Source: an uncultured Candidatus Binatia bacterium
GTDB taxonomy: Bacteria > Desulfobacterota > Binatia > UBA9968 > JAJDTQ01
Reading direction: 5' to 3'
Assembly (NCBI GenBank): GCA_964291295.2
Contig: OZ219754.1
Location: 2,080,001 to 2,144,000 of the forward strand
Length of the DNA stretch: 64,000 bases
Made by a program: the position numbers and the translations under genes. Below, in pieces: positions 1 to 64,000 of the stretch. The notes beneath the pieces were generated by a model that was given only the letters and a program-made list of their open reading frames with translations, was not told the origin of the DNA and ran no database searches. Numbering within the stretch: position 1 is the first letter of the stretch; each line of letters begins with the position of its first letter.

Positions 1-747
1 CCCCTGCTGGGCACGGCGTTCATGCTCACCACCATGGTCATCGCGATACCGTCGGCCATCAAGACGTTCAATTGGCTGGGCACGCTGTGGGGCGGTTCCA
101 TCCGCTTCACGGTGCCGTTGCTCTTCGCCATCGGCTTCGTCTCCAACTTCGTCATCGGCGGCTTGAGCGGCATCTTCATGGCGTCGACCCCGGTGGACAT
201 CTTCATCCACGACACGTACTTCATCGTGGCCCACTTCCACTACGTGGTGGCCGGCATCATCTTCGCCATGTTCGCGGCCATCTACTTCTGGTTCCCGAAG
301 ATGTTCGGGCGCAAGACGAACCATGCATGGGGCGTGGTGCACTTCATCGGCACCTATGTGTTCTTCAACCTGACCTTCTTCCCCATGCATTTCCTGGGGG
401 TCGGCGGGCACATCCGGCGGATCTACAATCCCATGCAGTATGAGTACCTGGAACAGTTCGGCGACATGAACGTCTTCATCACCATCAGCGCGTTCTGTCT
501 CGCGGTGTTCCAGATACCCTTCGTGGTGAACTTCGTCTGGAGCCTCTTTGCCGGCGAGAAGGCGTCAGAGAACCCCTGGGAGGCCAACACGCTGGAGTGG
601 TCGGCGCCGTCGCCGCCGCCCCACGGGAACTTCGCGGCCACGCCGCAGGTCTACCGCGGCCCTTACGAATACAGCGTCCCGAATGCGGACGAAGACTGGC
701 TGCCCCAGGATCGGCCCCTGGGCGCCGCCGCGGCTGCGGGTCACTGA
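1..747 (+). CDS. ctaD: Cytochrome c oxidase subunit I, C-terminal part (5' truncated by window)
   Basis: Heme-ligand motif HDTYFIVAHFHYV, plus TFFPMHFLG and NPWEANTLEW; frame is open from base 1. Confidence 0.97.
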   Translation, partial: PLLGTAFMLTTMVIAIPSAIKTFNWLGTLWGGSIRFTVPLLFAIGFVSNFVIGGLSGIFMASTPVDIFIHDTYFIVAHFHYVVAGIIFAMFAAIYFWFPKMFGRKTNHAWGVVHFIGTYVFFNLTFFPMHFLGVGGHIRRIYNPMQYEYLEQFGDMNVFITISAFCLAVFQIPFVVNFVWSLFAGEKASENPWEANTLEWSAPSPPPHGNFAATPQVYRGPYEYSVPNADEDWLPQDRPLGAAAAAGH

Positions 748-759
748 GGGGATACCCGG

Positions 760-1683
760 ATGGCCGACGCCTGGCTCCATCGGTTGGCGCTGACCACCGC
801 CGGAACCACCCTGTTCCTGTTGTTCGTGGGCGCCTTGGTCACGAGCAAGGGGGCGGGTCTTGCGGTGCCCGACTGGCCAACCACCTTCGGTCACAACATG
901 TTCCTGTTCCCCTGGGCCGAGATGGTGGGCGGCGTGTTCTATGAGCACAGCCACCGACTGGTGGCCTCCGGCGTCGGCGTCCTAACCCTGGTGCTGGCCG
1001 TGTGCCTGTGGCTGAGGGAACCTCGGGCGTGGGTGCGCTGGCTGGGCACCGCGGCATTGCTGCTGGTGATCGTTCAGGGGGTCGTGGGCGGCCTTCGGGT
1101 GGTGCTGTTGAAACAGGACTTCGCCATCATCCACGCGGCGCTGGCCCAGGCGTTCTTCGGCCTCACGGTGGCCATGGCCTTGTTCACCTCCCGGCCCTGG
1201 CGGGAGGCGGGAACTTCGAGGCCCTCCGGGGAGGGCCGGACGCTGTTCCAGTGGTCGTGCCTCGCCACCGTGCTGCTGATCTATCTGCAGAGCCTGCTGG
1301 GAGCTGTCATCCGCCACACCGGCACGGCCGTGGCCCTGCATGTGCTGGTGGCGCTGGTGGTGACCCTCCAGGCCGGCCTGCTGGCGGCGAGGGGGATCCG
1401 GCTGGGTGACGAAGTGCCGGTTTTCAGAACCCTTTCGGTGATTCTGGGAGTGCTTCTGGTGCTGCAGCTCGCTCTGGGCATCGGTTCCTTCGCGGCCCGC
1501 TTCCTGTCGTTCGGAGCGCTGTGGCCGCCGGGTCTCATCGTGGCCGTGACTGCGGGTCACGTGGTGACCGGCGCACTCCTGTTGGGCCTGAGCGTGGCCA
1601 TGGCCTTGTGGGCCTTTCGCCTGTTCGGCACGGGCCGGCTTCCGGTGGTAGCCGGGGCGGTTTCCCGGAGGGCTGTGGCGTGA
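760..1683 (+). CDS. ctaA: Heme A synthase (COX15/CtaA family)
   Basis: GALVTSKGAGLAVPDWP and EHSHRL motifs, multiple TM helices, cox operon context. Confidence 0.92.
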   Translation: MADAWLHRLALTTAGTTLFLLFVGALVTSKGAGLAVPDWPTTFGHNMFLFPWAEMVGGVFYEHSHRLVASGVGVLTLVLAVCLWLREPRAWVRWLGTAALLLVIVQGVVGGLRVVLLKQDFAIIHAALAQAFFGLTVAMALFTSRPWREAGTSRPSGEGRTLFQWSCLATVLLIYLQSLLGAVIRHTGTAVALHVLVALVVTLQAGLLAARGIRLGDEVPVFRTLSVILGVLLVLQLALGIGSFAARFLSFGALWPPGLIVAVTAGHVVTGALLLGLSVAMALWAFRLFGTGRLPVVAGAVSRRAVA

Positions 1684-2582
1684 CGCCGCGAACCGCGACA
1701 TGCGACATCGGCTCGACATACGGCCGGAAGCTGTCCGACTACATCGAACTCACCAAGCCAAGGCTCGTGCTGATGGTCCTGCTCACCACCCTGGTGGGCT
1801 TCTACATGGGCTCCCGGCCGGTCCCCGACTACCTCGTGCTGTTGCCGCTCCTGCTGGGGACCCTGCTTGCCGCCGGCGGCACCTTGGCCCTCAATCAGTC
1901 TCTGGAACGCGACATCGACGCCAGCATGAAACGCACCCGGCACCGGCCGATCCCCGAAGGCAGGATCCAGCCGGTGGAGTGCGTCCTGTTCGGCACCATT
2001 CTGACAGCCTCGGGGCTGGTGTTGCTGCTGGTGGCCGTCAACGTCCTCAGCGCCCTTCTGACGGCCATCATCTCCGTGACCTATCTGTTCCTCTACACGC
2101 CATTCAAGCGGAAATCGCCCCTGTGCAGCCTCATCGGCGCCGTCCCCGGAGCACTGCCTCCCGTCATCGGCTGGACCGCGGCACAGGACACCCTCGGCCT
2201 GGAGGCCGGGATCCTCTTCGGTATACTCTACCTGTGGCAGATCCCCCACAATCTGGCCATCGCCCGGCTCCATCGCGACGATTTCCAGTGCGCGGGCATC
2301 CGCTTCCTGCCGGTGGTGGACGAAGAAGGGAAGAGTACGGGCCGGCAGGCCATGAGCCACTGCTTGGCGTTGCTGGCGGTAAGCCTGATGCCGACCCTCA
2401 CCGGTTTCGCGGGCGCGGTCTACTATTTCGCGGCCATCCTGCTGGGGGCGGGCTTTCTCGTCTACGCGGTGAGGCTCGCGGTGCTGAGGTCGGTCACGAG
2501 CGCGCGGCATCTGCTCTTTGCGTCCCTGTTCTACCTGCCGCTGCTGTTCGTGGCCATGGCCCTTGACAGGATACCGATCTGA
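1680..2582 (+). CDS. ctaB: Protoheme IX farnesyltransferase (heme O synthase)
   Basis: ELTKPRL, ERDIDASMKRTRHRPIP, GAVPGALPP and WQIPH motifs; GTG start overlaps upstream TGA. Confidence 0.95.
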   Translation: MTPRTATCDIGSTYGRKLSDYIELTKPRLVLMVLLTTLVGFYMGSRPVPDYLVLLPLLLGTLLAAGGTLALNQSLERDIDASMKRTRHRPIPEGRIQPVECVLFGTILTASGLVLLLVAVNVLSALLTAIISVTYLFLYTPFKRKSPLCSLIGAVPGALPPVIGWTAAQDTLGLEAGILFGILYLWQIPHNLAIARLHRDDFQCAGIRFLPVVDEEGKSTGRQAMSHCLALLAVSLMPTLTGFAGAVYYFAAILLGAGFLVYAVRLAVLRSVTSARHLLFASLFYLPLLFVAMALDRIPI

Positions 2583-2583
2583 T

Positions 2584-2700
2584 ATGGAATCGACGGTGGA
2601 CATCTCGAGTCGGAGGCGGAACAGCCGCCTGGGATGGCTCATCGGCGCCGTGGCGGTCAGCTACATCCTGGCGGCGGTGATGTTCCTGGTGGTCTATTGA
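2584..2700 (+). CDS. Small single-TM protein (38 aa), likely oxidase-associated small protein
   Basis: MESTVDISSRRRNSRLGWLIGAVAVSYILAAVMFLVVY: basic stretch then one TM helix; starts 1 nt after the ctaB stop. Confidence 0.6.
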   Translation: MESTVDISSRRRNSRLGWLIGAVAVSYILAAVMFLVVY

Positions 2701-2754
2701 GGGCTCCCCTTCCGGCAGGCCATTGAATCGACGCGGCATTGACGGGAAGTACGC

Positions 2755-3408
2755 ATGGCACGGGAAGCGACCGCCAGGGCCCTGATCGACGACCGCGTGG
2801 AAACGCCGGCGCCCGCGTCCGTTCCTGGCGGAGGCCCGCCGCCCTCCCCCCCGGGCCCGGTGATCAGCAACGCGCGGCTGGGGTTGATGATGTTCATCGG
2901 CGCGGAAGTGATGTTCTTCGCCGGGTTGATCGGCGCGTTTCTGGTGTTGCGGCTCAGCAGCGAGGTCTGGCCGCCGCCCTCGCAGCCCCGATTGCCGGTA
3001 TGGATCACGGGGTTCAACACGCTGGTGCTGCTGGTGAGCGGCCTCGCCATGCACCGGGCGTCTTTGGCTGCCCGACTGCGGGATCCGGTGCGGCTGTCCG
3101 GCGGACTGCTCGCCACCGTTGTCCTGGGGACGCTCTTTCTGTGCATCCAGGGGTACGAGTGGGTGCGGCTGATCGGGTTCGGCCTGACCATGCGGAGCGG
3201 CCTGTACGGATCGACGTTCTACGCCCTCATCGGATTGCACGGGCTCCACGTTTTCGCGGCGCTGGTGTGGGTGGGCGTGGTCTGGATCCTGGCGCGGCAG
3301 GGGCGCTACACGACGGGCCCTGCGGTGGGTATCGAGATCTGCACCATGTACTGGACGTTCGTGGTGGCGTTGTGGCCCGTGCTCTACGGCCTCGTGTACC
3401 TGTACTGA
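2755..3408 (+). CDS. Cytochrome c oxidase subunit III family protein
   Basis: GLMMFIGAEVMFFAGL, FYALIGLHGLHV, YWTFVVALW. Confidence 0.92.
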   Translation: MAREATARALIDDRVETPAPASVPGGGPPPSPPGPVISNARLGLMMFIGAEVMFFAGLIGAFLVLRLSSEVWPPPSQPRLPVWITGFNTLVLLVSGLAMHRASLAARLRDPVRLSGGLLATVVLGTLFLCIQGYEWVRLIGFGLTMRSGLYGSTFYALIGLHGLHVFAALVWVGVVWILARQGRYTTGPAVGIEICTMYWTFVVALWPVLYGLVYLY

Positions 3409-3409
3409 C

Positions 3410-3670
3410 ATGCGCCGGGTTTCGATGGACACGTCACGGCTCGCGCCGGTGGTTGCGCTGACGGCGGGACTCGCGCTGTGGACGCCGCAGGGACTCGCGG
3501 CGGAGGCCGAGCGGACCACCGACGCCTGGAGCTGGACCGTCCTGTTTCTGATGGCCATGCCCTACGCCACCCTGGCCGGCTGCCTGGGCTGGTTCGTCTA
3601 TCGTTATACGCGTTCGCAGAGGACGGGGAGGGCCGGCTCCATGTCGTCAAAAAAGGAGAATGCCAGATGA
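3410..3670 (+). CDS. Small membrane protein in cox operon (hypothetical)
   Basis: Signal-like N-terminus and TM segment VLFLMAMPYATLAGCLGWFVY; abuts both neighbours. Confidence 0.6.
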   Translation: MRRVSMDTSRLAPVVALTAGLALWTPQGLAAEAERTTDAWSWTVLFLMAMPYATLAGCLGWFVYRYTRSQRTGRAGSMSSKKENAR

Positions 3671-4278
3671 GCGAAGCTGCGATGTTGCGCCGGGAGCCTG
3701 CGGAGTCTCCCCTGACCCCCGAAAGCTGGGGCAAGCTGGGAATGTGGATCTTTCTCTGCGGCGACGCCATGACTTTCGGGACCCTTATCGTGACCTTCGG
3801 CATCATGCGCATTGCCGCGGACAACTGGCCGGTGCCGTCGGAAGTGCTCGGCATCAACCTGACCGCCGCCATGACCTTTCTGCTCATCTGCAGCAGCGTG
3901 ACCATGGTGCTGGCCCTCTCCGGCATCAAGCGCGGCAACATGCGGGAGTTCAGAAAGTTCATGCTGCTCACGATCCTCGGAGGGGTGGCTTTCCTGGGGT
4001 GCCAGGTTTACGAATGGACCCATCTCATTCACGAGGGCGTGACCATCTCCGCCAACAAGTACGGCTCGCCGGTGTTCGGCGACACTTTCTACATCATGAC
4101 CGGCTTTCACGGCATGCACGTGTTCGGCGGGGTCGTGTACCTCGCGATTGTCCTGGTGGGAGGACTGACCGGCCGCATCACCCGGGACAACGCCTCCGTG
4201 GTTGAGATCGCCGGTCTTTACTGGCACTTTGTCGACCTCGTCTGGATTCTGATCTTTACTTTCGTCTACCTCCTGTAG
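3667..4278 (+). CDS. Cytochrome c oxidase subunit III family protein (second copy)
   Basis: KLGMWIFLCGDAMTF, TGFHGMHV, GLYWHFVDLVWILIF; AAGGAG SD before ATG 3667. Confidence 0.93.
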   Translation: MSEAAMLRREPAESPLTPESWGKLGMWIFLCGDAMTFGTLIVTFGIMRIAADNWPVPSEVLGINLTAAMTFLLICSSVTMVLALSGIKRGNMREFRKFMLLTILGGVAFLGCQVYEWTHLIHEGVTISANKYGSPVFGDTFYIMTGFHGMHVFGGVVYLAIVLVGGLTGRITRDNASVVEIAGLYWHFVDLVWILIFTFVYLL

Positions 4279-4288
4279 GAGAGCATCC

Positions 4289-4576
4289 ATGGCAGATACC
4301 GCAGTCCATAGCGAAACACACGCCGAGCCCAACTACCTCGCGGTATTCGGTTGGCTTTTCTTTCTCACGGTGGTGGAAGTGGGCATCATCTACGTGCCGG
4401 TGTCCAAGCTCATGATCGCTGCCGGGCTGGTGCTGCTGGCATCGGTCAAGGCCGCGCTGGTGGCCATCTACTTCATGCACCTGAAGTTCGAAAAGGTGGT
4501 GATCTGGTGGATCGCCGTGATCCCGGCCATTCTCTGCGTCTTCCTGATCTTCATGCTGATTCCGGAACTGGCCTGA
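4289..4576 (+). CDS. Cytochrome c oxidase subunit IV family protein
   Basis: Three TM helices, KAALVAIYFMHLKFE motif. Confidence 0.9.
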   Translation: MADTAVHSETHAEPNYLAVFGWLFFLTVVEVGIIYVPVSKLMIAAGLVLLASVKAALVAIYFMHLKFEKVVIWWIAVIPAILCVFLIFMLIPELA

Positions 4577-4724
4577 GTTCCGGTACGACGCCGAGGGCCG
4601 GAACGGGCCGGTTCGAAGCCGTGTCCCATCCGGCCCGCGCATCGTCCCGGGAACACCTCTTCGCCTGCCTTCCACCCTTGGCGGGGCTGGAGGCGGGCCG
4701 CCACGAACCACGGGGTCGATTCCG

Positions 4725-5138
4725 GTGACGTTCCTCCCTCACCTGAACGCGCTGCTCAACTCGGTCAGTGCGGTTCTGCTCCTCGCCGGCTACGGTTTCG
4801 TCCGGCGGCGCAATCTGAACGCGCACCGGCGATGCATGCTGGCTGCGCTGGGCAGCTCGAGCCTGTTCCTGATCTCTTACCTCGTCTATCACTTCAACGT
4901 GGGTTCCGTCCGCTTCCAGGGCCAGGGCTGGTTCCGGATGGTGTACTTCGCGGTGCTGGTGTCGCATACGGTGCTGGCCACGGTCATCGTGCCGCTGGTG
5001 GTGATCACCGTCGTCCGGGCACTGAGCGGGCGTTTCGAACAGCACCGCGCCATCGCGCGCTGGACCCTGCCGCTCTGGATCTACGTATCGGCCACCGGCG
5101 TTGCCGTGTACTGGATGCTGTACCGGATGGACTTCTAG
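4725..5138 (+). CDS. DUF420 family membrane protein
   Basis: LPHLNALLN, HRRCM, HRAIARWTLPLWIYVSATGVAVYWMLY. Confidence 0.9.
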   Translation: MTFLPHLNALLNSVSAVLLLAGYGFVRRRNLNAHRRCMLAALGSSSLFLISYLVYHFNVGSVRFQGQGWFRMVYFAVLVSHTVLATVIVPLVVITVVRALSGRFEQHRAIARWTLPLWIYVSATGVAVYWMLYRMDF

Positions 5139-5159
5139 CCAAGGTCTTTTTCGGAGGAT

Positions 5160-5996
5160 CTATCGATCCCGTTGATCGACTCCGGCCATGCACCCCGTTT
5201 CCGGATCGAAGGCGGCAACGGCACGCACGGCGGGCGCGACGCCCGGCGCCGCGGCGATGACGGGGTTGCCGTGCCGCAAGCCGTCGTTGGCGAGGAAATC
5301 GTTGGTCCAGCCGCCCGCCTCGGTGACGAGGAGTATCCCGGCCAGGCAGTCCCATGCGTTGATGTGCGCTTCCAGATAGCCGATCAGCCGTCCCGCGCCG
5401 ACGTAGGCCAGCATCAAGGCGCCGGAACCATTGCGCTGGTAGATCCCGCCGGCATCCAGGAGTCGACGGATGCTGTCCACCGCGGTGGCCGCCGGGGTCC
5501 GGGCCGAATAGCCGATGCCGACGGTGCCCTGGGCGAGGCTCTTGGCCGTGTTGACCGAAATCGGCGTCTCGCCGCAGAAGGCGCCATGGCCCCGGCGCGC
5601 CGCGAAGAGTTCGTCCGCATTCGGATCGTAGACGACGCCGGCCTCGATTCGACACTGCCGCACATAGGCGATGGAAACGCACCACACCGGTACCCGGTTG
5701 ATGAAGTTGGTCGTACCGTCGATGGGATCGATGACCCAGATGCCGCCGCTGTCGCGCGGGTCGGGAGCGCCGCCGCTTTCTTCGCCCAGAAAGCCGTCGT
5801 CGGGAAAGAGCGCGTGAAGGCGCTTGCGGATGAGGGCCTCTACGGCGAGGTCCGCCTGGCTGACGAAGTCATGCCGACCCTTGGAGACCACCTCGAGGGC
5901 GCCCGGATCGCGAAAATACTCCAGCGCCGTCCGGCCCGCCTCGTAGGCGATCTCCCTTGCCGCCCGGAAACGGCGCACCTGCCCTTGATCATCCAT
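5160..5996 (-). CDS. Inositol monophosphatase family protein
   Basis: FLGEE, WVIDPIDGTTNF, GSGAL and WDCLAG motifs. Confidence 0.93.
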   Translation of the reverse strand: MDDQGQVRRFRAAREIAYEAGRTALEYFRDPGALEVVSKGRHDFVSQADLAVEALIRKRLHALFPDDGFLGEESGGAPDPRDSGGIWVIDPIDGTTNFINRVPVWCVSIAYVRQCRIEAGVVYDPNADELFAARRGHGAFCGETPISVNTAKSLAQGTVGIGYSARTPAATAVDSIRRLLDAGGIYQRNGSGALMLAYVGAGRLIGYLEAHINAWDCLAGILLVTEAGGWTNDFLANDGLRHGNPVIAAAPGVAPAVRAVAAFDPETGCMAGVDQRDR

Positions 5997-7098
5997 ATCC
6001 GCGGCCCCCGGCTCGCGCATCCGTCCGGATCCGGTTCTCGAGCAGCGTCACACCACGGTCGCGAAAGGCGATCCGAACACGGGAGCCCGGCGGAATCACC
6101 GCATCGAACCGGTAGTTCGCCACGAAGAGCCCGCCGAGCGGGGTGTCGAGGGTGTATTCGACATGGTTGCCGACGTAGGTGCTCTGCGTCACCGTTCCCG
6201 TGAGTCCCTCCTGCCCGCTCACTTCCAGGGTGATGGCCTCGGGGCGCACGGCGACTTTCACGGGCCCGGTGGGCAGACCCCGGTGCGGCAGACGCAGTTC
6301 GAGGCGGTCGCCCACGCGGACCGTTGCGTCGTCCCCGTCGCGGTCGATCAACTCGGCGTCGATGACGTTGGCATCGCCGATGAAGTCGGCCACGAAGAGG
6401 TCCCGGGGGGCCTCGTAGACCTCGCTCGGTACGCCTTCCTGGGCGATCTCCGCATTGCGCATCACGATGATGCGATCCGACACCGCCAGGGCTTCCTCCT
6501 GGTCGTGGGTGACGTAGACCGTGGTCAGGCCGAGGCTCTGCTTCAACTCGCGGATCTCCTCGCGAACCTGGCGCCGCAGCTTGGCGTCGAGGTTGGAGAG
6601 GGGTTCGTCGAACAACAGCACCGTGGGTTCCAGGACAAGGGCGCGGGCGACGGCGACGCGCTGTTGCTGGCCGCCGGAAAGTTCGCTCGGCAGGCGCGCG
6701 CCGTAGCCCGCAAGACCCACCAGCTTGAGCCCTTCCTCGGCCCGCTCCCGTGTCTCCGCCTTGGCAACGCCGCTCACCGAAAGGCCATAGGAGACGTTCT
6801 CGAACACCGTCATGTGCGGAAACAGAGCGTAGGACTGAAACACCATGGAGACATCCCGCGCGCTGGCCGGCAGGCGGGAAACGTCGTTGCCGCCGATGAA
6901 CACGCTGCCCGAGGTGGGCATTTCCAGCCCGGCGATGAGCCGGAGGGTCGTGGTCTTGCCGCAGCCGCTCGGTCCCAGCAAGGTCACCAGATCGCCGGCT
7001 TGAACCTCGAAGGAGATCCGGTCCACTGCGACGACCGTTCCATAGTGCTTGCTGACATTGTCGAACCGCACGGCGGCGGCCGGTTTCGGGCGGCTCAT
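5989..7098 (-). CDS. ABC transporter ATP-binding protein (AfuC/FbpC-like)
   Basis: GPSGCGKT, LSGGQQQR, LLFDEP and a TOBE-like tail; true start MSRPKP at 7098. Confidence 0.95.
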   Translation of the reverse strand: MSRPKPAAAVRFDNVSKHYGTVVAVDRISFEVQAGDLVTLLGPSGCGKTTTLRLIAGLEMPTSGSVFIGGNDVSRLPASARDVSMVFQSYALFPHMTVFENVSYGLSVSGVAKAETRERAEEGLKLVGLAGYGARLPSELSGGQQQRVAVARALVLEPTVLLFDEPLSNLDAKLRRQVREEIRELKQSLGLTTVYVTHDQEEALAVSDRIIVMRNAEIAQEGVPSEVYEAPRDLFVADFIGDANVIDAELIDRDGDDATVRVGDRLELRLPHRGLPTGPVKVAVRPEAITLEVSGQEGLTGTVTQSTYVGNHVEYTLDTPLGGLFVANYRFDAVIPPGSRVRIAFRDRGVTLLENRIRTDARAGGRGYG

Positions 7099-9305
7099 CC
7101 CACCGCGCCTCCCGCGCCGAAGGCTACGTTCATGGACGCCTCCCGGCGGCCGACGCGGCGCTCGCCCACCGCCAGTTGAATCAGCAGGATCACCACCACC
7201 ATGACCACGATCAGGACCGAGCTGTAGGCGATGGAGAGGCCATAGTCGCCGTTCTCCACCCGGCCGATGATGTAGGACGTGGCCATGTCGTAGTTGGCGC
7301 TGACCAGGAAGATCACCGCACTGATGGCCGTCATGGCGCGGACGAAGCTGAACACCAGGGCGGCCACCACCGCCGGCCGGAGCAACGGCAGGACCACCCT
7401 GCGGACGGTGGCGAAGGAGTTGGCGCCCAAGGTCAACGAGGCTTCGTCCAGACTCTTGTCGATCTGGGTCATGGCGGCGATGCCGGCGCGGACGCCCACC
7501 GGCATGTTGCGGAAGATGAAGCAGAGGATCAGTATGATGCCGGTGCCCGTGAGTTCGATGGGCGGTACGTTGAAGGCCAGGATGTACCCGACGCCAATGA
7601 CGGTGCCGGGTATCGCGAAGCTCAACAGGGTGCCGAACTCGAACGCCTTCTGGCCCGCGAACTTCTGCCGGATCAGCAGGTAGGCGGTGAGCAGACCCAC
7701 GGCCGCGGTCAGGGGTGCGGCAAGGACGGAGATGTAGAGGGTGGTCCAGAAGGAGTTCCAGGCCGCTCCGGACCAGACCAGACCGCCCGCTCCGGTGGTG
7801 ACGGAAAAGGCATCGATGTAGTGGCGCAGGGTGAGGCTGTGATCCCGTCCCCAGAGTTCGACGAAGCCGCCGAACAGGATCATGCAGTAGATCACCGCGG
7901 TCAGCCCGGCCCAGGGCAGGGCCGACCCGTAGACCAGCCAGATGACGCGCCGGGGCAGCGGGACATGCAGGCCGGCGTCGCCCTTGCCGGTGACGGTGGC
8001 GTAGGACTTGTGTCCCAGCCAGCGATGCTGTGCCCAGAACGCGGACAAGGTGAAGACCAGCAGAATGATGGCCAGGACCGCGGCCCGACCCTGGTCGTTC
8101 TGGGCCCCGACGATGGCGAAGAATATGGATGTCGACAACACATCGAAGTTGCCCCCCAGGACCAGTGGGTTGCCGAAATCCGCCAAGCTTTCGATGAAGC
8201 CCACCAGGAAGGCATTGGCCAGACCCGGGCGCATGAGCGGCAGCGAGACGGTGGTGAAGGTGCGCCAGTTGCTGGCGCGCAGGGTCTGCGAGGCCTCTTC
8301 CATCGACGGGCTGACCCCCTCGACCACGCCGACCAGGACCAGGAAAGCGATGGGCGTGAAGGCCAGCGTCTGGGCCAGCCAGATACCCGGCAGGCCATAG
8401 ATGTAGCGTCCCGGGGTGGTGCCGGTGATGGCCTCGATGGCTTGGGTGACCATACCCGAGGCGCCGAACAGGAGGATGAGGGCAAGGCCGATGACGAAAG
8501 GTGGCGTGATGATGGGCAGGACGCTCAGGAGACGCAGCAGGCGCTTGGCCCGGAAGCCGGTGCGGGTTGCCAGCAGCGCGAAGGCAAGGCCCAGGAGCGT
8601 GGTACTGGCCCCCACCACGATGGCCATCCACAGGGAGTTCCAGGCGACACCACAGTTGACGCGGGTGGTCAGGCAACCCAGCCCCCAGATGTCGCGGCTC
8701 AACAGTTTCTCGATGAAGAGATGGGGCACGAAGTTGTAGTCGTTGTCCTGAACCGCGCTGGCCAGGATGCGAACGACCGGAAAGAAGATGAATGCGGCAA
8801 CGAGGGCGATGACCAGGACGATGGAGCCGACGACGAAGCCGTCGCCGTTGATGGCCCCGCGCGCGGCGATTCCCTGCGCGAACAGGAACAGGAAGGAAGC
8901 CGATACCAGCAAGGCACCGTAGCCCATGCCGAACTGGCGGTCGCCGAGGGAACCGAAAAGCACCTCCAGGGATGCGTATTCCCAGCCGCCGATGCCGATG
9001 AGGAAACCCTGGCCCAGCAAACAGACCATGCCGAAACTGCCCGCCGCCAGCAGGACCATGGCGAAGACCGGGTCGGTGCGCCGGCGGCGTAGCACCAGCA
9101 GGGGCGCGGCCAGCGGCACCAGCAAAGGCGCCAGCCACCAGCGGCCCATCAGCGGCACCTGCAGCAAGGCCGGCGCCGTGCCGGCGCCGGCAGGGTACTC
9201 GGGAAGCCATGCGAAGAACCAGAATCCGTCTTCCACACCGTACCAGGGGAGGAGCGCGAAACCGCTCCACCCCACGGCGAGCCAGAACACGGCGGGCCGG
9301 TGCAT
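7095..9305 (-). CDS. ABC transporter permease (AfuB/FbpB-like, duplicated domain)
   Basis: Two EAA loops (MEEASQTLRA, LDEASLTLGA), DFGNPLVLGG. Confidence 0.93.
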   Translation of the reverse strand: MHRPAVFWLAVGWSGFALLPWYGVEDGFWFFAWLPEYPAGAGTAPALLQVPLMGRWWLAPLLVPLAAPLLVLRRRRTDPVFAMVLLAAGSFGMVCLLGQGFLIGIGGWEYASLEVLFGSLGDRQFGMGYGALLVSASFLFLFAQGIAARGAINGDGFVVGSIVLVIALVAAFIFFPVVRILASAVQDNDYNFVPHLFIEKLLSRDIWGLGCLTTRVNCGVAWNSLWMAIVVGASTTLLGLAFALLATRTGFRAKRLLRLLSVLPIITPPFVIGLALILLFGASGMVTQAIEAITGTTPGRYIYGLPGIWLAQTLAFTPIAFLVLVGVVEGVSPSMEEASQTLRASNWRTFTTVSLPLMRPGLANAFLVGFIESLADFGNPLVLGGNFDVLSTSIFFAIVGAQNDQGRAAVLAIILLVFTLSAFWAQHRWLGHKSYATVTGKGDAGLHVPLPRRVIWLVYGSALPWAGLTAVIYCMILFGGFVELWGRDHSLTLRHYIDAFSVTTGAGGLVWSGAAWNSFWTTLYISVLAAPLTAAVGLLTAYLLIRQKFAGQKAFEFGTLLSFAIPGTVIGVGYILAFNVPPIELTGTGIILILCFIFRNMPVGVRAGIAAMTQIDKSLDEASLTLGANSFATVRRVVLPLLRPAVVAALVFSFVRAMTAISAVIFLVSANYDMATSYIIGRVENGDYGLSIAYSSVLIVVMVVVILLIQLAVGERRVGRREASMNVAFGAGGAVG

Positions 9306-9325
9306 CAGCCTTTCGGGTCAGGCGC

Positions 9326-10360
9326 TCAACGCGGCAGCGTGTAGACCGTGTCGTCCCACTTCTTCAGCAGCCGCCGCCGTTCGGCGGACGAACCGTACTT
9401 CTTGAAGTCGTAGTCGATCAGCTTGATCTGGCTAAGGTCGGGCGCCTGCGGTGGCGGCGAGGCCTTGCCGTTCGAAGGCACCTGATAGGCCCTGGCCATG
9501 GCCGCCATGGTCTGGATCTTCGGATCAAGGGCGAAGTCCACCCATTTCCTGGCGCTTTCGGGGTTGCGGCCGCCCTTGATGATGCTCACCGAGCCGATCT
9601 CGTAGCCGGTACCCTCGCACGGCGATACGATCTTGATGGGAAAGCCCTTGACCACCTGGGTCACCATGTCGTGCTGGAAGACGATACCGATGGTGGTCTC
9701 GCCCCGGGCCGCCGCCTTGATGGGGGCCGAGCCCGACTTGGTGTATTGGTTGATGTTCTTGTGCAGGCCCTTCATGAGGTCGAAGCCGCCGTCCTCGCCG
9801 AAGACCTGGACGATGGTGGCCAGCGTGGTGTAGGCGGTGCCGGAGGAGTTGGGATTGGCCATTTGAACGTGGCCCTTGTATGCGGGCCGGGTCAGGTCCT
9901 TCCAGCATTTCGGCGCCGGCAAATCGTGCTTCTGCAGCAGTTCGCTGTTGTAGCCGACGCCAAGGGCGCCGGCGTAGATGCCCACCGTGCGGTAGCCGGA
10001 CTGCTCGGCCTGACGCCGCGCCCAGTCCTGCAACTCGGGCAGCCGCGGTGACCGGTACTCTTGGGTCAGGCCTTCTTCGGCCGCCTGGAGGTGCGGGTCG
10101 CCGGTGCCGCCCCACCATACGTCGCCCTTCGGATTGCGCCTTTCGGCCTTGATCTGCGCGAACGTTTCGCCGGAACTCTTCCGCGTCATGGCGACCTTGA
10201 TGCCAGTGGCCTTCTCGAACTCCTTGACCATGAGCTGGCACCACTCGATCTGGGGGCTGCAATACAGGGTCAACTTGCCGGCGGCCATGGCCGTGCCGGC
10301 GGCGGACCCCACAAAGCCCGAAATGACCAACGCAATCACTGAAAGCCGAATAATTCTCAT
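9326..10360 (-). CDS. ABC substrate-binding protein (AfuA-like)
   Basis: Signal peptide; LYCS, SSGET, NPKGDVWWGGTGDPH, ANPNSSGTAY. Confidence 0.9.
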   Translation of the reverse strand: MRIIRLSVIALVISGFVGSAAGTAMAAGKLTLYCSPQIEWCQLMVKEFEKATGIKVAMTRKSSGETFAQIKAERRNPKGDVWWGGTGDPHLQAAEEGLTQEYRSPRLPELQDWARRQAEQSGYRTVGIYAGALGVGYNSELLQKHDLPAPKCWKDLTRPAYKGHVQMANPNSSGTAYTTLATIVQVFGEDGGFDLMKGLHKNINQYTKSGSAPIKAAARGETTIGIVFQHDMVTQVVKGFPIKIVSPCEGTGYEIGSVSIIKGGRNPESARKWVDFALDPKIQTMAAMARAYQVPSNGKASPPPQAPDLSQIKLIDYDFKKYGSSAERRRLLKKWDDTVYTLPR

Positions 10361-10672
10361 GGTGCTGTCCTCCCTGTTCCGTGGGGGCGCCACCTTCACG
10401 AGTGCCGCTCCCCGGCCATTCTTGCCGGTCTTGCCGGTATTCTCGAGTCACGACCATACTACATCTGATGCGCCGTTTGTAAACCAGTCGCATGGATGCA
10501 TTACGTGGACTCTCCATCATTCCGGGTCCTTCGGGAGCACCCGACACGCGCTTCCCGCCTTGGCCCGTCATCCATGTGCGGGGGACGGGGACAGGGCGCG
10601 GCCGAGTTGAATCCGTGTCCACGGGGCTGCTATAGGGCAGGCAACCGCTTGCCATCAAGGGAGTTCCACTTC

Positions 10673-11470
10673 ATGAAGACCGTCGGTATCGTGGGTTGTG
10701 GGGCCATCGGAAAAGGGCTGTTGCAGGCCATCGCTTCGGGCGCCGTCACCGCCGACGCTTGCGTCGCCAGCCGCACGGAAAGCTCGTGCCGGGAGTTCCT
10801 CGGGACCCTGGAGAAGGCGGTGCCGTTTCTTCCTCTGGACGATCTCGTCGCGCGCGCCGACATCGTGGTGGAAGCGGCCGGGGGCGCGGTGGTGCCGGAG
10901 CTGGCGCGGCGGGCGTTCGACGCCGGCAAGGACCTCATGGTCATCAGCGTGGGTGCGTTGCTGGACCACCCCGAGATCATCGAGCGGTCGCGGCAAACCG
11001 GTTGCCGGTTGCTGCTGCCTTCCGGCGCCATTGCGGCACTGGACGGCATCAAGTCGGCATGCGCCGGAGCGGTGGCCCACGTGACCATCACCACCCGGAA
11101 GCCGCCCCACGGCCTTGAAGGCGCTCCCTACCTGGTGCAGAACGCTATTTCCCTGGCCGGCATGACCGAGCCCCGGGAGCTCTTTTCAGGCACCGCGCGG
11201 GAAGCCTGCCGGGCCTTTCCAGCCAACGTCAATGTGTCGGCGGCGGTGAGCCTGGCCGGTCTCGGGCCGGACCGGACGCGGATACGGATACTGGCGGTGC
11301 CGGGACTTGAGCGGAACTGCCACGACGTCGAGGCGGAGGGGGAGTTCGGCCGCCTGACCCTGCACATCGAAAATGTTCCCACCGAGAACCCGCGCACCGG
11401 GCGTCTCACCGTGTTGTCCATGATCCGGTCGCTTCAGGATGCCCTGGATCCCGTCCGGGTGGGCACTTGA
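10673..11470 (+). CDS. nadX: L-aspartate dehydrogenase family protein
   Basis: GIVGCGAIG, VVEAAG, PSGAIAALD, FPANVNV, ENPRTG. Confidence 0.88.
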   Translation: MKTVGIVGCGAIGKGLLQAIASGAVTADACVASRTESSCREFLGTLEKAVPFLPLDDLVARADIVVEAAGGAVVPELARRAFDAGKDLMVISVGALLDHPEIIERSRQTGCRLLLPSGAIAALDGIKSACAGAVAHVTITTRKPPHGLEGAPYLVQNAISLAGMTEPRELFSGTAREACRAFPANVNVSAAVSLAGLGPDRTRIRILAVPGLERNCHDVEAEGEFGRLTLHIENVPTENPRTGRLTVLSMIRSLQDALDPVRVGT

Positions 11471-11518
11471 GCGGTCTTGCGGGCAGGGTTGAGGGCGGGG
11501 GGTTGACGCGGTAACGCC

Positions 11519-13114
11519 ATGACGAACGTCGAGACCATTGTCCGCACGCTGGAGCAGGCTGGAGTCCGCTGGGTCTTCGGCATCCCCAGCGGTCCGGTGC
11601 TGCCGCTCATCGAGGCTCTGGGCCGTAGCGCGGTGGAGTTCGTGCTGACCGCCAGCGAGACCTCCGCGGGCTTCATGGCTGCCACGGTGGGCGAGCTGAC
11701 CGGCACCCCGGGCATCTGCACCGCCACGGTGGGGCCGGGCGCCACCAATCTTGCCACCGGCGTGGGCTGCGCCTGGCTCGACGGCGCGCCCGTGCTGGCC
11801 ATCACCTGCAATGTTTCCAGCCCCTGGCTCCGGCGCCGGGTACAGATGCGCATCGACCACAACGCCCTTTTCCGGCCCCTCACCAAGGCCACCTTCGCCC
11901 TGGGCGCGGATGACGTTGCGGACAGGATGGCGGAGTCGTTGGCCCTGGCCGCGGCGGAGCCGCCGGGCCCTGTGCATCTCGACCTGCCCGAGGACGTGGG
12001 AGTGGCGCCGTCCCGGGGCGATGCGCCGGCGCCGGCGCCGGCACCGGCGCTGGCGGACGTTGCGGATGCGGCCCGGACGGTGCTCGGCGCGGCATTGCGC
12101 CGGAGCCGCCGGCCGCTGGTGATCACCGGACTGACCTTTGCGCGCTGCGCCGCCGCCGACTCGCTGCTGCGCTTTGTGGAAGGCCACCGTCTCCCCTTCG
12201 TTTCGACCATGCACGCCAAGGGTTGCCTCCCGGAGAGTCATCCCAACTGGGCCGGGGTCATCGGGCGCGCCCGGCGCACCGACGTGCAGCGCATCCTCGA
12301 CCGCGCCGACCTCATCGTCGCGGTGGGGTACGACCCCATCGAGATCAACTACGAGGAGTGGGCCGGGGAGACGCCGGTCTTCCATCTGAGTACGACCCCT
12401 GCCGAGACCGATCCCCGCGTCCGGTTCGTGTTCAACCGCGGCGGCGACCTCGATCAGGCGCTACGGTGCTGGGAGGAGGCGGCGCCGGTGGCCAACGACT
12501 GGACTCCGGAGGAGTGGGACGCGCACCGGAACCGCCTGGCGCGGAAGCTCCGGCCGGACGGGAGCGGGTTCGCCGCGCATCACGTGCTCGACGCCCTGCG
12601 CGCAGCCCTCCCCGCCGACGGCATCCTGGCCTGCGATGTGGGCGCCCACACCCACCAGATCGCAAGCCAATGGCAAACCGACCTGCCGCGCACCCTGCTG
12701 GCCACCAACGGCTGGTCATCCATGGGTTTCGGCATGCCTGCCGCCTATGCGGCCCGGATGGTCCATCCCCGCCGCGCGGTGGCGGGGGTGGTGGGGGATG
12801 GCTGTTTCCAGATGACCGCGGGGGAGCTGGCAGTGGCCCGGCGGCGCAATCTGGCCGTCCCCATCATCGTCCTCAATGACGGCTGGCTCGGTCTCATGAA
12901 GGTGAAGCAGGAGCGCCGGGAGTTCCCGCTCTCGGGTGTGGAATTGGGTTCCCGGCCCCTCTCGCCGCCGCACTACTTCGGTGTCCCGTGCCGGAGTGCC
13001 GAGAATCTCCAGCAGTTCGAAGCCGCCCTTCAGTGGGGTCTGAATCTCGGCGGCCCCAGTGTCATCGAAGCCTTCATCGACGTGGAGCCGTACTCCAGCA
13101 CGGTCTTCGACTGA
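11519..13114 (+). CDS. Thiamine-pyrophosphate-binding enzyme (acetolactate synthase-like)
   Basis: VFGIP, GPGATN, GPVHLDLP, DVGAH, SSMGFG, GDG...N TPP motif. Confidence 0.9.
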   Translation: MTNVETIVRTLEQAGVRWVFGIPSGPVLPLIEALGRSAVEFVLTASETSAGFMAATVGELTGTPGICTATVGPGATNLATGVGCAWLDGAPVLAITCNVSSPWLRRRVQMRIDHNALFRPLTKATFALGADDVADRMAESLALAAAEPPGPVHLDLPEDVGVAPSRGDAPAPAPAPALADVADAARTVLGAALRRSRRPLVITGLTFARCAAADSLLRFVEGHRLPFVSTMHAKGCLPESHPNWAGVIGRARRTDVQRILDRADLIVAVGYDPIEINYEEWAGETPVFHLSTTPAETDPRVRFVFNRGGDLDQALRCWEEAAPVANDWTPEEWDAHRNRLARKLRPDGSGFAAHHVLDALRAALPADGILACDVGAHTHQIASQWQTDLPRTLLATNGWSSMGFGMPAAYAARMVHPRRAVAGVVGDGCFQMTAGELAVARRRNLAVPIIVLNDGWLGLMKVKQERREFPLSGVELGSRPLSPPHYFGVPCRSAENLQQFEAALQWGLNLGGPSVIEAFIDVEPYSSTVFD

Positions 13115-13322
13115 TCCGTTGATTCGCAGACTCCCTCCCGCTTCAGCGAGCCCCGGGTGTTGCCCGGGGGCGGCCCGCAGGTGTTCCAGCCGCATCATCA
13201 GGCTGTGGAGGGCTGCGGCCACGGGCGGGTCTGAAGCCCGGTCCCGGGGGTGGTTCCCGGCCTCGGGGCAGCCGCGGGCGTTCATGGCGTATCCCCGGGA
13301 ATTGCGGTAGGGTAGGGCCGGT

Positions 13323-14516
13323 ATGGCCACCGAGCCCCGCATCCGCAGGAATGTCCTCGTCCTGGCCACGTGCCAGATGCTGTTCGGGTCCTCGCGAACG
13401 CTTCTCATCGCCACGACGCCGGTCATCGCCCTGGGCATGGGCTACAAGGCGCTGGCCACCGTGCCGGCGGCACTGGTGATCGTCGGCACCGCCATCGCGA
13501 CCATGCCGGCCTCGATGTTCATGCGTGTCACCGGACGTCGTCTGGGGTTCATGATCGGCGCCGGTATCGGCGCCTTGGCCGGCGTGATGGTCCTCGGCGC
13601 CATCATCCAGGCCAGGTTCGGGCTGTTGTGCCTCGCCAGCCTCACCTACGGGATCTTCGCTGCCTTCGGGCAGTACTTTCGCTTTGCCGCGGCCGATACC
13701 GCACCCCGGCACTTCAGGAGCAAGGCCATCTCCCTGGTGCTGGCGGGGGGCGTCGTGGCGGCCTTCGTCGGTCCTTACCTGGCCGAGACCGGCGAGAATC
13801 TCCTCGCCGCGGGCGAGTTCATGGGTTCCTATGTTTTCCTCATCGGGCTCATGGTGCTCATCGCCCTTGCGCTGATCTTCCTCAACATTCCCAAGCTCAC
13901 CCCGAGCGAGCGTGCCGCCGCCCAGCGCTCCCTGACCCGGATCATGCTGCAGCCGGTGTTCATCGCCGCCACCCTGGCGGCCACCATGGGGCAAGGGGTC
14001 ATGAACCTGTTGATGACGGCGATCCCCATCGCCATGGTGGAGGCCGATTTCGAGTTTGCCGACACCGCGTTCGTCATAAGCTGGCACAGCTTCGGGATGT
14101 TCGCGCCGGGGTTCGTCACAGGCTCCCTGATCAAGCGCTTCGGAGAGGTGCGCGTCATCCTGACGGGACTGACCTTGCAGCTCGCGTGCATCGGGGTGGC
14201 GCTTTCGGGCGAGGGCGTGATGGAGTTCTGGCTTTCCATGCTGCTCCTGGGCGTGGGCTGGAACTTCGCCTTCACCGGGGGCACGTCGCTCCTGACCTCG
14301 TCCTACAACCCGGCGGAGCGGGCCAAGACCCAGGGAGCCATGAGCTTCATCAACTACGCCTTCGTGGCGGTGGTGTCGCTGTCGTCCGGGGCGCTGCTCC
14401 ACTTCTTCGGCTGGGAATGGGTCAATCTGAGCAGCATCCCGCTGCTCGCCATTGCGGCCGTGGCGACGTCGTGGTTCGCGTTCTCCAGGTCTCCTGCCGC
14501 ACCGGCGCCTGCCTGA
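13323..14516 (+). CDS. MFS transporter
   Basis: About 12 TM helices; YFRFAAAD, AISLVLAGG, GVGWNF. Confidence 0.9.
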   Translation: MATEPRIRRNVLVLATCQMLFGSSRTLLIATTPVIALGMGYKALATVPAALVIVGTAIATMPASMFMRVTGRRLGFMIGAGIGALAGVMVLGAIIQARFGLLCLASLTYGIFAAFGQYFRFAAADTAPRHFRSKAISLVLAGGVVAAFVGPYLAETGENLLAAGEFMGSYVFLIGLMVLIALALIFLNIPKLTPSERAAAQRSLTRIMLQPVFIAATLAATMGQGVMNLLMTAIPIAMVEADFEFADTAFVISWHSFGMFAPGFVTGSLIKRFGEVRVILTGLTLQLACIGVALSGEGVMEFWLSMLLLGVGWNFAFTGGTSLLTSSYNPAERAKTQGAMSFINYAFVAVVSLSSGALLHFFGWEWVNLSSIPLLAIAAVATSWFAFSRSPAAPAPA

Positions 14517-14724
14517 AAGCCTGTGCCGCCGGACGCTTCGGCAGGGGGCGCCGGGAGTTTCGTCCACCAGAATGGCGGCCATGTGCCGCCTCCTCCCCGC
14601 CTCGTCCCGTGGTTGGCCGCGCCGGGCGCGAATCGGGGCTCCGGCAGCTCTCCCTCCCGCGGCCATTGGCCGCCGCGCCGGCTTCTGGCCCGCGCGTGAC
14701 GCTTGGGCGCGCCGGAGAGTGCGG

Positions 14725-15105
14725 CTACAGCACCGCCACCACCTCGATCTGGAACAGCATGTCGCCGCGAACGGGAGACTTGATGGCGTGGCGGGCGGGT
14801 CGGTCGTGCGCGTCCGGGTACATCGCGAGCCAGGCCTTGTTGATGGCGTCACGGTACTCCTCTTCCTTGAGATAGACCGTCATCCGCACGATGTCGTCGG
14901 GGCTGCCGCCGGCCAACTCCATGAACTTGCGGATGTTGTCGAAAAGCACCTCCGCCTGCGTGTCCGGGTCCGGCGGCAGTTTCCCGGTCGCACCGTCCCG
15001 GCCCGAGATGCCGGAGGACCAGACGAGGTTGCCGATTCTCGCTCCCATGGGGATCGGCGCATTGTGCGGCACGCCCGGCAATTCGATACTGACGCGTTTG
15101 GACAT
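14725..15105 (-). CDS. RidA/YjgF family protein
   Basis: SSGISG, DIVRMTVYL, RPARH, QIEVVAVL. Confidence 0.9.
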   Translation of the reverse strand: MSKRVSIELPGVPHNAPIPMGARIGNLVWSSGISGRDGATGKLPPDPDTQAEVLFDNIRKFMELAGGSPDDIVRMTVYLKEEEYRDAINKAWLAMYPDAHDRPARHAIKSPVRGDMLFQIEVVAVL

Positions 15106-15142
15106 GGACTGGCTCCTTCCGTGTCGTTTCGGAAACTGGGGC

Positions 15143-16405
15143 TCAAACGGCGGCGGTTTCCGGGTCTTTCGCCCCTCTTGCCGTCACCGCCAACAGCACC
15201 GCGGCGATCAGCAGCACCACCAGCGTGCTGAACCCCAGCGACCCGTTGATGCCGAAGTACGCGCCGGCAAAGCCCACGGTGATGCCGCTGAAGGTCCGCA
15301 GCCCCTGCGCGGCCATGTTGTAAAGCCCGATCAGGCGTCCGCGAAGATTCACCGGGGCCTCGAGTTGTACCAGCGTCTGGGCCATGGACAGGAACGCGAG
15401 ATTGAGCACGCCGGCGCAGAACAGGAACAGCAGGGCCAGGACGTAGTGAGAGGTGACGGCAAAGGCGGTCATGGCGCAACACCACAGCATGGCCAGGATG
15501 ATGGCGGTGGAGGCCCGTGGCCTGAACAGACCGCGTATTTCCAGCAGCAGACCGCCGGTGACGGCGCCGGCGCCGTTGGCGGCGAACAACGCGGCGTAGC
15601 CGAAGCCCAGCTCCTCCGCCCCGAGCGCCAGCGCGTACGCCGGCATCAGGGCCTGAAACGCATTGCCCACGAAGAAGGCGTAAAATCCCACCAGCAGGAT
15701 CATGGCCAGCAGGACCCGGTTGTGGGATGCTCCCCACAGCGCCGAAAGCGCCTCGGCCCAGCCTCCCCCCCTGCTCTGTCGTCCGGAACCATGCCCCGTG
15801 TAGGGTACGCGCCGGCACCAGATCACCAGCGGCACATAGAGGAGGGCGTTGACGCACAGCGCCCGCGTGGGCCTCAGCAACAACAGGATGCCGCCTCCCA
15901 CCGCGGGGCCGAACAGAATTCCCAGCTGCCGCCCCGTCGCCAGCAGCCGGATGCCGCTCTGAAGCGTCTCTGCCCCCACCACATCGTAGATCATGAGTTG
16001 GCGTGACGGGTTCCAAAGGGCGCCCGCCAGGCCGTGAAGGCTCAACAGGATGACCGAATGCCACATCTCGAGACGTTCGGTGTAAAACAGGACGGCCCAG
16101 GTGAGGCTTACCGAAATGAACAGCGCCTGGGACCCTTGCATGATCCGGCGGCAATCGAAGCGGTCCGCCAGCGCGCCGAAATACCACGAGAACATCAGCG
16201 CCGGCAGCCAGTGGCCGATGACGGCGAAGCCCTGCAGGGTCTCCGACCGAAACAACTGGTAAATGATCCCGTAGCTGATGACATGCTCGATGTTGTCGGC
16301 CATCATCGACAGCATGTTGCCGACGAAGAACCACGCGAAGTCCCGATTTCGCAATGCGGCAAACGCCGGCGGCTGTCGGGCGGGCGAGGTCGTGGGTGTG
16401 CTCAT
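15143..16405 (-). CDS. MFS transporter
   Basis: FAALRNRDF, GALADRFDCRR, LRGRLIGLY; about 12 TM helices. Confidence 0.9.
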   Translation of the reverse strand: MSTPTTSPARQPPAFAALRNRDFAWFFVGNMLSMMADNIEHVISYGIIYQLFRSETLQGFAVIGHWLPALMFSWYFGALADRFDCRRIMQGSQALFISVSLTWAVLFYTERLEMWHSVILLSLHGLAGALWNPSRQLMIYDVVGAETLQSGIRLLATGRQLGILFGPAVGGGILLLLRPTRALCVNALLYVPLVIWCRRVPYTGHGSGRQSRGGGWAEALSALWGASHNRVLLAMILLVGFYAFFVGNAFQALMPAYALALGAEELGFGYAALFAANGAGAVTGGLLLEIRGLFRPRASTAIILAMLWCCAMTAFAVTSHYVLALLFLFCAGVLNLAFLSMAQTLVQLEAPVNLRGRLIGLYNMAAQGLRTFSGITVGFAGAYFGINGSLGFSTLVVLLIAAVLLAVTARGAKDPETAAV

Positions 16406-16627
16406 GAGGTGCGAACGCCCTCGGATGCGGGTGCGCTGGCGTTCACTTTAGACAAGTTGCCGGCTCATTGACAATCGCGAACGCCGGGAGGGGGATGGAA
16501 AGGGCAGAAGCGGAAGGCAGCAGCGGAAGGGGCAGCCTCGGGAGGGAAGCCGCGATGGCGGCGTTGGTGAGGGAGGAGGGCAGCCGCCGGCGGCCGCTCT
16601 CCTCCCCGGCTGGCGGAACGGTCGGCC

Positions 16628-17182
16628 CTACCGGTGCCTGCGGCCCTTGCTGCTTTGCAGCAGCCGTTTCAGAATGCGGTCGGCCACGGCCGACTGCTCG
16701 GGGGTCAGGACTTCGCGCACCGCCAGTGCGGCATCGGTGCGTGCGCGCAGCATGTCTCCCCGCATCCCGGTGATCTCGTCGACCTTTGCGTTGATCCCGG
16801 CCCTGTCCGGAGTCTCCTGCGATATCATTTCCCGGAGTTCGATACGGGCGACCTTGACGTTGGCGCGCAGGATGATGTTCTTCTTCCGCGCTTCCGCCAG
16901 CACGCTCTTGATCTTTTCGTCCTGCTCGTCGGTCAGCTTCAGCTTCGTCAGGTTCGTGAGCTTCGTGAGCATGCCTTCGATCATGTGCTCCTGGAACATG
17001 CTCCCCCGGCCTTCATGTCCGTGTCCGTGTCGTCTCCCCCGCTCTTCGCCCCCCTCGGAGCGACCGATGCGGGGGCCGTCACCCTGACGCCCTTCGCCCT
17101 GCTGGCTCCACGCGACGCCCCCGGAAAGCCCCATCAGGAGCAGGGGTACCATCATCAATGCCGTGCGTCCGGGATGTCTCAT
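16628..17182 (-). CDS. Spy/CpxP-family periplasmic protein (start ambiguous)
   Basis: Signal peptide, His/Gly-rich linker, two LTxEQ motifs (LKLTDEQ, VLTPEQ). Confidence 0.82.
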   Translation of the reverse strand: MRHPGRTALMMVPLLLMGLSGGVAWSQQGEGRQGDGPRIGRSEGGEERGRRHGHGHEGRGSMFQEHMIEGMLTKLTNLTKLKLTDEQDEKIKSVLAEARKKNIILRANVKVARIELREMISQETPDRAGINAKVDEITGMRGDMLRARTDAALAVREVLTPEQSAVADRILKRLLQSSKGRRHR

Positions 17183-17317
17183 CCTGATTCTCATCCTGAT
17201 TCCTTTCATCCTTGTTCTCCTCATCCTGGTCCTCCTTGTTTCGGGTTCTCCTTGCGTGACGGGTTCGATCCGGATCGTGGTCACATCGATTAGACGCGGC
17301 TTGGTTCCCGGAGTGCG

Positions 17318-17770
17318 TCAATTGCCGTCGCGCAGCGACTCGAGGCGGGAAATCATGCGCTCGCGGTTCTTTCTCCGCCGCTCGCGGAAGTGACCGGTAC
17401 GTCGTTCCAGCTTGCGTGCCTGCAGCTCGTCGAGGGCCGGCCTGATCCTGCCGTGGAACTCGAGGAGGATCCGGTCGGTCTCTTCGAGAGCGCGGATCCG
17501 CGCCCGGTAAAGGTCTCTCCGGATCTCACGCAGCAGCGGTCCGATCTCGGCCATCTGTCCATCGGACAGGTCGAGTTCCTGTTGCAGCATGCGGAGGTAC
17601 CGGCCGCTGAAGCCGCGTCTCCTCCCCCGGCGGTGTTCCCCGCCGTCGCCGGTGTCATGCCAGACCCGGCTCCACAGGTACTTCACGGGGTAGGCCTGAC
17701 CCACCAGGGCACCGCCCGCGAGCCCCAGGAGGAAAACGCCCACCACTGCGATCAAGGCTTTGCGTTTCAT
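17318..17770 (-). CDS. Membrane-anchored periplasmic helical protein (Spy/heavy-metal-sensor-like)
   Basis: MKRKALIAVVGVFLLG anchor, LQQELDLSDGQ; 4-nt overlap with the anti-sigma gene. Confidence 0.7.
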   Translation of the reverse strand: MKRKALIAVVGVFLLGLAGGALVGQAYPVKYLWSRVWHDTGDGGEHRRGRRRGFSGRYLRMLQQELDLSDGQMAEIGPLLREIRRDLYRARIRALEETDRILLEFHGRIRPALDELQARKLERRTGHFRERRRKNRERMISRLESLRDGN

Positions 17771-18225
17771 GGATTTCGAGCTCCCACCCATGCCATCAGG
17801 ACCGCGTCGGGCTCGTCCGCGGGCACGCTCTCCTGTCCCGGCCCGCCCTCCAGCATGGTGATGGCGGCCAGGGCCTGCTCCGGGGGTTCGCGCAGCATGC
17901 CGCGCCACAGGCCTGCGCCGGCCAGAAGCAACACCGCCAGCGCAAAGGCCGGCGCCAACCGGCGGCTGAACAACAGCAGGGCGTCGCTGAGGGATGCACG
18001 CCGGCCCTCTTCCTCGCGGATCCTGGCCGCGACCCCGGGCCATGCCGGCCGCTGGGCGGCGGGCTCGGGCGCGGCGGTGAAGAACCGCAGCCAGAGCTGC
18101 TCCTCCCGGAGGACTGTGCGGCAGGCCGGGCACGACCCGGCGTGTTCGCCGTGGGCGTCCGGGACGCCCTCCGTCAGCTTCGCGCCGGCTGTTTCCAGCC
18201 ATTGCCTGAAGTCATTGCAGGTCAC
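17767..18225 (-). CDS. Putative zinc-finger (ZAS-type) anti-sigma factor
   Basis: MTC...HAGSCPAC (HxxxCxxC) then one TM helix; directly downstream of ECF sigma. Confidence 0.82.
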   Translation of the reverse strand: MTCNDFRQWLETAGAKLTEGVPDAHGEHAGSCPACRTVLREEQLWLRFFTAAPEPAAQRPAWPGVAARIREEEGRRASLSDALLLFSRRLAPAFALAVLLLAGAGLWRGMLREPPEQALAAITMLEGGPGQESVPADEPDAVLMAWVGARNP

Positions 18226-18228
18226 GAA

Positions 18229-18858
18229 TCACCTCCGGGCCCGTTCGGCAACATGGGGGGCGAGCCGCTGCCGCAGCCGCTCCCGGGCGCGTGCGTGCCG
18301 TGACTTGACCGTGCCCACCGAACATTTCAGGATAGCCGCGACTTCCTGGTAGGAGTTCCCCTCCATGTCCTTGAGGGTCACGACCACGCGCATGGGGTCG
18401 GGCAGGGAGGCCACGATTCGTGCCACCAGACGGCTGACCGTGGTGTCCGGGGGCTCGCGCTCCCCGCCGTCCCCAGGCTCCTCGAGGGAGAGCAGGTCGC
18501 GCAGGCCCCGTACCGCCGCTTCCCCGGGCTCGGCGTCGAGGGATACCGTGCCTGATTGCCTCTTGAGCTCGTCCCGGGCGCGGTTGATGGCAATGCGCGT
18601 GATCCAGGTGCCGAATGTGGCATCTTCCCGGAACTTGCCCAGCGAGAAGAAAGCCTTGACGAACACCTCCTGCACGACGTCGTCCACGTCCCCGTGATCG
18701 GGGCCCAGGAGTCTCGCGACGATCCGGTGGATGCGCGCCTGGTAGCGCTCCACCAGGAGCCGATAGGCGTCCGAATCACCGTCCCGAACCCGTCGCACCA
18801 CATCCCTCTCGGCATCTTCCAGGGTGAGGGGACACGGCAGAGCTTCCGTCATCCTCAA
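18229..18858 (-). CDS. ECF sigma-70 factor
   Basis: DDVVQEVFVKAF, FGTWITRIAIN, SYQEVAAILKCSVGTVKSR. Confidence 0.95.
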   Translation of the reverse strand: MRMTEALPCPLTLEDAERDVVRRVRDGDSDAYRLLVERYQARIHRIVARLLGPDHGDVDDVVQEVFVKAFFSLGKFREDATFGTWITRIAINRARDELKRQSGTVSLDAEPGEAAVRGLRDLLSLEEPGDGGEREPPDTTVSRLVARIVASLPDPMRVVVTLKDMEGNSYQEVAAILKCSVGTVKSRHARARERLRQRLAPHVAERARR

Positions 18859-19114
18859 TCGTTTTCCTCGCTCAAACGGACTGCTTCATACCGTTAGACA
18901 GCGGCGGGTTCCGGCCCGCGCGAAAAAGGCGGGAGGCACGTCTCAGGCAAAGCGCCGCATCCGTGGCGGCGGCATCTTCGACGCTGGCGCGCGCGGCATG
19001 GCGCCGGCCGCCGCCGCGAACCCCTCCCGGCGTTCGATGCCCCCTCGTGGCCGGGCAGCCGTGGAAAGGGTCGGGTTCGGGTACCGCGTGCGTCCGGACC
19101 GGCCAGGCGACCGC

Positions 19115-21025
19115 TCAACCCGCGGCGCCGGCCGTAGCCACCCGCCGCATGAACGGTCGCGCCAGGCCGGCGCCGGCCAGGACCGCGCCGATGATATCGC
19201 TCATCGTGCCAGGGGCGATGAGCATGATGGCGGCCGCGAACACGAGGACCCGCTCGACCGCCTGGGTTCGGTCCTTCAGGTCGCCCACCAGCGCGTAGGC
19301 GTTGAGGATGACCCCGGCCGCGGCCGTGGTGGTGGTGAGGATGACTTCCATGGGGCTGCCGCGCATCAGCAGCGGCGTGCCGAAAACGAAGGCGTAGGGC
19401 AGTATGTAGACTGGCAGCGAGATCAGACCGGCGAACAGGCTGGTGCGCCAGAAGTCACTGCCGGCCACGGTGGCGCCTGCGTAGGCCGCCAGCGCCACCG
19501 GTGGTGTCACCATGGACAGCATGCCGGAGAAGAAGATGAACAGGTGGGCGGCCATGGGCCACACGCCGACCTTGATGAGGACGGGCGCCACCATCAGTGC
19601 GAGGATGATGTAGGCGATGCTGGTGGGCAGTCCCATGCCCAGGATCATGGACGCGAACATGGTCAGCAGCAGGATGACGGTGAGATCGCCGCCCGCCATG
19701 CCGATGACGAGACCCGAGAAGCGGGTGGCCAGGCCGGTCATCAGGATGGTGCCCATGATGATGCCGACGCAGGCCACGGCGGTTCCCAGGGTCGCGAAGT
19801 CCCTGCCGGTGCTTTCGAATACGTGGATGCCCTTCTTGAGAGCGGTCCAGGCCCCGGCCGGTGCGGACGAGGCGAAGCCGCCGCGGTCCCGGCGAAACAT
19901 GGAGAGGGCGGCGATACCCACCCCCAGCACCGCGATGACGGCCATGGCTCGCAGCACCGCCTGGACCGGTGACATCCGCAGCAGCAGCAGCACGATGAGG
20001 AGGCCGATGCCGGCGATGAACGTCAGGCCCTGGGGTTCGCGCACCACTTCCCGAATGCGGGGCAACTCCGACGGCGGCAGTCCCGTGAGCCCGGAGCGCA
20101 ACGCGTAGAAGTAGACCCCCGCCAGCACCCCGACGAAATACAGCACCGCCGGAATCAGCGCGGCCTTGACGATGGCGAGATAGTCCACGGCCAGGAACTG
20201 CATCATGAGAAACGCCGCCGCCCCCATGACCGGCGGCATGAACTGGCCGCCGGTGGACGCCGCCGCCTCCACCGCCCCGGCCACGTGGGGCTGGAAGCCC
20301 ACGCGCTTCATCAGGGGTATCGTGATGGAGCCGGTGACCATGACGTTGGCCACCGCGCTGCCGCTGACCGAGCCCATCATGCCGCTCGAAACCACCGCCA
20401 TCATCGCCGGGCCGCCGCGGTATCTCCCCACCAGCGAGCGGGTGAACTCCATGATGAAGGCAAGCGCGCCGGTGGCTTCCAGCAGCTTGCCGAACATGAC
20501 GAACAGGAAGACGAACTTGAAGGTGATGTAGGTGGCGACGCCGAAGACACCGTTGCCGGACAGGTAGACGGTGGTGACGATGCGGTCCAGGTCGAAACCG
20601 CCGTGCCCGCCCACCCACCGTGGCAGGTGCTGGCCGTAAAAGCAGTAAGCCAGAAACACCAGCGCGGTGATCACCAGCGCCCAGCCCACGATGCGGCGGG
20701 TGGCCTCGAGCACCACGATGACGCACACCACCCCCAGTACCAGGTCGGTCTCGGTGACGAGTCCCGACTTGAAGGCGATCTCTTCGTGCTCGATGAACAC
20801 GTAGCCGAAGGTCGCCAGGCTGAGGGCCAGCCAGAAGAGATCCACCGCCGCCTGGGCCGGGCGCTGGCGCTGCGTCGCCTGGGTCAGGAACACCAGGGCG
20901 AACAGTATCAGCAGGAACAGGCTGCGTTCCTGGAGGGGCGGCAACGGACTGAAGGCGTTCCAGACGGCGTAGACCGACAGTCCGATGGCCAGCAGCCGGA
21001 TGAGGGTCCGACCCAGCGTTTCCAG
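19115..21025 (-). CDS. TRAP transporter fused 4TM/12TM permease (TAXI type); start uncertain, possibly CTG
   Basis: SGSAVANV, EAAASTGGQFMPPVMGAAAF, LGMGLPT, TPPVALAAY; frame open with a TM helix upstream of 20944. Confidence 0.9.
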   Translation of the reverse strand: METLGRTLIRLLAIGLSVYAVWNAFSPLPPLQERSLFLLILFALVFLTQATQRQRPAQAAVDLFWLALSLATFGYVFIEHEEIAFKSGLVTETDLVLGVVCVIVVLEATRRIVGWALVITALVFLAYCFYGQHLPRWVGGHGGFDLDRIVTTVYLSGNGVFGVATYITFKFVFLFVMFGKLLEATGALAFIMEFTRSLVGRYRGGPAMMAVVSSGMMGSVSGSAVANVMVTGSITIPLMKRVGFQPHVAGAVEAAASTGGQFMPPVMGAAAFLMMQFLAVDYLAIVKAALIPAVLYFVGVLAGVYFYALRSGLTGLPPSELPRIREVVREPQGLTFIAGIGLLIVLLLLRMSPVQAVLRAMAVIAVLGVGIAALSMFRRDRGGFASSAPAGAWTALKKGIHVFESTGRDFATLGTAVACVGIIMGTILMTGLATRFSGLVIGMAGGDLTVILLLTMFASMILGMGLPTSIAYIILALMVAPVLIKVGVWPMAAHLFIFFSGMLSMVTPPVALAAYAGATVAGSDFWRTSLFAGLISLPVYILPYAFVFGTPLLMRGSPMEVILTTTTAAAGVILNAYALVGDLKDRTQAVERVLVFAAAIMLIAPGTMSDIIGAVLAGAGLARPFMRRVATAGAAG

Positions 21026-21275
21026 TGCCCCGTCTCCTTTCAGTCGCGCACCGCGCCGGGATGAAAGGGCGCGGTGCCGTCCTGGGTCAGCACCGCCGCC
21101 TGCCCCCGTGCGTGTTCCATGCCGCGCACATTACCGGCCGCCTGTCGAGGCCATGCCCGTGCGGATGCCGCCGGTCTCCACAGCGTACGGTATGCTTCGC
21201 GCGGTTGCCGGGGACACCCGCGCCTTGGCGGCGATCACCGCCGCCAGGGCGCGATTTCAGCGTAACACGTCTCAT
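21017..21275 (-). pseudogene. Internally deleted remnant of a second TAXI solute-binding gene
   Basis: Translates to AVLTQDGTAPFHPGAVRD*KETGHW, matching the neighbouring TAXI C-terminus AVLTARIGVPYHPGAARYWKEAGLW; signal-peptide-like remnant upstream. Confidence 0.75.
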
Positions 21276-21344
21276 GACATGCATCCTGGCGGCTTTCTTC
21301 CGGAAACCGCGGCCTCGGACCGGCGGTGCACGCCTGCGGTGTGC

Positions 21345-22328
21345 CTACTTTCCGGGCCAGAGCCCGGCTTCCTTCCAGTAGCGGGCGGCTCCGGGATGGT
21401 AAGGGACGCCTATCCGGGCCGTCAGCACCGCCGGGTTGAGTTCGGCGTACTTGAAATAGCGCACGTCGGCGGCGAGCTGCTTCAGATTTTGATGAATCAG
21501 CTTGACGACCTGGTAGACCAGCGCTTCATCCGCGTCCGCACGGACCGTGAGAAGGGGACCGCCGATGTCGAAGGTCTCGACGGCCTTCTCGAAGGTGGGC
21601 GTGCTCGCGGGTATGGTCTGCCGCGTCATGTACGGGAACTGTTTGAGCATCTGGTCCACCGCCTGGGGCTCCGGCGGCAGGTACCGCGCGCCCTTTTCGG
21701 CATGAAGGCGCAACGCCGCCGGAATCGGGCTCAGGCCCGAAACCATGGTCGGCATGGCCACGATGTTGCCGTCGCCGAGCTGCGTGTAGAGGTCGCTCAT
21801 GCCCGCGTAGACAGGCCTGAAGTCCTTCTTGTAGGTGAGGCCGTGGGCTTTCATCAACGGCACCATGAAGGCGTCCCAGGTACGGCCGGTGCCCACGCCC
21901 ACGCGGTTCCCCTTGAGGTCGGCGAAGGAGTGGATGGGGCTCCCGGGCAACGTGTGGAGCGTGAAGGCGTTGGGAAAGAGGCCCATGGCCAGAGCCACCG
22001 GGTATTTTCTCTTGTAGGTCATGACGCCGTGGTACGCCGGATAGGAGTTGTTGGAGGCGATGACTCCCATGAAGATCTGCTTGCGTTCGATCAGGCGCAC
22101 GTTCTCGCGTGAACCCTCGGTGACCGCCGCGGTTACCGGGATCTTCAACTCCTTCTCGAGCAGCTTGGCCACGCCCCCCGCCACCACGTAGAAGGCACCG
22201 CCGATGCTGGCACCGCCGATCTCCATGCTCGCCGGCATTGCCGCGGTCGCCCGCTGCGGGCCCGCCGCCCACGCCAGGGCCGCCACGGCGACCGCCACCC
22301 ACAACCCCTTGAGTCTCGGACTTCTCAT
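21345..22328 (-). CDS. TAXI family TRAP solute-binding protein
   Basis: Signal peptide, GGASIGGAFY, TEGSRENV, PYHPGAARYWKEAG; GGAGG SD before ATG 22328. Confidence 0.93.
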   Translation of the reverse strand: MRSPRLKGLWVAVAVAALAWAAGPQRATAAMPASMEIGGASIGGAFYVVAGGVAKLLEKELKIPVTAAVTEGSRENVRLIERKQIFMGVIASNNSYPAYHGVMTYKRKYPVALAMGLFPNAFTLHTLPGSPIHSFADLKGNRVGVGTGRTWDAFMVPLMKAHGLTYKKDFRPVYAGMSDLYTQLGDGNIVAMPTMVSGLSPIPAALRLHAEKGARYLPPEPQAVDQMLKQFPYMTRQTIPASTPTFEKAVETFDIGGPLLTVRADADEALVYQVVKLIHQNLKQLAADVRYFKYAELNPAVLTARIGVPYHPGAARYWKEAGLWPGK

Positions 22329-22440
22329 GACATACCTCCTGAGATGGTTGTTCCAAGGCTGGCCGGGACCCACCCGGCCGCCCCGGCGAATGCGCGTAAA
22401 ATAGGATGGATGGTGTTGCCCGTCAACCCCGCGCCGCCGG

Positions 22441-22706
22441 TCAAAAGGGTCCACCCGGATAGCCCGGCACCACCACCTCCGTGTTCCGGGGCAGCGCTGC
22501 CTTGCTGACGACCAGGGGCCGTCCGGCACGATCCGCGCCGGAAAGCCGTCGGCGAACAGGCGCACCCGATGGAGATCGTCGCGGTAGTGCATGGGGGTCG
22601 CCACCTTCGGCTTGAGCTGCCCGACCACCTCGCGGGCGGTGTGCGGCCCCATGGTGGTGCGACCGCCGATGGGCACCCGTGCCACATTCACCTTCACCCG
22701 GGTCAT
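22441..22706 (-). pseudogene. C-terminal fragment of an MBL-fold metallo-hydrolase, frameshifted
   Basis: VPIGGRTTMGPHTAREVVGQLKPKVATPMHY continues in another frame as LVVSKAALPRNTEVVV; no HxHxDH N-terminus. Confidence 0.7.
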
Positions 22707-22743
22707 TCACCGGCGGCACGCATCATTCCGCAATGCGCTCCGG

Positions 22744-22773
22744 TTGACAAACGGCTTGCCACTGCCCTAGAAG
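22744..22773 (+). promoter_or_regulatory. Candidate sigma70 promoter for ABC operon
   Basis: TTGACA-18nt-TAGAAG about 70 nt upstream of ATG 22844. Confidence 0.4.
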
Positions 22774-22843
22774 GGCCTTGCCTGCGTGCGGGCCGCCCGC
22801 CCCAGGCTTCCGCGCAAGTCATACCCGAGAGGAGGAAATTCCC

Positions 22844-23887
22844 ATGAAGTCGATCTGTCTGATTGTCGCGCTGCTCTTCCTGTGCGTCACCGTCGCGTGG
22901 GGGCAGAGCGCCACCCTCAAGGAGCTGGCCAACTACACGGGCCCGGCGGCGGACTACGAGAAGATGCTGCATGCGGGCGCCAGGAAGGAAGGAAAGGTGG
23001 TCTGGTACACGTCGCTCGGCGGCAAGTCGTGGAAGACCATCAGGGCGGCTTTCGCCAGGAAATATCCTGACGTGAAGATCGAGGTCTATCGCGCGGGCAG
23101 CAAGGACATTTCGTCCAAGGTCTTTGCCGAGGCCAAGGCCGGGAAACATCTTGCGGACGCCACCGAGACCACGCCCGGGGTCCTGCAGCTGTTCCGCGAG
23201 GCGAAGATCATCGTGCCTTACACCAGCCCGGAGCACGCGAGGTGGCCGGATGAGCACCAGACCAAGGCCGGGAGCGGCGGGGTCTGGTGGGTCACCGACC
23301 GCGAGTCCTTCATCGGGCTGGGCTACAACACCAGGAAGCTGTCCGGGGAACAGGCGCCCAAGAGCTTCGACGAACTCCTGAACCCGGCTCTCAAGGGCAA
23401 GATCGTCATGAGCATTCTCAGCACCGGCGACCGGATGCTGGGTACCATGCTGAAGGTAAAGGGGCCGGAATACATCGAGAAGCTCAAGAAGCAGGAGGTC
23501 AAGCTCGCGAAGATCTCGGGCACGGCCACGCGCGACCTGATCATCTCGGGCGAGTTCGTCGCCTCACCCACGGTCTTCCGCAACCACGCACTGGTGAAGA
23601 TCAACGAGGGGGCGCCGCTGGGGTGGAATTCGCTGGACGAAGTCCCGACCAACGCCGGTGGCTCCTCGCTGTTCGCCAACGCACCGCACCCCCATGCCGC
23701 GCTGCTGCTGATCCACTTCGTCCTCACCGAGGGGCAGGAGGTTCTGCAGAAGTTCCACTACGGCATGGCGTGGAAGGACTACCCGTTCAAGCGCGTGTAT
23801 CCCGAACGGGGTTTGAGCGCGTCACAGTACAACAGGAAGCTCAAGGAGTGGAACAAGTTGCTCCGTTCCATCGGCCGCCGGGGCTGA
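22844..23887 (+). CDS. ABC extracellular solute-binding protein (Fe3+/thiamine-binding-like family)
   Basis: Signal peptide, ARKEGKVVWYTS, APHPHAALLLIHF; GAGGAG SD. Confidence 0.9.
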   Translation: MKSICLIVALLFLCVTVAWGQSATLKELANYTGPAADYEKMLHAGARKEGKVVWYTSLGGKSWKTIRAAFARKYPDVKIEVYRAGSKDISSKVFAEAKAGKHLADATETTPGVLQLFREAKIIVPYTSPEHARWPDEHQTKAGSGGVWWVTDRESFIGLGYNTRKLSGEQAPKSFDELLNPALKGKIVMSILSTGDRMLGTMLKVKGPEYIEKLKKQEVKLAKISGTATRDLIISGEFVASPTVFRNHALVKINEGAPLGWNSLDEVPTNAGGSSLFANAPHPHAALLLIHFVLTEGQEVLQKFHYGMAWKDYPFKRVYPERGLSASQYNRKLKEWNKLLRSIGRRG

Positions 23888-24019
23888 CCGGTTTCCGTGT
23901 TCCGTTCGATCACGCTCGAACTGTTCCGGCACGGGGCCGGCAGCTACGACCTGGCCCCGTGCCGCGCTGGGTGCGAATGAGCGGGCTGGTGCGTGCAGGC
24001 CGGTGGAGGAATTGAGCAT

Positions 24020-25795
24020 TTGAGCAAGGATCAGGCAGTTTCCGGGGGGCAGGGAACGACCGGCGGCGGTTCCCGGATGCTCCTGGACATGCTGCGTCCA
24101 GACAGGCAGGGGCGTGACTACCCGCTGTGGTTGTTCATCCCCTGTGCACTGGCGCTGCTGTACCTCGTGGTTCCGCCGCTGGCGTTCATCTTCTATACGA
24201 GCCTCGTTCCGTCCCTCGACTCCGGGATCATCGGCCTCACGTTCCAGAACTTCTTCAACATCTTCGAGTCCCTCGCGGAGTTCGAAACCCTGGTCTGGAA
24301 CTCCCTGGTGTTCTCCGTGGGCAGCGCCCTATGGGCACTGTTGTTCGGAACGGTGATGGCGTGGCTGGCGGAGCGGACCAACGCGCCGTTCCGCATGGTG
24401 ACCTATGTGGCGGCCTTCGTGTCGTTCGCCGTGCCCGGGCTGATCAAGGTCATCGGCTGGATCCTGCTGCTGGGGCCGGAGGCCGGGTTCATCAACCTGT
24501 CCGTGAAGTGGCTTACGGGGTTCGGCCCGATCTTCGACATCTTCTCCATGAGCGGCATGGTGCTGGTGGAAGGATTCCTTTGGACGCCCATCGTCTTTCT
24601 GCTCATGGCGACGCCGTTCCGGTCCATGGATCCGTCCCTGGAGGAGGCCGCGGTGGTGGCCGGCAGCACGGACTGGCAGGTGTTCTGGAAGGTCACCTTT
24701 CCCATGGCCATGCCCAGCGTCCTGTCGGTGCTGATCCTGACGTTCATCCGCAGCCTGGAAGCCTTCGAGATTCCGGCGCTGGTGGGCCTGCCCGCGGGCA
24801 TCGAGGTGATGACCACGCAGATCTACCTTGAGTTGAGCGAGGGGTACATACCCGAGTACGGCAACGCCAGTGCCTATTCGGTGCTGCTCATCGGCCTGGT
24901 GGGGCTGTGCCTGCTGCCCTACTATCGCGTGACCCAGCACGCACACCGATTCACCACCATCACCGGCAAGGGGTTCCAGCCGCGGCGCAAGGAGCTGGGC
25001 CGGTGGCGCTGGCTGGGCGGCGTCGCCTTGCTGGGACTGCCGGCACTCCAGCTCCTGCCGCTGACGGCCCTCGTCTGGGCGAGCTTCATGCCCTACCTCG
25101 TGGTGCCCTCGTGGCAGGCCCTCTCCCTGTTCACGCTGAACAACTACGTGGAGGCGTTCAGCGACGACAAGATCCTGCGCTCCATCCTGAACAATCTCAC
25201 CATCAGCATCGTTTCCGCCACCGCCTGCGTGGGCGTGGCGTTCATCACGGCCTGGCTGGTGACGCGCACCCGGATCAAGCTGCGCTGGAGTCTGGACCGG
25301 CTCACCATGGTGCCGCTGGTGTTCCCGGGAATCGTCATGGGGGTGGCTATCCTGCAGACCTACCTGACGGTTCCGATTCCGGTCTACGGCACCATCTGGA
25401 TCATGGTCATCGCCTTCGCCGCCCGCTATCTCCCGTACGCAATGCGGTTCAGCCACGCGGGTCTCATCGGTATCCACAAGGAGCTGGAGGAGAGTGCCAC
25501 CACCAGCGGCGCGAGTTGGGGCAACGTCGCCCGCAAGATCATGATCCCGCTGATGATGCCGGCCCTGTTCGCCGGATGGATCTACATCTTTCTCATCACC
25601 ATCCGGGAGCTGTCGGTGGCTCTGCTGCTCTACAGCCCCGGTTCCGAGGTGATCTCCGTGGTCATCTGGGAGCTCTGGGAGAACGGCGCCGTGGGCACCC
25701 TGTCGGCCTTCGCCTTGGGCATCAGTGCCGGCACCGTGCTGCTCGCGAGCTTCTTCTACAGCCTCAGCCGCCGTCACGGCCTGGACGTCCGGTAG
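24020..25795 (+). CDS. ABC transporter permease (FbpB-like)
   Basis: DPSLEEAA and KELEESA EAA loops, FEIPALVG; TTG start after GGAGGA. Confidence 0.9.
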   Translation: MSKDQAVSGGQGTTGGGSRMLLDMLRPDRQGRDYPLWLFIPCALALLYLVVPPLAFIFYTSLVPSLDSGIIGLTFQNFFNIFESLAEFETLVWNSLVFSVGSALWALLFGTVMAWLAERTNAPFRMVTYVAAFVSFAVPGLIKVIGWILLLGPEAGFINLSVKWLTGFGPIFDIFSMSGMVLVEGFLWTPIVFLLMATPFRSMDPSLEEAAVVAGSTDWQVFWKVTFPMAMPSVLSVLILTFIRSLEAFEIPALVGLPAGIEVMTTQIYLELSEGYIPEYGNASAYSVLLIGLVGLCLLPYYRVTQHAHRFTTITGKGFQPRRKELGRWRWLGGVALLGLPALQLLPLTALVWASFMPYLVVPSWQALSLFTLNNYVEAFSDDKILRSILNNLTISIVSATACVGVAFITAWLVTRTRIKLRWSLDRLTMVPLVFPGIVMGVAILQTYLTVPIPVYGTIWIMVIAFAARYLPYAMRFSHAGLIGIHKELEESATTSGASWGNVARKIMIPLMMPALFAGWIYIFLITIRELSVALLLYSPGSEVISVVIWELWENGAVGTLSAFALGISAGTVLLASFFYSLSRRHGLDVR

Positions 25796-25844
25796 CGCCG
25801 GGGTCTCCGGCACGCCGCAGGAGACAGGGCGCCGTTGGCGGCGA

Positions 25845-26678
25845 CTATCCGATGGGGTGGCGCGCGAGAAAATCTTCCAGCGCGGTCAGTGCGCCGGTGC
25901 CGTCCCAGAAGGTCATGTGGCGTACGCCGGGAATCAACGCCAGCTCCGCTCCGGGTATGGCATGGCCCAGCCGCGTGGCCGTGTCCACCGGTGTGCTGCC
26001 GCGCCTTTCCACCTTGTCGTCCTGGCCGCACAGTACCAGCGTGGGTACCTTGACCCGCGGCGCGGCGGCCAGCGTATCCCAAGTGACGCGTGCGCGTTCG
26101 TGGCGGCGGAACATCTCCACGGTGGACTGTCCGGACCAGAGGGCGTCCGCAAGGGCGGCGGCCACCGCCCGGTTGACCTGGTAGCGGACGGGGTTGAACG
26201 CCATGCCGTCGTTGTCCACGTGAGAGCGGATGTATGGCTCGAACCCCATTTCCCGGATGCGCGCGTGTGTTTCGGGGGAGCAGTCCCGCATGCCGCCACC
26301 GAGGGTTCGGGAACCGGGGCCGGTCGCGGCCATGGTGAGTGTCGCCACCAGGTCCGGTCGGGCGATGGCCAGGGCCTGGAGGATCTGGCCGCCGATGGCG
26401 AACCCCACCACATGGCAGCGCGTGATTCCGAGATGTGCCAACAGCGCGGCGCAGTCCTCGGCGAACCGGCTCACGGTATAGCCGTCCTCCGGGGCGCTGC
26501 TGCGTCCGGTGCCCCGGCAGTCCATGAGGAGGGTCTCACGGTGCCGGCTCAACGTGGGAACCACCTGGATTTTCCAGGGGTCCGACGGCCACCATGAGGC
26601 GGGAACCAGCAACACCGGTTCTCCGGCTCCCTGCCGTTCGTAGTAGAGTTCCAGTCCGTCCAGCGTGGCCTTGGGCAT
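25845..26678 (-). CDS. Alpha/beta hydrolase fold protein
   Basis: LYYERQGAGEPVLLV, DCRGTGRS, GFAIGG (nucleophile Ser position is Ala), PTLVLCG. Confidence 0.85.
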   Translation of the reverse strand: MPKATLDGLELYYERQGAGEPVLLVPASWWPSDPWKIQVVPTLSRHRETLLMDCRGTGRSSAPEDGYTVSRFAEDCAALLAHLGITRCHVVGFAIGGQILQALAIARPDLVATLTMAATGPGSRTLGGGMRDCSPETHARIREMGFEPYIRSHVDNDGMAFNPVRYQVNRAVAAALADALWSGQSTVEMFRRHERARVTWDTLAAAPRVKVPTLVLCGQDDKVERRGSTPVDTATRLGHAIPGAELALIPGVRHMTFWDGTGALTALEDFLARHPIG

Positions 26679-26812
26679 TGCAGTCTCCGATCCGAATGTT
26701 CCGCGCGGGCGGCCGGACCGCCGGCACTCCGTGCACGCGTCCGTCGACAGGAGAGGTGGCACGGCCGCGCCCGGAACCGGCAAGGGCGGGAGGCGGACCG
26801 TCCGGACCCCAG

Positions 26813-28075
26813 CTACTGCCGCCCCGGGCCGGCGGCCGGCGCATCGGAGCGCAGCAGTTCGAGGGTCTCCTGCCGCGGAAAGCCATCCACGCGCCGGCGC
26901 TTCTTCGCCTGATAGTCCCGTATCGCGGCGCGGGTTCTGGGGCCGATGATGCCGTCGATCTCGCCGATGTCATATCCTCGGGCGGCCAGCAGACGCTGTA
27001 ACTCCCTGCGGTCCGCCTCGGCCATGGGAGCGACGCCGTCGGGCCAGGCAAGGGCGGGTTCGTCGCTGCGCATGCGGTCCGCGAGATGTCCGATCGCCAG
27101 AGCGTATTTCCGCGCCGGGTTGTAGCGCATGATGACGCGAAAGTTCCGGCGCAACAGGAAAGCGGGCCCTTGAATTCCCGCCGGAAGGTAGAGGCGGGCT
27201 GGTTCCTCCCGGTGGGGGAATGCTCCGCCGCCGGCGCGCCGAACGCCCATTCGCTCCCACGCCGCCAACCCTCTTTCGCCCCGGCGGCCGGTGAGGCCGG
27301 CGTCAAACCCTTCCGGCAGCAGAACCCGGTGCCCCCAGGGCCGGCCCGGGAGCCAGCCGTTCCGGCGCAGGTAGTTGGCCGTGGACGCCAGCGCGTCCTG
27401 CGGCGTTTCCCAGATATCGCGGCGTCCGTCGCCGGTGAAGTCCACCGCGTAGGCGGTGTAGCTGGTGGGAATGAACTGCGTGTGGCCCATGGCCCCCGCC
27501 CAGGAACCGGTCATGCGCTCGACGGTGATGTCCCCCGCCTTGAGGATCTCCAGGGCGGCCAGCAGCTGGTTCCGTCCGAATCGGGTCCTGCGCCCCTTGT
27601 AGGCCAAAGTGGAAAGCGAGCGGATGACATTGTGCTGGCCGCGCCGCGCTCCATACAGTGTCTCCATGCCCCAGATGGCCGCAAGCACGTGGCGGTCCAC
27701 GCCGTACCGCCGTTCGATTCGCCCCAGGGCGGAGGCATGTTCGGAGAGCTTGCGCCGCCCCTGGCGGACACGCGTATCGGTCACCACCAGTGCCATGTAG
27801 TGGGAGGCGGCCAGAACAAACTCGGGCTGGCGGTTGTTTCTCTCGATCACCTCGGGGTCGGGCGTCAGGCCGCGGAACGCATGGTCGTAGAGTGCCTCGG
27901 GAATGCCCCGGCGTCGTGCCACGACGCGGAATTCACGGACGAAGACGCGGTAGGCCGCCTGGTCGGAGATCGGCGGCCGGATCGCGAACCCCGGCGCCGG
28001 GGCGTCGGCGGCCACGACCGCCGGCACGAGGGCCGCCAGAACCATCGCGGGCCGGCAGAAGTCCTTTGCGATCAT
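26813..28075 (-). CDS. Lytic murein transglycosylase (MltB/SltB family) with C-terminal PG-binding domain
   Basis: AIWGMETLYG, GSWAGAMGHTQFIPTSY, DFTGDGRRDIW, YN; DGIIGPRTRAAIRDYQ. Confidence 0.95.
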   Translation of the reverse strand: MIAKDFCRPAMVLAALVPAVVAADAPAPGFAIRPPISDQAAYRVFVREFRVVARRRGIPEALYDHAFRGLTPDPEVIERNNRQPEFVLAASHYMALVVTDTRVRQGRRKLSEHASALGRIERRYGVDRHVLAAIWGMETLYGARRGQHNVIRSLSTLAYKGRRTRFGRNQLLAALEILKAGDITVERMTGSWAGAMGHTQFIPTSYTAYAVDFTGDGRRDIWETPQDALASTANYLRRNGWLPGRPWGHRVLLPEGFDAGLTGRRGERGLAAWERMGVRRAGGGAFPHREEPARLYLPAGIQGPAFLLRRNFRVIMRYNPARKYALAIGHLADRMRSDEPALAWPDGVAPMAEADRRELQRLLAARGYDIGEIDGIIGPRTRAAIRDYQAKKRRRVDGFPRQETLELLRSDAPAAGPGRQ

Positions 28076-28334
28076 GCCGCGGGATGCATGCGGGCCGGCT
28101 CCACCGCTCCGGTGAAGCGCCCGAAGATTCCTTCTCCTCCGTCCGCCATCAGATACCTCCTCGGGTCACTGTGATCGTTGTCGCCACCGAAAGCAACAGA
28201 CCCTTGACGAGCGTGCGCGACCCCTCCGAGGCCATGCCGCAGGTTTGCCCAACGCATCCGTTCCGGCTATGTTCGGAGCGGCGTTGCGCTCCGCACGCCG
28301 ATGGCAGCCACATCATGCGAGAGGAGACCTCACC

Positions 28335-29195
28335 ATGCCCAGACCGCGTCCCATCAAGTGGCCGGACAATGCGAAGATATGCGTCACATTCATCATTCCC
28401 TGGGAGGTGTGGCCGGCCAACTACGCCACACGGGGCTCGCTTCAGCGGGTCAGTCACCCGCTGCCGCCGGAGAACGCGGTATTCAAGCAGAACATGGCCG
28501 CCGTCACCGAGCGGGAGTACGGTGACCGGGTGGGCATCTGGCGCATCATGGACATGTTCGAGCGGCACAATCTCAAGGTCACCTTCCTGATGAATGGCAA
28601 GAAGGTGGAGCAGTTCCCCGACGAGGTGAGGGAGTTCCAGTCCCGGGGGCACGAGTTTTCCTCGGAGTGCTACGAGCACGAGTACGCTTTCATGTATACC
28701 CGGGAGGAGGAGCGCAAGTCGATTCAGGACACGGTGGCCGCCTTCAGGAAGGTTCTGGGGGCGCCTCCGACGGGTTACCTGTCTCCCGGCCATGCCTCCA
28801 CGGACAATACGCTGGAATTGGTGGCGGAGGCGGGGTTCGTCTGGTGGGCCGATCCGCTCAACTCGGATGTTCCCTACACCGTGGAGTCCGGCGGCCGGAA
28901 GGTCGCCGTGGTGCCCTACAACGTGCCCGGGTGCAACGACTACTCGACCTACGGCGGCGGCCGCACGCCCCGGGACCTGCTTCAGATCATGAAGGACCAG
29001 TTCGATTACCTCTACTGGGAGGGGGAGCAGGGTGCGCCGAAGTTCTTCGCGTTCAATCTGCACCCGTTCGTTTCCGGCGTGCCCTACCGCACCCGGATCG
29101 TGGACGAGTTCATCAAGTACGCCAAGGGCTTTCCCGACGTCTGGTTTGCCAGGAGGCTGGAGATCGCCAACTGGACTCTGGAGCAGGGCTTCTGA
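28335..29195 (+). CDS. Polysaccharide deacetylase family (PuuE/allantoinase-like)
   Basis: WPDNAK, EYGDRVGIWRI, KDQFDYLYWEG, LHPFVSGVPYR. Confidence 0.88.
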   Translation: MPRPRPIKWPDNAKICVTFIIPWEVWPANYATRGSLQRVSHPLPPENAVFKQNMAAVTEREYGDRVGIWRIMDMFERHNLKVTFLMNGKKVEQFPDEVREFQSRGHEFSSECYEHEYAFMYTREEERKSIQDTVAAFRKVLGAPPTGYLSPGHASTDNTLELVAEAGFVWWADPLNSDVPYTVESGGRKVAVVPYNVPGCNDYSTYGGGRTPRDLLQIMKDQFDYLYWEGEQGAPKFFAFNLHPFVSGVPYRTRIVDEFIKYAKGFPDVWFARRLEIANWTLEQGF

Positions 29196-29206
29196 CACCG
29201 GCCCGG

Positions 29207-29953
29207 TCACGGTTCGAAATCCTGCCGGCGTGGCGAAAGGACGCCGGCGTCTCCGAGTTCGAGGGTCCGGCCGTACAGCCCGCTCGCACGGTCGCTGAGA
29301 AGGAACGCCGCCACGGCGGCCACCTCCACGGCCGAGAGCGTTGCGGTCGGAGCAAAGCCCGCCGGCCCCGCCCCGGGGACCACGGGTCGGCGCACCGGCC
29401 CGGGCACCAGCACATTCAGGATCACGTTCTCCCGGGCCGCCTCCCCGGCGGCGGAGCGGAGCCATGCGTGCAGCGCGGCGCTGGCCACCGAATGGACGTG
29501 TCTGTCGATGCCATTGCGTTCGGTCGGGTACGGAATCATCCAGAGCACGCGGCCCCACCGCCGGCGCCGCATGCCGGGCAGGACCGTCTCCGTCGCCGCC
29601 TTGAACCGCAGGAAGCCGTTTTCGAGTTGTGAACTCCAGGAGAGCGTACGCCCGTCTTCCGGCAACACCGGCCGGGCGATCCCGAACAGGATGTCGATGG
29701 CGCCGAATTCGGCTGCGACGCGGTCCACGAGGGCGGCGGCCGATGGTTCGTCCCGCGCGTCCAGCCGGTATCCCGCCGTCCGGACGCCGCCGCCCGCCGC
29801 CGCCTCGGCCGCGACGCGGCGTGCGGCCCAGTCCTTGCGGGCGCACACGGCGACGTTGGCGCCCTCGGTCGCCAGAGTTCCAGCCACTGCCCGGCCGATG
29901 CCGCGGGAGCCGCCGAAGACCAGGGCGCTTCTGCCCTTGATGCCGAGATCCAC
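29207..29953 (-). CDS. Atypical SDR-family protein (catalytic motif degenerate)
   Basis: MDLGIKGRSALVFGGSRGIG Rossmann motif, FLLSDRAS; lacks NNAG and YxxxK. Confidence 0.8.
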   Translation of the reverse strand: MDLGIKGRSALVFGGSRGIGRAVAGTLATEGANVAVCARKDWAARRVAAEAAAGGGVRTAGYRLDARDEPSAAALVDRVAAEFGAIDILFGIARPVLPEDGRTLSWSSQLENGFLRFKAATETVLPGMRRRRWGRVLWMIPYPTERNGIDRHVHSVASAALHAWLRSAAGEAARENVILNVLVPGPVRRPVVPGAGPAGFAPTATLSAVEVAAVAAFLLSDRASGLYGRTLELGDAGVLSPRRQDFEP

Positions 29954-29958
29954 GACCG

Positions 29959-30072
29959 TCAGCAACGCGAGCGCCGCAAAGGGCCTGCCGGCGCCGCGTC
30001 TTGCGAAGCGCGGGCCATCCACCCCCGGCACGGCCCGGCCGGGAAACCGTCGCTGCACGCTGATCCATCCAT
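29959..30072 (-). CDS. Putative 37-aa Cys-containing small ORF (candidate MNIO substrate)
   Basis: GGGGAGG SD then ATG; MDGSACSDGFPAGPCRGWMARASQDAAPAGPLRRSRC*; fills the gap between the ABC stop and the SDR start. Confidence 0.3.
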   Translation of the reverse strand: MDGSACSDGFPAGPCRGWMARASQDAAPAGPLRRSRC

Positions 30073-30091
30073 GGCGCCTCCCCACCCTCCA

Positions 30092-31876
30092 TCACACCGT
30101 GAGCTTCAGGGGCCGCTCTCCGGCCAGTTCGCTCACCAGTTCCATTTCCCTGAGCACCATTTCGGCAAAGTATCCGTCCCGCCGAGCCAGTTCCGCGGGC
30201 GTGCCGTGTTCCACGATCTTCCCGTGCCGCAGACAGATGACGCGGTCCACGTGACGCAGCGCGGACAGTCGGTGTGCGATGACGATGACCGTCCGTCCCC
30301 GCGCCAGCGCGCGGATGTTCTCCTGGATCCGGGCCTCGTGCTGCTTGTCCAACGAACTCGTGGCCTCGTCCAGGATCAACAGGCTCTTCCAATGGAACAA
30401 TGCGCGGGCCAGCGCCATGCGCTGACGCTCGCCGCCCGAGAGCCGCATCCCGCGGGCGCCGATGCGGGTGGCATAGCCCTTGGGCGTCCGGGTGATGAAC
30501 TCGTGGGCGCATGCCGCCTTGGCCGCCGCCTCAACCAGGACCATCTGCTGCCGGGCCGGTCCCAGCGCGATATTGTCGGCGACGCTGCGCCGGAAGATCG
30601 GATAGTCCTGCTCCACCGCGCCGATGTGACTGCGGACCCAGGCGGGGTCCGCGGCGGTGGCATCCACGCCGTCCAGCAATACGCGGCCTTCGGACGCCAG
30701 ATAGAGTCTCTGCACCAGGCGGCCGACGGTGCTCTTGCCCGAACCCGACGGGCCCACGACGCCCAGGGTCTCACCGGGTTTCACCTCGAAGGTCACCCCG
30801 TCCAACGCCGCCCGGTCTCCGTCCGGATAGCGGAAACGCACGTCTTCAAACCGTATACCTCCCTTGAAGGGCGGCGGCCGGACGTGAGGGCGGCTCGGGT
30901 GCTCCGGGGGTTCGTCCAGTACCGTCGACAGCTCCTTCACCAGGCCCCGCAGCCGGGAAAAGTCGTAGGCGAACAGACACAGGCGCATCATCGGCTGGGA
31001 GAAACGCATGTTCACCAGATTGACGGCCACCATCTGTCCGAGGGTAAGGTGCCCGTCGAGCACCATCGATGCTCCGAACCACAGCAGACCGGCGGTGCCG
31101 AAGCGGTTCACGAACTGGTTGTACTGGGTCATGGACTCCCGCAGGTTCTGCGTATCCTCCTCGGACGACACGGCCTCGTCCACCTGCCGCACGAGGAAAG
31201 CCTCCTGGGCCTGTTCCTCGTGCATGCCCTTCACGGTTTCGATGCCGTTGATGGTGTCGAGCACGGCTTCATTGCTTTCACGGCGGCTGCCCTTGGTTTG
31301 TTGGCTCCGTCGCCGCAGGGTGGGCATCACCATGAAGGCCGGGGCGATGTACAAGGGTAGACAGGCCAGGATGATGGCGGAAAGGACAAGGCTGAAATGG
31401 AGCATCAGCGCCAGGAACACCAGCACGAACACCATGTCCACGAAGACAAACACCACCGCGTTGGTCAGGAACCGGCGCAGGTGCTGCAGTTCTTCGATGC
31501 GGGAGAGGGTCTCCACGGCCGTGTTGCGCAGGTAGAACGAGGCGGGAAGTTCCAGGGAGTGGCGGACGAGTCTTGAGAGCAGCGTGCGGTCCATGTCCCG
31601 CACCGCCCGGCGCAGCGCCTTGTGGCGGGCGTACCGGAGCACCGCCTCGAAGCCCAGGAAGAACAGCAGGCTCACGACAATGACGTCGAGGGTGGCGGTG
31701 CCGCGGTTGGCCAGGACCTTGTCGATGATGATCAGGAAGGCGAAAGGGTAGATGTAGCCCAGGAGGTTGACGAAGAAGGACGCCGCCACCAACGGCCCGA
31801 AGACGGCCTTGTGCTCAAGCAGATGGTCGGCAATGGACCGCAGCGTGAAGGATGAACCCGGCGCGCCGTCAGCCAT
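30092..31876 (-). CDS. HlyB-like type I secretion ABC exporter (TMD+NBD, no C39 domain)
   Basis: ASFFVNLL...IIDKVLANRGTATLDVI, LTLGQMVA, GPSGSGKST, LSGGERQR, LILDEATSSLD, IAHRL. Confidence 0.9.
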   Translation of the reverse strand: MADGAPGSSFTLRSIADHLLEHKAVFGPLVAASFFVNLLGYIYPFAFLIIIDKVLANRGTATLDVIVVSLLFFLGFEAVLRYARHKALRRAVRDMDRTLLSRLVRHSLELPASFYLRNTAVETLSRIEELQHLRRFLTNAVVFVFVDMVFVLVFLALMLHFSLVLSAIILACLPLYIAPAFMVMPTLRRRSQQTKGSRRESNEAVLDTINGIETVKGMHEEQAQEAFLVRQVDEAVSSEEDTQNLRESMTQYNQFVNRFGTAGLLWFGASMVLDGHLTLGQMVAVNLVNMRFSQPMMRLCLFAYDFSRLRGLVKELSTVLDEPPEHPSRPHVRPPPFKGGIRFEDVRFRYPDGDRAALDGVTFEVKPGETLGVVGPSGSGKSTVGRLVQRLYLASEGRVLLDGVDATAADPAWVRSHIGAVEQDYPIFRRSVADNIALGPARQQMVLVEAAAKAACAHEFITRTPKGYATRIGARGMRLSGGERQRMALARALFHWKSLLILDEATSSLDKQHEARIQENIRALARGRTVIVIAHRLSALRHVDRVICLRHGKIVEHGTPAELARRDGYFAEMVLREMELVSELAGERPLKLTV

Positions 31877-32654
31877 GCTTCGGGTCCCGGGAGTCGTTGC
31901 CGCCCACCAGCACGAGACCTTGAGCCGCGAGGCGCTTGACGAGCGCGGCGCGTGCGTTGTCGTCTGGTCCCGTGGCACTCGACGCCAGCGGCGACCATTG
32001 TCTGGAACATTCCAGCAGGTCGAGGGCTCCCGGCCGGAGTTCCAGCACCAGAGGCTGGCGCCTTCCGCGCGAGGCAAGGACGGCAAGCGACCCAGGCCGT
32101 TGGGACACCGGCTCGCCCGCTCGGGCGGGCTCGAACAGCGGCCGCACGTCGTACCGGCAGTGGACCAGGAGTGCGCACGGATGGGTGCGGTACCACAGGC
32201 CGGCCGACGGTTGCGGACGCGCCATCAGCGCCTTGCGTTCCATGGCCGTGGGCCGAAGGGTTCGGGCTTCCGACAGGGCCAACTCGAGGGCCGCGACGTC
32301 GGCCGCCCAGGCCGGGGTCGGCGGTTCCTGGGCGCTTCTTGCCACGAAGTGGTCATGAAAACACTTGGCGTCCGGGTAGCGTTCGTAGGTTTCGGGCGGA
32401 CAGGTGGCCGCAAAGTCGCGCAGGAGCGCCTCGAACCCGTGTCCCAGCAGGGTTGCGGTGCGCGCGAATGTCTGGCGGATGCGCTTCATGCGCTTGTTGT
32501 AGGAAAACTCCGCCTCCAGTCGCAGCCGCCGCAAGTCCATGCCCCGAAGGGCCGGTTCCAGGGCCGCGCTCTCCAGGTCGCGAGTGCCGAAGATGAAGGC
32601 ATGGCTGGTCAGATGACGCAGCAGATTCGTCTGCATGCCGATGAGTCTATCCAT
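31869..32654 (-). CDS. DUF2063-like MNIO partner / putative peptide-recognition protein
   Basis: KR..IRQTFARTATLLG..F..L..DF....PP......DA..F, ADVAALELA, HPC; 8-nt overlaps with both neighbours. Confidence 0.78.
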   Translation of the reverse strand: MDRLIGMQTNLLRHLTSHAFIFGTRDLESAALEPALRGMDLRRLRLEAEFSYNKRMKRIRQTFARTATLLGHGFEALLRDFAATCPPETYERYPDAKCFHDHFVARSAQEPPTPAWAADVAALELALSEARTLRPTAMERKALMARPQPSAGLWYRTHPCALLVHCRYDVRPLFEPARAGEPVSQRPGSLAVLASRGRRQPLVLELRPGALDLLECSRQWSPLASSATGPDDNARAALVKRLAAQGLVLVGGNDSRDPKHG

Positions 32655-33522
32655 GGTTCGCAGCCCTCTCTTTCATTCGGGTCTTCCGCACCTGCTGGCG
32701 GATGCGCGCCACGTCGGCCAGGAGCTCCTCGCCCTCCTCGACGTCGTTGTCCCGCTCCAGGATCACCGTTCCCGGACGCTGTCGGTCAAGGGCGCTTCCC
32801 AACAGGTCCAATGCCTGCTCCGGCACCGGGTGGCTGTGGCTGTCGGCGTGGAACGGCGCGTCGAGGTAGGGCCGGCGGACCAACGGCCCGCCGGCCGCGT
32901 GAATCCCGGTCACCACGCCGCCGGGGAGCTGGTCCAGGAACGCCGCCGGATCGACGCCGTGGTTCCTGGAGTTGACGAACAGGTTCTCCACGTCCAGCAA
33001 CATCTTGACGCCGGTTTCGCGGAACAGCAGGTTGAAGAACTCCGCGTCGCTCATCTCGGCGTTCGGGAAGTCGAAGACGTAGGAAATATTCTCGATGGAG
33101 AACGGCACCGGCAGGCGCGTCTGGACCCGCCGGATCTTGGGAATGAGCATGTCCGAGGCGGCGCGGGTCTTGGGTACCGGCAGCAGGTTGGCGAGGTCGA
33201 TGCCCGGTACCTTGGTCCATGCCAGGTGTTCGCTGTAGGAGGGTACCTTGAGATCGTCGATGGCCTCGGCCACGCCGTCCAGATAACGCTCGTCGAGGGG
33301 TGCGTCGGTGCCGATGGAAAGGCCCACCCCGTGCAACACCAGCGGGATCCGGTCCACCAGGTTGCGAATCGCCTTGCGCGTGTATTCGCCGCCCTTGATG
33401 TAGTGGTCCACCGTGATTTCGAGGACATCGAATCGGTGCAGATTGGCCAGCGTCCAACGGGCGATGGGAACGCGAAATCCGATGCCGACGAGAGGGAATG
33501 CTTCCTGCAGTGCCGTGTTCAT
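32647..33522 (-). CDS. DUF692 family multinuclear non-heme iron-dependent oxidase (MNIO)
   Basis: GIGFR, LHGVGLSIG, SEHL, IENI, LLDVENL, IHAAG, DSH, LERD: typical iron ligands present. Confidence 0.95.
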   Translation of the reverse strand: MNTALQEAFPLVGIGFRVPIARWTLANLHRFDVLEITVDHYIKGGEYTRKAIRNLVDRIPLVLHGVGLSIGTDAPLDERYLDGVAEAIDDLKVPSYSEHLAWTKVPGIDLANLLPVPKTRAASDMLIPKIRRVQTRLPVPFSIENISYVFDFPNAEMSDAEFFNLLFRETGVKMLLDVENLFVNSRNHGVDPAAFLDQLPGGVVTGIHAAGGPLVRRPYLDAPFHADSHSHPVPEQALDLLGSALDRQRPGTVILERDNDVEEGEELLADVARIRQQVRKTRMKERAANHG

Positions 33523-33672
33523 GCGACCTCCGGGTTCGATTCGTGAGTCACGCGCCGGTGCGCGCGGAGCGGGTGCCGGCGCACCTCGGGTGCCCGCAGG
33601 CCCCGCGCCGGCCTTGTGGAGCCGGACGCTGCCTGCAGCAATACTAATCGCTCGTTGGACGCTGAACTTTAG

Positions 33673-33707
33673 GATTCGAGGCGGGGGAGGCGCACGATTC
33701 GAGGCGG
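33673..33707. repeat. Direct repeat GATTCGAGGCGG x2
   Basis: Two 12-bp copies 23 bp apart, upstream of the MNIO operon. Confidence 0.6.
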
Positions 33708-33709
33708 TG

Positions 33710-34720
33710 CTACCGCAGGTCCATGCCCACCACCTTCGCGGGGTTGCGGGTGCAGACGGTGTAGAGTTCGTCCGCGGTCAGGCCGAAGGCTTCCATGTAG
33801 CCCCGGATGAGGCGCATGGCTTCCACGGAGTCGGGGAACAGCGGCTCGCCGGCATCGCTCGACAGGGTGAAGTGCTCCACGCCCACCTCGCGGATGGTGT
33901 TGTACATGATCTGGGGATCGACGCCGAGAAGCGGCGACAGTTCGTCGAAGGTGAAGTTGAACAGCACGCCCAAGGGGGCGAGGGCCTTCATCTGCGCCAC
34001 CGACACGTCGAGAAACGGGCTGTAGGGATGGTCGATGACCAGCCGCCGGAGGCCGGCCTTGTCCGCCGCCTCGGCGATCTTGAAGATCTCCTTGTGGGTG
34101 GCGTGGCCGAAGAACAGTGTGACGTCCCGCTCCACGCACAGGCGGATGATGTCGCGCACCTCGGGCTTGAGTTCGCCCGAGTCGTCGAGATTGTAGTGTC
34201 CGTGCTCCAGGGCCTTCTCCCAGGACAGGGGGCCGATCCAGCCCTGGGCGTTCATGTCGTGCTCGATCAGCTCCCGGCGGCTGCCCACGATGTGCATCGT
34301 GTTGGCATGATTGAACACCGGCAGCCACAACGCGACGACGCCGGCGTCGATGGCCTTCTCGGCGAGCGCGGCGGACACCGGATCGTCATTCCGGCCGCAT
34401 ACGTAGCCGGCAAACAGGGTCACCGGCGCCCGGCTCTCCCGCGCGGCCCACTCGTCGAGTTGCTCCTGCAGCGCGCGGACCGCGGTTCCCGCGCTGCCGA
34501 CGATGGACTTGAACAGGATTCCCTTCATTTCGGCGCGTGATGCCTTCTTCACCAGGTCCAGAGCATCCTGTTGACCGGCGTGGGCGTGGGCGTGGATGTC
34601 GATGGCGTCCTTGACCCGGACATGCCCCGGATGGACCACTCCCGGCTTGTACTGGGTGCGCGCCGCGTAAGAGGTGACGCACCGCTCCCGGGTCGGGGTC
34701 GAGACCACATTCGCGCTCAT
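33710..34720 (-). CDS. Metal-dependent TIM-barrel protein (DUF6282/amidohydrolase-like)
   Basis: AIDIHAH, ILFKS, FFGH, LVIDHP, LSSDAG, NPAKVVG. Confidence 0.8.
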   Translation of the reverse strand: MSANVVSTPTRERCVTSYAARTQYKPGVVHPGHVRVKDAIDIHAHAHAGQQDALDLVKKASRAEMKGILFKSIVGSAGTAVRALQEQLDEWAARESRAPVTLFAGYVCGRNDDPVSAALAEKAIDAGVVALWLPVFNHANTMHIVGSRRELIEHDMNAQGWIGPLSWEKALEHGHYNLDDSGELKPEVRDIIRLCVERDVTLFFGHATHKEIFKIAEAADKAGLRRLVIDHPYSPFLDVSVAQMKALAPLGVLFNFTFDELSPLLGVDPQIMYNTIREVGVEHFTLSSDAGEPLFPDSVEAMRLIRGYMEAFGLTADELYTVCTRNPAKVVGMDLR

Positions 34721-34846
34721 CGTTCGTCTCCCTTCCGTTCGGGTCGAGGTGCCGTCTGATGTCGGGGCACAGCCCGACAGGGCTTGCCGTACACCACGAT
34801 TCCGATAGATAGTAGTCCGTCGAAACCCGAAACGAAAGAGGAGGGC

Positions 34847-35854
34847 ATGGGGCCTCTCACTCCGCTTCAGGCGTCCGTCGTGCTGGGCCTTGTGCTCGGC
34901 GCCATCTACGGTGTGCTGGCGCAGCGCAGCCGGTTCTGTCTCCGCCGCGGTCTGGTCGGAGACGGGGGCGGATGCCTGCCGGCGTTCGGCGTGTGGATCC
35001 TGGGGCTGGCCTCGGCGATTGCCGGGACCCAGGGTGCGGTGGCCGCGGGATGGCTTTCCTTCGACGCGCACCGGTTCCTCGCTCTTGACCTTCCGGTCGT
35101 TTCGGTCCTCTTGGGCGGAGCGCTGTTCGGCACCGGCATGGTGCTCAGCGGCGGCTGCGCCTCCCGCCTCACGGTTCTCGCCGGCACCGGCAACCTGCGG
35201 GCAGCTCTCGTCCTGGTGGTCTTTGCGGTCGTCGCCTACGCCGCGATGAAAGGTGTGCTGGCGCCGCTGCGCACCACACTCGGCGGGTGGACCGTTGATC
35301 CGGGAGGCAGGGTGGCGTTGACCGCCTTGCCCGGCGGCGCCGTCTGGATCTGGGGCCTGGCGCTCGCGGCCGCGGCCATGGCATGGCGCTCCGGTGCATC
35401 GCCGCGCCACCTGGTGATGGCCGCGGTGATCGGGCTTCTGGTGCCGGCGGGATGGGTCGGCACCGGCCTTGTCCTCCTGGACGATTTCGATCCGGTGCCG
35501 TTGCAGTCGCTGGGATTTACCAGGCCCATGGCCGACACCTTGTTCTGGACCATGGCGGCGACGGCCATTCCCGCGGGGTTCGGTACGGGCCTTGTGGCTG
35601 GCGTGATCGCCGGCAGCGCGGTGGCTGCGGTTTCAGCGGGCGAGTTCCGCTGGAGCAGCCTGGAAGGGCCGCGTCAGACCGGCCGCTACCTTGCGGGCGC
35701 CGCACTGATGGGAACGGGCGGTGTCCTGGCGGGTGGCTGTACGGTGGGGGCCGGATTGTCCGGGATATCGACCGGCAGCATCGCCGCGGTCCTGGCGCTG
35801 GCGGCCATGGCGGTGTCCGCAAGGGTCGTCGGAAGGCTTCTCGCGGCAGAGTGA
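34847..35854 (+). CDS. YeeE/YedE family sulfur-compound transporter
   Basis: QRSRFCL, GMVLSGGCASR, GGVLAGGCTVGAG: three conserved Cys. Confidence 0.92.
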   Translation: MGPLTPLQASVVLGLVLGAIYGVLAQRSRFCLRRGLVGDGGGCLPAFGVWILGLASAIAGTQGAVAAGWLSFDAHRFLALDLPVVSVLLGGALFGTGMVLSGGCASRLTVLAGTGNLRAALVLVVFAVVAYAAMKGVLAPLRTTLGGWTVDPGGRVALTALPGGAVWIWGLALAAAAMAWRSGASPRHLVMAAVIGLLVPAGWVGTGLVLLDDFDPVPLQSLGFTRPMADTLFWTMAATAIPAGFGTGLVAGVIAGSAVAAVSAGEFRWSSLEGPRQTGRYLAGAALMGTGGVLAGGCTVGAGLSGISTGSIAAVLALAAMAVSARVVGRLLAAE

Positions 35855-35882
35855 GCGCGGGCAGGCCCCAAGGGCCTGCCCG

Positions 35883-37169
35883 TCACCCGAACAGGTCCCG
35901 GGAAAAGCCCGAGTACCAGCCGAGCGACTCCTCGTAGGTTGCCTTGCGCGTTTCGGTGCTCTCTCCGGTCTGCGAGATGAAGCCGTCGGTCTTGGCGATC
36001 TTCTCGTCGGTGGCCCGGTAGGAGGCGCCGACCTTCACTCCGTCATCGGTTCCGATCAGCGACCAGCAGGTGTTCGAGAAACGGGCCGGAAATACTTTCG
36101 AGCCCGTCAGTGCCCCGCGTACGGCCATGGCGCACACCTTGGCCTGGCTGTTGGCGGAGAAGCCGGACTTCGGCATGTCGCCTTGCTGCGAAGCGTCGCC
36201 GAGCACATGGATGTTGTCGTCCGCCCGGCTTTGCATGGTATGCGGCACCACCGGAACCCAGCCGCCCTCGTTGGTGATCCCGGCAACCGCGGCGATACGC
36301 CCCGCCTGCTGCGCCGGAATGACGTTGCAGACGTCCACCCGGGTCACCTCGCCGTCGATCACCACCTCCATCGAGCCCGGCCGCACTTCGACCCGGTCGC
36401 CGCCGAAGTCCGGGCCGACCCGCTCGATCATGCCCGGGTAGTGGCGCTGCCAACCGTCCTCGAAGAGCGCTTGCTTGGAAAATTTCGCCTTCGGGTCGAC
36501 GATCAGGATCTTTGCCGTGGGGTTGTCCCGTTTCAGTGTGTGGGCCACCATCGAGACCCGTTCGTACGGTCCCGGCGGGCAGCGGAACGGATTCGGCGGT
36601 GCCACCATGCAGTAGATCCCGCCCTTGCGCATCGCCGCGACCTGCGCCTTGAGGAGCTGTGTTTGCGAGCCTGCCTTGTAGGCGTGGGGCATCCGGTTCT
36701 GCTGCGACAGGTCCCAGCCGCGCACCGAGTTCGGACGGAAGTCGATGCCGGGCGACAGCACCAGCCGATCGAAGGCAAGGCTGCCGCCGCCCGCCAGGCC
36801 CACCGTCCGGCGGTCGCGGTCGACGGCGACGGCCCAGTCGTGAACGACGTTGATCCCGTAGGCCGCTGCCAGGGTTCCGTAGCTGTGACCGAGGGAGGCG
36901 AAATCACGGAAGTCCCCCAGGTAGAGGTTCGAGAAGAAACATGAGTAATAGTGCCGAGCGGGTTCCACAAGAGTGACATCGATGCCCCCTTTCGAGTCCT
37001 TGGCGATGTAGCGGGCCGCGGTCGCGCCGCCGGCGCCGCCGCCGATCACCACCACCCGCGGACGGCTCTTCCCGAGGATGGGGGCTGTCCACAATGCCGT
37101 CGATGCGGCAAGCGTCGATGCCAGGAAGCGGCGGCGAGTCATGTCGCGGTTCTTGTCTTGCTGTTCCAT
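35883..37169 (-). CDS. soxF: Flavocytochrome c sulfide dehydrogenase flavoprotein subunit
   Basis: Tat signal TRRRFL, GGGAGG, CFFSN, NPFRCPPGPYER, MPKSGFSANSQAK, NTCWS. Confidence 0.93.
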   Translation of the reverse strand: MEQQDKNRDMTRRRFLASTLAASTALWTAPILGKSRPRVVVIGGGAGGATAARYIAKDSKGGIDVTLVEPARHYYSCFFSNLYLGDFRDFASLGHSYGTLAAAYGINVVHDWAVAVDRDRRTVGLAGGGSLAFDRLVLSPGIDFRPNSVRGWDLSQQNRMPHAYKAGSQTQLLKAQVAAMRKGGIYCMVAPPNPFRCPPGPYERVSMVAHTLKRDNPTAKILIVDPKAKFSKQALFEDGWQRHYPGMIERVGPDFGGDRVEVRPGSMEVVIDGEVTRVDVCNVIPAQQAGRIAAVAGITNEGGWVPVVPHTMQSRADDNIHVLGDASQQGDMPKSGFSANSQAKVCAMAVRGALTGSKVFPARFSNTCWSLIGTDDGVKVGASYRATDEKIAKTDGFISQTGESTETRKATYEESLGWYSGFSRDLFG

Positions 37170-37182
37170 GGCGGCTCCTCTT

Positions 37183-37905
37183 TCACGGACCGGTGACCGG
37201 CCCGGCGAAGTGCAGGGCGAGTGAGGCGATGTCCTCGTCGGACAAGCGTCTGGCGATGGTCTGCATGGCCTGGTGCCGCCGCTTGCCGTGCTTGTACGCT
37301 TGCAAAGTTATCACGAAGTCATGGACCGGCCAACCGATAATGGAGGGTATGCCGTCATCGGCTCCGTCGGTCCGGTGGCAGGTAGTGCATTCGGTGGCGA
37401 GATAGGCGCCGTATTCGGGATCTCCCGGGACTGCGAGAAGGCGCGAGTCGAGGCCGTATTCGGCCGCGGTCAGGGTCGGTTCCGCAGCCCGCAGTCCAGC
37501 CCGGGAGCCGGAGAGCGCGCGCAGCCACGCCACCAGGTCGGCCCGGTCCCCGGCCGCCGCCATGCCGTCATAACTCATGCGTGAGCGCGGCACCATCACC
37601 CGAGGGTTGGCCAGAAAGGCGTTCAGCGTTGCCTCGCTCCAGACCAGCCCGCCCGCCCCGGCCTTCTTCATTGCCGAGGAGTAACGGAAGTCCGCGAGCG
37701 AACCGGCGCGGCGCCCGAATACGTCGTTCAGGTGCGGCCCGATCCGGTGCTGCGCGCCCTGGCCGGCCTGATGGCAGCGTCTGCACTCCTGATAGAGGGC
37801 GTTGCCGCGTCGGGCGTCCGCGCCGTGGGCCACGGTGGCTGCGAGAACCGCAAGAAGAGCCAGCACGGGCATTGCGAAGCCCGCGGGTTTCGTGATGCCC
37901 GTCAT
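37183..37905 (-). CDS. soxE: Diheme cytochrome c (SoxE-like)
   Basis: Two CxxCH motifs (CRRCH, CTTCH), GPHL, signal peptide; directly upstream of soxF. Confidence 0.82.
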   Translation of the reverse strand: MTGITKPAGFAMPVLALLAVLAATVAHGADARRGNALYQECRRCHQAGQGAQHRIGPHLNDVFGRRAGSLADFRYSSAMKKAGAGGLVWSEATLNAFLANPRVMVPRSRMSYDGMAAAGDRADLVAWLRALSGSRAGLRAAEPTLTAAEYGLDSRLLAVPGDPEYGAYLATECTTCHRTDGADDGIPSIIGWPVHDFVITLQAYKHGKRRHQAMQTIARRLSDEDIASLALHFAGPVTGP

Positions 37906-37927
37906 CGGGCGCCGGTTACCGGGAAGG

Positions 37928-38257
37928 TCACGAGCGGACCTCGATGCGTCTGCGGATGCGGTATGTCGAGCCGTCGTCATCCGTCCATTCGAACTCCAGT
38001 TCGCCGGACTCCTGGACGGCCATCTCGAACTGGATGTAGGGATCGGCGGACACCGCCGGCTCGAGGTCCACGGCGAGGACCGTCTCGCCGTTGTAACGGG
38101 CCACGAACCGGTTGACGATCTGGCGGGGGATTCGTTTCCCGTCCCGGCCGAGCCGCAGCCCGGTGTGCATCGGGTGGGTGATTCGCGTCTTTACGGTGAA
38201 CGCGACGCCCGCGGCCACCGATCGCGGCAGCTTGATGCGCGGCTTGGGTTTCAGCAT
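37928..38257 (-). CDS. soxZ: Sulfur carrier complex protein SoxZ
   Basis: ITHPMHTGLR, IPRQIVNRF, AVSADPY, WTDDDG. Confidence 0.93.
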   Translation of the reverse strand: MLKPKPRIKLPRSVAAGVAFTVKTRITHPMHTGLRLGRDGKRIPRQIVNRFVARYNGETVLAVDLEPAVSADPYIQFEMAVQESGELEFEWTDDDGSTYRIRRRIEVRS

Positions 38258-38267
38258 CCGGCCGGTC

Positions 38268-38708
38268 CTACCCGCAGCCGCCCACCGTGACGATGATCGG
38301 GCGGGATGTCGTGCGAAACGTGCCGTCCGGCATCTCCGCGACGGCGATCAGCCTCTGACTCCGGGCCAGCCGGACTCGGGTCATTGCCGCGGGGGTCACT
38401 CCCTTCCCGAAAGCAAAGACCGCGACGCCGGGATACGGATTGCGGTCCGTGAATACGGCGATGCGCCGGGCACCCTTGGCGGAAACCCGGACCGGCACGG
38501 CGTTTCCGTTATCGGCGATTTCCGGGGCTTCGATGCGGACGCCGCCCTTCACCGGCACCTTCCCCTTGGTGAACGTGGCGATGGCGTGGGAGGTATCGGC
38601 GGGGGCTGCCCGGACGATGCGGGCGGGGACGAAACCGGCCAGACCCGCGGCCAAGGCCGCCAGGGCCGCTCCAGTCAAGGAAAGTACCTCTCTGCGTGTG
38701 GCAGTCAT
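38268..38708 (-). CDS. soxY: Sulfur carrier protein SoxY
   Basis: Tat signal TRREVL, PEIADNGNAVP, NPYP, TRVRLA, C-terminal VTVGGCG. Confidence 0.93.
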   Translation of the reverse strand: MTATRREVLSLTGAALAALAAGLAGFVPARIVRAAPADTSHAIATFTKGKVPVKGGVRIEAPEIADNGNAVPVRVSAKGARRIAVFTDRNPYPGVAVFAFGKGVTPAAMTRVRLARSQRLIAVAEMPDGTFRTTSRPIIVTVGGCG

Positions 38709-38777
38709 GTCAAGTCTTTTTTCGATCCGGAGGTGACAGCCCGGCCAGCCTCTGGCGGGCGCGAGGGTCCGGCTGCC

Positions 38778-38824
38778 GCCAATACGGGTCTTGCCAATAC
38801 GGGTCTTGCCAATACGGGTCTTGC
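38778..38824. repeat. Perfect tandem repeat, 15-bp unit GCCAATACGGGTCTT x3
   Basis: Directly visible; lies in the divergent intergenic region between soxY and the LLM gene. Confidence 0.95.
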
Positions 38825-38937
38825 GGACCCGGGCCGCGCGGACGGGGGAAGCCGCGGTCCGCGAAGTCGTCGCTTGTCGCCCCCCGCAATCCACATTTAT
38901 ATTAGACGCTGGAAGTTCGGAACAAAAGAGGGCGCTC

Positions 38938-39918
38938 ATGAAATTCGGCCTGTTCATCATCGGGGATGACGACCCGGAGCTCCAGCTTGACCTCAAGGAC
39001 TACTACGAGAGGATGCTGGAGCAGGTTCGGTGGGGCGAGTCCTTGGGTTACGAGGGTTTCTGGTTCGGCGAGCACCACTTCGACTTCCACGGCGTCATCC
39101 CGTCGCCCACCGTGCTCCTGTCGGCGGCGGCCGCGTGCACCGATTCCATCCGTTTGGGAGTGGCGGTGGCGTTGCTGCCGTACCGGTCCCCGATACTCAC
39201 GGCCGAAGAGTACGCCATGGTCGACGTGCTCAGCGGCGGCCGTCTCGACTTCGGGGTGGGACGCGGCACGCCGCCCGAGCTCGCGGGTTTCGGCGTCAAG
39301 GGAGACAACCGGGACCGGCTGGTGGAGAGCCTCGAGGTCGTGGAAATGGCATGGCGCGAGGGGCGGGTATCCTGCCAAGGGCGGTTCCATCATATCGATG
39401 ACGTTGCGCTGAACGTGATGCCGGTGCAGCGGCCGACGCCGCCGGTGTACTTTGCCGCCCTGAGCCAGGGTTCCTGCCAGGTGGCGGGGGAGCGCGGTTA
39501 TCCCATCCTCGGGATCCCCTTCGCCAGCTGCAGGGACATGGCGGAGGTGAAGCGGAAGGTGGACTTCTACAAGGAGACCCTCGGCCGCTCGGGCCATGAT
39601 GCCGGCGCGCTGGACGTGGTCCAGACCATCCATGCCCACGTGGCCGAGTCCGACGCCGCCGCCCGACGCCGCGCCCGCCCCGCCATGAGCCGCTACTACG
39701 AGATGCGAAAGGCGATACGCCCCCGCGGCTACGACGAACTCGACCGCCAGCGCATGCTGATGGTCGGCGGCCCCGACCGCTGCGTCGAGCAGATACGGGA
39801 GATCGCCGACACCGGCGCCAACTACATCATCTTTTCCATGAACTTCGCCGGCCTGGATCAGAAGAGTGTTCTCGACTCCATGGCGATGATGGCCGAGGAG
39901 GTGCTGCCCAGGTTGTAG
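38938..39918 (+). CDS. LLM class flavin-dependent oxidoreductase
   Basis: MKFGLF, WFGEHHF, IRLG, AEEYAMVDVLSGGRLDFGVGRG. Confidence 0.93.
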   Translation: MKFGLFIIGDDDPELQLDLKDYYERMLEQVRWGESLGYEGFWFGEHHFDFHGVIPSPTVLLSAAAACTDSIRLGVAVALLPYRSPILTAEEYAMVDVLSGGRLDFGVGRGTPPELAGFGVKGDNRDRLVESLEVVEMAWREGRVSCQGRFHHIDDVALNVMPVQRPTPPVYFAALSQGSCQVAGERGYPILGIPFASCRDMAEVKRKVDFYKETLGRSGHDAGALDVVQTIHAHVAESDAAARRRARPAMSRYYEMRKAIRPRGYDELDRQRMLMVGGPDRCVEQIREIADTGANYIIFSMNFAGLDQKSVLDSMAMMAEEVLPRL

Positions 39919-40100
39919 GGAGCCGGGCGCGCGTCCCCGGCGGCGCGGTTCGACTTCAGGCATGAACCCGCCGACACCGGAAAGGCTGGCCGGGAGTCGG
40001 TTGACGTTCCGGCGTGTGCCTTTCGCGAAGACGCCGTGCGAGCCGGCAGCACAGGACGGGCCGATGGAGGGAAGGGGAGGAAAGGGCGAATGCGTCTGCC

Positions 40101-41417
40101 CTACGCCATCAGCCCCGGCAGCCAGGTGGCGAGGGGGGGAAACAGCATCACCAGTGCCAGCGCGATGATGTTGATGAGAACGAAGGGGACGACGCCACGG
40201 TAGATGGCGCCCAGGGTGACGTCGGGGGGAGAAACCCCCTGGAGGACGAAAAGGTTCATGCCGAAGGGCGGGGTGATGAGCGAGAGCTCGATATTGACCA
40301 TGGTGACGATGGCGAACCACAGGGGGTCGAGGCCAAGGGAGCGGATGACCGGGAAGAAGATCGGCACCGTGATGAGCATGATGGAGATGGGTTCCATGAA
40401 CGAGCCCATGAGCAGGATCACGATCTGCATGCTGGCGATGATGACCCACGGCGGCACCGGCAGTTCGGTGGCGAACATGGACAGGCCCATGGCGGCGCCG
40501 GAATGGGCCAGGATCTGGCTGAAGGCGGTTGCGCTGGTGACGATGAGGAGCGCGAACCCTGAAACCTCCACCGTCCCCAGCAGCGACTTTCGCAGGACTT
40601 CCCGCGACAGCCGCCGGTACGCCACCGTCAGGAAGAAGGCTCCGGCCACGCCCATGGCGGCGGACTCGCTGGGGGTGGCGACGCCCATGAAGATCGATCC
40701 CAGCACCAGCATCACCAGCACCACCAGCGGCAGGAAGTACCTGAGGGCCGTCAGCCGCTCGCCCCAGGACACCTTCTCCAGTTCCACGGCTGGAGCCAGT
40801 TGCGGCCGGATGGTACAGGCGACGACGATGTAGCCGAACAACAGCGTTGCCAGCAGCAGGCCCGGCAGGATTCCGCCGATCAGCAGGTCTCCGACCGAGA
40901 GCTGGCTGATGCCGCCGAAAATGACCATCAACGCGCTGGGAGGGATGAGCACCGCAAGTCCTCCGGAGGTGGCGAGCGTGCCCACGGCCAGGCCGGTGTC
41001 GTAGCCCTGCTTGCGCATTTCCGGAATCAGGATGGTGCCCAGGGTGGCGGAACTGGCCATGCTGGAGCCGCTGGCAGCTCCGAAGGCGGTTCCCGCCAGC
41101 ACGGCCATCACGGCCAGGCGGCCGGGCACGGCGCCCAGCCACTTGCCGATGGAGGTGATGGCGGTGGCGGCCAGTCCCGAGTGCAGCACCAGTTCACCCA
41201 TGAGCACGAACAGGGGCAAGGCGATGAACGCGAAGGTTCCGATGCTCGTGAAGCTGCTCAACGCCACGGCCTGGACCGCGCCCGTGCCCACCAGCAGGTA
41301 GAGGAAACCCAGGTTCAATACGCCGAACGCGAACGCGATCGGGATGCCCGACGCCATCAGCAGGACCAGGGAGCCGAACATCACGATCAGGACGATCCAC
41401 CACTCGAGGAGAATCAG
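40101..41417 (-). CDS. dctM: TRAP transporter large permease DctM (start probably non-canonical)
   Basis: ALPLFVLMG, SGSSMAS, LIPPS, ATPSES, LITPPFGMNLF. Confidence 0.93.
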   Translation of the reverse strand: MILLEWWIVLIVMFGSLVLLMASGIPIAFAFGVLNLGFLYLLVGTGAVQAVALSSFTSIGTFAFIALPLFVLMGELVLHSGLAATAITSIGKWLGAVPGRLAVMAVLAGTAFGAASGSSMASSATLGTILIPEMRKQGYDTGLAVGTLATSGGLAVLIPPSALMVIFGGISQLSVGDLLIGGILPGLLLATLLFGYIVVACTIRPQLAPAVELEKVSWGERLTALRYFLPLVVLVMLVLGSIFMGVATPSESAAMGVAGAFFLTVAYRRLSREVLRKSLLGTVEVSGFALLIVTSATAFSQILAHSGAAMGLSMFATELPVPPWVIIASMQIVILLMGSFMEPISIMLITVPIFFPVIRSLGLDPLWFAIVTMVNIELSLITPPFGMNLFVLQGVSPPDVTLGAIYRGVVPFVLINIIALALVMLFPPLATWLPGLMA

Positions 41418-41929
41418 AGGCCTCCCTTCTCGGGAGCCGTCGTCGTGTGGGTGCGCGAAGCGGCGAGGATCCTGACCACGAAGGCCAGACCCAGCCACGC
41501 CGCGCCGACCGGTATGATCACGAGTGCCGGGAACTTCGGCAGGTTGAGCGCGGTGGAGAATCGGTGGCCGTTCTCGAACGCGTGCCACGCCACCGCCCAG
41601 GACTGCCACGCCAGGACAACGCAGTAGAGGAAGCCCAGGATGTCGGTGATGCGGCGCAGCCTGCGTCGCGATGCCGGCCGGAGCCGCGCGGTGACGATCT
41701 CCACCTTCACGTGGTGGTCGTTCATCAGGATCCACCCGGCCGGAACGAAGGTGAGGTAGACCAGCAGGTATTCGTTGATGTCGATGACCCAGATCGTGGG
41801 AGCGTGGAAGATCAGACGGGCGAACACGTCATAGAGAACCGTCACCGCCATCACCACCACGAACGCGGCGGATACATGGCCCAGCACGTGGTTCGTGTTG
41901 TCGAAGGCGCGGTTCAGCGAGTTCAGCAT
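41414..41929 (-). CDS. dctQ: TRAP transporter small permease DctQ
   Basis: Four TM helices, PTIWV, HVKVE. Confidence 0.9.
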   Translation of the reverse strand: MLNSLNRAFDNTNHVLGHVSAAFVVVMAVTVLYDVFARLIFHAPTIWVIDINEYLLVYLTFVPAGWILMNDHHVKVEIVTARLRPASRRRLRRITDILGFLYCVVLAWQSWAVAWHAFENGHRFSTALNLPKFPALVIIPVGAAWLGLAFVVRILAASRTHTTTAPEKGGL

Positions 41930-41953
41930 GGCGTGAACTGCGAGCGTCCCGGA

Positions 41954-42970
41954 TCAATTGTAGCGCGCCAGGGCCTTCTGGATCTGCGGACCGTACTGGG
42001 GCGATTGCTTGAGCAACTCGGGCCAGTAGGAATTGCGGGCGTCGGCCAGCCGCTTCCGGGCGGCGGCGTCCACCTCGATGATCTTCATGCCGTTCTTCTC
42101 AAGCCGTTTGATCGCGGCATTGTCGTTGGTTCGGAAGTAGCGGAGTATCGTGGGCTCCATTTCTGCAATGGTCCCCTCCAGCAACTGCGTCACGTTCTCC
42201 GGCAGCTTGTCCCACGCCCGTGTCGGCATGTAGATGCCGCCCGGGGCGAACTGGATGGGCGTCGCGATCATGGCCTTGTAGATCTTGTGTTCGCCGAAGC
42301 TCCACGCGTCGTTGGGCGCACGATAGGCGCCGTCCACCGTGCGGCGCTGCAACGCCGTATACAGCTCGTTGGCCTTGATGGTCTGGGGCGAGCCGCCGAG
42401 CGCCCGGATGGCGGCGGCGTCCTGGGCGCCCGAGGCGCGGATCCTTTTGCCCTTGATACCGTCGAGGTCCTTGATGGGCTTGGCCATGAGGAAGCGGAAG
42501 CCGGTTCCGGCCACGGTGATGCCCAGGAAGCGCATGGATGACTTCTCCCTGTAGGCCTTGTTGATGATCTCCATGACGCCGCTCTTGCGCAGGGCCTCCA
42601 GGTACGTCTCCAGGCTGTCGGGCGGGATCAGACTCATGGCCGCGGCTTCGATGGTCTCGCCCACATAGTACGCCGGGGCGGTGTTGGTCATGTCGGCGAT
42701 GCCGGTGCGCAGGGCCTGGAACTGCTCGAACGCGGAGGCCACTTCGTTTCCGCCCAAGAGCCGGATCCGCACCACGCCCTTGCCCCGCTTGTTTACTTCC
42801 TCAATGTACTTCTTGTACCAGGTGTTGCCGTCGATGCTCAGCGGCCAGGCCGAGATGGCGCGGATCACCACCTCCCTGGCGTCGGCCGGGGCGGCAGCGG
42901 TGAGGATCCACAGGGGCACGGTCAGCAATGGAGCCAGCAGAGAGACTCTCGCAAAGGACTTCAAGTACAT
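41954..42970 (-). CDS. dctP: TRAP solute-binding protein DctP
   Basis: Signal peptide, KGKRIR, ELYTALQRRTVDG. Confidence 0.92.
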   Translation of the reverse strand: MYLKSFARVSLLAPLLTVPLWILTAAAPADAREVVIRAISAWPLSIDGNTWYKKYIEEVNKRGKGVVRIRLLGGNEVASAFEQFQALRTGIADMTNTAPAYYVGETIEAAAMSLIPPDSLETYLEALRKSGVMEIINKAYREKSSMRFLGITVAGTGFRFLMAKPIKDLDGIKGKRIRASGAQDAAAIRALGGSPQTIKANELYTALQRRTVDGAYRAPNDAWSFGEHKIYKAMIATPIQFAPGGIYMPTRAWDKLPENVTQLLEGTIAEMEPTILRYFRTNDNAAIKRLEKNGMKIIEVDAAARKRLADARNSYWPELLKQSPQYGPQIQKALARYN

Positions 42971-43018
42971 CGGGTACCTCCCATGGTCCTGTCGGAGAAG
43001 GTCTCCCGGACAGGATGT

Positions 43019-43519
43019 TCAGATCGCCTCGTAGGGGTAGCGCTTCACCTTCTCCATGTTCTTGCCCTCGATCCGGATCAATTTGGTGGTATCGGCCCGC
43101 CACGGCGAGTGAAGCTCCCCTTCATTGTAGAGGTGGGCCATGCCGGGCTTGAGGGTGTAGGTGCGCAGCTTGCGCGCCTTGCCCTTCCTGCCCTCGCTTG
43201 CGGGCTCGACCTTCTCCCAGTCGGTCATCTCGGTCTCGCCGCTGGCCTGACCGTAGATGGCCCAGGCCGGACCGTGGTCGTGGGGGTTGCTTCCCTTGGC
43301 GCCCTTGTTGTGGTGGGCCAGGATGCAGAAACCCAACTCGGGATCCTCATAGATCACTTTCCGCTCCGGCTGGTCCTGTTCGATATGTTCGGCGATGAAC
43401 GCCTGGTCCTGGCAGACCTCTTCCACCAGCGAAACCACCTTCCGGCGCCCCTCGGGGCCGGGTTCCGCCTGGAGGATACGACGACAGTCGGCGGCAAACT
43501 GTTCCAGCGTGTGACTCAT
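43019..43519 (-). CDS. Cupin / cysteine-dioxygenase-like protein
   Basis: PHDHGPAWAIYG...LHSP 3-His pattern; GAAGGAG SD. Confidence 0.8.
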   Translation of the reverse strand: MSHTLEQFAADCRRILQAEPGPEGRRKVVSLVEEVCQDQAFIAEHIEQDQPERKVIYEDPELGFCILAHHNKGAKGSNPHDHGPAWAIYGQASGETEMTDWEKVEPASEGRKGKARKLRTYTLKPGMAHLYNEGELHSPWRADTTKLIRIEGKNMEKVKRYPYEAI

Positions 43520-43593
43520 GACACGACTCCTTCGGAGAGTTGATTGGGGCCCGCCGAACTGGATTCCGGGCCCGTGGTTCGATGTTCCAGGCC

Positions 43594-43622
43594 CTTGTAC
43601 GTATCGCCGGCGACGGTGTCAA
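43594..43622 (-). promoter_or_regulatory. Candidate sigma70 promoter for cupin-TRAP operon
   Basis: TTGACA-17nt-TACAAG on the minus strand. Confidence 0.4.
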
Positions 43623-43908
43623 GCCGGATCACCGCATCCCGTCGCATCCGCCGAGCCCGCAGATCTCCTTGACATCGGACCGCGACTTGAACCCCAGGCG
43701 CGAAACGTTCGCCCTCGTCTCGCCGGTGGTGTCCCTCGAACGTTTCAAGGCCATCCGCCAACTCGAACCAACCGACGACGGGCTGTCCCCGCCGCACGGG
43801 CCGCCAACGGCAGCATGACGTCTTCTGCCATACGTTCCGGGTCGCACTCGGAACTTGTCATTCCACCCAGGCAGGGGCCCGGACGAAACGGCGCCTGCCG
43901 GGCACCTG

Positions 43909-44907
43909 CTATTCCGCCCACCCCACGATCGGAGTGAACAGCTCCTCCAGGGCGGGCCTCGGCTCGGCCACGAAGCCCTGCTCCACGAGATACTGCATGA
44001 AGGTGTCGAGGGTCGTGCGGTTGGCCTCCACCCCGTAGGGGTAGGGGTCTCCGCCGAACAGTTCGCGGATCTCGTCCATCTCCGCGTTGAGCCAGGGAAG
44101 CATGTACACCATGGTGCCGGTGAAGCTCATGTGATCCAGGGCCCACGCCTTGGCCGCATGGAAGGCCTTGAACATGCTCTCGGCGATCCACGGGTGCCTG
44201 AGATGCAGTTCCTCCCGCATCACGATGGTGTGCATGATCGGAAAGACGCCGGTTTCCCGAAAGTAGTCCCGTTCCACTCGCCGGTAGTCGGGAAAGAGCC
44301 TGACGATGCCCGGGTGCCGGCCCAGTGCTTGGGGTTGACGCGCGCCCAGGCAGGCGACGATGTCGCCTGCCTGCAGCAGGTCGTTGATGGACTTGTCCGC
44401 CGGTGCCGGTTCGATCTCCAGGGCGCCAGTCGGCCGCAGGTCCACGTCGCGGTCCGGCGGCCGCGGCGTGTTGACGCCGCCCTCCACCCAGTGGATCGAG
44501 GAGAGGTCCACGCCGTGGCGGTGTTGCAGGATGCCGCGGATCCATACCGCCGCGGTCTGTCCGTACTCCTGCACGCCGACGCGCGCACCGTCGAGGTCGC
44601 GGGGTTCCGCGATGCCCCGATCCCGGTTCACGCAGATGTACGCATGGCGAAAGAGCCGCGACGGGAATACCGGCAGCGCGATGAATGGGAACGAACCCCG
44701 GGAACGCCGGGTCACGTAGGTGGACAGCGACATCTCGCAGGGGTCGAAGGCCCGGGTCTTCATCATGCGGTTGAAGATCTCGGGCGGCGACTGGATCCGG
44801 AGGCAGGTGAGGTCGATGCCCTCGGGCCGCACCTCGCCCCTGGCGATGGCTTCAACCCGGTCATAGGGGCCGGTGGCCAGGGTCAGTGAAAGGTTTCCCA
44901 AGTTCAT
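43909..44907 (-). CDS. 4,5-dihydroxyphthalate decarboxylase-like (periplasmic-binding-fold) protein
   Basis: YDR, EMSLSTY, PVFPSRLFRH, TAAVWIRG, FPIMH, PYGVEANR; no signal peptide. Confidence 0.85.
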   Translation of the reverse strand: MNLGNLSLTLATGPYDRVEAIARGEVRPEGIDLTCLRIQSPPEIFNRMMKTRAFDPCEMSLSTYVTRRSRGSFPFIALPVFPSRLFRHAYICVNRDRGIAEPRDLDGARVGVQEYGQTAAVWIRGILQHRHGVDLSSIHWVEGGVNTPRPPDRDVDLRPTGALEIEPAPADKSINDLLQAGDIVACLGARQPQALGRHPGIVRLFPDYRRVERDYFRETGVFPIMHTIVMREELHLRHPWIAESMFKAFHAAKAWALDHMSFTGTMVYMLPWLNAEMDEIRELFGGDPYPYGVEANRTTLDTFMQYLVEQGFVAEPRPALEELFTPIVGWAE

Positions 44908-45004
44908 CTCCTCCGTGGCGGGAGCGGGTACGGCTCCACGCGTACCTGTTCACAATTGCCTTGAATCGCGGTCTTCAGGCCCGGTTCCCGCAGACGCCGC
45001 CGCT

Positions 45005-45033
45005 TTGCATCGGCCTCTTGCAGTCGCTATGAT
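45005..45033 (+). promoter_or_regulatory. Sigma70 promoter candidate for LLM gene
   Basis: TTGCAT-17nt-TATGAT. Confidence 0.6.
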
Positions 45034-45147
45034 GCGGTGCGTGAGGCGACAACGTTCATGGAACCGGACGAAGCCTTCCAGAGTGCATCGCAAGTCTCAA
45101 CCCCGGTTTCAACCCCGGTGAACCCCCTCGGCGAGAGGATTCCATCC

Positions 45148-46140
45148 ATGCGAATGCAGTTCAGTCTTCACAGTCCCAACGGCGGTGTAAAGGAGGTGGC
45201 GCGGATCCGGGAGCGTGTCGTGCAGGCGGAGCGGTTCGGTTTCGAAGGCGTCTTTCTGGGCTCCAGCCAGCTCAGTACGCCCGATCCCTTTCAGGTGCTG
45301 GCCTGCTGCGCCATGGCCACGAGCCGCCTGAAACTCGGCACTGCCGTGAGCAGCATGGTGTACCAGGATCCCACGGTGCTGGCGGGCATGGCGGCGACGC
45401 TGAGCGAAATATCCGAGGGTCGGGCGGTGCTCGGTCTCGGCACCGGGGACGGCCCGGTCCATGCCATGGGCCGGAAACCGACCCGTCTCAAGGAGTTCGA
45501 GGACGGCGTCCGCACCATTCGCATGCTGCTGCAGGGGGGCGAGCTGGTGACGCCCACCAGCCGCGTGCGGGTGAACTACCGGCTGGTGCCGGCGCCGGTG
45601 TATCTTGCCATGGAAGGCCCCAAGGGTTTGCGCCTGGCCGGGCGGGTGGCCGACGGGGTGTTCCTCGGCAGCGGCGTGGAACCCGGCGCCGTGCGATGGG
45701 CGCTGGCGCGAATTGCCGAAGGCGCGGCCGCGGCCGGGCGGCCGTCCGACGAGATCACGGTCCTGGCCGCCGGCATGGTGTGCATCACGGAGGACGGCGA
45801 CCAGGCCCGCCGGGTGGTGCGCCGCCGTCTCGCCAACCGGGCGCACCACAATTTCCAGGCGACGCTGGAGACCGTGCCCGAGGAGGAGTTGGCAAGCGTC
45901 GAGAAATTCATGGCCGCCTTCGATCAGTCCAGGCCCATGGAGGAACGATCCGACCCCGCGCTCATCACGGACTATCTCGTGCGGCGTTTCGCCATTGCCG
46001 GTACGCCGAAGGAGTGCGTCGCGCAGTTGGAGGAGCTGGCGGCCACGGGCGTGGAGCGCGTCATGCTGACGCCGCCCCGGAGCGTATACGAGGAAACGGT
46101 GGACGCACTGGCGAAGCAGGTGATGCCGGTGTTTCGCTGA
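45148..46140 (+). CDS. LLM class oxidoreductase (Mer-like)
   Basis: TSRLKLGTAV, SEGRAVLGLGTGD, GPKGLRLAGRVADG. Confidence 0.9.
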   Translation: MRMQFSLHSPNGGVKEVARIRERVVQAERFGFEGVFLGSSQLSTPDPFQVLACCAMATSRLKLGTAVSSMVYQDPTVLAGMAATLSEISEGRAVLGLGTGDGPVHAMGRKPTRLKEFEDGVRTIRMLLQGGELVTPTSRVRVNYRLVPAPVYLAMEGPKGLRLAGRVADGVFLGSGVEPGAVRWALARIAEGAAAAGRPSDEITVLAAGMVCITEDGDQARRVVRRRLANRAHHNFQATLETVPEEELASVEKFMAAFDQSRPMEERSDPALITDYLVRRFAIAGTPKECVAQLEELAATGVERVMLTPPRSVYEETVDALAKQVMPVFR

Positions 46141-46164
46141 CCCGCGGCTCCACCCGGTGGCATC

Positions 46165-47181
46165 CTACAGATTGACCCGCGCCATGCCGTCGGGCGGGTA
46201 GCGGTCGCCGGCCGCCGCGCCGGGCGGAAAGGCGGAGGCCAGCGCCGCGAGATCTTCTTCCGTCAGGGCGAGGTCCAGGGCCTTGAGGTTCTCTTCCAGA
46301 TGGGTGCGCCGCTTGCAGCCGGGGATGGGAAACACGTTGCCGCCCCGCGCCAGCACCCAGGCGAGGCAGACCTGTGCCGGAGTCGCCCCGTGGCCATCGG
46401 CGACCTTTCGCACGGCGCCGGCGCGCTCTCGGTTGGCGGCGGCGTTGGCGTCCGAGAAACGCGGGAACTTGCGCCGGGTGTCGCCTTCCGGCAGCGCTTT
46501 GCCCCCGCTCACCGCGCCGGCCAGAAAGCCGTAGCCCAGCGGCGCATAGGCCATGAGCCCCAGGCCCAGGTCGCCGCACGCCTGCAGGTGGCCCTGTTCG
46601 ACATCGCGGGTCCAGAGCGAATACTCGTACTGCAGCGACACCAGCGGATGGACCTTCGCGGCCCGGCGCAGGGTCTCCGGTGCGGCTTCCGACAGGGCGA
46701 TGAAGCGGGTCTTGCCTTCTTCCACCAGTCGGGCCATGGCTCCCACAGTGTCCTCGATGGGCACGGTGGGGTCGACTCGCGACAGACAGAACGCATCCAG
46801 CGTCTCGATGCCGAGATTCCCGAGGCTGGTCTCGCAGACCCGGCGCAGCCGTTCCGGCGTGCCGCTGCCCCGTGCCACCGACGAGCCGTCGTTGGCGCGG
46901 ATGGTGCCGGTCTTGGAGTGGATGAAGACCTTCTGGCGCTTGCCGCCCTTCAGCGCTTCCCCGATCAATCGGTGGTTGTGCCCTTGGCCGTAGCTGGCCG
47001 ACGTGTCCAGCAGCGTGACCCCGAGGTCGATGGCGCGGTGGATGGCGGCGATGGACTCGGTGTCGTCCGCCGCACCGTACGCCCCGGACATGGAGAAACA
47101 GCCAAGACCGATGCGCGACAGCCTTTCGCCGGTATTGCCGAACCGTGCGGTTTCCATCGGAATGAGGCGGCTGCTTGCCAC
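46165..47181 (-). CDS. Aldo/keto reductase
   Basis: GLGC, LDTSASYG, IALSEA, QYEYSL, YAPLG, PIPG. Confidence 0.93.
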   Translation of the reverse strand: MASSRLIPMETARFGNTGERLSRIGLGCFSMSGAYGAADDTESIAAIHRAIDLGVTLLDTSASYGQGHNHRLIGEALKGGKRQKVFIHSKTGTIRANDGSSVARGSGTPERLRRVCETSLGNLGIETLDAFCLSRVDPTVPIEDTVGAMARLVEEGKTRFIALSEAAPETLRRAAKVHPLVSLQYEYSLWTRDVEQGHLQACGDLGLGLMAYAPLGYGFLAGAVSGGKALPEGDTRRKFPRFSDANAAANRERAGAVRKVADGHGATPAQVCLAWVLARGGNVFPIPGCKRRTHLEENLKALDLALTEEDLAALASAFPPGAAAGDRYPPDGMARVNL

Positions 47182-47209
47182 GGGCCATACCCGTGCCGGC
47201 GCGAGCTCG

Positions 47210-48463
47210 TCAGCGCGGCGCCACCAGGATCTCTTCCCGCGGGAAGTGGTCCATGATCTCGGCGCCGTCCCGGGTGACCACCACCATGTTCTCCAGCCGC
47301 ACCCCGCCCACGCGGGTCTCGCCCTCGCGGCTCTCGATGGCGATGGTCATGCCCTCCTCGAAAACCTGCGGATACTTGAGCGACCACTGGCGGTTGATGA
47401 TGGGGATATCGTAGTTGGTGCTTCCCTGGGTGAGGCCGATGCCGTGGCCGATCTCGCTGGCCAGCACCTCGCATTCCTCCTGGTAGCCCCAGTTGGACGC
47501 GGGCGGAAAGTGCTTGGCGGCGTCGGCGGTGGTGGCCCCCGGCTTGATGGCGTCGATGACACCGTCGATGCTGTCCCGCACCCGCTTGTACCAGTCCTGT
47601 TCCTTGGCGTTGGGCTTCCGGCCGACGATGAAGGTCCGGTAGGTGCAGGTGGCGTATCCCTGATAGGTGAGGCCGCAGAGCGAGCCGTACAGCAGGTCGC
47701 CGGTCTGCAGGAGCCGGCTGGATTGATGAAAGCCGCGGTCGAAGGTGCTGGGCCCGGACCGCCAGCCTCCGGGCGGTGCCGACTCCGCGCCCATGTCGTA
47801 GCCTGCCTTGGTGGCGATGCCCGAAAGCTCGGTGTCACGGACGCCCGGCCTGGCGTTCTCCCAGATGCGGTACCAGACGCCCTCCACGATGGCTGCGGCG
47901 CTCTTGAGGCAATCGATCTCGTCCGGGGTCTTGATCTTGCGGATCTCCTTCATCACCATGCTGAAGTCCACCAGGTGCTTGACGCCGGCATTGGCAAGGG
48001 CCTCCCGGGCAAGGCCGTCGAAGGCGCTGAAGCCGATCTTCTCGTTCAGCAGCCCCCGGCTCTTGAGTTCGTCGTGGATGTCGGCGGCGAACTGCCGGGC
48101 CTCGTCCCGGGCCGCCTCGATGCCGCAGGCCGCGGTGAGCCAGGCGCGCGCGGGACGCCATTCGGTGATCCACGGCGCCTGGTCCGGCATCTGGTGGAAA
48201 TGGCCGCTGTGTTCGTACATGATGGGGTCGTGGTCGGCGAAGAAAAGAGTGTAGCGGCACATCGGATAGTTGAAGCCCTTGAGGCCGGTGAGGTAGCGGA
48301 TGTTGGCGGAGTTGGCTTCCAGCAGCGCGGGAATGTCGTGCTCGCGCATGATCCGCCTGGCCCGCTCGGCCCGTTCCCGGCGCATGCGATGGGTGTTGAG
48401 CCGCTCCTGCCAGTCCGACGTCTCGTTGCCGTAGATGAGCTTGGATGCGTATCGTGGTGCCAT
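47210..48463 (-). CDS. M24 (Xaa-Pro peptidase/creatinase-like) hydrolase
   Basis: NIRYLTG, IKTPDEI, GHGIG, GGVRLENMVVVT. Confidence 0.88.
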   Translation of the reverse strand: MAPRYASKLIYGNETSDWQERLNTHRMRRERAERARRIMREHDIPALLEANSANIRYLTGLKGFNYPMCRYTLFFADHDPIMYEHSGHFHQMPDQAPWITEWRPARAWLTAACGIEAARDEARQFAADIHDELKSRGLLNEKIGFSAFDGLAREALANAGVKHLVDFSMVMKEIRKIKTPDEIDCLKSAAAIVEGVWYRIWENARPGVRDTELSGIATKAGYDMGAESAPPGGWRSGPSTFDRGFHQSSRLLQTGDLLYGSLCGLTYQGYATCTYRTFIVGRKPNAKEQDWYKRVRDSIDGVIDAIKPGATTADAAKHFPPASNWGYQEECEVLASEIGHGIGLTQGSTNYDIPIINRQWSLKYPQVFEEGMTIAIESREGETRVGGVRLENMVVVTRDGAEIMDHFPREEILVAPR

Positions 48464-48642
48464 GAAGAGAAAACCTCCCTTGGGAAGACCGCTCCTGGTG
48501 ACGGTCGGAATCAGGGGTCGGCCGACGAAGGCGGGCCCGAAAACCGCCCCAACATGGCCACATGAGCCGGACCTTGTCAAGGTACGGGCGAGGGAGCCGG
48601 ATGAGCGGAAACGCCGGGGCGAGCGGCAGGAGGAACCGCGTC

Positions 48643-49089
48643 ATGCCGAAGGTTGCATCATTGGGTCACGTGGGTCTGCGGGTTCATGATATCGAGCGCT
48701 CCAAGGCCTTCTACCGGGACGTGCTGGGACTCGCCGTCAGCGACGAGAGCGACGCCGGCACGGTGTTCATGACCGCCCAGGACCGCCTTCACGAGCACCA
48801 CGAACTGCAGTTGCGCCCGGGTCGCAAGGACGGGGAAGTGGTCTCGCAGATCTCTTTCCGGTGTGAAACTCTGGACGCCCTGAAGGCGTTCCACCGGGAA
48901 TTCCTGGAACGCGGGGTGCCCATCCGGCAGGTCCACAGCCACGGCAATGCCATCGGCATCTATTGTGCCGACCCCGACGGCAACACCGTGGAAGTGTACT
49001 GGCCCACCGGCATCGACTGGCCCCAGCCGTTCCGCAAGGCCATCGATCTCAACCAGCCCGACGACGTGATTCTTGCAAGCCTGACCTGA
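48643..49089 (+). CDS. VOC (glyoxalase/dioxygenase) family protein
   Basis: LGHVGLRV, FYRDVLGL, EHHEL, HGNAIGIYCADPDGNTVEVYW. Confidence 0.92.
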   Translation: MPKVASLGHVGLRVHDIERSKAFYRDVLGLAVSDESDAGTVFMTAQDRLHEHHELQLRPGRKDGEVVSQISFRCETLDALKAFHREFLERGVPIRQVHSHGNAIGIYCADPDGNTVEVYWPTGIDWPQPFRKAIDLNQPDDVILASLT

Positions 49090-49195
49090 CGCCCTCGCGC
49101 GGGATGGTTCGACCCCTTGCCGGGAGCGGCTTCCGGCCCATCCATGTCTTCTGTTGGTTCCGGGCCGCAGCCGTCCCGTCCCGGCCGCTACGCCC

Positions 49196-51442
49196 CTACG
49201 CCTCCTTCAGTGCCGCGTACACCTTCTCCGCCGTCAGCGGAAGGTCGTGGATGCGCGCGCCGGTGGCGTCGGCCACGGCGTTGGCGACGGCGGCGGCGGT
49301 GGGCACGTTGGGCAACTCGCCGATGGCCTTGCCCTGGAACGGCACCGGCCCCTCGCCCTGCTCGACGAACACGGTGTCGAGTCGGGGGATGTCCTTGGCA
49401 CAGGGCAGCTTGAAGTCGCCGAGGTTCAGGGTGGTGATCCGGCCGTCGGCCATGGGGTTGTCTTCCATCAGTGCGAAGCCCACCCCGTTGACCACGCCGC
49501 CGTCGATCTGGCCCTGATAGGTCAGGTGATTCAGGATCCGGCCGGAGTCGTGGGCGGTGGTCACGCGGGTGACCCATACCTGTCCGGTCTCCGGATCCAC
49601 CGCCACTTCGGCCACCTGGGCGGCGAAGGAGGTGACCGGCGGTTGGCCGTCGGGGGCGAAGACCGTGTCGTGGTGGAATGATCCGCCGGCCTCGGCAATG
49701 GCGGCCCGGGCCACCTCCGCGAAGGACAGTTCGCCGCCCTCGGGTGCGGCGAAACGGCCGTCCACCCGGCCCACCTGGCCGGGTTCGCAGCCGAGCTTGC
49801 GGCTGGCGCATGCCACGAGTTGCGCGTGCACCTCCCGGGCGGCCTTGTGGGCCGCGTGCCCGGTGGTGTTGGTGGACTTGCTCCCGCCGGTGCCCGGATC
49901 CCAGGGTGAGTGATCGGTGTCCTCCACCCGGATGCGCACGCGCTCCGGCGCGACGCGCAGGGTCTCGCTGACGATCTGCGTGATGGCGGTGTGGATCCCG
50001 GGCCCCACGTCCGGCACGCCGACGAGAACGGTCACCGTGCCGTCTTCATGGAGTTCGATGCCGGCGTTGGCGTTGCCTCCGCCGGCGCCGCGTTCGTAGA
50101 GCGCGATGCCCCGCCCCCGGTTGGGTCCCGGCGGGCGCTTGCGCCATCCCGACGTCTCCACCGCCTTCTCCAGGGTCTCCCTGGCCAGGATGCCGTCCCA
50201 CCGGGCGCCCAGCGGCGAGGTGTCGCCGGGAACCACCAGGTTGCGCAGGCGGAAGTCCGCGGGGTCGATGCCCATCTCCCGGGCGATGTCGTCCATCTGC
50301 GACTCCACGGCAAAGACGATCTGCGGGCTTCCCGGCGTGCGGGTCTGGGTGCACGGAACCTGGTTGGTGTAGGCGCACAAGGTCTCGATGCGGATGGCCG
50401 GGATGCGGTAGTAGCTGGCCAGCCTTCGGGCGCCCATCACGGTGATCTCGGGGTTTGCCTTCCAGGCCGCGTAGGCGCCGCCCGCGAAGGCGACCTTGCC
50501 GTCGATGGCGGTCAGGGTGCCGTCGTTCCGGACCCCGACGCGCAGGTTCACGATGGCCGGATGGCGATGGGCGGCGGTGGCGATCTCCTCGGTGTAGGTG
50601 AGCACCATGCGCACCGGCCGGCCCGTTGCCCTGGCCAGGAAGTAGCACACCGGGGTGTCGATCATCGACGCCTTGCCGCCGAAGTCCCCGCCCACCGGGA
50701 GGATATGGACGTTGACCTTCCCGGGATCGATGCCGAGATCTTGCGCGAGCCGGTTTCTCAGGGCGAACGGCCCCTTGTTGGAGGCCCACACCTCCACGTT
50801 GCCGGCGGTATCCACGGCCACCGTGCAGGAGTGGGGTTCCAGGTAGCCATGGTGCGCCAGCTGCGTGGCGAAGGTGCCTTCGAACACCCGGTCGGCGCTG
50901 TCGAAGCCGGCGTCCAGGTCTCCGTTCCGCCAGATGCTGTGGGACTGGACGTTGGGCCGGTCCGGGTCGACGCCCTCCGCCAGCGGCGGCGCGTTCCGGT
51001 AGTCCCGCGGCGCGACGTGCAGCGGCGTGGCACCGGGCTTGACCGCATCCAATGGGTCGTAGACCCCCGGCAACTCCTCGTAGTCCACCGTGATGAGGCG
51101 CAGCGCCGCCTCGGCGCTCTCCGGCGTGTCCGCGGCCACCGCAGCCACCGGATCCCCCACGAACCGGACCTTGTCCCTGGCCAGCACCGGCATGTCCTTC
51201 ATGCGCAGCCCGACGTACACCTCGGGCAGGTCCGCGCCCGTGAGAACGGCATGCACTCCCGGCAGCGCCCGGGCCTCGGCGGTGTCCACGCCGCGGATAC
51301 GTGCGTGGGCCAACGGGCTGCGCAGCACCTTGGCGTGGAGGGATTCGGCGATGGGCAGATCCGACGCGTAGTGGGTGGCGCCGGTGACTTTGTCCGCGCC
51401 TTCGATGCGCGGCAGGGGCTTTCCGACTGTCTGAAAGGCCAA
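49196..51442 (-). CDS. Xanthine dehydrogenase family molybdopterin-binding subunit
   Basis: KVTG...Y, LRSPLAHA, HGYLEPH, GGDFGGK, GQIDGG, KAIGE; TTG start after GGAGG. Confidence 0.95.
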   Translation of the reverse strand: MAFQTVGKPLPRIEGADKVTGATHYASDLPIAESLHAKVLRSPLAHARIRGVDTAEARALPGVHAVLTGADLPEVYVGLRMKDMPVLARDKVRFVGDPVAAVAADTPESAEAALRLITVDYEELPGVYDPLDAVKPGATPLHVAPRDYRNAPPLAEGVDPDRPNVQSHSIWRNGDLDAGFDSADRVFEGTFATQLAHHGYLEPHSCTVAVDTAGNVEVWASNKGPFALRNRLAQDLGIDPGKVNVHILPVGGDFGGKASMIDTPVCYFLARATGRPVRMVLTYTEEIATAAHRHPAIVNLRVGVRNDGTLTAIDGKVAFAGGAYAAWKANPEITVMGARRLASYYRIPAIRIETLCAYTNQVPCTQTRTPGSPQIVFAVESQMDDIAREMGIDPADFRLRNLVVPGDTSPLGARWDGILARETLEKAVETSGWRKRPPGPNRGRGIALYERGAGGGNANAGIELHEDGTVTVLVGVPDVGPGIHTAITQIVSETLRVAPERVRIRVEDTDHSPWDPGTGGSKSTNTTGHAAHKAAREVHAQLVACASRKLGCEPGQVGRVDGRFAAPEGGELSFAEVARAAIAEAGGSFHHDTVFAPDGQPPVTSFAAQVAEVAVDPETGQVWVTRVTTAHDSGRILNHLTYQGQIDGGVVNGVGFALMEDNPMADGRITTLNLGDFKLPCAKDIPRLDTVFVEQGEGPVPFQGKAIGELPNVPTAAAVANAVADATGARIHDLPLTAEKVYAALKEA

Positions 51443-51474
51443 GGTTCACCTCCGGGTCGTTGGCCGGGTACGTT

Positions 51475-52557
51475 TCAGTTCAGAATCCTGGCCGCGTTCC
51501 CGCCCAGGATCTTGCGCTTGTTCTCTTCCGTCAGCCTGTCGCTTTCGACGATGGGCCGGGTCACCTCGCCGGGAGGGGAGGAGTCCCAGTGCGGCGTGTC
51601 CGTGGCCAGTACGAGATTGTCGTCCCCCAGCATCTCCACCGCCACCTCGAAGTGCTCGTCCTCGAACGGTTCGCAGCCGACGTACACCTGCCGCTTGAAG
51701 TACTCGCTCGGCTTCATCTTGAGCCAGGGCACCAAGTGGGGCAGTTTTTCGAAGTGTTCGTCCATGCGCCCCAGCCACCACGGCATCTGGGAGGCGCCGG
51801 TTTCCAGGCACACCAGGTTCAGTCCGGGGAATCGCTCCAGCACGCCGCCGCAGATGAACGTCATCATGCACACCATGGATTCGAACACGCGTCCCACCAT
51901 GTGGGAAAAGAAGAAGTTGTCGGCAAACCGTTCCTGGCCCATGGACTCGTGCTTGGTGTCGTGGATGATGATGGGCCAGCGCAGGTTCTCCAACTCCGCG
52001 TAGACGGGGTCGTAGCAGGGATCCCACCACGGACGGCCCGCCACCGGCACCGCCTTCATGTTGAGGGCCCGGTTGCCCATGTCCGCCATCCGGTGCAGTT
52101 CCCGGAGCGCCAGCTTCCCGTCCTGCAGCGGGATCACGCCGGCCCATTGCAGCCGTTCGGGATACTCGCCGGCGTACTGCTGCATGTAGTTGTTCTGTGC
52201 GCGGCAATAGGCGGCCGCCAACTCCGGATCGTCCGGAAACCACACCAGGTCCAGCGCCGGCGAGTTGGGTGACAGAACCGCCACGTCGATGCCGTCCTTG
52301 TCGAGATTCCGTACCCGGCCCCCGGCCGCCAGGTCTTCCGCCTTGTGCCAGTTGGGTTTCTCGTCACTCTGCCGGGTGATCTCCGAACCCACCATGATCC
52401 GCGTGCCCACCAAGGTCTTGCGCCGTTCGTCCGGCCTGGTCGGAAGCGCCCGCGGCAGGTGTGGCTTCCATCTTTCCTCGATGCAGTGCGGCCACTGGCC
52501 CACATCGCCCACCAGATGGCTGTCGAGGTCGATGACCCGGATACCGTTGATGGCCAT
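51475..52557 (-). CDS. Amidohydrolase_2 family protein
   Basis: IDLDSH, DKDGID, LERFPGL, ETGASQMPWW, TDTPHWD, ILGGNAA; GGAGG SD before ATG 52557. Confidence 0.92.
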   Translation of the reverse strand: MAINGIRVIDLDSHLVGDVGQWPHCIEERWKPHLPRALPTRPDERRKTLVGTRIMVGSEITRQSDEKPNWHKAEDLAAGGRVRNLDKDGIDVAVLSPNSPALDLVWFPDDPELAAAYCRAQNNYMQQYAGEYPERLQWAGVIPLQDGKLALRELHRMADMGNRALNMKAVPVAGRPWWDPCYDPVYAELENLRWPIIIHDTKHESMGQERFADNFFFSHMVGRVFESMVCMMTFICGGVLERFPGLNLVCLETGASQMPWWLGRMDEHFEKLPHLVPWLKMKPSEYFKRQVYVGCEPFEDEHFEVAVEMLGDDNLVLATDTPHWDSSPPGEVTRPIVESDRLTEENKRKILGGNAARILN

Positions 52558-52958
52558 GGGATTCCTCCTGGCTGGACAAGGGTGCCGCGCGGGTGCCGCG
52601 CGTACCGGCGGTCTCCGGAACGCGCCCCCCGGCCGCGCCGGTTCGGCCCCGCACCGCGGTGCAGCCCCACGACCGCGGTGCGCCGCAAGGTCCTGCGCTA
52701 CGGCTGTTGAATAGCGTTCCCGGACTGGCAGTTCAAGGGATGGCAGACTGTCCCGGCGGGCTTCCGGGCCGCCTTGGCCCCATGCGCGCGGGACACCATC
52801 GTGCACGGATTCATGCTGTCCCTCAAGGAGACGCCGGTTGAGACCCTCATCCCCATGCCCAGACCATCCATGCGGTGGAGGCGTGGCTGGCGGAGACATC
52901 ACGCGGCAAAGCCGTTCCCGCGCAAGCGGCAGTCCGGGAGGGGCCGGGCGAACGGGCG

Positions 52959-53753
52959 TCACCGCTGCCTGAGCCGCAGGATCTCCCGCCGGACCATCTC
53001 TTGCCAGGAGGCTCCGGGGCGGTCGGTCCAGTTGCCCGGCAGATCGATGATTCGTCCCTTGCGCCGGAACGCGTGCGCCCGGCCCAGGGCTTCGGCCAGC
53101 AGCGCCTCCTGCCGGCGGCGCGCCCGGGGCCGGCCGAAGGTGCGGCCCACGGGGTTGTCCACGTACACCGCCCTGGGCGGCCTGACCCGCTCCACCACGT
53201 CCCGCACCGTGCCGATCAACAGTGTCGGCACGCCCAGCTCCTCCACGACGTTGGCGACGAGACTCACGGTCTCGTGGCAATAGGGTCAATAGGGGACCAT
53301 GACGGCCAGGTCCACCTTCATGGCCTTGAGCTTGCGGGCCAGCGCCGGCCCCAGTCGGTTGATGACGCCGTCGTGGTCGGCGATGCCGCCGTACATTGAG
53401 AAATGGCCGGGCGCGACGCCGCCCACCAGGCCTTTTCGCGCCAGTTCCCGGAGCGCGTGCCTGGGAAAGACCACTTCCGGGTCCCTGCGGGCGTCGGCGC
53501 CCACCGGCGAATGGTGATCGAGAGACAGCTCCACGGATGGGTCCGGGGCCACGCGGCGGTGGCTGGCGTCGCCCCTGAAGGGGAACGGGCGCTGGTCCGG
53601 ATGACGAACGGCCGCGCTCGTGAGGAGGCTCACACGCAGTTCCCCCAGCGCGCGGGTCAGGGGTTGCCACGCGGTCCCGGGCGGGCGCCGGAGTCTGCGC
53701 GGCGGTCGCGGAGCCGCGTGCTCCGCCAGGATGGGCAGATAGTCAAGTGGCAT
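52959..53753 (-). CDS. Glycine/sarcosine/betaine/D-proline reductase selenoprotein B-like protein (Sec at in-frame UGA 53286-53288), 264 aa
   Basis: RVSLLTSAAV, GDASHR, DPEVVFP, then VPY-U-PYCHETVSLVA...EELGVPT...PPRA; two same-frame ORFs joined by TGA. Confidence 0.88.
53257..53275 (-). promoter_or_regulatory. Putative bacterial SECIS hairpin
   Basis: ACGAGAC-CGTGA-GTCTCGT: perfect 7-bp stem with G-containing loop, 10 nt 3' of the UGA. Confidence 0.72.
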
Positions 53754-54210
53754 GGCGGCTGCCTGAAAGGGCGCGCCGGCCCTGTCCGGCCTTGTCCACG
53801 TGCACCGGCCCGCCCTTGCCGATGCGTTCCCGGTCCTCCTTGGGCAACTCCTTGATGTCCACCCGGAGCTCGTAGTTGATGTGCTTGATGTCCTCGGACG
53901 GACCGGATCGGTTGCCCATGAGGACCATCGGGCCGGCGCCGGTGTTTTCGAGCTGGTAGAAGTCGCCGCCGTGAATGAGCGCCACCATGCCCGGTTTCAG
54001 GACCGCCGCGCCGCCGTCCGGGAAATGCATGGTGCATTCGCCCTCGATGACATAGAAACTCTGATCGGCGTTGTGGCAGTGCATGTCGTCCTTGTCGCCG
54101 GGCTCGGGATAGACGTGCACCCAGCTGTGAAACCGCCGGGTGTTCATGACGACCTCGCGCTTCTTGTCCCTGTGCGCCTTCTCGATCAGATCCATGACTT
54201 GAATGGCCAT
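53743..54210 (-). CDS. Cupin domain protein
   Basis: MHCHNADQSFYVIEG, LKPG, YQLENTG; AAGGAG SD; overlaps the selenoprotein start. Confidence 0.88.
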   Translation of the reverse strand: MAIQVMDLIEKAHRDKKREVVMNTRRFHSWVHVYPEPGDKDDMHCHNADQSFYVIEGECTMHFPDGGAAVLKPGMVALIHGGDFYQLENTGAGPMVLMGNRSGPSEDIKHINYELRVDIKELPKEDRERIGKGGPVHVDKAGQGRRALSGSRHAT

Positions 54211-54381
54211 GACGTTCTCCTTTCCCGAAACGAACTTCGGCGCGCGTTTCCAGCGTTTCAAAGATGCCTGCGATCATGGCCGCGGTTCCGCCCGCCGGTG
54301 CGGCCTGGCCCCGCCGGCCGCTCATGGTGTATAGTCTCCGGCGGCGCGGACTCGCAAACGGCTCAAGGAGGTGACCCCCTC

Positions 54382-55356
54382 ATGCCGGAACCCGGATTGA
54401 CCATGGCCCTGTCCCACTACGACCGGCACGTGCCGTTGTTCGACGGCAGCGTCACCGCCGACGGCCTGGACCTCAAGGTGCTGGAAGTCGGCCAGTCGCA
54501 CCCGCTCCGGCACGGCGACCGCCGCCACGAGCGCATGCTGCGGAACGAAGAGTTCGACATCTGTGAGCTCTCGCTGTCGTCGTACCTCATCTCCCGGAGC
54601 CGCGGCCTGCCCATCACGGCCATTCCGGTCTTTCCGCGCCGTCTGTTCAGCCTGTCGCAGATGTGGGTCCACGTGGACGCGGGCATCGAGTCGCCCAAGG
54701 ACCTCGTCGGCAGGACGGTGGGGCTCAGCACGTTCCAGACCACGCTTTCGGTGCTCGCCAAGGGGGATCTCCAGAGCGAGTACGACGTTCCGTGGCGCGA
54801 GATCCAGTGGGTGATCGACAAGCCGGAGGCTTTGTCCATCCAGCTTGAGGGAGTGAGCCTGCGCTACCTCGAAAAGGATCGGCGCATCGGCGCCATGCTG
54901 GAGCGGGGCGACATCGACGCGCTGATGATGCCCCATCCGCCCGACGAGGTGGTGCAAGGGTCGGAGAAGATCCGACGCCTGTTCCGCGACCCGCGCGCCG
55001 AGGAGCTCCGCTACTTCCGCAAGAACGGCTTCTACCCCATCATGCACGTGGTGGCGTTCAGGAACGAGGTGCTGGAGCGGTACCCCTTCGCCGTGCGGAG
55101 CGTCACGGATGCCTTCGAGAAGGCCAAGGCGGCCTGCCGCGAATATTATGCCGACCCCAATTGGTCCAGCCTGGTCTGGACCCGGCATCTTTACGAAGAA
55201 GAGCGGGCGGTGCTGGGCGAGGACTACTGGCCCTATGGACTCCGGCGCAACCGCGCCAATCTGGAACGTTTCATGGGCTACTCCCGAGACCAGGGGTTGA
55301 TGGACCGGCCCCTCACGGTGGAGGAACTGTTCGTCGAATCCACGCTGGATTCATGA
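54382..55356 (+). CDS. 4,5-dihydroxyphthalate decarboxylase-like protein (second paralog)
   Basis: HYDRH, ELSLSSY, PVFPRRLFS, YPIMH, WPYGL..NR; AAGGAGGT SD. Confidence 0.85.
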   Translation: MPEPGLTMALSHYDRHVPLFDGSVTADGLDLKVLEVGQSHPLRHGDRRHERMLRNEEFDICELSLSSYLISRSRGLPITAIPVFPRRLFSLSQMWVHVDAGIESPKDLVGRTVGLSTFQTTLSVLAKGDLQSEYDVPWREIQWVIDKPEALSIQLEGVSLRYLEKDRRIGAMLERGDIDALMMPHPPDEVVQGSEKIRRLFRDPRAEELRYFRKNGFYPIMHVVAFRNEVLERYPFAVRSVTDAFEKAKAACREYYADPNWSSLVWTRHLYEEERAVLGEDYWPYGLRRNRANLERFMGYSRDQGLMDRPLTVEELFVESTLDS

Positions 55357-55459
55357 GACCGGCGGGTGCGGGGGCGTCGGTCGGCCGGACCGGCGACCGC
55401 GCACGCCTTTCCCCTGGACGCAGCCGCGCTGCCGATTTCCCGTGAGGCCGGCCGCTCGG

Positions 55460-55488
55460 TTGACGGTGGCTCCGGCGGTTGTTATCAC
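55460..55488 (+). promoter_or_regulatory. Candidate sigma70 promoter
   Basis: TTGACG-17nt-TATCAC with an extended TG. Confidence 0.4.
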
Positions 55489-55510
55489 TGCCCGCAACGA
55501 GTCCGCACCG

Positions 55511-55540
55511 GTGTCCACCGGAATCGTGTCCACCGGAATC
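55511..55540. repeat. Tandem duplication GTGTCCACCGGAATC x2
   Basis: Directly visible in the leader of the ferritin-like gene. Confidence 0.9.
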
Positions 55541-55559
55541 TTCCGCACAGGGGTTGCTG

Positions 55560-56207
55560 ATGGACAGTCACGAATTCACCCGGAAGGTACAGCAGCGTGT
55601 CGCCGAGTTCTGCAAGGGCCTGGACGACAACCTGCCCGCCTACAGCTACATTCCGCTCGCCACCGACGAGATGCGCATCAAGGTGATGCAGAGCCGGCTC
55701 TTCAACGAAGTGCGTGCCGCGGAGGTCTTCGGCACATGGCTCAAGACCACCCCGCAACTCGAGGTCAAGGCGACTCTGGCAGAGGCCATCCACGAGGAGT
55801 TCGTCCACGCGGAGTATCTGTCGGAAGCGTTGAAGCGCAAGGGCGCCGTGCCCTACGACTACCGTCCGTTACCGGCCCAGACGGCGATGTTCAACAGCTT
55901 CGAGGCGCTGTCGGACACCTGCGAGCGGATCGCGGCCTTCCCGTTCGCCGGCGAGGGCGTGGCCGACTACCTCATCGGCAAGAGTCTCGAGGCCGGCACC
56001 GTGCCGGAGTGGGTCACCGGGCCTTACCAGAAAATCCACGACGACGAGGAGGAGCACGGCAACTATCCCTTCGAGTTGCTCGTCAAGTACGCCACCACCC
56101 CCGAAACGCAGGACCGCGTCGCGCGCGGCGTGGAGATGAGCCTGATGCTCCGGCGCCAGTACTTCGACAACCTCGACCGCTGGGTGTACGAGGATCGTTG
56201 GTCCTAG
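55560..56207 (+). CDS. Ferritin-like diiron-carboxylate protein
   Basis: E...EEFVH...E...DEEEH duplicated ExxH pattern. Confidence 0.8.
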   Translation: MDSHEFTRKVQQRVAEFCKGLDDNLPAYSYIPLATDEMRIKVMQSRLFNEVRAAEVFGTWLKTTPQLEVKATLAEAIHEEFVHAEYLSEALKRKGAVPYDYRPLPAQTAMFNSFEALSDTCERIAAFPFAGEGVADYLIGKSLEAGTVPEWVTGPYQKIHDDEEEHGNYPFELLVKYATTPETQDRVARGVEMSLMLRRQYFDNLDRWVYEDRWS

Positions 56208-56222
56208 GAAGGCCGCGGGCGG

Positions 56223-57155
56223 TCAGGGAAGCAACAACCCGGACCGCAGCAGCGCCCGGCGGATGCGCTCGCGCTCCTCGTGGCCGATGCGTCTGAGAGG
56301 CGGACGCACCACGGCCCTGTCGATCCTTCCCAGCAGCACCAGCGCTTCTTTCATGCGGTTGTGCATGTCCACGAACGGCGGCGCGTAGAACACTTCCACG
56401 AGTGGCGCAAGCCGGTCGTTCAGGCGGCGGCCGGCTTCCAGGTCTCCGGCCTGAACGGCCCGGAACAACTCCGCGTGCAGGTCCGCGGTGACGCTCCCCA
56501 TACCCGAGATGGAACCGTCGGCGCCGAGCACGTAGCTGGCCAACAGCGACATGGTGTAGCTGCTCAACAGGGCCACGGGCCGGCCGGTGCCGCGCAGCGC
56601 CCGCAGATTGGCCTCCAGCGCCACCATGTCGTTGCTCCAGTCCTTGACCCCCACCACGGGATCGACCTCCGCCAGCCGCGCCAGGGTGTCCGGATCGTAG
56701 CCGATGCCGCTGGCCGGCGGATACTCGAAGACGATCAACGGCAGGTCCGTGGCCGCGGCCACGGTCTCGAAGTGGGAGACGGCCATCTCGGGACGCAGTC
56801 GGGCGCCCCACATGAAGAGCGTCGGCGGAAAGACCAGCAACCCGGCCGCGCCTTCGACCTTGGCGTCTTTGGCAAGCTCGGCGGCTTCCAGGGTGTTGTC
56901 CGTGTAGATGCCGGAGATGAGTTCCACCCGGTCGCCGACCGCGTCGGCGGCGATGGCCAGCGCACGGCGCCGCTCTTCCCGGTCCAGGGACGACACCTCG
57001 GCGGCGTGGCCGTTGCAGACAATGGCGTCGACGCCATCCACGGAGGCGAGCCATGAAAGGTGTCTCCGGTAGTTGGCCTCGTCGAAGGACAGGTCTTCCT
57101 GGAACGGGAGCAGATTGGCCGGGATGGCACCGCTGAAACGGAGTGTGCGTGTCAT
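56223..57155 (-). CDS. Dihydrodipicolinate synthase (DapA-like) family aldolase/dehydratase
   Basis: LLPF, CNGHAAE, VGVKDW Schiff-base Lys, VRPPL. Confidence 0.9.
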   Translation of the reverse strand: MTRTLRFSGAIPANLLPFQEDLSFDEANYRRHLSWLASVDGVDAIVCNGHAAEVSSLDREERRRALAIAADAVGDRVELISGIYTDNTLEAAELAKDAKVEGAAGLLVFPPTLFMWGARLRPEMAVSHFETVAAATDLPLIVFEYPPASGIGYDPDTLARLAEVDPVVGVKDWSNDMVALEANLRALRGTGRPVALLSSYTMSLLASYVLGADGSISGMGSVTADLHAELFRAVQAGDLEAGRRLNDRLAPLVEVFYAPPFVDMHNRMKEALVLLGRIDRAVVRPPLRRIGHEERERIRRALLRSGLLLP

Positions 57156-57889
57156 GGATCGTCTCCTGCGCGCGATTCAAGGGGAATCCGGCTGCGCGGC
57201 CTTTTGAAAAAGCGCGTCGGTCATGGTGCTTCCTCGATCTTGCCGAACTCCGGTGGTTTCCCCGTCATGCGGACAGCTGGCTCGAAGCATCGCGCTTGCG
57301 GCAGACGGTCCATGGTCCCCGGAGGTTTCGAAAGGCAGATTCGAGACCGCCAAGGGTGAATCCGCATACTGTCATGACATGGCGAAACGTGGACATGGCG
57401 AAGCATCAAGCATGGCGCAGCATCGGTCTCGAATCAGTTCATCCGGATCATCCGGAACGGGCAGACACTGCAGGCAAAGGCACCTTGAGGATTTGCTCTT
57501 CCTGGTCGAGACTGCCTACAATACCCCGAATATTGACGAAAGCCGAACGTGGACGGAGGCCGAGCGATATCTTCCTTGCCCGAAGTCTTTTGTCCGATGT
57601 CTTCCATCCTCGATTGTCTGTCCGAGAGTGTCTCCAGGAACGTCTTTGTCCTTGCCCGATCTCCACGAGGAGGCGAGGCACGATGGTGATCATGACCGGC
57701 TTGATTCGTCTCACGATACGGGTGCCGAAAGCCGGGGACGACCGTGAGCGCTTCCACCGGCTGCTGGCGGTCTCGGCACCGCGGGAGCGTCTCCTTGTCT
57801 TGTCATGGCGCTGATGCCGGTCACCCCGGCCGTATGCACGGGTCGACTCGCCTGTCCCGGTTTTGCGTACCGCATGACAGGGTGATCCA

Positions 57890-58177
57890 GTGAACCGATT
57901 GCTGACTCTGACGCTTGGCCCCGCGGTGGCTCTCTGCACCGCTTGCGCGGGTCCGGATGCACAGGACAACGCCCCCGACCCGAGGAGGCTTGGTTCTCCT
58001 GTCGTAAAGGATGGCACCATCTACACGCCTGTGAGCCAAGGACCGCAGGGGTGTTTGCTCTATAACGTCCGCATTCCGGGTGGACAGGCTCCAGCCGCCC
58101 TGGTGTACCGGAACGCGGAAGGACGATTCAGCCATGATCGTCCGGAGCGATGTACCAGGCGCGGCAAGGCTCCATAG
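57890..58177 (+). CDS. Small putative lipoprotein (hypothetical)
   Basis: Basic N-terminus, hydrophobic core, lipobox-like CTAC; two further Cys. Confidence 0.6.
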   Translation: MNRLLTLTLGPAVALCTACAGPDAQDNAPDPRRLGSPVVKDGTIYTPVSQGPQGCLLYNVRIPGGQAPAALVYRNAEGRFSHDRPERCTRRGKAP

Positions 58178-58244
58178 CCGCCTGTTCTTGACAGAGTGCG
58201 CAACCGGGCGGAACGCTCAGGTTCCTGAAGCATCTGTTCCAGTC

Positions 58245-58380
58245 CGAACCCGGGGCGACCCGGCGCAAACCGCTCACACTCTGCTTGACGATCTGGCGAC
58301 CCTAACCGTGAACACGTTCCAGGCTCGTTTGCCTGACGCCAGGCCATTCGAGGCCGCCACCCGGCCCACCCCGCTTTCCT
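58245..58380 (+). mobile_element. IS1634-like transposase C-terminal remnant
   Basis: HTLLDDLATLTVNT...F...TRPTPL resembles the IS1634-family C-terminus; no start codon or catalytic core. Confidence 0.6.
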
Positions 58381-58413
58381 TGACAGGCACGGTTTATTGG
58401 ACAAGACCTTGAC

Positions 58414-58450
58414 TTGATGGGGGGGGGGGGGGAGGGGGGTAAAGTACTAT
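58414..58450 (+). promoter_or_regulatory. Promoter candidate with poly-G spacer (G14-A-G6)
   Basis: TTGATG, 20-nt G-run spacer, TAAAGT/TACTAT; about 60 nt upstream of the RTX start. Confidence 0.55.
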
Positions 58451-58510
58451 TCATGACAGGACGGTCTGGATGGGCCGGCATACGGGCACATACGAAAAGG
58501 AGGCGTAACC

Positions 58511-59976
58511 ATGGGTATTGAGCGAACCGGCGGCGATGGCAATGATGAACTGAGGGGCGGTGTTGGCGACGATACGCTGGACGGCGGCAAGGGCAACGAC
58601 ATTCTCTACGGGGGCGACGGCGGGGACAGGCTGTCGGGGGGCGACGGGTCCGACTGGCTGTATGGCGGCGGTGGTGATGACCCGCTCATAGAGGGCGGGG
58701 CGGGCAACGATTGGCTTTGGGGCGAAGAGGGCGATGACGTGCTGGACGGCGGCGCCGATGACGACACGCTGTATGGCCGTTCGGGCGATGACACGCTGAG
58801 GGGCGGCACGGGCGTGGACACGCTGTATGGCGGTTTGGGGGCGGACACCTTCGCGTTCGCGGTGGGGGACGGCGTCGACACGATCGCCGATTTCGAGGCC
58901 GGGGACACGATCGAGATTGCCGGGGTGTCTGGCGGTTTTTCTGCGCTGGTGATCGAGCAGGAGGGCGCCAATGCGGTCATCCGCTACGGCGAGGGCGACG
59001 CTATCACGGTGGAGGGGGTGACGGCGTCCTCGCTGGGCGCGGACGACTTCCTGTTTCCCGACGCCGAGAAGACCCCGCAGGCGAGCGGCGAGGAGGACAC
59101 CGCTGCGCAGAGTGCCCCTGCGCAGAGTACGCTGACGGGCGGCAAGGGCGACGACAGTATGAGGGGCAGCAAGGGCGACGACACGCTGAGGGGCGGCAAG
59201 GGCGACGATTGGCTGACCGGTGGCCGCGGGGATGACACGCTGGAGGGCGGCAAGGGCGACGACACGTTCGTCTTCGATTCGGGAGACGGGAACGATATCA
59301 TCACCGACTTCGGAGAAGGCGATAGGATTCACTTGTATGGCGTCGACGTCACATCGCTGCGTATCGAAGAGGACGGCGGCGATGCCGTCATCCATTACAG
59401 CGACGACGACACCATCACCGTGTCGGGTGTGTCGGTGGATTCTCTGGAATTTGGCAAGAACATGGCATACTCCACGGGCAGTGAGCGATTCTTCGGGACG
59501 CCGCCGGAGGATCCGGGCCTCAGCGGCGACGACTACATCAAAGGCAGCAAGGACGACGACAGGCTGAAAGGCCACGGAGGCGACGATACGATCTACGGCG
59601 ACGAGGGCGAGGACAAACTCTACGGCGGCGACGGCGACGATGGCGACGACTACCTCGACGGCGACGACATCATCTACGGCGGCAGTGGCGACGACAACCT
59701 CGCCGGCGAAAAGGGCAACGACACCCTCTACGGCGGCAAGGGCGACGACATCCTCGCCGGCGGCGACGGCAGCGACCGTTCGGTCTGGACGTCATTGAGA
59801 TCAAGAATTTCAGCAATTGGCCGTGGCACTTGCGCGCTTCCTTGAGTTTCGAAGACTTCACCATAAGCCAATCGGGCAACGACACGATCATCACCTGGAG
59901 TGGCGGATCCATCACGCTGGAGGGGATCCTGGCGTCGCAAATCAACGAGGCCGATTTCGATTTCACGGTGGGCTGA
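58511..59976 (+). pseudogene. RTX (hemolysin-type Ca-binding) repeat protein, frameshifted near 59780
   Basis: Many GGxGxDxLx nonamers, AAGGAGG SD, no signal peptide; natural C-terminus ITLEGILASQINEADFDFTVG* lies in another frame. Confidence 0.85.
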
Positions 59977-59994
59977 CGCCACCGGACGCGGGCA

Positions 59995-60100
59995 GCTTGT
60001 GTTCAGCAAGGGCAGCCGCGGTAAAATATGGAACTTTGAGGATGGCAAGGACAAGATATCACGCAGCGCCGGCAACGACACGCTGGAGTGTGACTTTTGA
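59995..60100 (+). pseudogene. Short remnant of another RTX-type module
   Basis: VFSKGSRGKIWNFEDGKDKI...AGNDTL resembles the IxDFxxGxDxI motif. Confidence 0.45.
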
Positions 60101-60169
60101 GGAGGTATCCCAAGCGGACCTGCTTGAGGGATATCTTGATTTCTGCTGACACGCCTTGATGACCAGACA

Positions 60170-60195
60170 AAAGGGCGGCCCATGGGCCGCCCTTT
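60170..60195. terminator. Bidirectional intrinsic terminator
   Basis: Perfect palindrome AAAGGGCGGCCCATGGGCCGCCCTTT with A and T tails, between convergent units. Confidence 0.85.
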
Positions 60196-60213
60196 CTTTA
60201 TCTGCCGGGCTGG

Positions 60214-60408
60214 TCAGGCAAGGGCGTCCTTCGTTTCGGTCAGCAGCCGCATGAGGCGGTTGGCTTCGGGATGCCCTTGGTGCTTGTCGGGGTGCACAAT
60301 CCCGGCCATGCGGGCGAAGGCTTGCTTCGCGCTGCGGCCTCGGCCAACTTTTCGGAACCGTTCGACTTCGAGCACGTGTTCATCGCCGGCACCATCGTGC
60401 CAGCGCAC
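60214..60408 (-). pseudogene. C-terminal J-domain fragment (HPD motif)
   Basis: KQAFARMAGIVHPDKHQGHPEANRLMRLL; no clear SD. Confidence 0.55.
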
Positions 60409-60621
60409 CCGAAGGCCGCCGGCGCATGCGGCCGGGGGCTCGGGCGCTCCCGGGGCGGATGGGCCTGCAGGATTGTCGCGGTTGCCGATGCGCTGGCTAT
60501 CGGGTGCGGTTCGTGGTCCTTCCCGGCCAGCGGCAGGGCCTCATGTGGACGCCGCAGCCGTGTTGGGCGGCTTTCCGTTCGAGGCCCGGATGGCCGGCCG
60601 GGCCTTTGACGCAACTGGCTG

Positions 60622-62214
60622 CTAGTGCGAGTCGAATATCTCCTGGTACCGCGCGATGGCCGCGAGCAAGGCCTCGCGCTCCCGCCCGGTCGGGCAGCGG
60701 GGGTCGCGCGCCTTGGGCAGACGTCCCAGGCGCAGCATGGCGGCGCGCAGCAGCACGCGGGCCTTGGTGGCGTCCAGGTTGTTCCCTTCGATGGTCAGAT
60801 CGTCGGGGTCGGAGGGCAGCGCGCCCTCCGGATCGCCCCGGCTCACCCGCACCACCGGCATGCCGCCGCAGGCGGCGATGGCGAGGGCGGCGGTCTGGCT
60901 CGGGAGTGCCGAGCCGGTGCCTGCGGCTCCCTCCAGGACGAAGCCGTGAAACCGCGGCGCGCCCGGCTCCGCGGACCGTTGCTGCGCGAGTCCCCGTTGA
61001 ATGCGGGCCATGATGTCCACTTCCGCGTCCGCGTCGTCCGCGTCGTCCTCCGCCATGTAGTGGCCGTACTTCACCACGTGCACCGGCGCGATGACATCGC
61101 CGCGCAGCGCGCCGTGGCCGTCCTTGATGCGGATGCCCGTCGCCTCGGGGCTGTCGCCGTATTTCTGAAAGCGGACTTCGGCGGGCAGGTTCTTCACCGC
61201 CAGCGCGGATGCCCCCGTGGTCCGGTACGCGGGGCGGAACCACACCCGCACCTCATGACCGGCGCTGCCGAGCACGCCCCCGTGTCCGCCGGTGGCGCGA
61301 TATCCGCCCGGACGCGCGTCGCCCTTCTTGAAGGTACGCGCCGCGAATATCTGTTCGTCCACGATGCCCACCGCGCCCAATCCCGCCCCGAGACCCGATG
61401 CGATATAGCGTGTGGCGTCGACGATGTTCCGGTCGCCGTCATTGGCCAGGGTTCCGTGCGCGCGCTGCGACGATATGCCCACGAAGGGCAGGGGTGTGTC
61501 CAGCACGAGGCTCAACCAGTACAGCGTCTCCTCCAGATGCGGGCTGCCCTCCAGCCAGATGAAGCCGTCGTGGCGCCCCGAGTCGATGGTCTGCTGGACC
61601 ACGTTGACCGCCCGCGCCATGGCTGAATGGGGCGGAAACTTGCCGAGGGGCCGGGGGCTGTACGGGAAGAAGTCGCGCCCGGCCAACTCGCCCCGCTTCA
61701 CATAGCCCGACGGTGGGAGTACGCGCACGAAGTCGAACTCCGCAAGCCGGTCCAACGCGCTCGCTGCGCCGTCGTGGCCGCGCCCGCTCAGCCCGCGGTC
61801 GATCTCCTCGAACAGCCGCGAGGCATCCGGAAAGAAGGTCTGCCGACCGCCGTAACCCATGCCCGCATCCCGCAGGTCGGCATCCTCGAAGGGTGTACCG
61901 TCCTTCGAGCCGTCGGCGCGGCGCGCCATGTAGGGCAGCGGATACGAGCCGTCCTCGGGGCGCAACTCCACCTCGTGGTACGGCTTCCCGTCGTCGTGAT
62001 AGACCTCGGCGGCGTCGGATTCCAGCGGGTGCGCGGTGAATTTCTCGATGCGCACCCGCACGGGCCGGTGCAGGCGCTGTGGTACGAGGTGATCGAACCG
62101 CCCCTCCAGTTGCCGTTCCCCCGCCATCCGCCCCTTGTTGCTGGTAACCAGCGCCGGTGTATTGGTGATGGTGGCTCGCGGTCCCGAGAATACCGCTATG
62201 CGAGGTCGGGTCAT
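60622..62214 (-). CDS. Asparaginase-domain-like protein
   Basis: IAVFSGPRATI, WLEGSPHLEETLYWL, SSQR, DGDRNI, KARVLL; GGAGGT SD before ATG 62214. Confidence 0.78.
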   Translation of the reverse strand: MTRPRIAVFSGPRATITNTPALVTSNKGRMAGERQLEGRFDHLVPQRLHRPVRVRIEKFTAHPLESDAAEVYHDDGKPYHEVELRPEDGSYPLPYMARRADGSKDGTPFEDADLRDAGMGYGGRQTFFPDASRLFEEIDRGLSGRGHDGAASALDRLAEFDFVRVLPPSGYVKRGELAGRDFFPYSPRPLGKFPPHSAMARAVNVVQQTIDSGRHDGFIWLEGSPHLEETLYWLSLVLDTPLPFVGISSQRAHGTLANDGDRNIVDATRYIASGLGAGLGAVGIVDEQIFAARTFKKGDARPGGYRATGGHGGVLGSAGHEVRVWFRPAYRTTGASALAVKNLPAEVRFQKYGDSPEATGIRIKDGHGALRGDVIAPVHVVKYGHYMAEDDADDADAEVDIMARIQRGLAQQRSAEPGAPRFHGFVLEGAAGTGSALPSQTAALAIAACGGMPVVRVSRGDPEGALPSDPDDLTIEGNNLDATKARVLLRAAMLRLGRLPKARDPRCPTGREREALLAAIARYQEIFDSH

Positions 62215-62427
62215 CGGTTCACCTCCCTGCAAGGCCCCTGCCCCTTGGCTCACGTCCGGGTCCGGTGGTGGGCGCGGGCCGCCGGGGCGCCATCGCCGCA
62301 CCGCAAGCGGGAACCGGGCTCCCGGGCCGCCGCCGGCCGCGGCCCGTCTTCGTCCCGGCGCGGCCCGCCGCTCCGGTCCGGCGTATTTCCGGCACAAACG
62401 TGCGTCGTCATCACCGGGCCTGCCGTG

Positions 62428-63999
62428 TCACACCAACCCCCAGGTCCGCCGCAGCCACCATTCCGTCCCCAGCAGCAGCACCGCCAAGGTGAACAGCAGG
62501 GGTTCGTTCCAGAGTGCCACTTGCCTTCGCGCCACGATGCTGGATGGTGCGGCCCGCTCCATCAACTCCTCGAACTCCGACCAGTGGGCCTCGGTCAACG
62601 CGCCGGCGTTGACGAACAGGCCCTGGCTTCGGGCGGCCACGGCTTCCAGCAGTTCCGGCCGCGGCCGGCCGTCGTCGTTTTCCTCCGACGGCAGCGCCAC
62701 CAGGAAGTTGGCGGCGGCGTTGCCAATGGGCTGTCCCGAGGACGACGCGCGCGCCACGATGCGGTGAGAGCCCTCCAGCCGCGGCGTGAACTCGGAGCGG
62801 TACTCCCCCGGCTGGTCGGTGACGGCCGTTTCCAGCGGGGTCTTTTCACCCTCCGGCCCGGTGACCACCACCTGCAGGGCCGGATTCTCGGCCGGGGCGT
62901 GGTCGTCCCGCAACACCCGGATGCGGAACTCGAGGGGTGTTCCCGGCCGCCGGGAGCCGCCCACCGCCAGGATCTGCACCTGGTCGAAGGCCGGCTCCCG
63001 CGCCAGCCAGCGCACGCCGTTCCGAATGAGCTTCAGATGGAGCTGGGGGTTCTGGTTGCGGCCGACCGCATCGAAGTTCCAGCGCCAGAGATCGTCGCTG
63101 GCAAACGCCATGGATCGTCCCTTGTGGTATCGACCCACGGTCAGCAGCGGTGCCTCGCGTCCCCGATCCCGCGCCGAAAGCAGCACTTCGCCATTGGCCT
63201 GCGCCACCTCGTTGAGGGTGGTCAGCGGCGGCAGCGCGCGCCAAGCGTCCTCGTTGGCCGCGGGATCGGCGAACACGCGCGTCAGCGGGTGAGCCTTGCC
63301 GGCCGGCGTCAGGACAGGGCGCGCGGCCACGCCGGTCCTGAAGGCGCCGCGTCCGTCCAGCTTCACCGGCAGCACCGGGGCCAGAGCGGTTTCGTGGTAT
63401 CCGCCGCGGTCGAAGGCGCGGGCGCCGCCCATCATGGCGATGCCGCCGCCGTTCCGGACAAAGTCCCGGATGTTCTCGAAGTAGAGCGGGTTGAAGTAGG
63501 TGCGGTGCGAAAAGTTGTCCAGGATCAGGACGTCGAAGTTCTGGAGCTCCTCGACGAAGATCTCGTCGATGGGAAAGGGAATCAGGCTCAACTCGTTCTC
63601 GCGCACATCCACCACGTCGCTGGGAGTGCGCAGGAAGACGAACGACACCAGTTCCAGAAACGGATCCTGCTTCAACGCGAAGCGCAGGAACCGGTAGTTC
63701 CACGAAGGGGCTCCCGACAGGGTCAACACCCGGAGCTTGTCCCGGCGCACATCCATCCGGAACGCCTTGCGGTTGTTTCCGGCAATGCTCTCGCCCGCGA
63801 GTTCGGGCAGGGTCAGGGTGAAGCTGTGGGTCCCCAGTTCCCGCGGCGTGTAGTGGAGGGTGACACGGTTCTCGTAGACGTTTCGATCGATGGTGATGGG
63901 ATGGGTCGAGATGAGGTTGCGCCCGAGGTTGAAGTAGAGCGGCACCTCGGTGCCGGCCAGGCCATACGCCTGAATGATCAGGTCGATGGTGATGGCGCG
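62428..63999 (-). CDS. GATase1-like domain membrane protein (5' truncated by window)
   Basis: LRVLTLSGAPSWNYRFL, LSLIPFP, FVRNGGG, GRYHKGRS, DDLWRW, C-terminal EWWLRRTWGL. Confidence 0.85.
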   Translation of the reverse strand, partial: RAITIDLIIQAYGLAGTEVPLYFNLGRNLISTHPITIDRNVYENRVTLHYTPRELGTHSFTLTLPELAGESIAGNNRKAFRMDVRRDKLRVLTLSGAPSWNYRFLRFALKQDPFLELVSFVFLRTPSDVVDVRENELSLIPFPIDEIFVEELQNFDVLILDNFSHRTYFNPLYFENIRDFVRNGGGIAMMGGARAFDRGGYHETALAPVLPVKLDGRGAFRTGVAARPVLTPAGKAHPLTRVFADPAANEDAWRALPPLTTLNEVAQANGEVLLSARDRGREAPLLTVGRYHKGRSMAFASDDLWRWNFDAVGRNQNPQLHLKLIRNGVRWLAREPAFDQVQILAVGGSRRPGTPLEFRIRVLRDDHAPAENPALQVVVTGPEGEKTPLETAVTDQPGEYRSEFTPRLEGSHRIVARASSSGQPIGNAAANFLVALPSEENDDGRPRPELLEAVAARSQGLFVNAGALTEAHWSEFEELMERAAPSSIVARRQVALWNEPLLFTLAVLLLGTEWWLRRTWGLV

Positions 64000-64000
64000 G

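Follow-up and report, generated by a model that had tools for sequence, protein, structure and literature searches.

The 64,000-nt stretch of DNA analysed here (the window) carries on its minus strand what is probably one half, that for modification and pumping, of a two-locus RiPP system found only in one Candidatus Binatia genus; judging from sequence evidence, we assign this reading a probability of about 0.6. The window locus encodes an MNIO (DUF692) enzyme, its partner protein and a HlyB-type ABC exporter, and the candidate substrate, a cysteine-repeat peptide, is encoded at a second locus together with an HlyD-family adaptor.

Gene organization of the window locus

The gene content and coordinates of the locus were re-derived as follows.

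33630..33671, minus strand: promoter/operator-like motif TAAAGTTC-N14-CGAT, ~148 nt before the MNIO start codon
32647..33522, minus strand: MNIO (DUF692), 291 aa; PF05114, ligand residues kept
31869..32654, minus strand: MNIO partner, 261 aa, with a DUF2063-like helical domain and an RRE-like domain; fold match to TglI/NGO1945
30092..31876, minus strand: HlyB-type ABC exporter, 594 aa, with transmembrane and nucleotide-binding domains (ABC_membrane and ABC_tran)
29959..30072, minus strand: sORF of 37 codons inside a 140-nt spacer, poorly conserved and probably non-coding
29207..29953, minus strand: SDR-like protein, 248 aa (adh_short), with a Rossmann motif and without the catalytic Ser/Tyr/Lys

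The MNIO, partner and ABC genes are chained by two 8-nt ATGGNTNA overlaps, as a preliminary description of this DNA had stated. Both junctions were read directly from the sequence: the MNIO stop/partner start overlap is ATGGATAG and the partner stop/ABC start overlap is ATGGCTGA. The partner gene lies directly 3′ of the MNIO gene, as expected of the MNIO family, and the MNIO–partner–ABC triad, whose conservation the description had left to a neighbourhood check, is contiguous in all 17 related loci. Upstream of the MNIO gene, where no precursor had been seen, three-frame reading of the intergenic regions in the window and in 10–11 syntenic loci indeed yielded only non-conserved frames; a 40-codon ORF at 33519–33641 was rejected as a precursor on the same ground. 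DoxX is likewise absent from the locus, the sole DoxX gene of the genome being located ~700 kb away. None of the 17 loci was seen to adjoin an RTX-like or other large cargo candidate, and genes for copper or other metal homeostasis were seen beside neither the window locus nor the precursor locus. The 148-nt MNIO leader matched no Rfam family.

The MNIO is the single PF05114 match in its own genome (G000; 249.2 bits, cut-off 25). Residues H64, H99, E144, D227, H229 and E256 are invariant in a 40-sequence alignment, and D177, N180 and H208 are nearly invariant (≥90%). These positions align with those of the solved MNIOs 3BWW and TglH, and we take them to be the metal ligands on the strength of the MbnB and TglH structures; the iron ligands are therefore intact, as had been claimed. 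The nearest NCBIfam models were BufB (NF050167, 203.7 bits, cut-off 310) and HvfB (NF003818, 187.8 bits, cut-off 360). Because the MNIO falls below both of these curated equivalog cut-offs, any chemistry predicted for it is an extrapolation. Its closest relatives outside the genus do not belong to a characterised MNIO family, but are uncharacterised MNIO::partner fusions from soil metagenomes (53–56% identity).

The partner matched no Pfam family at E ≤ 0.01, its comparison with DUF2063 remaining below threshold (16.2 bits, E 0.013, cut-off 27.2). The top Foldseek PDB match of its AlphaFold2 model (pLDDT 84.7) was TglI (8hi7_A, E 1.1e-6, TM 0.57), and NGO1945 was also matched (3dee, E 1.1e-4, TMt 0.68). 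Lacking a DUF2063 Pfam signature and structurally resembling 8hi7 and 3dee, the protein fits PME-type 2 in the sense of PMC12452194. It is also homologous to the C-terminal half of the MNIO::partner fusions. A selenocysteine was considered in the partners of genomes G169 and G129 and rejected, since the TGA is the ordinary stop of a shorter partner.

The translated ABC gene shows Walker A, signature, Walker B and H-loop motifs. Its best NCBIfam model was TIGR01846 (type_I_sec_HlyB, 520 bits), of which positions 124–691 were aligned; lacking model positions 1–123, the protein does not reach the cut-off of 725, and the N-terminal C39-like part is therefore absent. The window and 13 of the 17 loci lack this domain, whereas 4/17 orthologues retain a C39-like domain without the catalytic His. 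In one of the related loci, L011, PF03412 scored 16 against a cut-off of 22, with a gap where His83 of HlyB aligns, and the best PDB relative of the L011 exporter was E. coli HlyB (7sgr, 397 bits). The window protein is thus best read as a T1SS-type exporter, and it has no C39 peptidase domain, in accord with the earlier description, and not a PCAT/C39 bacteriocin exporter, which would have a C39 domain with its Cys/His pair. The proposed link to type I secretion gained from synteny, hlyD being directly 3′ of the ABC gene in all six loci of the contiguous layout. In these 6/6 loci the genes for ABC, HlyD, TauD and SDR are contiguous, and the run extends from MNIO through partner, ABC, HlyD and TauD to SDR in five sister genomes and in L011, where the order is precursor, MNIO, partner, ABC, HlyD, TauD, SDR. 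HlyD and TolC, reported as lacking from the window, were both located elsewhere in the same genome: the former at the precursor locus, and the TolC family as two genes with paired OEP repeats, unlinked to the locus, at C1:1.14 and 1.19 Mb.

The SDR-like protein starts at 29953 (GVG/ATG-DLGIKG), not at 30085, matches adh_short and retains GGSRGIG. It does not possess the Ser-Tyr-Lys of a classical SDR: the YxxxK position reads H-S-V-A-S in the window, and 12 orthologues have H, Y or R at the Tyr position and never the Lys. Its designation as an atypical SDR, with the nucleotide motif kept and the catalytic Tyr/Lys missing, is therefore appropriate. The gene follows that of ABC or TauD in 11 of 12 loci; no match was found in L007. 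The sORF noted after the ABC gene does exist as an open frame but bears no sign of being a gene, as L009, L012 and L013 lack it or have only a much shorter version, and its conservation elsewhere is poor. For these reasons, and because its L007 counterpart has no Cys, it was rejected as a precursor. In sister loci the sORF frames begin at the ATGGATAG overlap, which is the hlyD start site of the contiguous clusters. When 8 spacers were compared with hlyD/tauD in 7 contiguous-type regions by blastn, only short, chance-level matches were detected besides the gene junctions.

The precursor locus and its association with the enzyme genes

When all six frames of the genome were scanned for Cys-rich repeats, four matches were obtained in two ORFs, one of which is a CG-repeat ORF beside hlyD and tauD. 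This second locus (G000:C1 ~2,167,250–2,170,691) lies outside the window, at a distance of ~57 kb from the MNIO gene. It codes for a precursor of 133 aa, a membrane protein of 148 aa, an HlyD-family adaptor (TIGR01843 type_I_hlyD, 321 bits, cut-off 208.65) and a TauD-family Fe/2-oxoglutarate dioxygenase. The precursor, with 16 Cys, consists of a conserved leader of ~32 aa, PW.L...DLDLE[IV]HG, and then a (Cys-Gly/Ser)n core containing 14 Cys. Other precursors have 97–217 aa and 12–17 Cys, the leader-plus-(Cys-X)n family as a whole spanning 70–267 aa. Positions W17, L19, L26, E29, H31, G32, C33, G34, C35 and G36 are invariant in 22 database clusters and the locus copies. By inspection, the N-terminus is acidic and without a hydrophobic h-region. 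Signals for type I secretion usually sit at the C-terminus of the cargo; the precursor C-termini are not conserved, and some precursors stop soon after the core. An ESM Atlas search with a precursor homologue gave a low-confidence model and no usable look-alike. The suggestion that the substrate is encoded in trans was thus correct, whereas the larger T1SS-secreted protein that had been envisaged gave way to this peptide family.

Of the 12 genomes with known positions, 11 have their precursor genes more than 10 kb away from the MNIO gene. As precursors are mostly unlinked, the connection between enzyme and substrate rests on L011, the sister clade, co-occurrence within one genus and the upstream motif. 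In L011 the precursor gene is directly 5′ of the MNIO gene, and in five genomes, G000 included, it is directly 5′ of HlyD–TauD. Among the MNIO::partner fusions, 14 of the 24 loci examined have an ORF upstream whose product ends in His-x-(Cys-X)n. Of the 11 other genomes sampled from the genus, 10 had precursor, partner and HlyD together, and in the eleventh none of the three was found; the HlyD orthologue was thus in 10/11 of these versus 0/189 other genomes of the class; the genus counts come from kin genomes and are not independent. Consistent with this, the precursor DNA pattern was detected in 27/28 genus genomes (49 matches; reversed-pattern control, 0). In the one remaining genome, G089 (98% complete), the precursor pattern, partner and HlyD were all without a match.

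The upstream motif is kept 5′ of the MNIO gene in 16 of the 17 loci and is clear 5′ of 6 of the 13 precursor genes examined, that of G000 among them. Its 8-mer has 12 copies in the G000 genome, and only two of these have CGA[TC] 12–15 nt downstream, namely those at the MNIO locus and the precursor locus; the motif was spotted by eye before being counted.

Proposed pathway and competing explanations

Taken together, these observations suggest the following pathway. Both loci would be transcribed, and presumably co-regulated, from the shared upstream motif. The partner would recognise the ~32-aa leader and present the (Cys-Gly/Ser/Ala)n core to the MNIO, a role we propose because of its TglI/NGO1945-like fold and the way in which MNIO–partner pairs work. 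Complex prediction with MNIO, partner and precursor residues 1–62 gave a score that was non-specific by its own control and is neutral on binding. The MNIO would then oxidise Cys residues of the core in the cytoplasm. By analogy with BufB, HvfB and FonB, the closest relatives of known function, its likeliest products are 5-thiooxazole-type heterocycles, for which we consider the odds slightly better than even; FonB-type enzymes act on Cys before a small residue, according to PMC12668002. The outcome may be a tract in which up to ~15 thiol-bearing heterocycles lie close together, and the TauD-like enzyme and the degenerate SDR-like protein may add or assist further tailoring. Finally, the HlyB-type ABC protein, HlyD and one of the two TolC-family proteins would carry the product through both membranes independently of Sec. 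Linkage of the ABC and HlyD genes is observed; transport by ABC/HlyD/TolC is deduced from it.

As to function, analogy points most directly, if tentatively, to an extracellular metal-binding peptide, with Cu(I) the first candidate. A chalkophore serving a copper monooxygenase was considered and dropped, as PF02461 (the AmoA/PmoA family) had no match in the genome; the control genomes were equally silent, which makes this a weak negative. A microcin-like antibacterial peptide is our second choice of role, although an unlikely one.

The fullest form of that second choice, which also strikes us as unlikely, holds that a heterocycle-rich core, joined in many copies to a variable C-terminal effector domain, is exported by ABC/HlyD/TolC and that the small membrane protein found beside some precursors confers immunity. 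Export through an ABC protein, an HlyD-family protein and TolC is the route of Gram-negative microcins, and microcin B17 has a Gly/Cys/Ser-rich precursor that is made into a polyazole. As is usual for bacteriocins, the C-terminal domains of the 1–3 precursor copies per genome vary strongly, and the G000 precursor has a hydrophobic, Gly/Ala/Val-rich C-terminal part, the weak resemblance of which to Bacteriocin_IIc is non-significant (E 0.061). A conserved membrane protein of ~150 aa follows the precursor in G000, in L017 (by eye) and in L118 (39% identity, E 5e-26), but none is evident beside the long-form precursors L115, L116, L120 and L121 (ORF lists only) or the short-form precursors L016, L018 and L019. 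The exporter, moreover, has no active C39 peptidase (absent in the window, sub-threshold in L011), the leader shows no canonical double-glycine motif by inspection, and the closest MNIO products so far characterised chelate metals.

A broader arrangement, which we regard as improbable, would be a dispersed regulon in place of a gene cluster, with 1–3 unlinked precursors per genome joined to the enzyme and export genes only by the shared promoter/operator motif. Each precursor would be modular, with a constant leader, a (Cys-Gly)n tract encoded by hexanucleotide repeats and an exchangeable C-terminal effector domain; the MNIO would form up to ~15 thiol-bearing heterocycles and the T1SS would deliver the whole molecule. 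If this were so, the metal-binding tract could be an uptake handle or a warhead for diverse cargo domains, the whole resembling a metallophore–microcin hybrid.

It is quite improbable that the (Cys-X)n peptides are unmodified, metallothionein-like binders unrelated to the MNIO, and that the MNIO and partner act on another substrate, possibly a larger T1SS protein. Cys-X-Cys tracts do bind metals unmodified, and precursor genes are usually unlinked from MNIO genes. However, the adjacency of precursor and MNIO in L011, the (Cys-X)n ORFs directly upstream in the fusion clade, the coincidence of presence and absence across the genus, the upstream motif common to both loci and the lack of an RTX-like or large candidate beside any of the 17 loci all argue against such a separation, and the conserved leader is a hallmark of RiPP precursors, not of metallothioneins. 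Still less credible is a decaying, no longer working remnant that has lost precursor, hlyD and tauD: HlyD and TauD are missing between ABC and SDR relative to the contiguous layout, the ABC N-terminal domain is lost and the SDR is catalytically degenerate, but intact copies of the missing genes exist at another site of the genome, the split layout occurs with open frames in at least six genomes, MNIO, partner and ABC are 73–87% identical to their orthologues with unbroken frames in 12/12 loci, metal ligands and ATPase motifs are intact, and the SDR degeneracy is common to all orthologues, those of contiguous clusters included.

Comparison with known systems

We found no description, for the MNIO family, of a split layout with a cysteine–glycine repeat substrate ~57 kb away, and a literature search on MNIO/DUF692 with type I secretion, HlyD or a CG-repeat substrate gave nothing relevant. 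In the main text of PMC12452194 the terms ABC, exporter, HlyD and "type I secretion" do not occur, "secretion" appearing in the reference list only. An MNIO system wired to a HlyB/HlyD type I secretion pump was not found in print, nor was a bare (Cys-Gly/Ser)n substrate, which, if processed like the bufferins, would yield heterocycles at unusual density. Few RiPP enzymes are mined as actively as the MNIOs; since the genes for the present precursors and for their enzymes are generally unlinked, mining confined to enzyme neighbourhoods will miss the former. The system is a directly testable set of six small genes for heterologous expression.

The fusion clade resembles the window system in its homologous partner half and its (Cys-X)n precursors. 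It differs in that enzyme and partner are fused into one protein, and in its precursor, where a leader of ~100 aa precedes a short C-terminal core; 6/6 loci continue with a GT4-family glycosyltransferase, and no relative of ABC, HlyD, TauD or SDR was found beside the fusion genes in 34 loci of at least 6 kb. TglI, of the pearlin pathway of Pseudomonas syringae, is the best structural match of the window partner (8hi7_A), whereas TglH is distant from the window MNIO (62 bits) and TglHI is without a T1SS. The target of TglHI is a single Cys at the C-terminus of a scaffold peptide rather than a repeat tract. Methanobactin is secreted, by a different export route, and its system also differs in partner type (MbnC) and short precursor, MbnB being very distant from the window MNIO (38.9 bits). 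What the two share is the plan of an MNIO-made, Cys-derived peptide, copper-binding in the case of MbnABC, as outlined in PMC12452194.

The export genes resemble E. coli HlyB–HlyD–TolC: HlyB is the best model and PDB relative, the adaptor passes TIGR01843, and the TolC-family genes lie apart, as they do in E. coli. E. coli HlyB has a C39-like domain without the catalytic His, as do the 4/17 ABC orthologues mentioned above, while the window exporter has none. The cargo of E. coli HlyB is an RTX protein, and here it would be a small Cys-repeat RiPP precursor with no recognisable C-terminal signal.

PMC12452194 states that most MNIO-modified precursors carry Sec signal peptides. The present precursor has none by inspection, as that paper reports for systems with PME-type 2 partners. 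Adjamnio-I precursors (Antoine et al. 2025, PMC12452194, Table 2) have 122–293 aa, 8–21 Cys and no signal peptide, and their genes stand before those of an MNIO and a PME-type 2 partner. By description only, the family presented here agrees with them in length, number of Cys and partner type, and adjacency to the MNIO is seen here only in L011. The bufferins, oxazolins and fontiphorin (captophorins) share with the window system an MNIO gene followed by a two-domain partner gene, and Cys-rich repeat precursors in which Cys precedes a small residue; for captophorins, conversion of Cys to 5-thiooxazole and metal binding are described in PMC12668002 and PMC12452194. Their partner, however, is of PME-type 1 (DUF2063-RRE), whereas the window partner falls short of the DUF2063 threshold, and their precursors have a Sec signal peptide and are exported by Sec, in place of the leader and HlyB/HlyD-type pump found here. 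With no DoxX, precursors that mostly do not adjoin the MNIO gene, and a bare (Cys-Gly/Ser)n tract as the core instead of EGKCG or DUF2282, the window system stands apart from the captophorin type.

The MNIO operon and its exporter

The minus strand of the window carries four consecutive genes encoding an MNIO (DUF692 enzyme), its accessory partner protein, an ABC exporter and an SDR-like protein, with a small open reading frame (sORF) between the last two.

32647-33522, minus strand: MNIO/DUF692 enzyme (PF05114, 249 bits)
31869-32654, minus strand: partner (DUF2063 sub-threshold, 16.2 bits against a cut-off of 27.2)
30092-31876, minus strand: ABC exporter (best NCBIfam model, HlyB type I secretion subfamily)
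29959-30072, minus strand: sORF of 37 codons, an open frame in GC-rich DNA (window GC, 64-69%)
start at 29953, minus strand: SDR-like gene (glycine-rich nucleotide motif)

Direct reading of the sequence agreed with the preliminary description that the first three genes are chained, the MNIO/partner and partner/ABC junctions being 8-nt overlaps (ATGGATAG and ATGGCTGA, respectively). The 3.7-Mb source genome has no PF05114 match other than this MNIO. The metal ligands of the enzyme, previously noted as intact, are invariant or nearly so across a 40-sequence alignment and match up with those of the solved MNIOs 3BWW and TglH. Pfam assigned the partner to no family at E<=0.01, and an AlphaFold2 model of it (50 sequences, pLDDT 84.7) matched in the PDB, at E<=0.001, only TglI (8hi7, 8hci) and NGO1945, the two solved MNIO partners; by this resemblance, the modelled partner is assigned to PME-type 2 as defined in PMC12452194. 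The SDR-like protein retains the glycine-rich nucleotide motif, while at the YxxxK site the Tyr position is occupied by H, Y or R in the window protein and 11 orthologues, with the Lys in none of them, in keeping with its earlier description as degenerate. The weight formerly placed on the sORF was not borne out, because this frame is strongly variable and is missing or shortened at three related loci (L009, L012 and L013).

On the HlyB NCBIfam model the window exporter scored 520 bits (cut-off 725) and covered positions 124-691. Since the match begins only at position 124, the protein is without the N-terminal C39-like part, as had been proposed. An extra N-terminal domain was present in the exporter at 4 of 17 loci (L003, L006, L007 and L011), and measured about 150 aa in L011, a locus with a contiguous cluster that includes the precursor. 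This domain scored 16 bits against the C39 threshold of 22. The best solved relative of the L011 exporter is E. coli HlyB (397 bits), which has His83, whereas the L011 domain has a gap at that position; the low score and the gap indicate a C39-like domain that is not a peptidase. Most lineages, including that of the window, have lost the C39-like domain.

A candidate Cys-repeat precursor encoded at a second locus

A six-frame scan of the source genome for Cys-rich repeats returned four matches in two ORFs, one of which is the candidate precursor, that is, the leader-plus-(Cys-X)n peptide taken as the MNIO substrate. A rare upstream motif is shared by this gene and the MNIO operon.

C1:2170290-2170691, same strand as three downstream genes: precursor, 133 aa (Cys-repeat scan)
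window 33630-33671, minus strand: motif TAAAGTTC-N14-CGA[TC], preceding the MNIO operon
G000:C1:2170775 (source genome), minus strand: the same motif, preceding the distant precursor gene

The precursor gene lies about 57 kb from the MNIO gene and 26 kb past the window end, so that the proposed substrate is encoded in trans, as the preliminary description had suggested; the larger type I-secreted protein envisaged there gave way to a 133-aa Cys-repeat peptide. The peptide has an acidic leader that closes with DLDLEIHG, followed by a (Cys-Gly)n/(Cys-Ser)n tract containing 14 Cys; after this come an acidic linker and a tail rich in Gly, Ala and Val. The three genes immediately downstream, on the same strand, encode a 148-aa membrane protein, an HlyD adaptor (TIGR01843, 321 bits against 208.65) and a TauD-family (Fe/2-oxoglutarate) dioxygenase (PF02668) in which HxD and the distal His are visible. 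HlyD and TolC had been placed outside the window; HlyD is found here, and the genome has two TolC-family genes, both away from this locus and from the window. The window operon and this locus together hold all the genes of the L011 cluster. A 661-aa protein encoded about 5.6 kb away from the precursor gene (L014:2718-4703, minus strand; L014 is the precursor locus) contains a TbpB-type beta-barrel domain (PF01298, 63 bits), and a surface lipoprotein of this type could have a role in uptake.

With this precursor as query, 22 database clusters were returned. In an alignment of these clusters with the source-genome and L011 copies, W17, L19, L26, E29, H31, G32, C33, G34, C35 and G36 were invariant, and a run of additional Cys positions was shared. 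The family has a leader of about 32 aa (PW.L...DLDLE[IV]HG) and a tract of 8-17 Cys at every second residue, separated by Gly, Ser, Ala or Thr, followed by an acidic linker and an unconserved C-terminal part of 0 to about 150 aa. The tract is coded by a hexanucleotide repeat with a genome-dependent length of some 3 to 15 units (L014:10500-10600; L115-L121), and slippage at this repeat could tune core length. A degenerate DNA pattern encoding E-[IV]-H-G-C-G-C-G-C (one mismatch permitted) had 49 matches, distributed over 27 of the 28 genus genomes, and the reversed control pattern had none; because these genomes are close kin, the distribution reflects a single gain or loss event or a few of them and does not amount to 28 independent observations. 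The only genus genome without the pattern, G089 (2.7 Mb, 98% complete), was likewise the only one to lack a partner match and a HlyD match. A second subtype, E-V-D-G-C-G-C-G-C, with Asp for the otherwise invariant His, was seen in G187:C25, G097:C178 (two copies), G203:C69, G205:C86 and G081:C16, and is the only form matched in G081.

In three genomes, the precursor at the eutA site is followed by a gene for a membrane protein of about 150 aa that belongs to no family (L014:9636-10082, minus strand; L118:1894-2475, plus strand; L017, about 840-1490, plus strand). Two of the three proteins are 39% identical, and none was found beside short-form precursors at the eutA-adjacent site. Such a protein could act in immunity or in processing.

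At 16 of 17 loci, the motif TAAAGTTC-N14-CGAT lay roughly 130-185 nt ahead of the MNIO start, and 6 of 13 precursor genes, that of the source genome among them, had the same arrangement at 68-99 nt upstream; these counts are descriptive, as the motif was noticed before counting. The 8-mer has 12 copies on both strands of the source genome, and CGA[TC] follows 12-15 nt downstream in two of them, namely those at the MNIO operon and the precursor. The leader upstream of MNIO matched no Rfam family. The motif is compatible with co-regulation of the two loci, and may mark a small regulon.

Gene arrangement across the genus and a sister clade of fusions

A database search with the partner gave 86 relatives (49-79% identity), and 12 genomic loci were recovered (10 Candidatus Binatia MAGs, one 'Deltaproteobacteria bacterium' and one 'Thermodesulfobacteriota bacterium'). 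MNIO, partner and ABC genes were adjacent and in this order at all 12 and at 5/5 further sister-genome loci, and the triad recognized beforehand in the window is therefore conserved. When the HlyD protein was searched against 201 genomes of the class (orthologue, E<=1e-40), orthologues were detected in the source genome, in 10 of the 11 other genomes sampled from the genus, and in none of the 189 genomes outside it.

Two layouts were distinguished. In the contiguous layout (sampled genomes G073, G029, G169, G129 and G181, and locus L011), HlyD and TauD lie between ABC and SDR; in the split layout (source genome, G065, G137, G097, G187 and G081), they lie beside eutA, apart from the MNIO operon. 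In the contiguous layout a TIGR01843 adaptor directly follows the ABC gene, which points to a pump of the type I secretion kind, a link already drawn in the preliminary description. A Cys-repeat precursor is located just upstream of HlyD in the source genome and in four of the five other split-layout genomes (G065, G137, G097 and G187). The five contiguous-layout genomes had no precursor within 4 kb upstream of MNIO; each has its one or two precursor genes at a distance of 67 kb to several Mb. Among 12 genomes with known positions, a precursor was found within 10 kb of MNIO only in L011, where a Cys-repeat ORF, MNIO, partner, ABC, HlyD, TauD-family dioxygenase and SDR-like gene follow one another in this order between flanks unlike those of other loci.

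Wider synteny, seen at most loci, comprises a DUF6282 amidohydrolase-like protein, a YeeE-type sulfur transporter, flavocytochrome c sulfide dehydrogenase, a PuuE-like deacetylase and a lytic transglycosylase; these flanking genes carry little information on function. In the window, positions 33710-37980 adjoining the operon encode a DUF6282 amidohydrolase-like protein, a YeeE/YedE-type transporter (PF04143), a flavocytochrome c sulfide dehydrogenase flavoprotein and a dihaem cytochrome c. This sulfur-related set is syntenic at most split-layout loci and is absent from L011, and is therefore probably unrelated to the operon. Next to the complete cluster, two ORFs at L011:5179-7988, one terminase-like (685 aa) and one repressor-like, have a phage-like appearance by eye, and the L011 cluster may have been transferred together with a mobile element.

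An exhaustive HMMER search found the closest MNIO relatives outside the genus at 53-56% identity, in proteins about 530 aa long whose C-terminal half shares 30-35% identity with the window partner; they are natural enzyme-partner fusions. We fetched 80 soil-metagenome loci of this clade (L026-L105; e.g. L059:7465-11582 and L089:7488-11603). An ORF of 45-156 aa ending in His-x-Cys-Gly-Cys-Gly... or a near variant lies upstream of the fusion at 14 of the 24 loci examined upstream, which argues that the pairing of this MNIO lineage with a His-(Cys-X)n substrate predates the Binatia genus. Relatives of ABC, HlyD, TauD or SDR were found at 0/34 fusion-clade loci of at least 6 kb, and a GT4-family glycosyltransferase of about 670 aa follows the fusion gene at 6/6 long loci. 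The type I secretion link is specific to the Binatia genus. We found no published description of the precursor/MNIO::partner/GT4 system.

Predicted pathway and relation to known systems

The analysis directly established the genes present and their linkage, the integrity of the catalytic and ATPase motifs, the modelled partner fold, and the precursor family with its distribution. The system is read as an MNIO RiPP pathway whose substrate and export route are unusual and whose genes are dispersed. In the proposed mechanism, the leader would be bound by the partner and the Cys tract modified by the MNIO, the TauD-family and SDR-like proteins would have roles in the pathway, and both export of the product by the pump and a function for it are presumed. 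The product may be microcin-like; the multiple and variable precursors, the Gly-rich tail and the conserved small membrane protein beside three precursors speak for it.

Full-text literature searches, with preprint supplements (bioRxiv) outside their reach, returned no paper joining MNIO and 'type I secretion', none with MNIO or DUF692 plus HlyD, and nothing relevant on DUF692 with a CG-repeat string. In the main text of PMC12452194 the terms ABC, exporter, HlyD and 'type I secretion' are absent, and 'secretion' occurs in the reference list only; 'adjamnio-I', a putative precursor family in that paper, may be the same family as the Binatia precursors. Among characterised enzymes, BufB, HvfB and FonB stand closest, and the window MNIO falls under their curated cut-offs. 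In PMC12668002 and PMC12452194, these enzymes are described as forming 5-thiooxazoles on Cys with a preference for a small residue after it, and their products as binding copper. By analogy, we lean slightly towards thiooxazole-type chemistry for the window MNIO, and the same analogy suggests that the product may bind metal.
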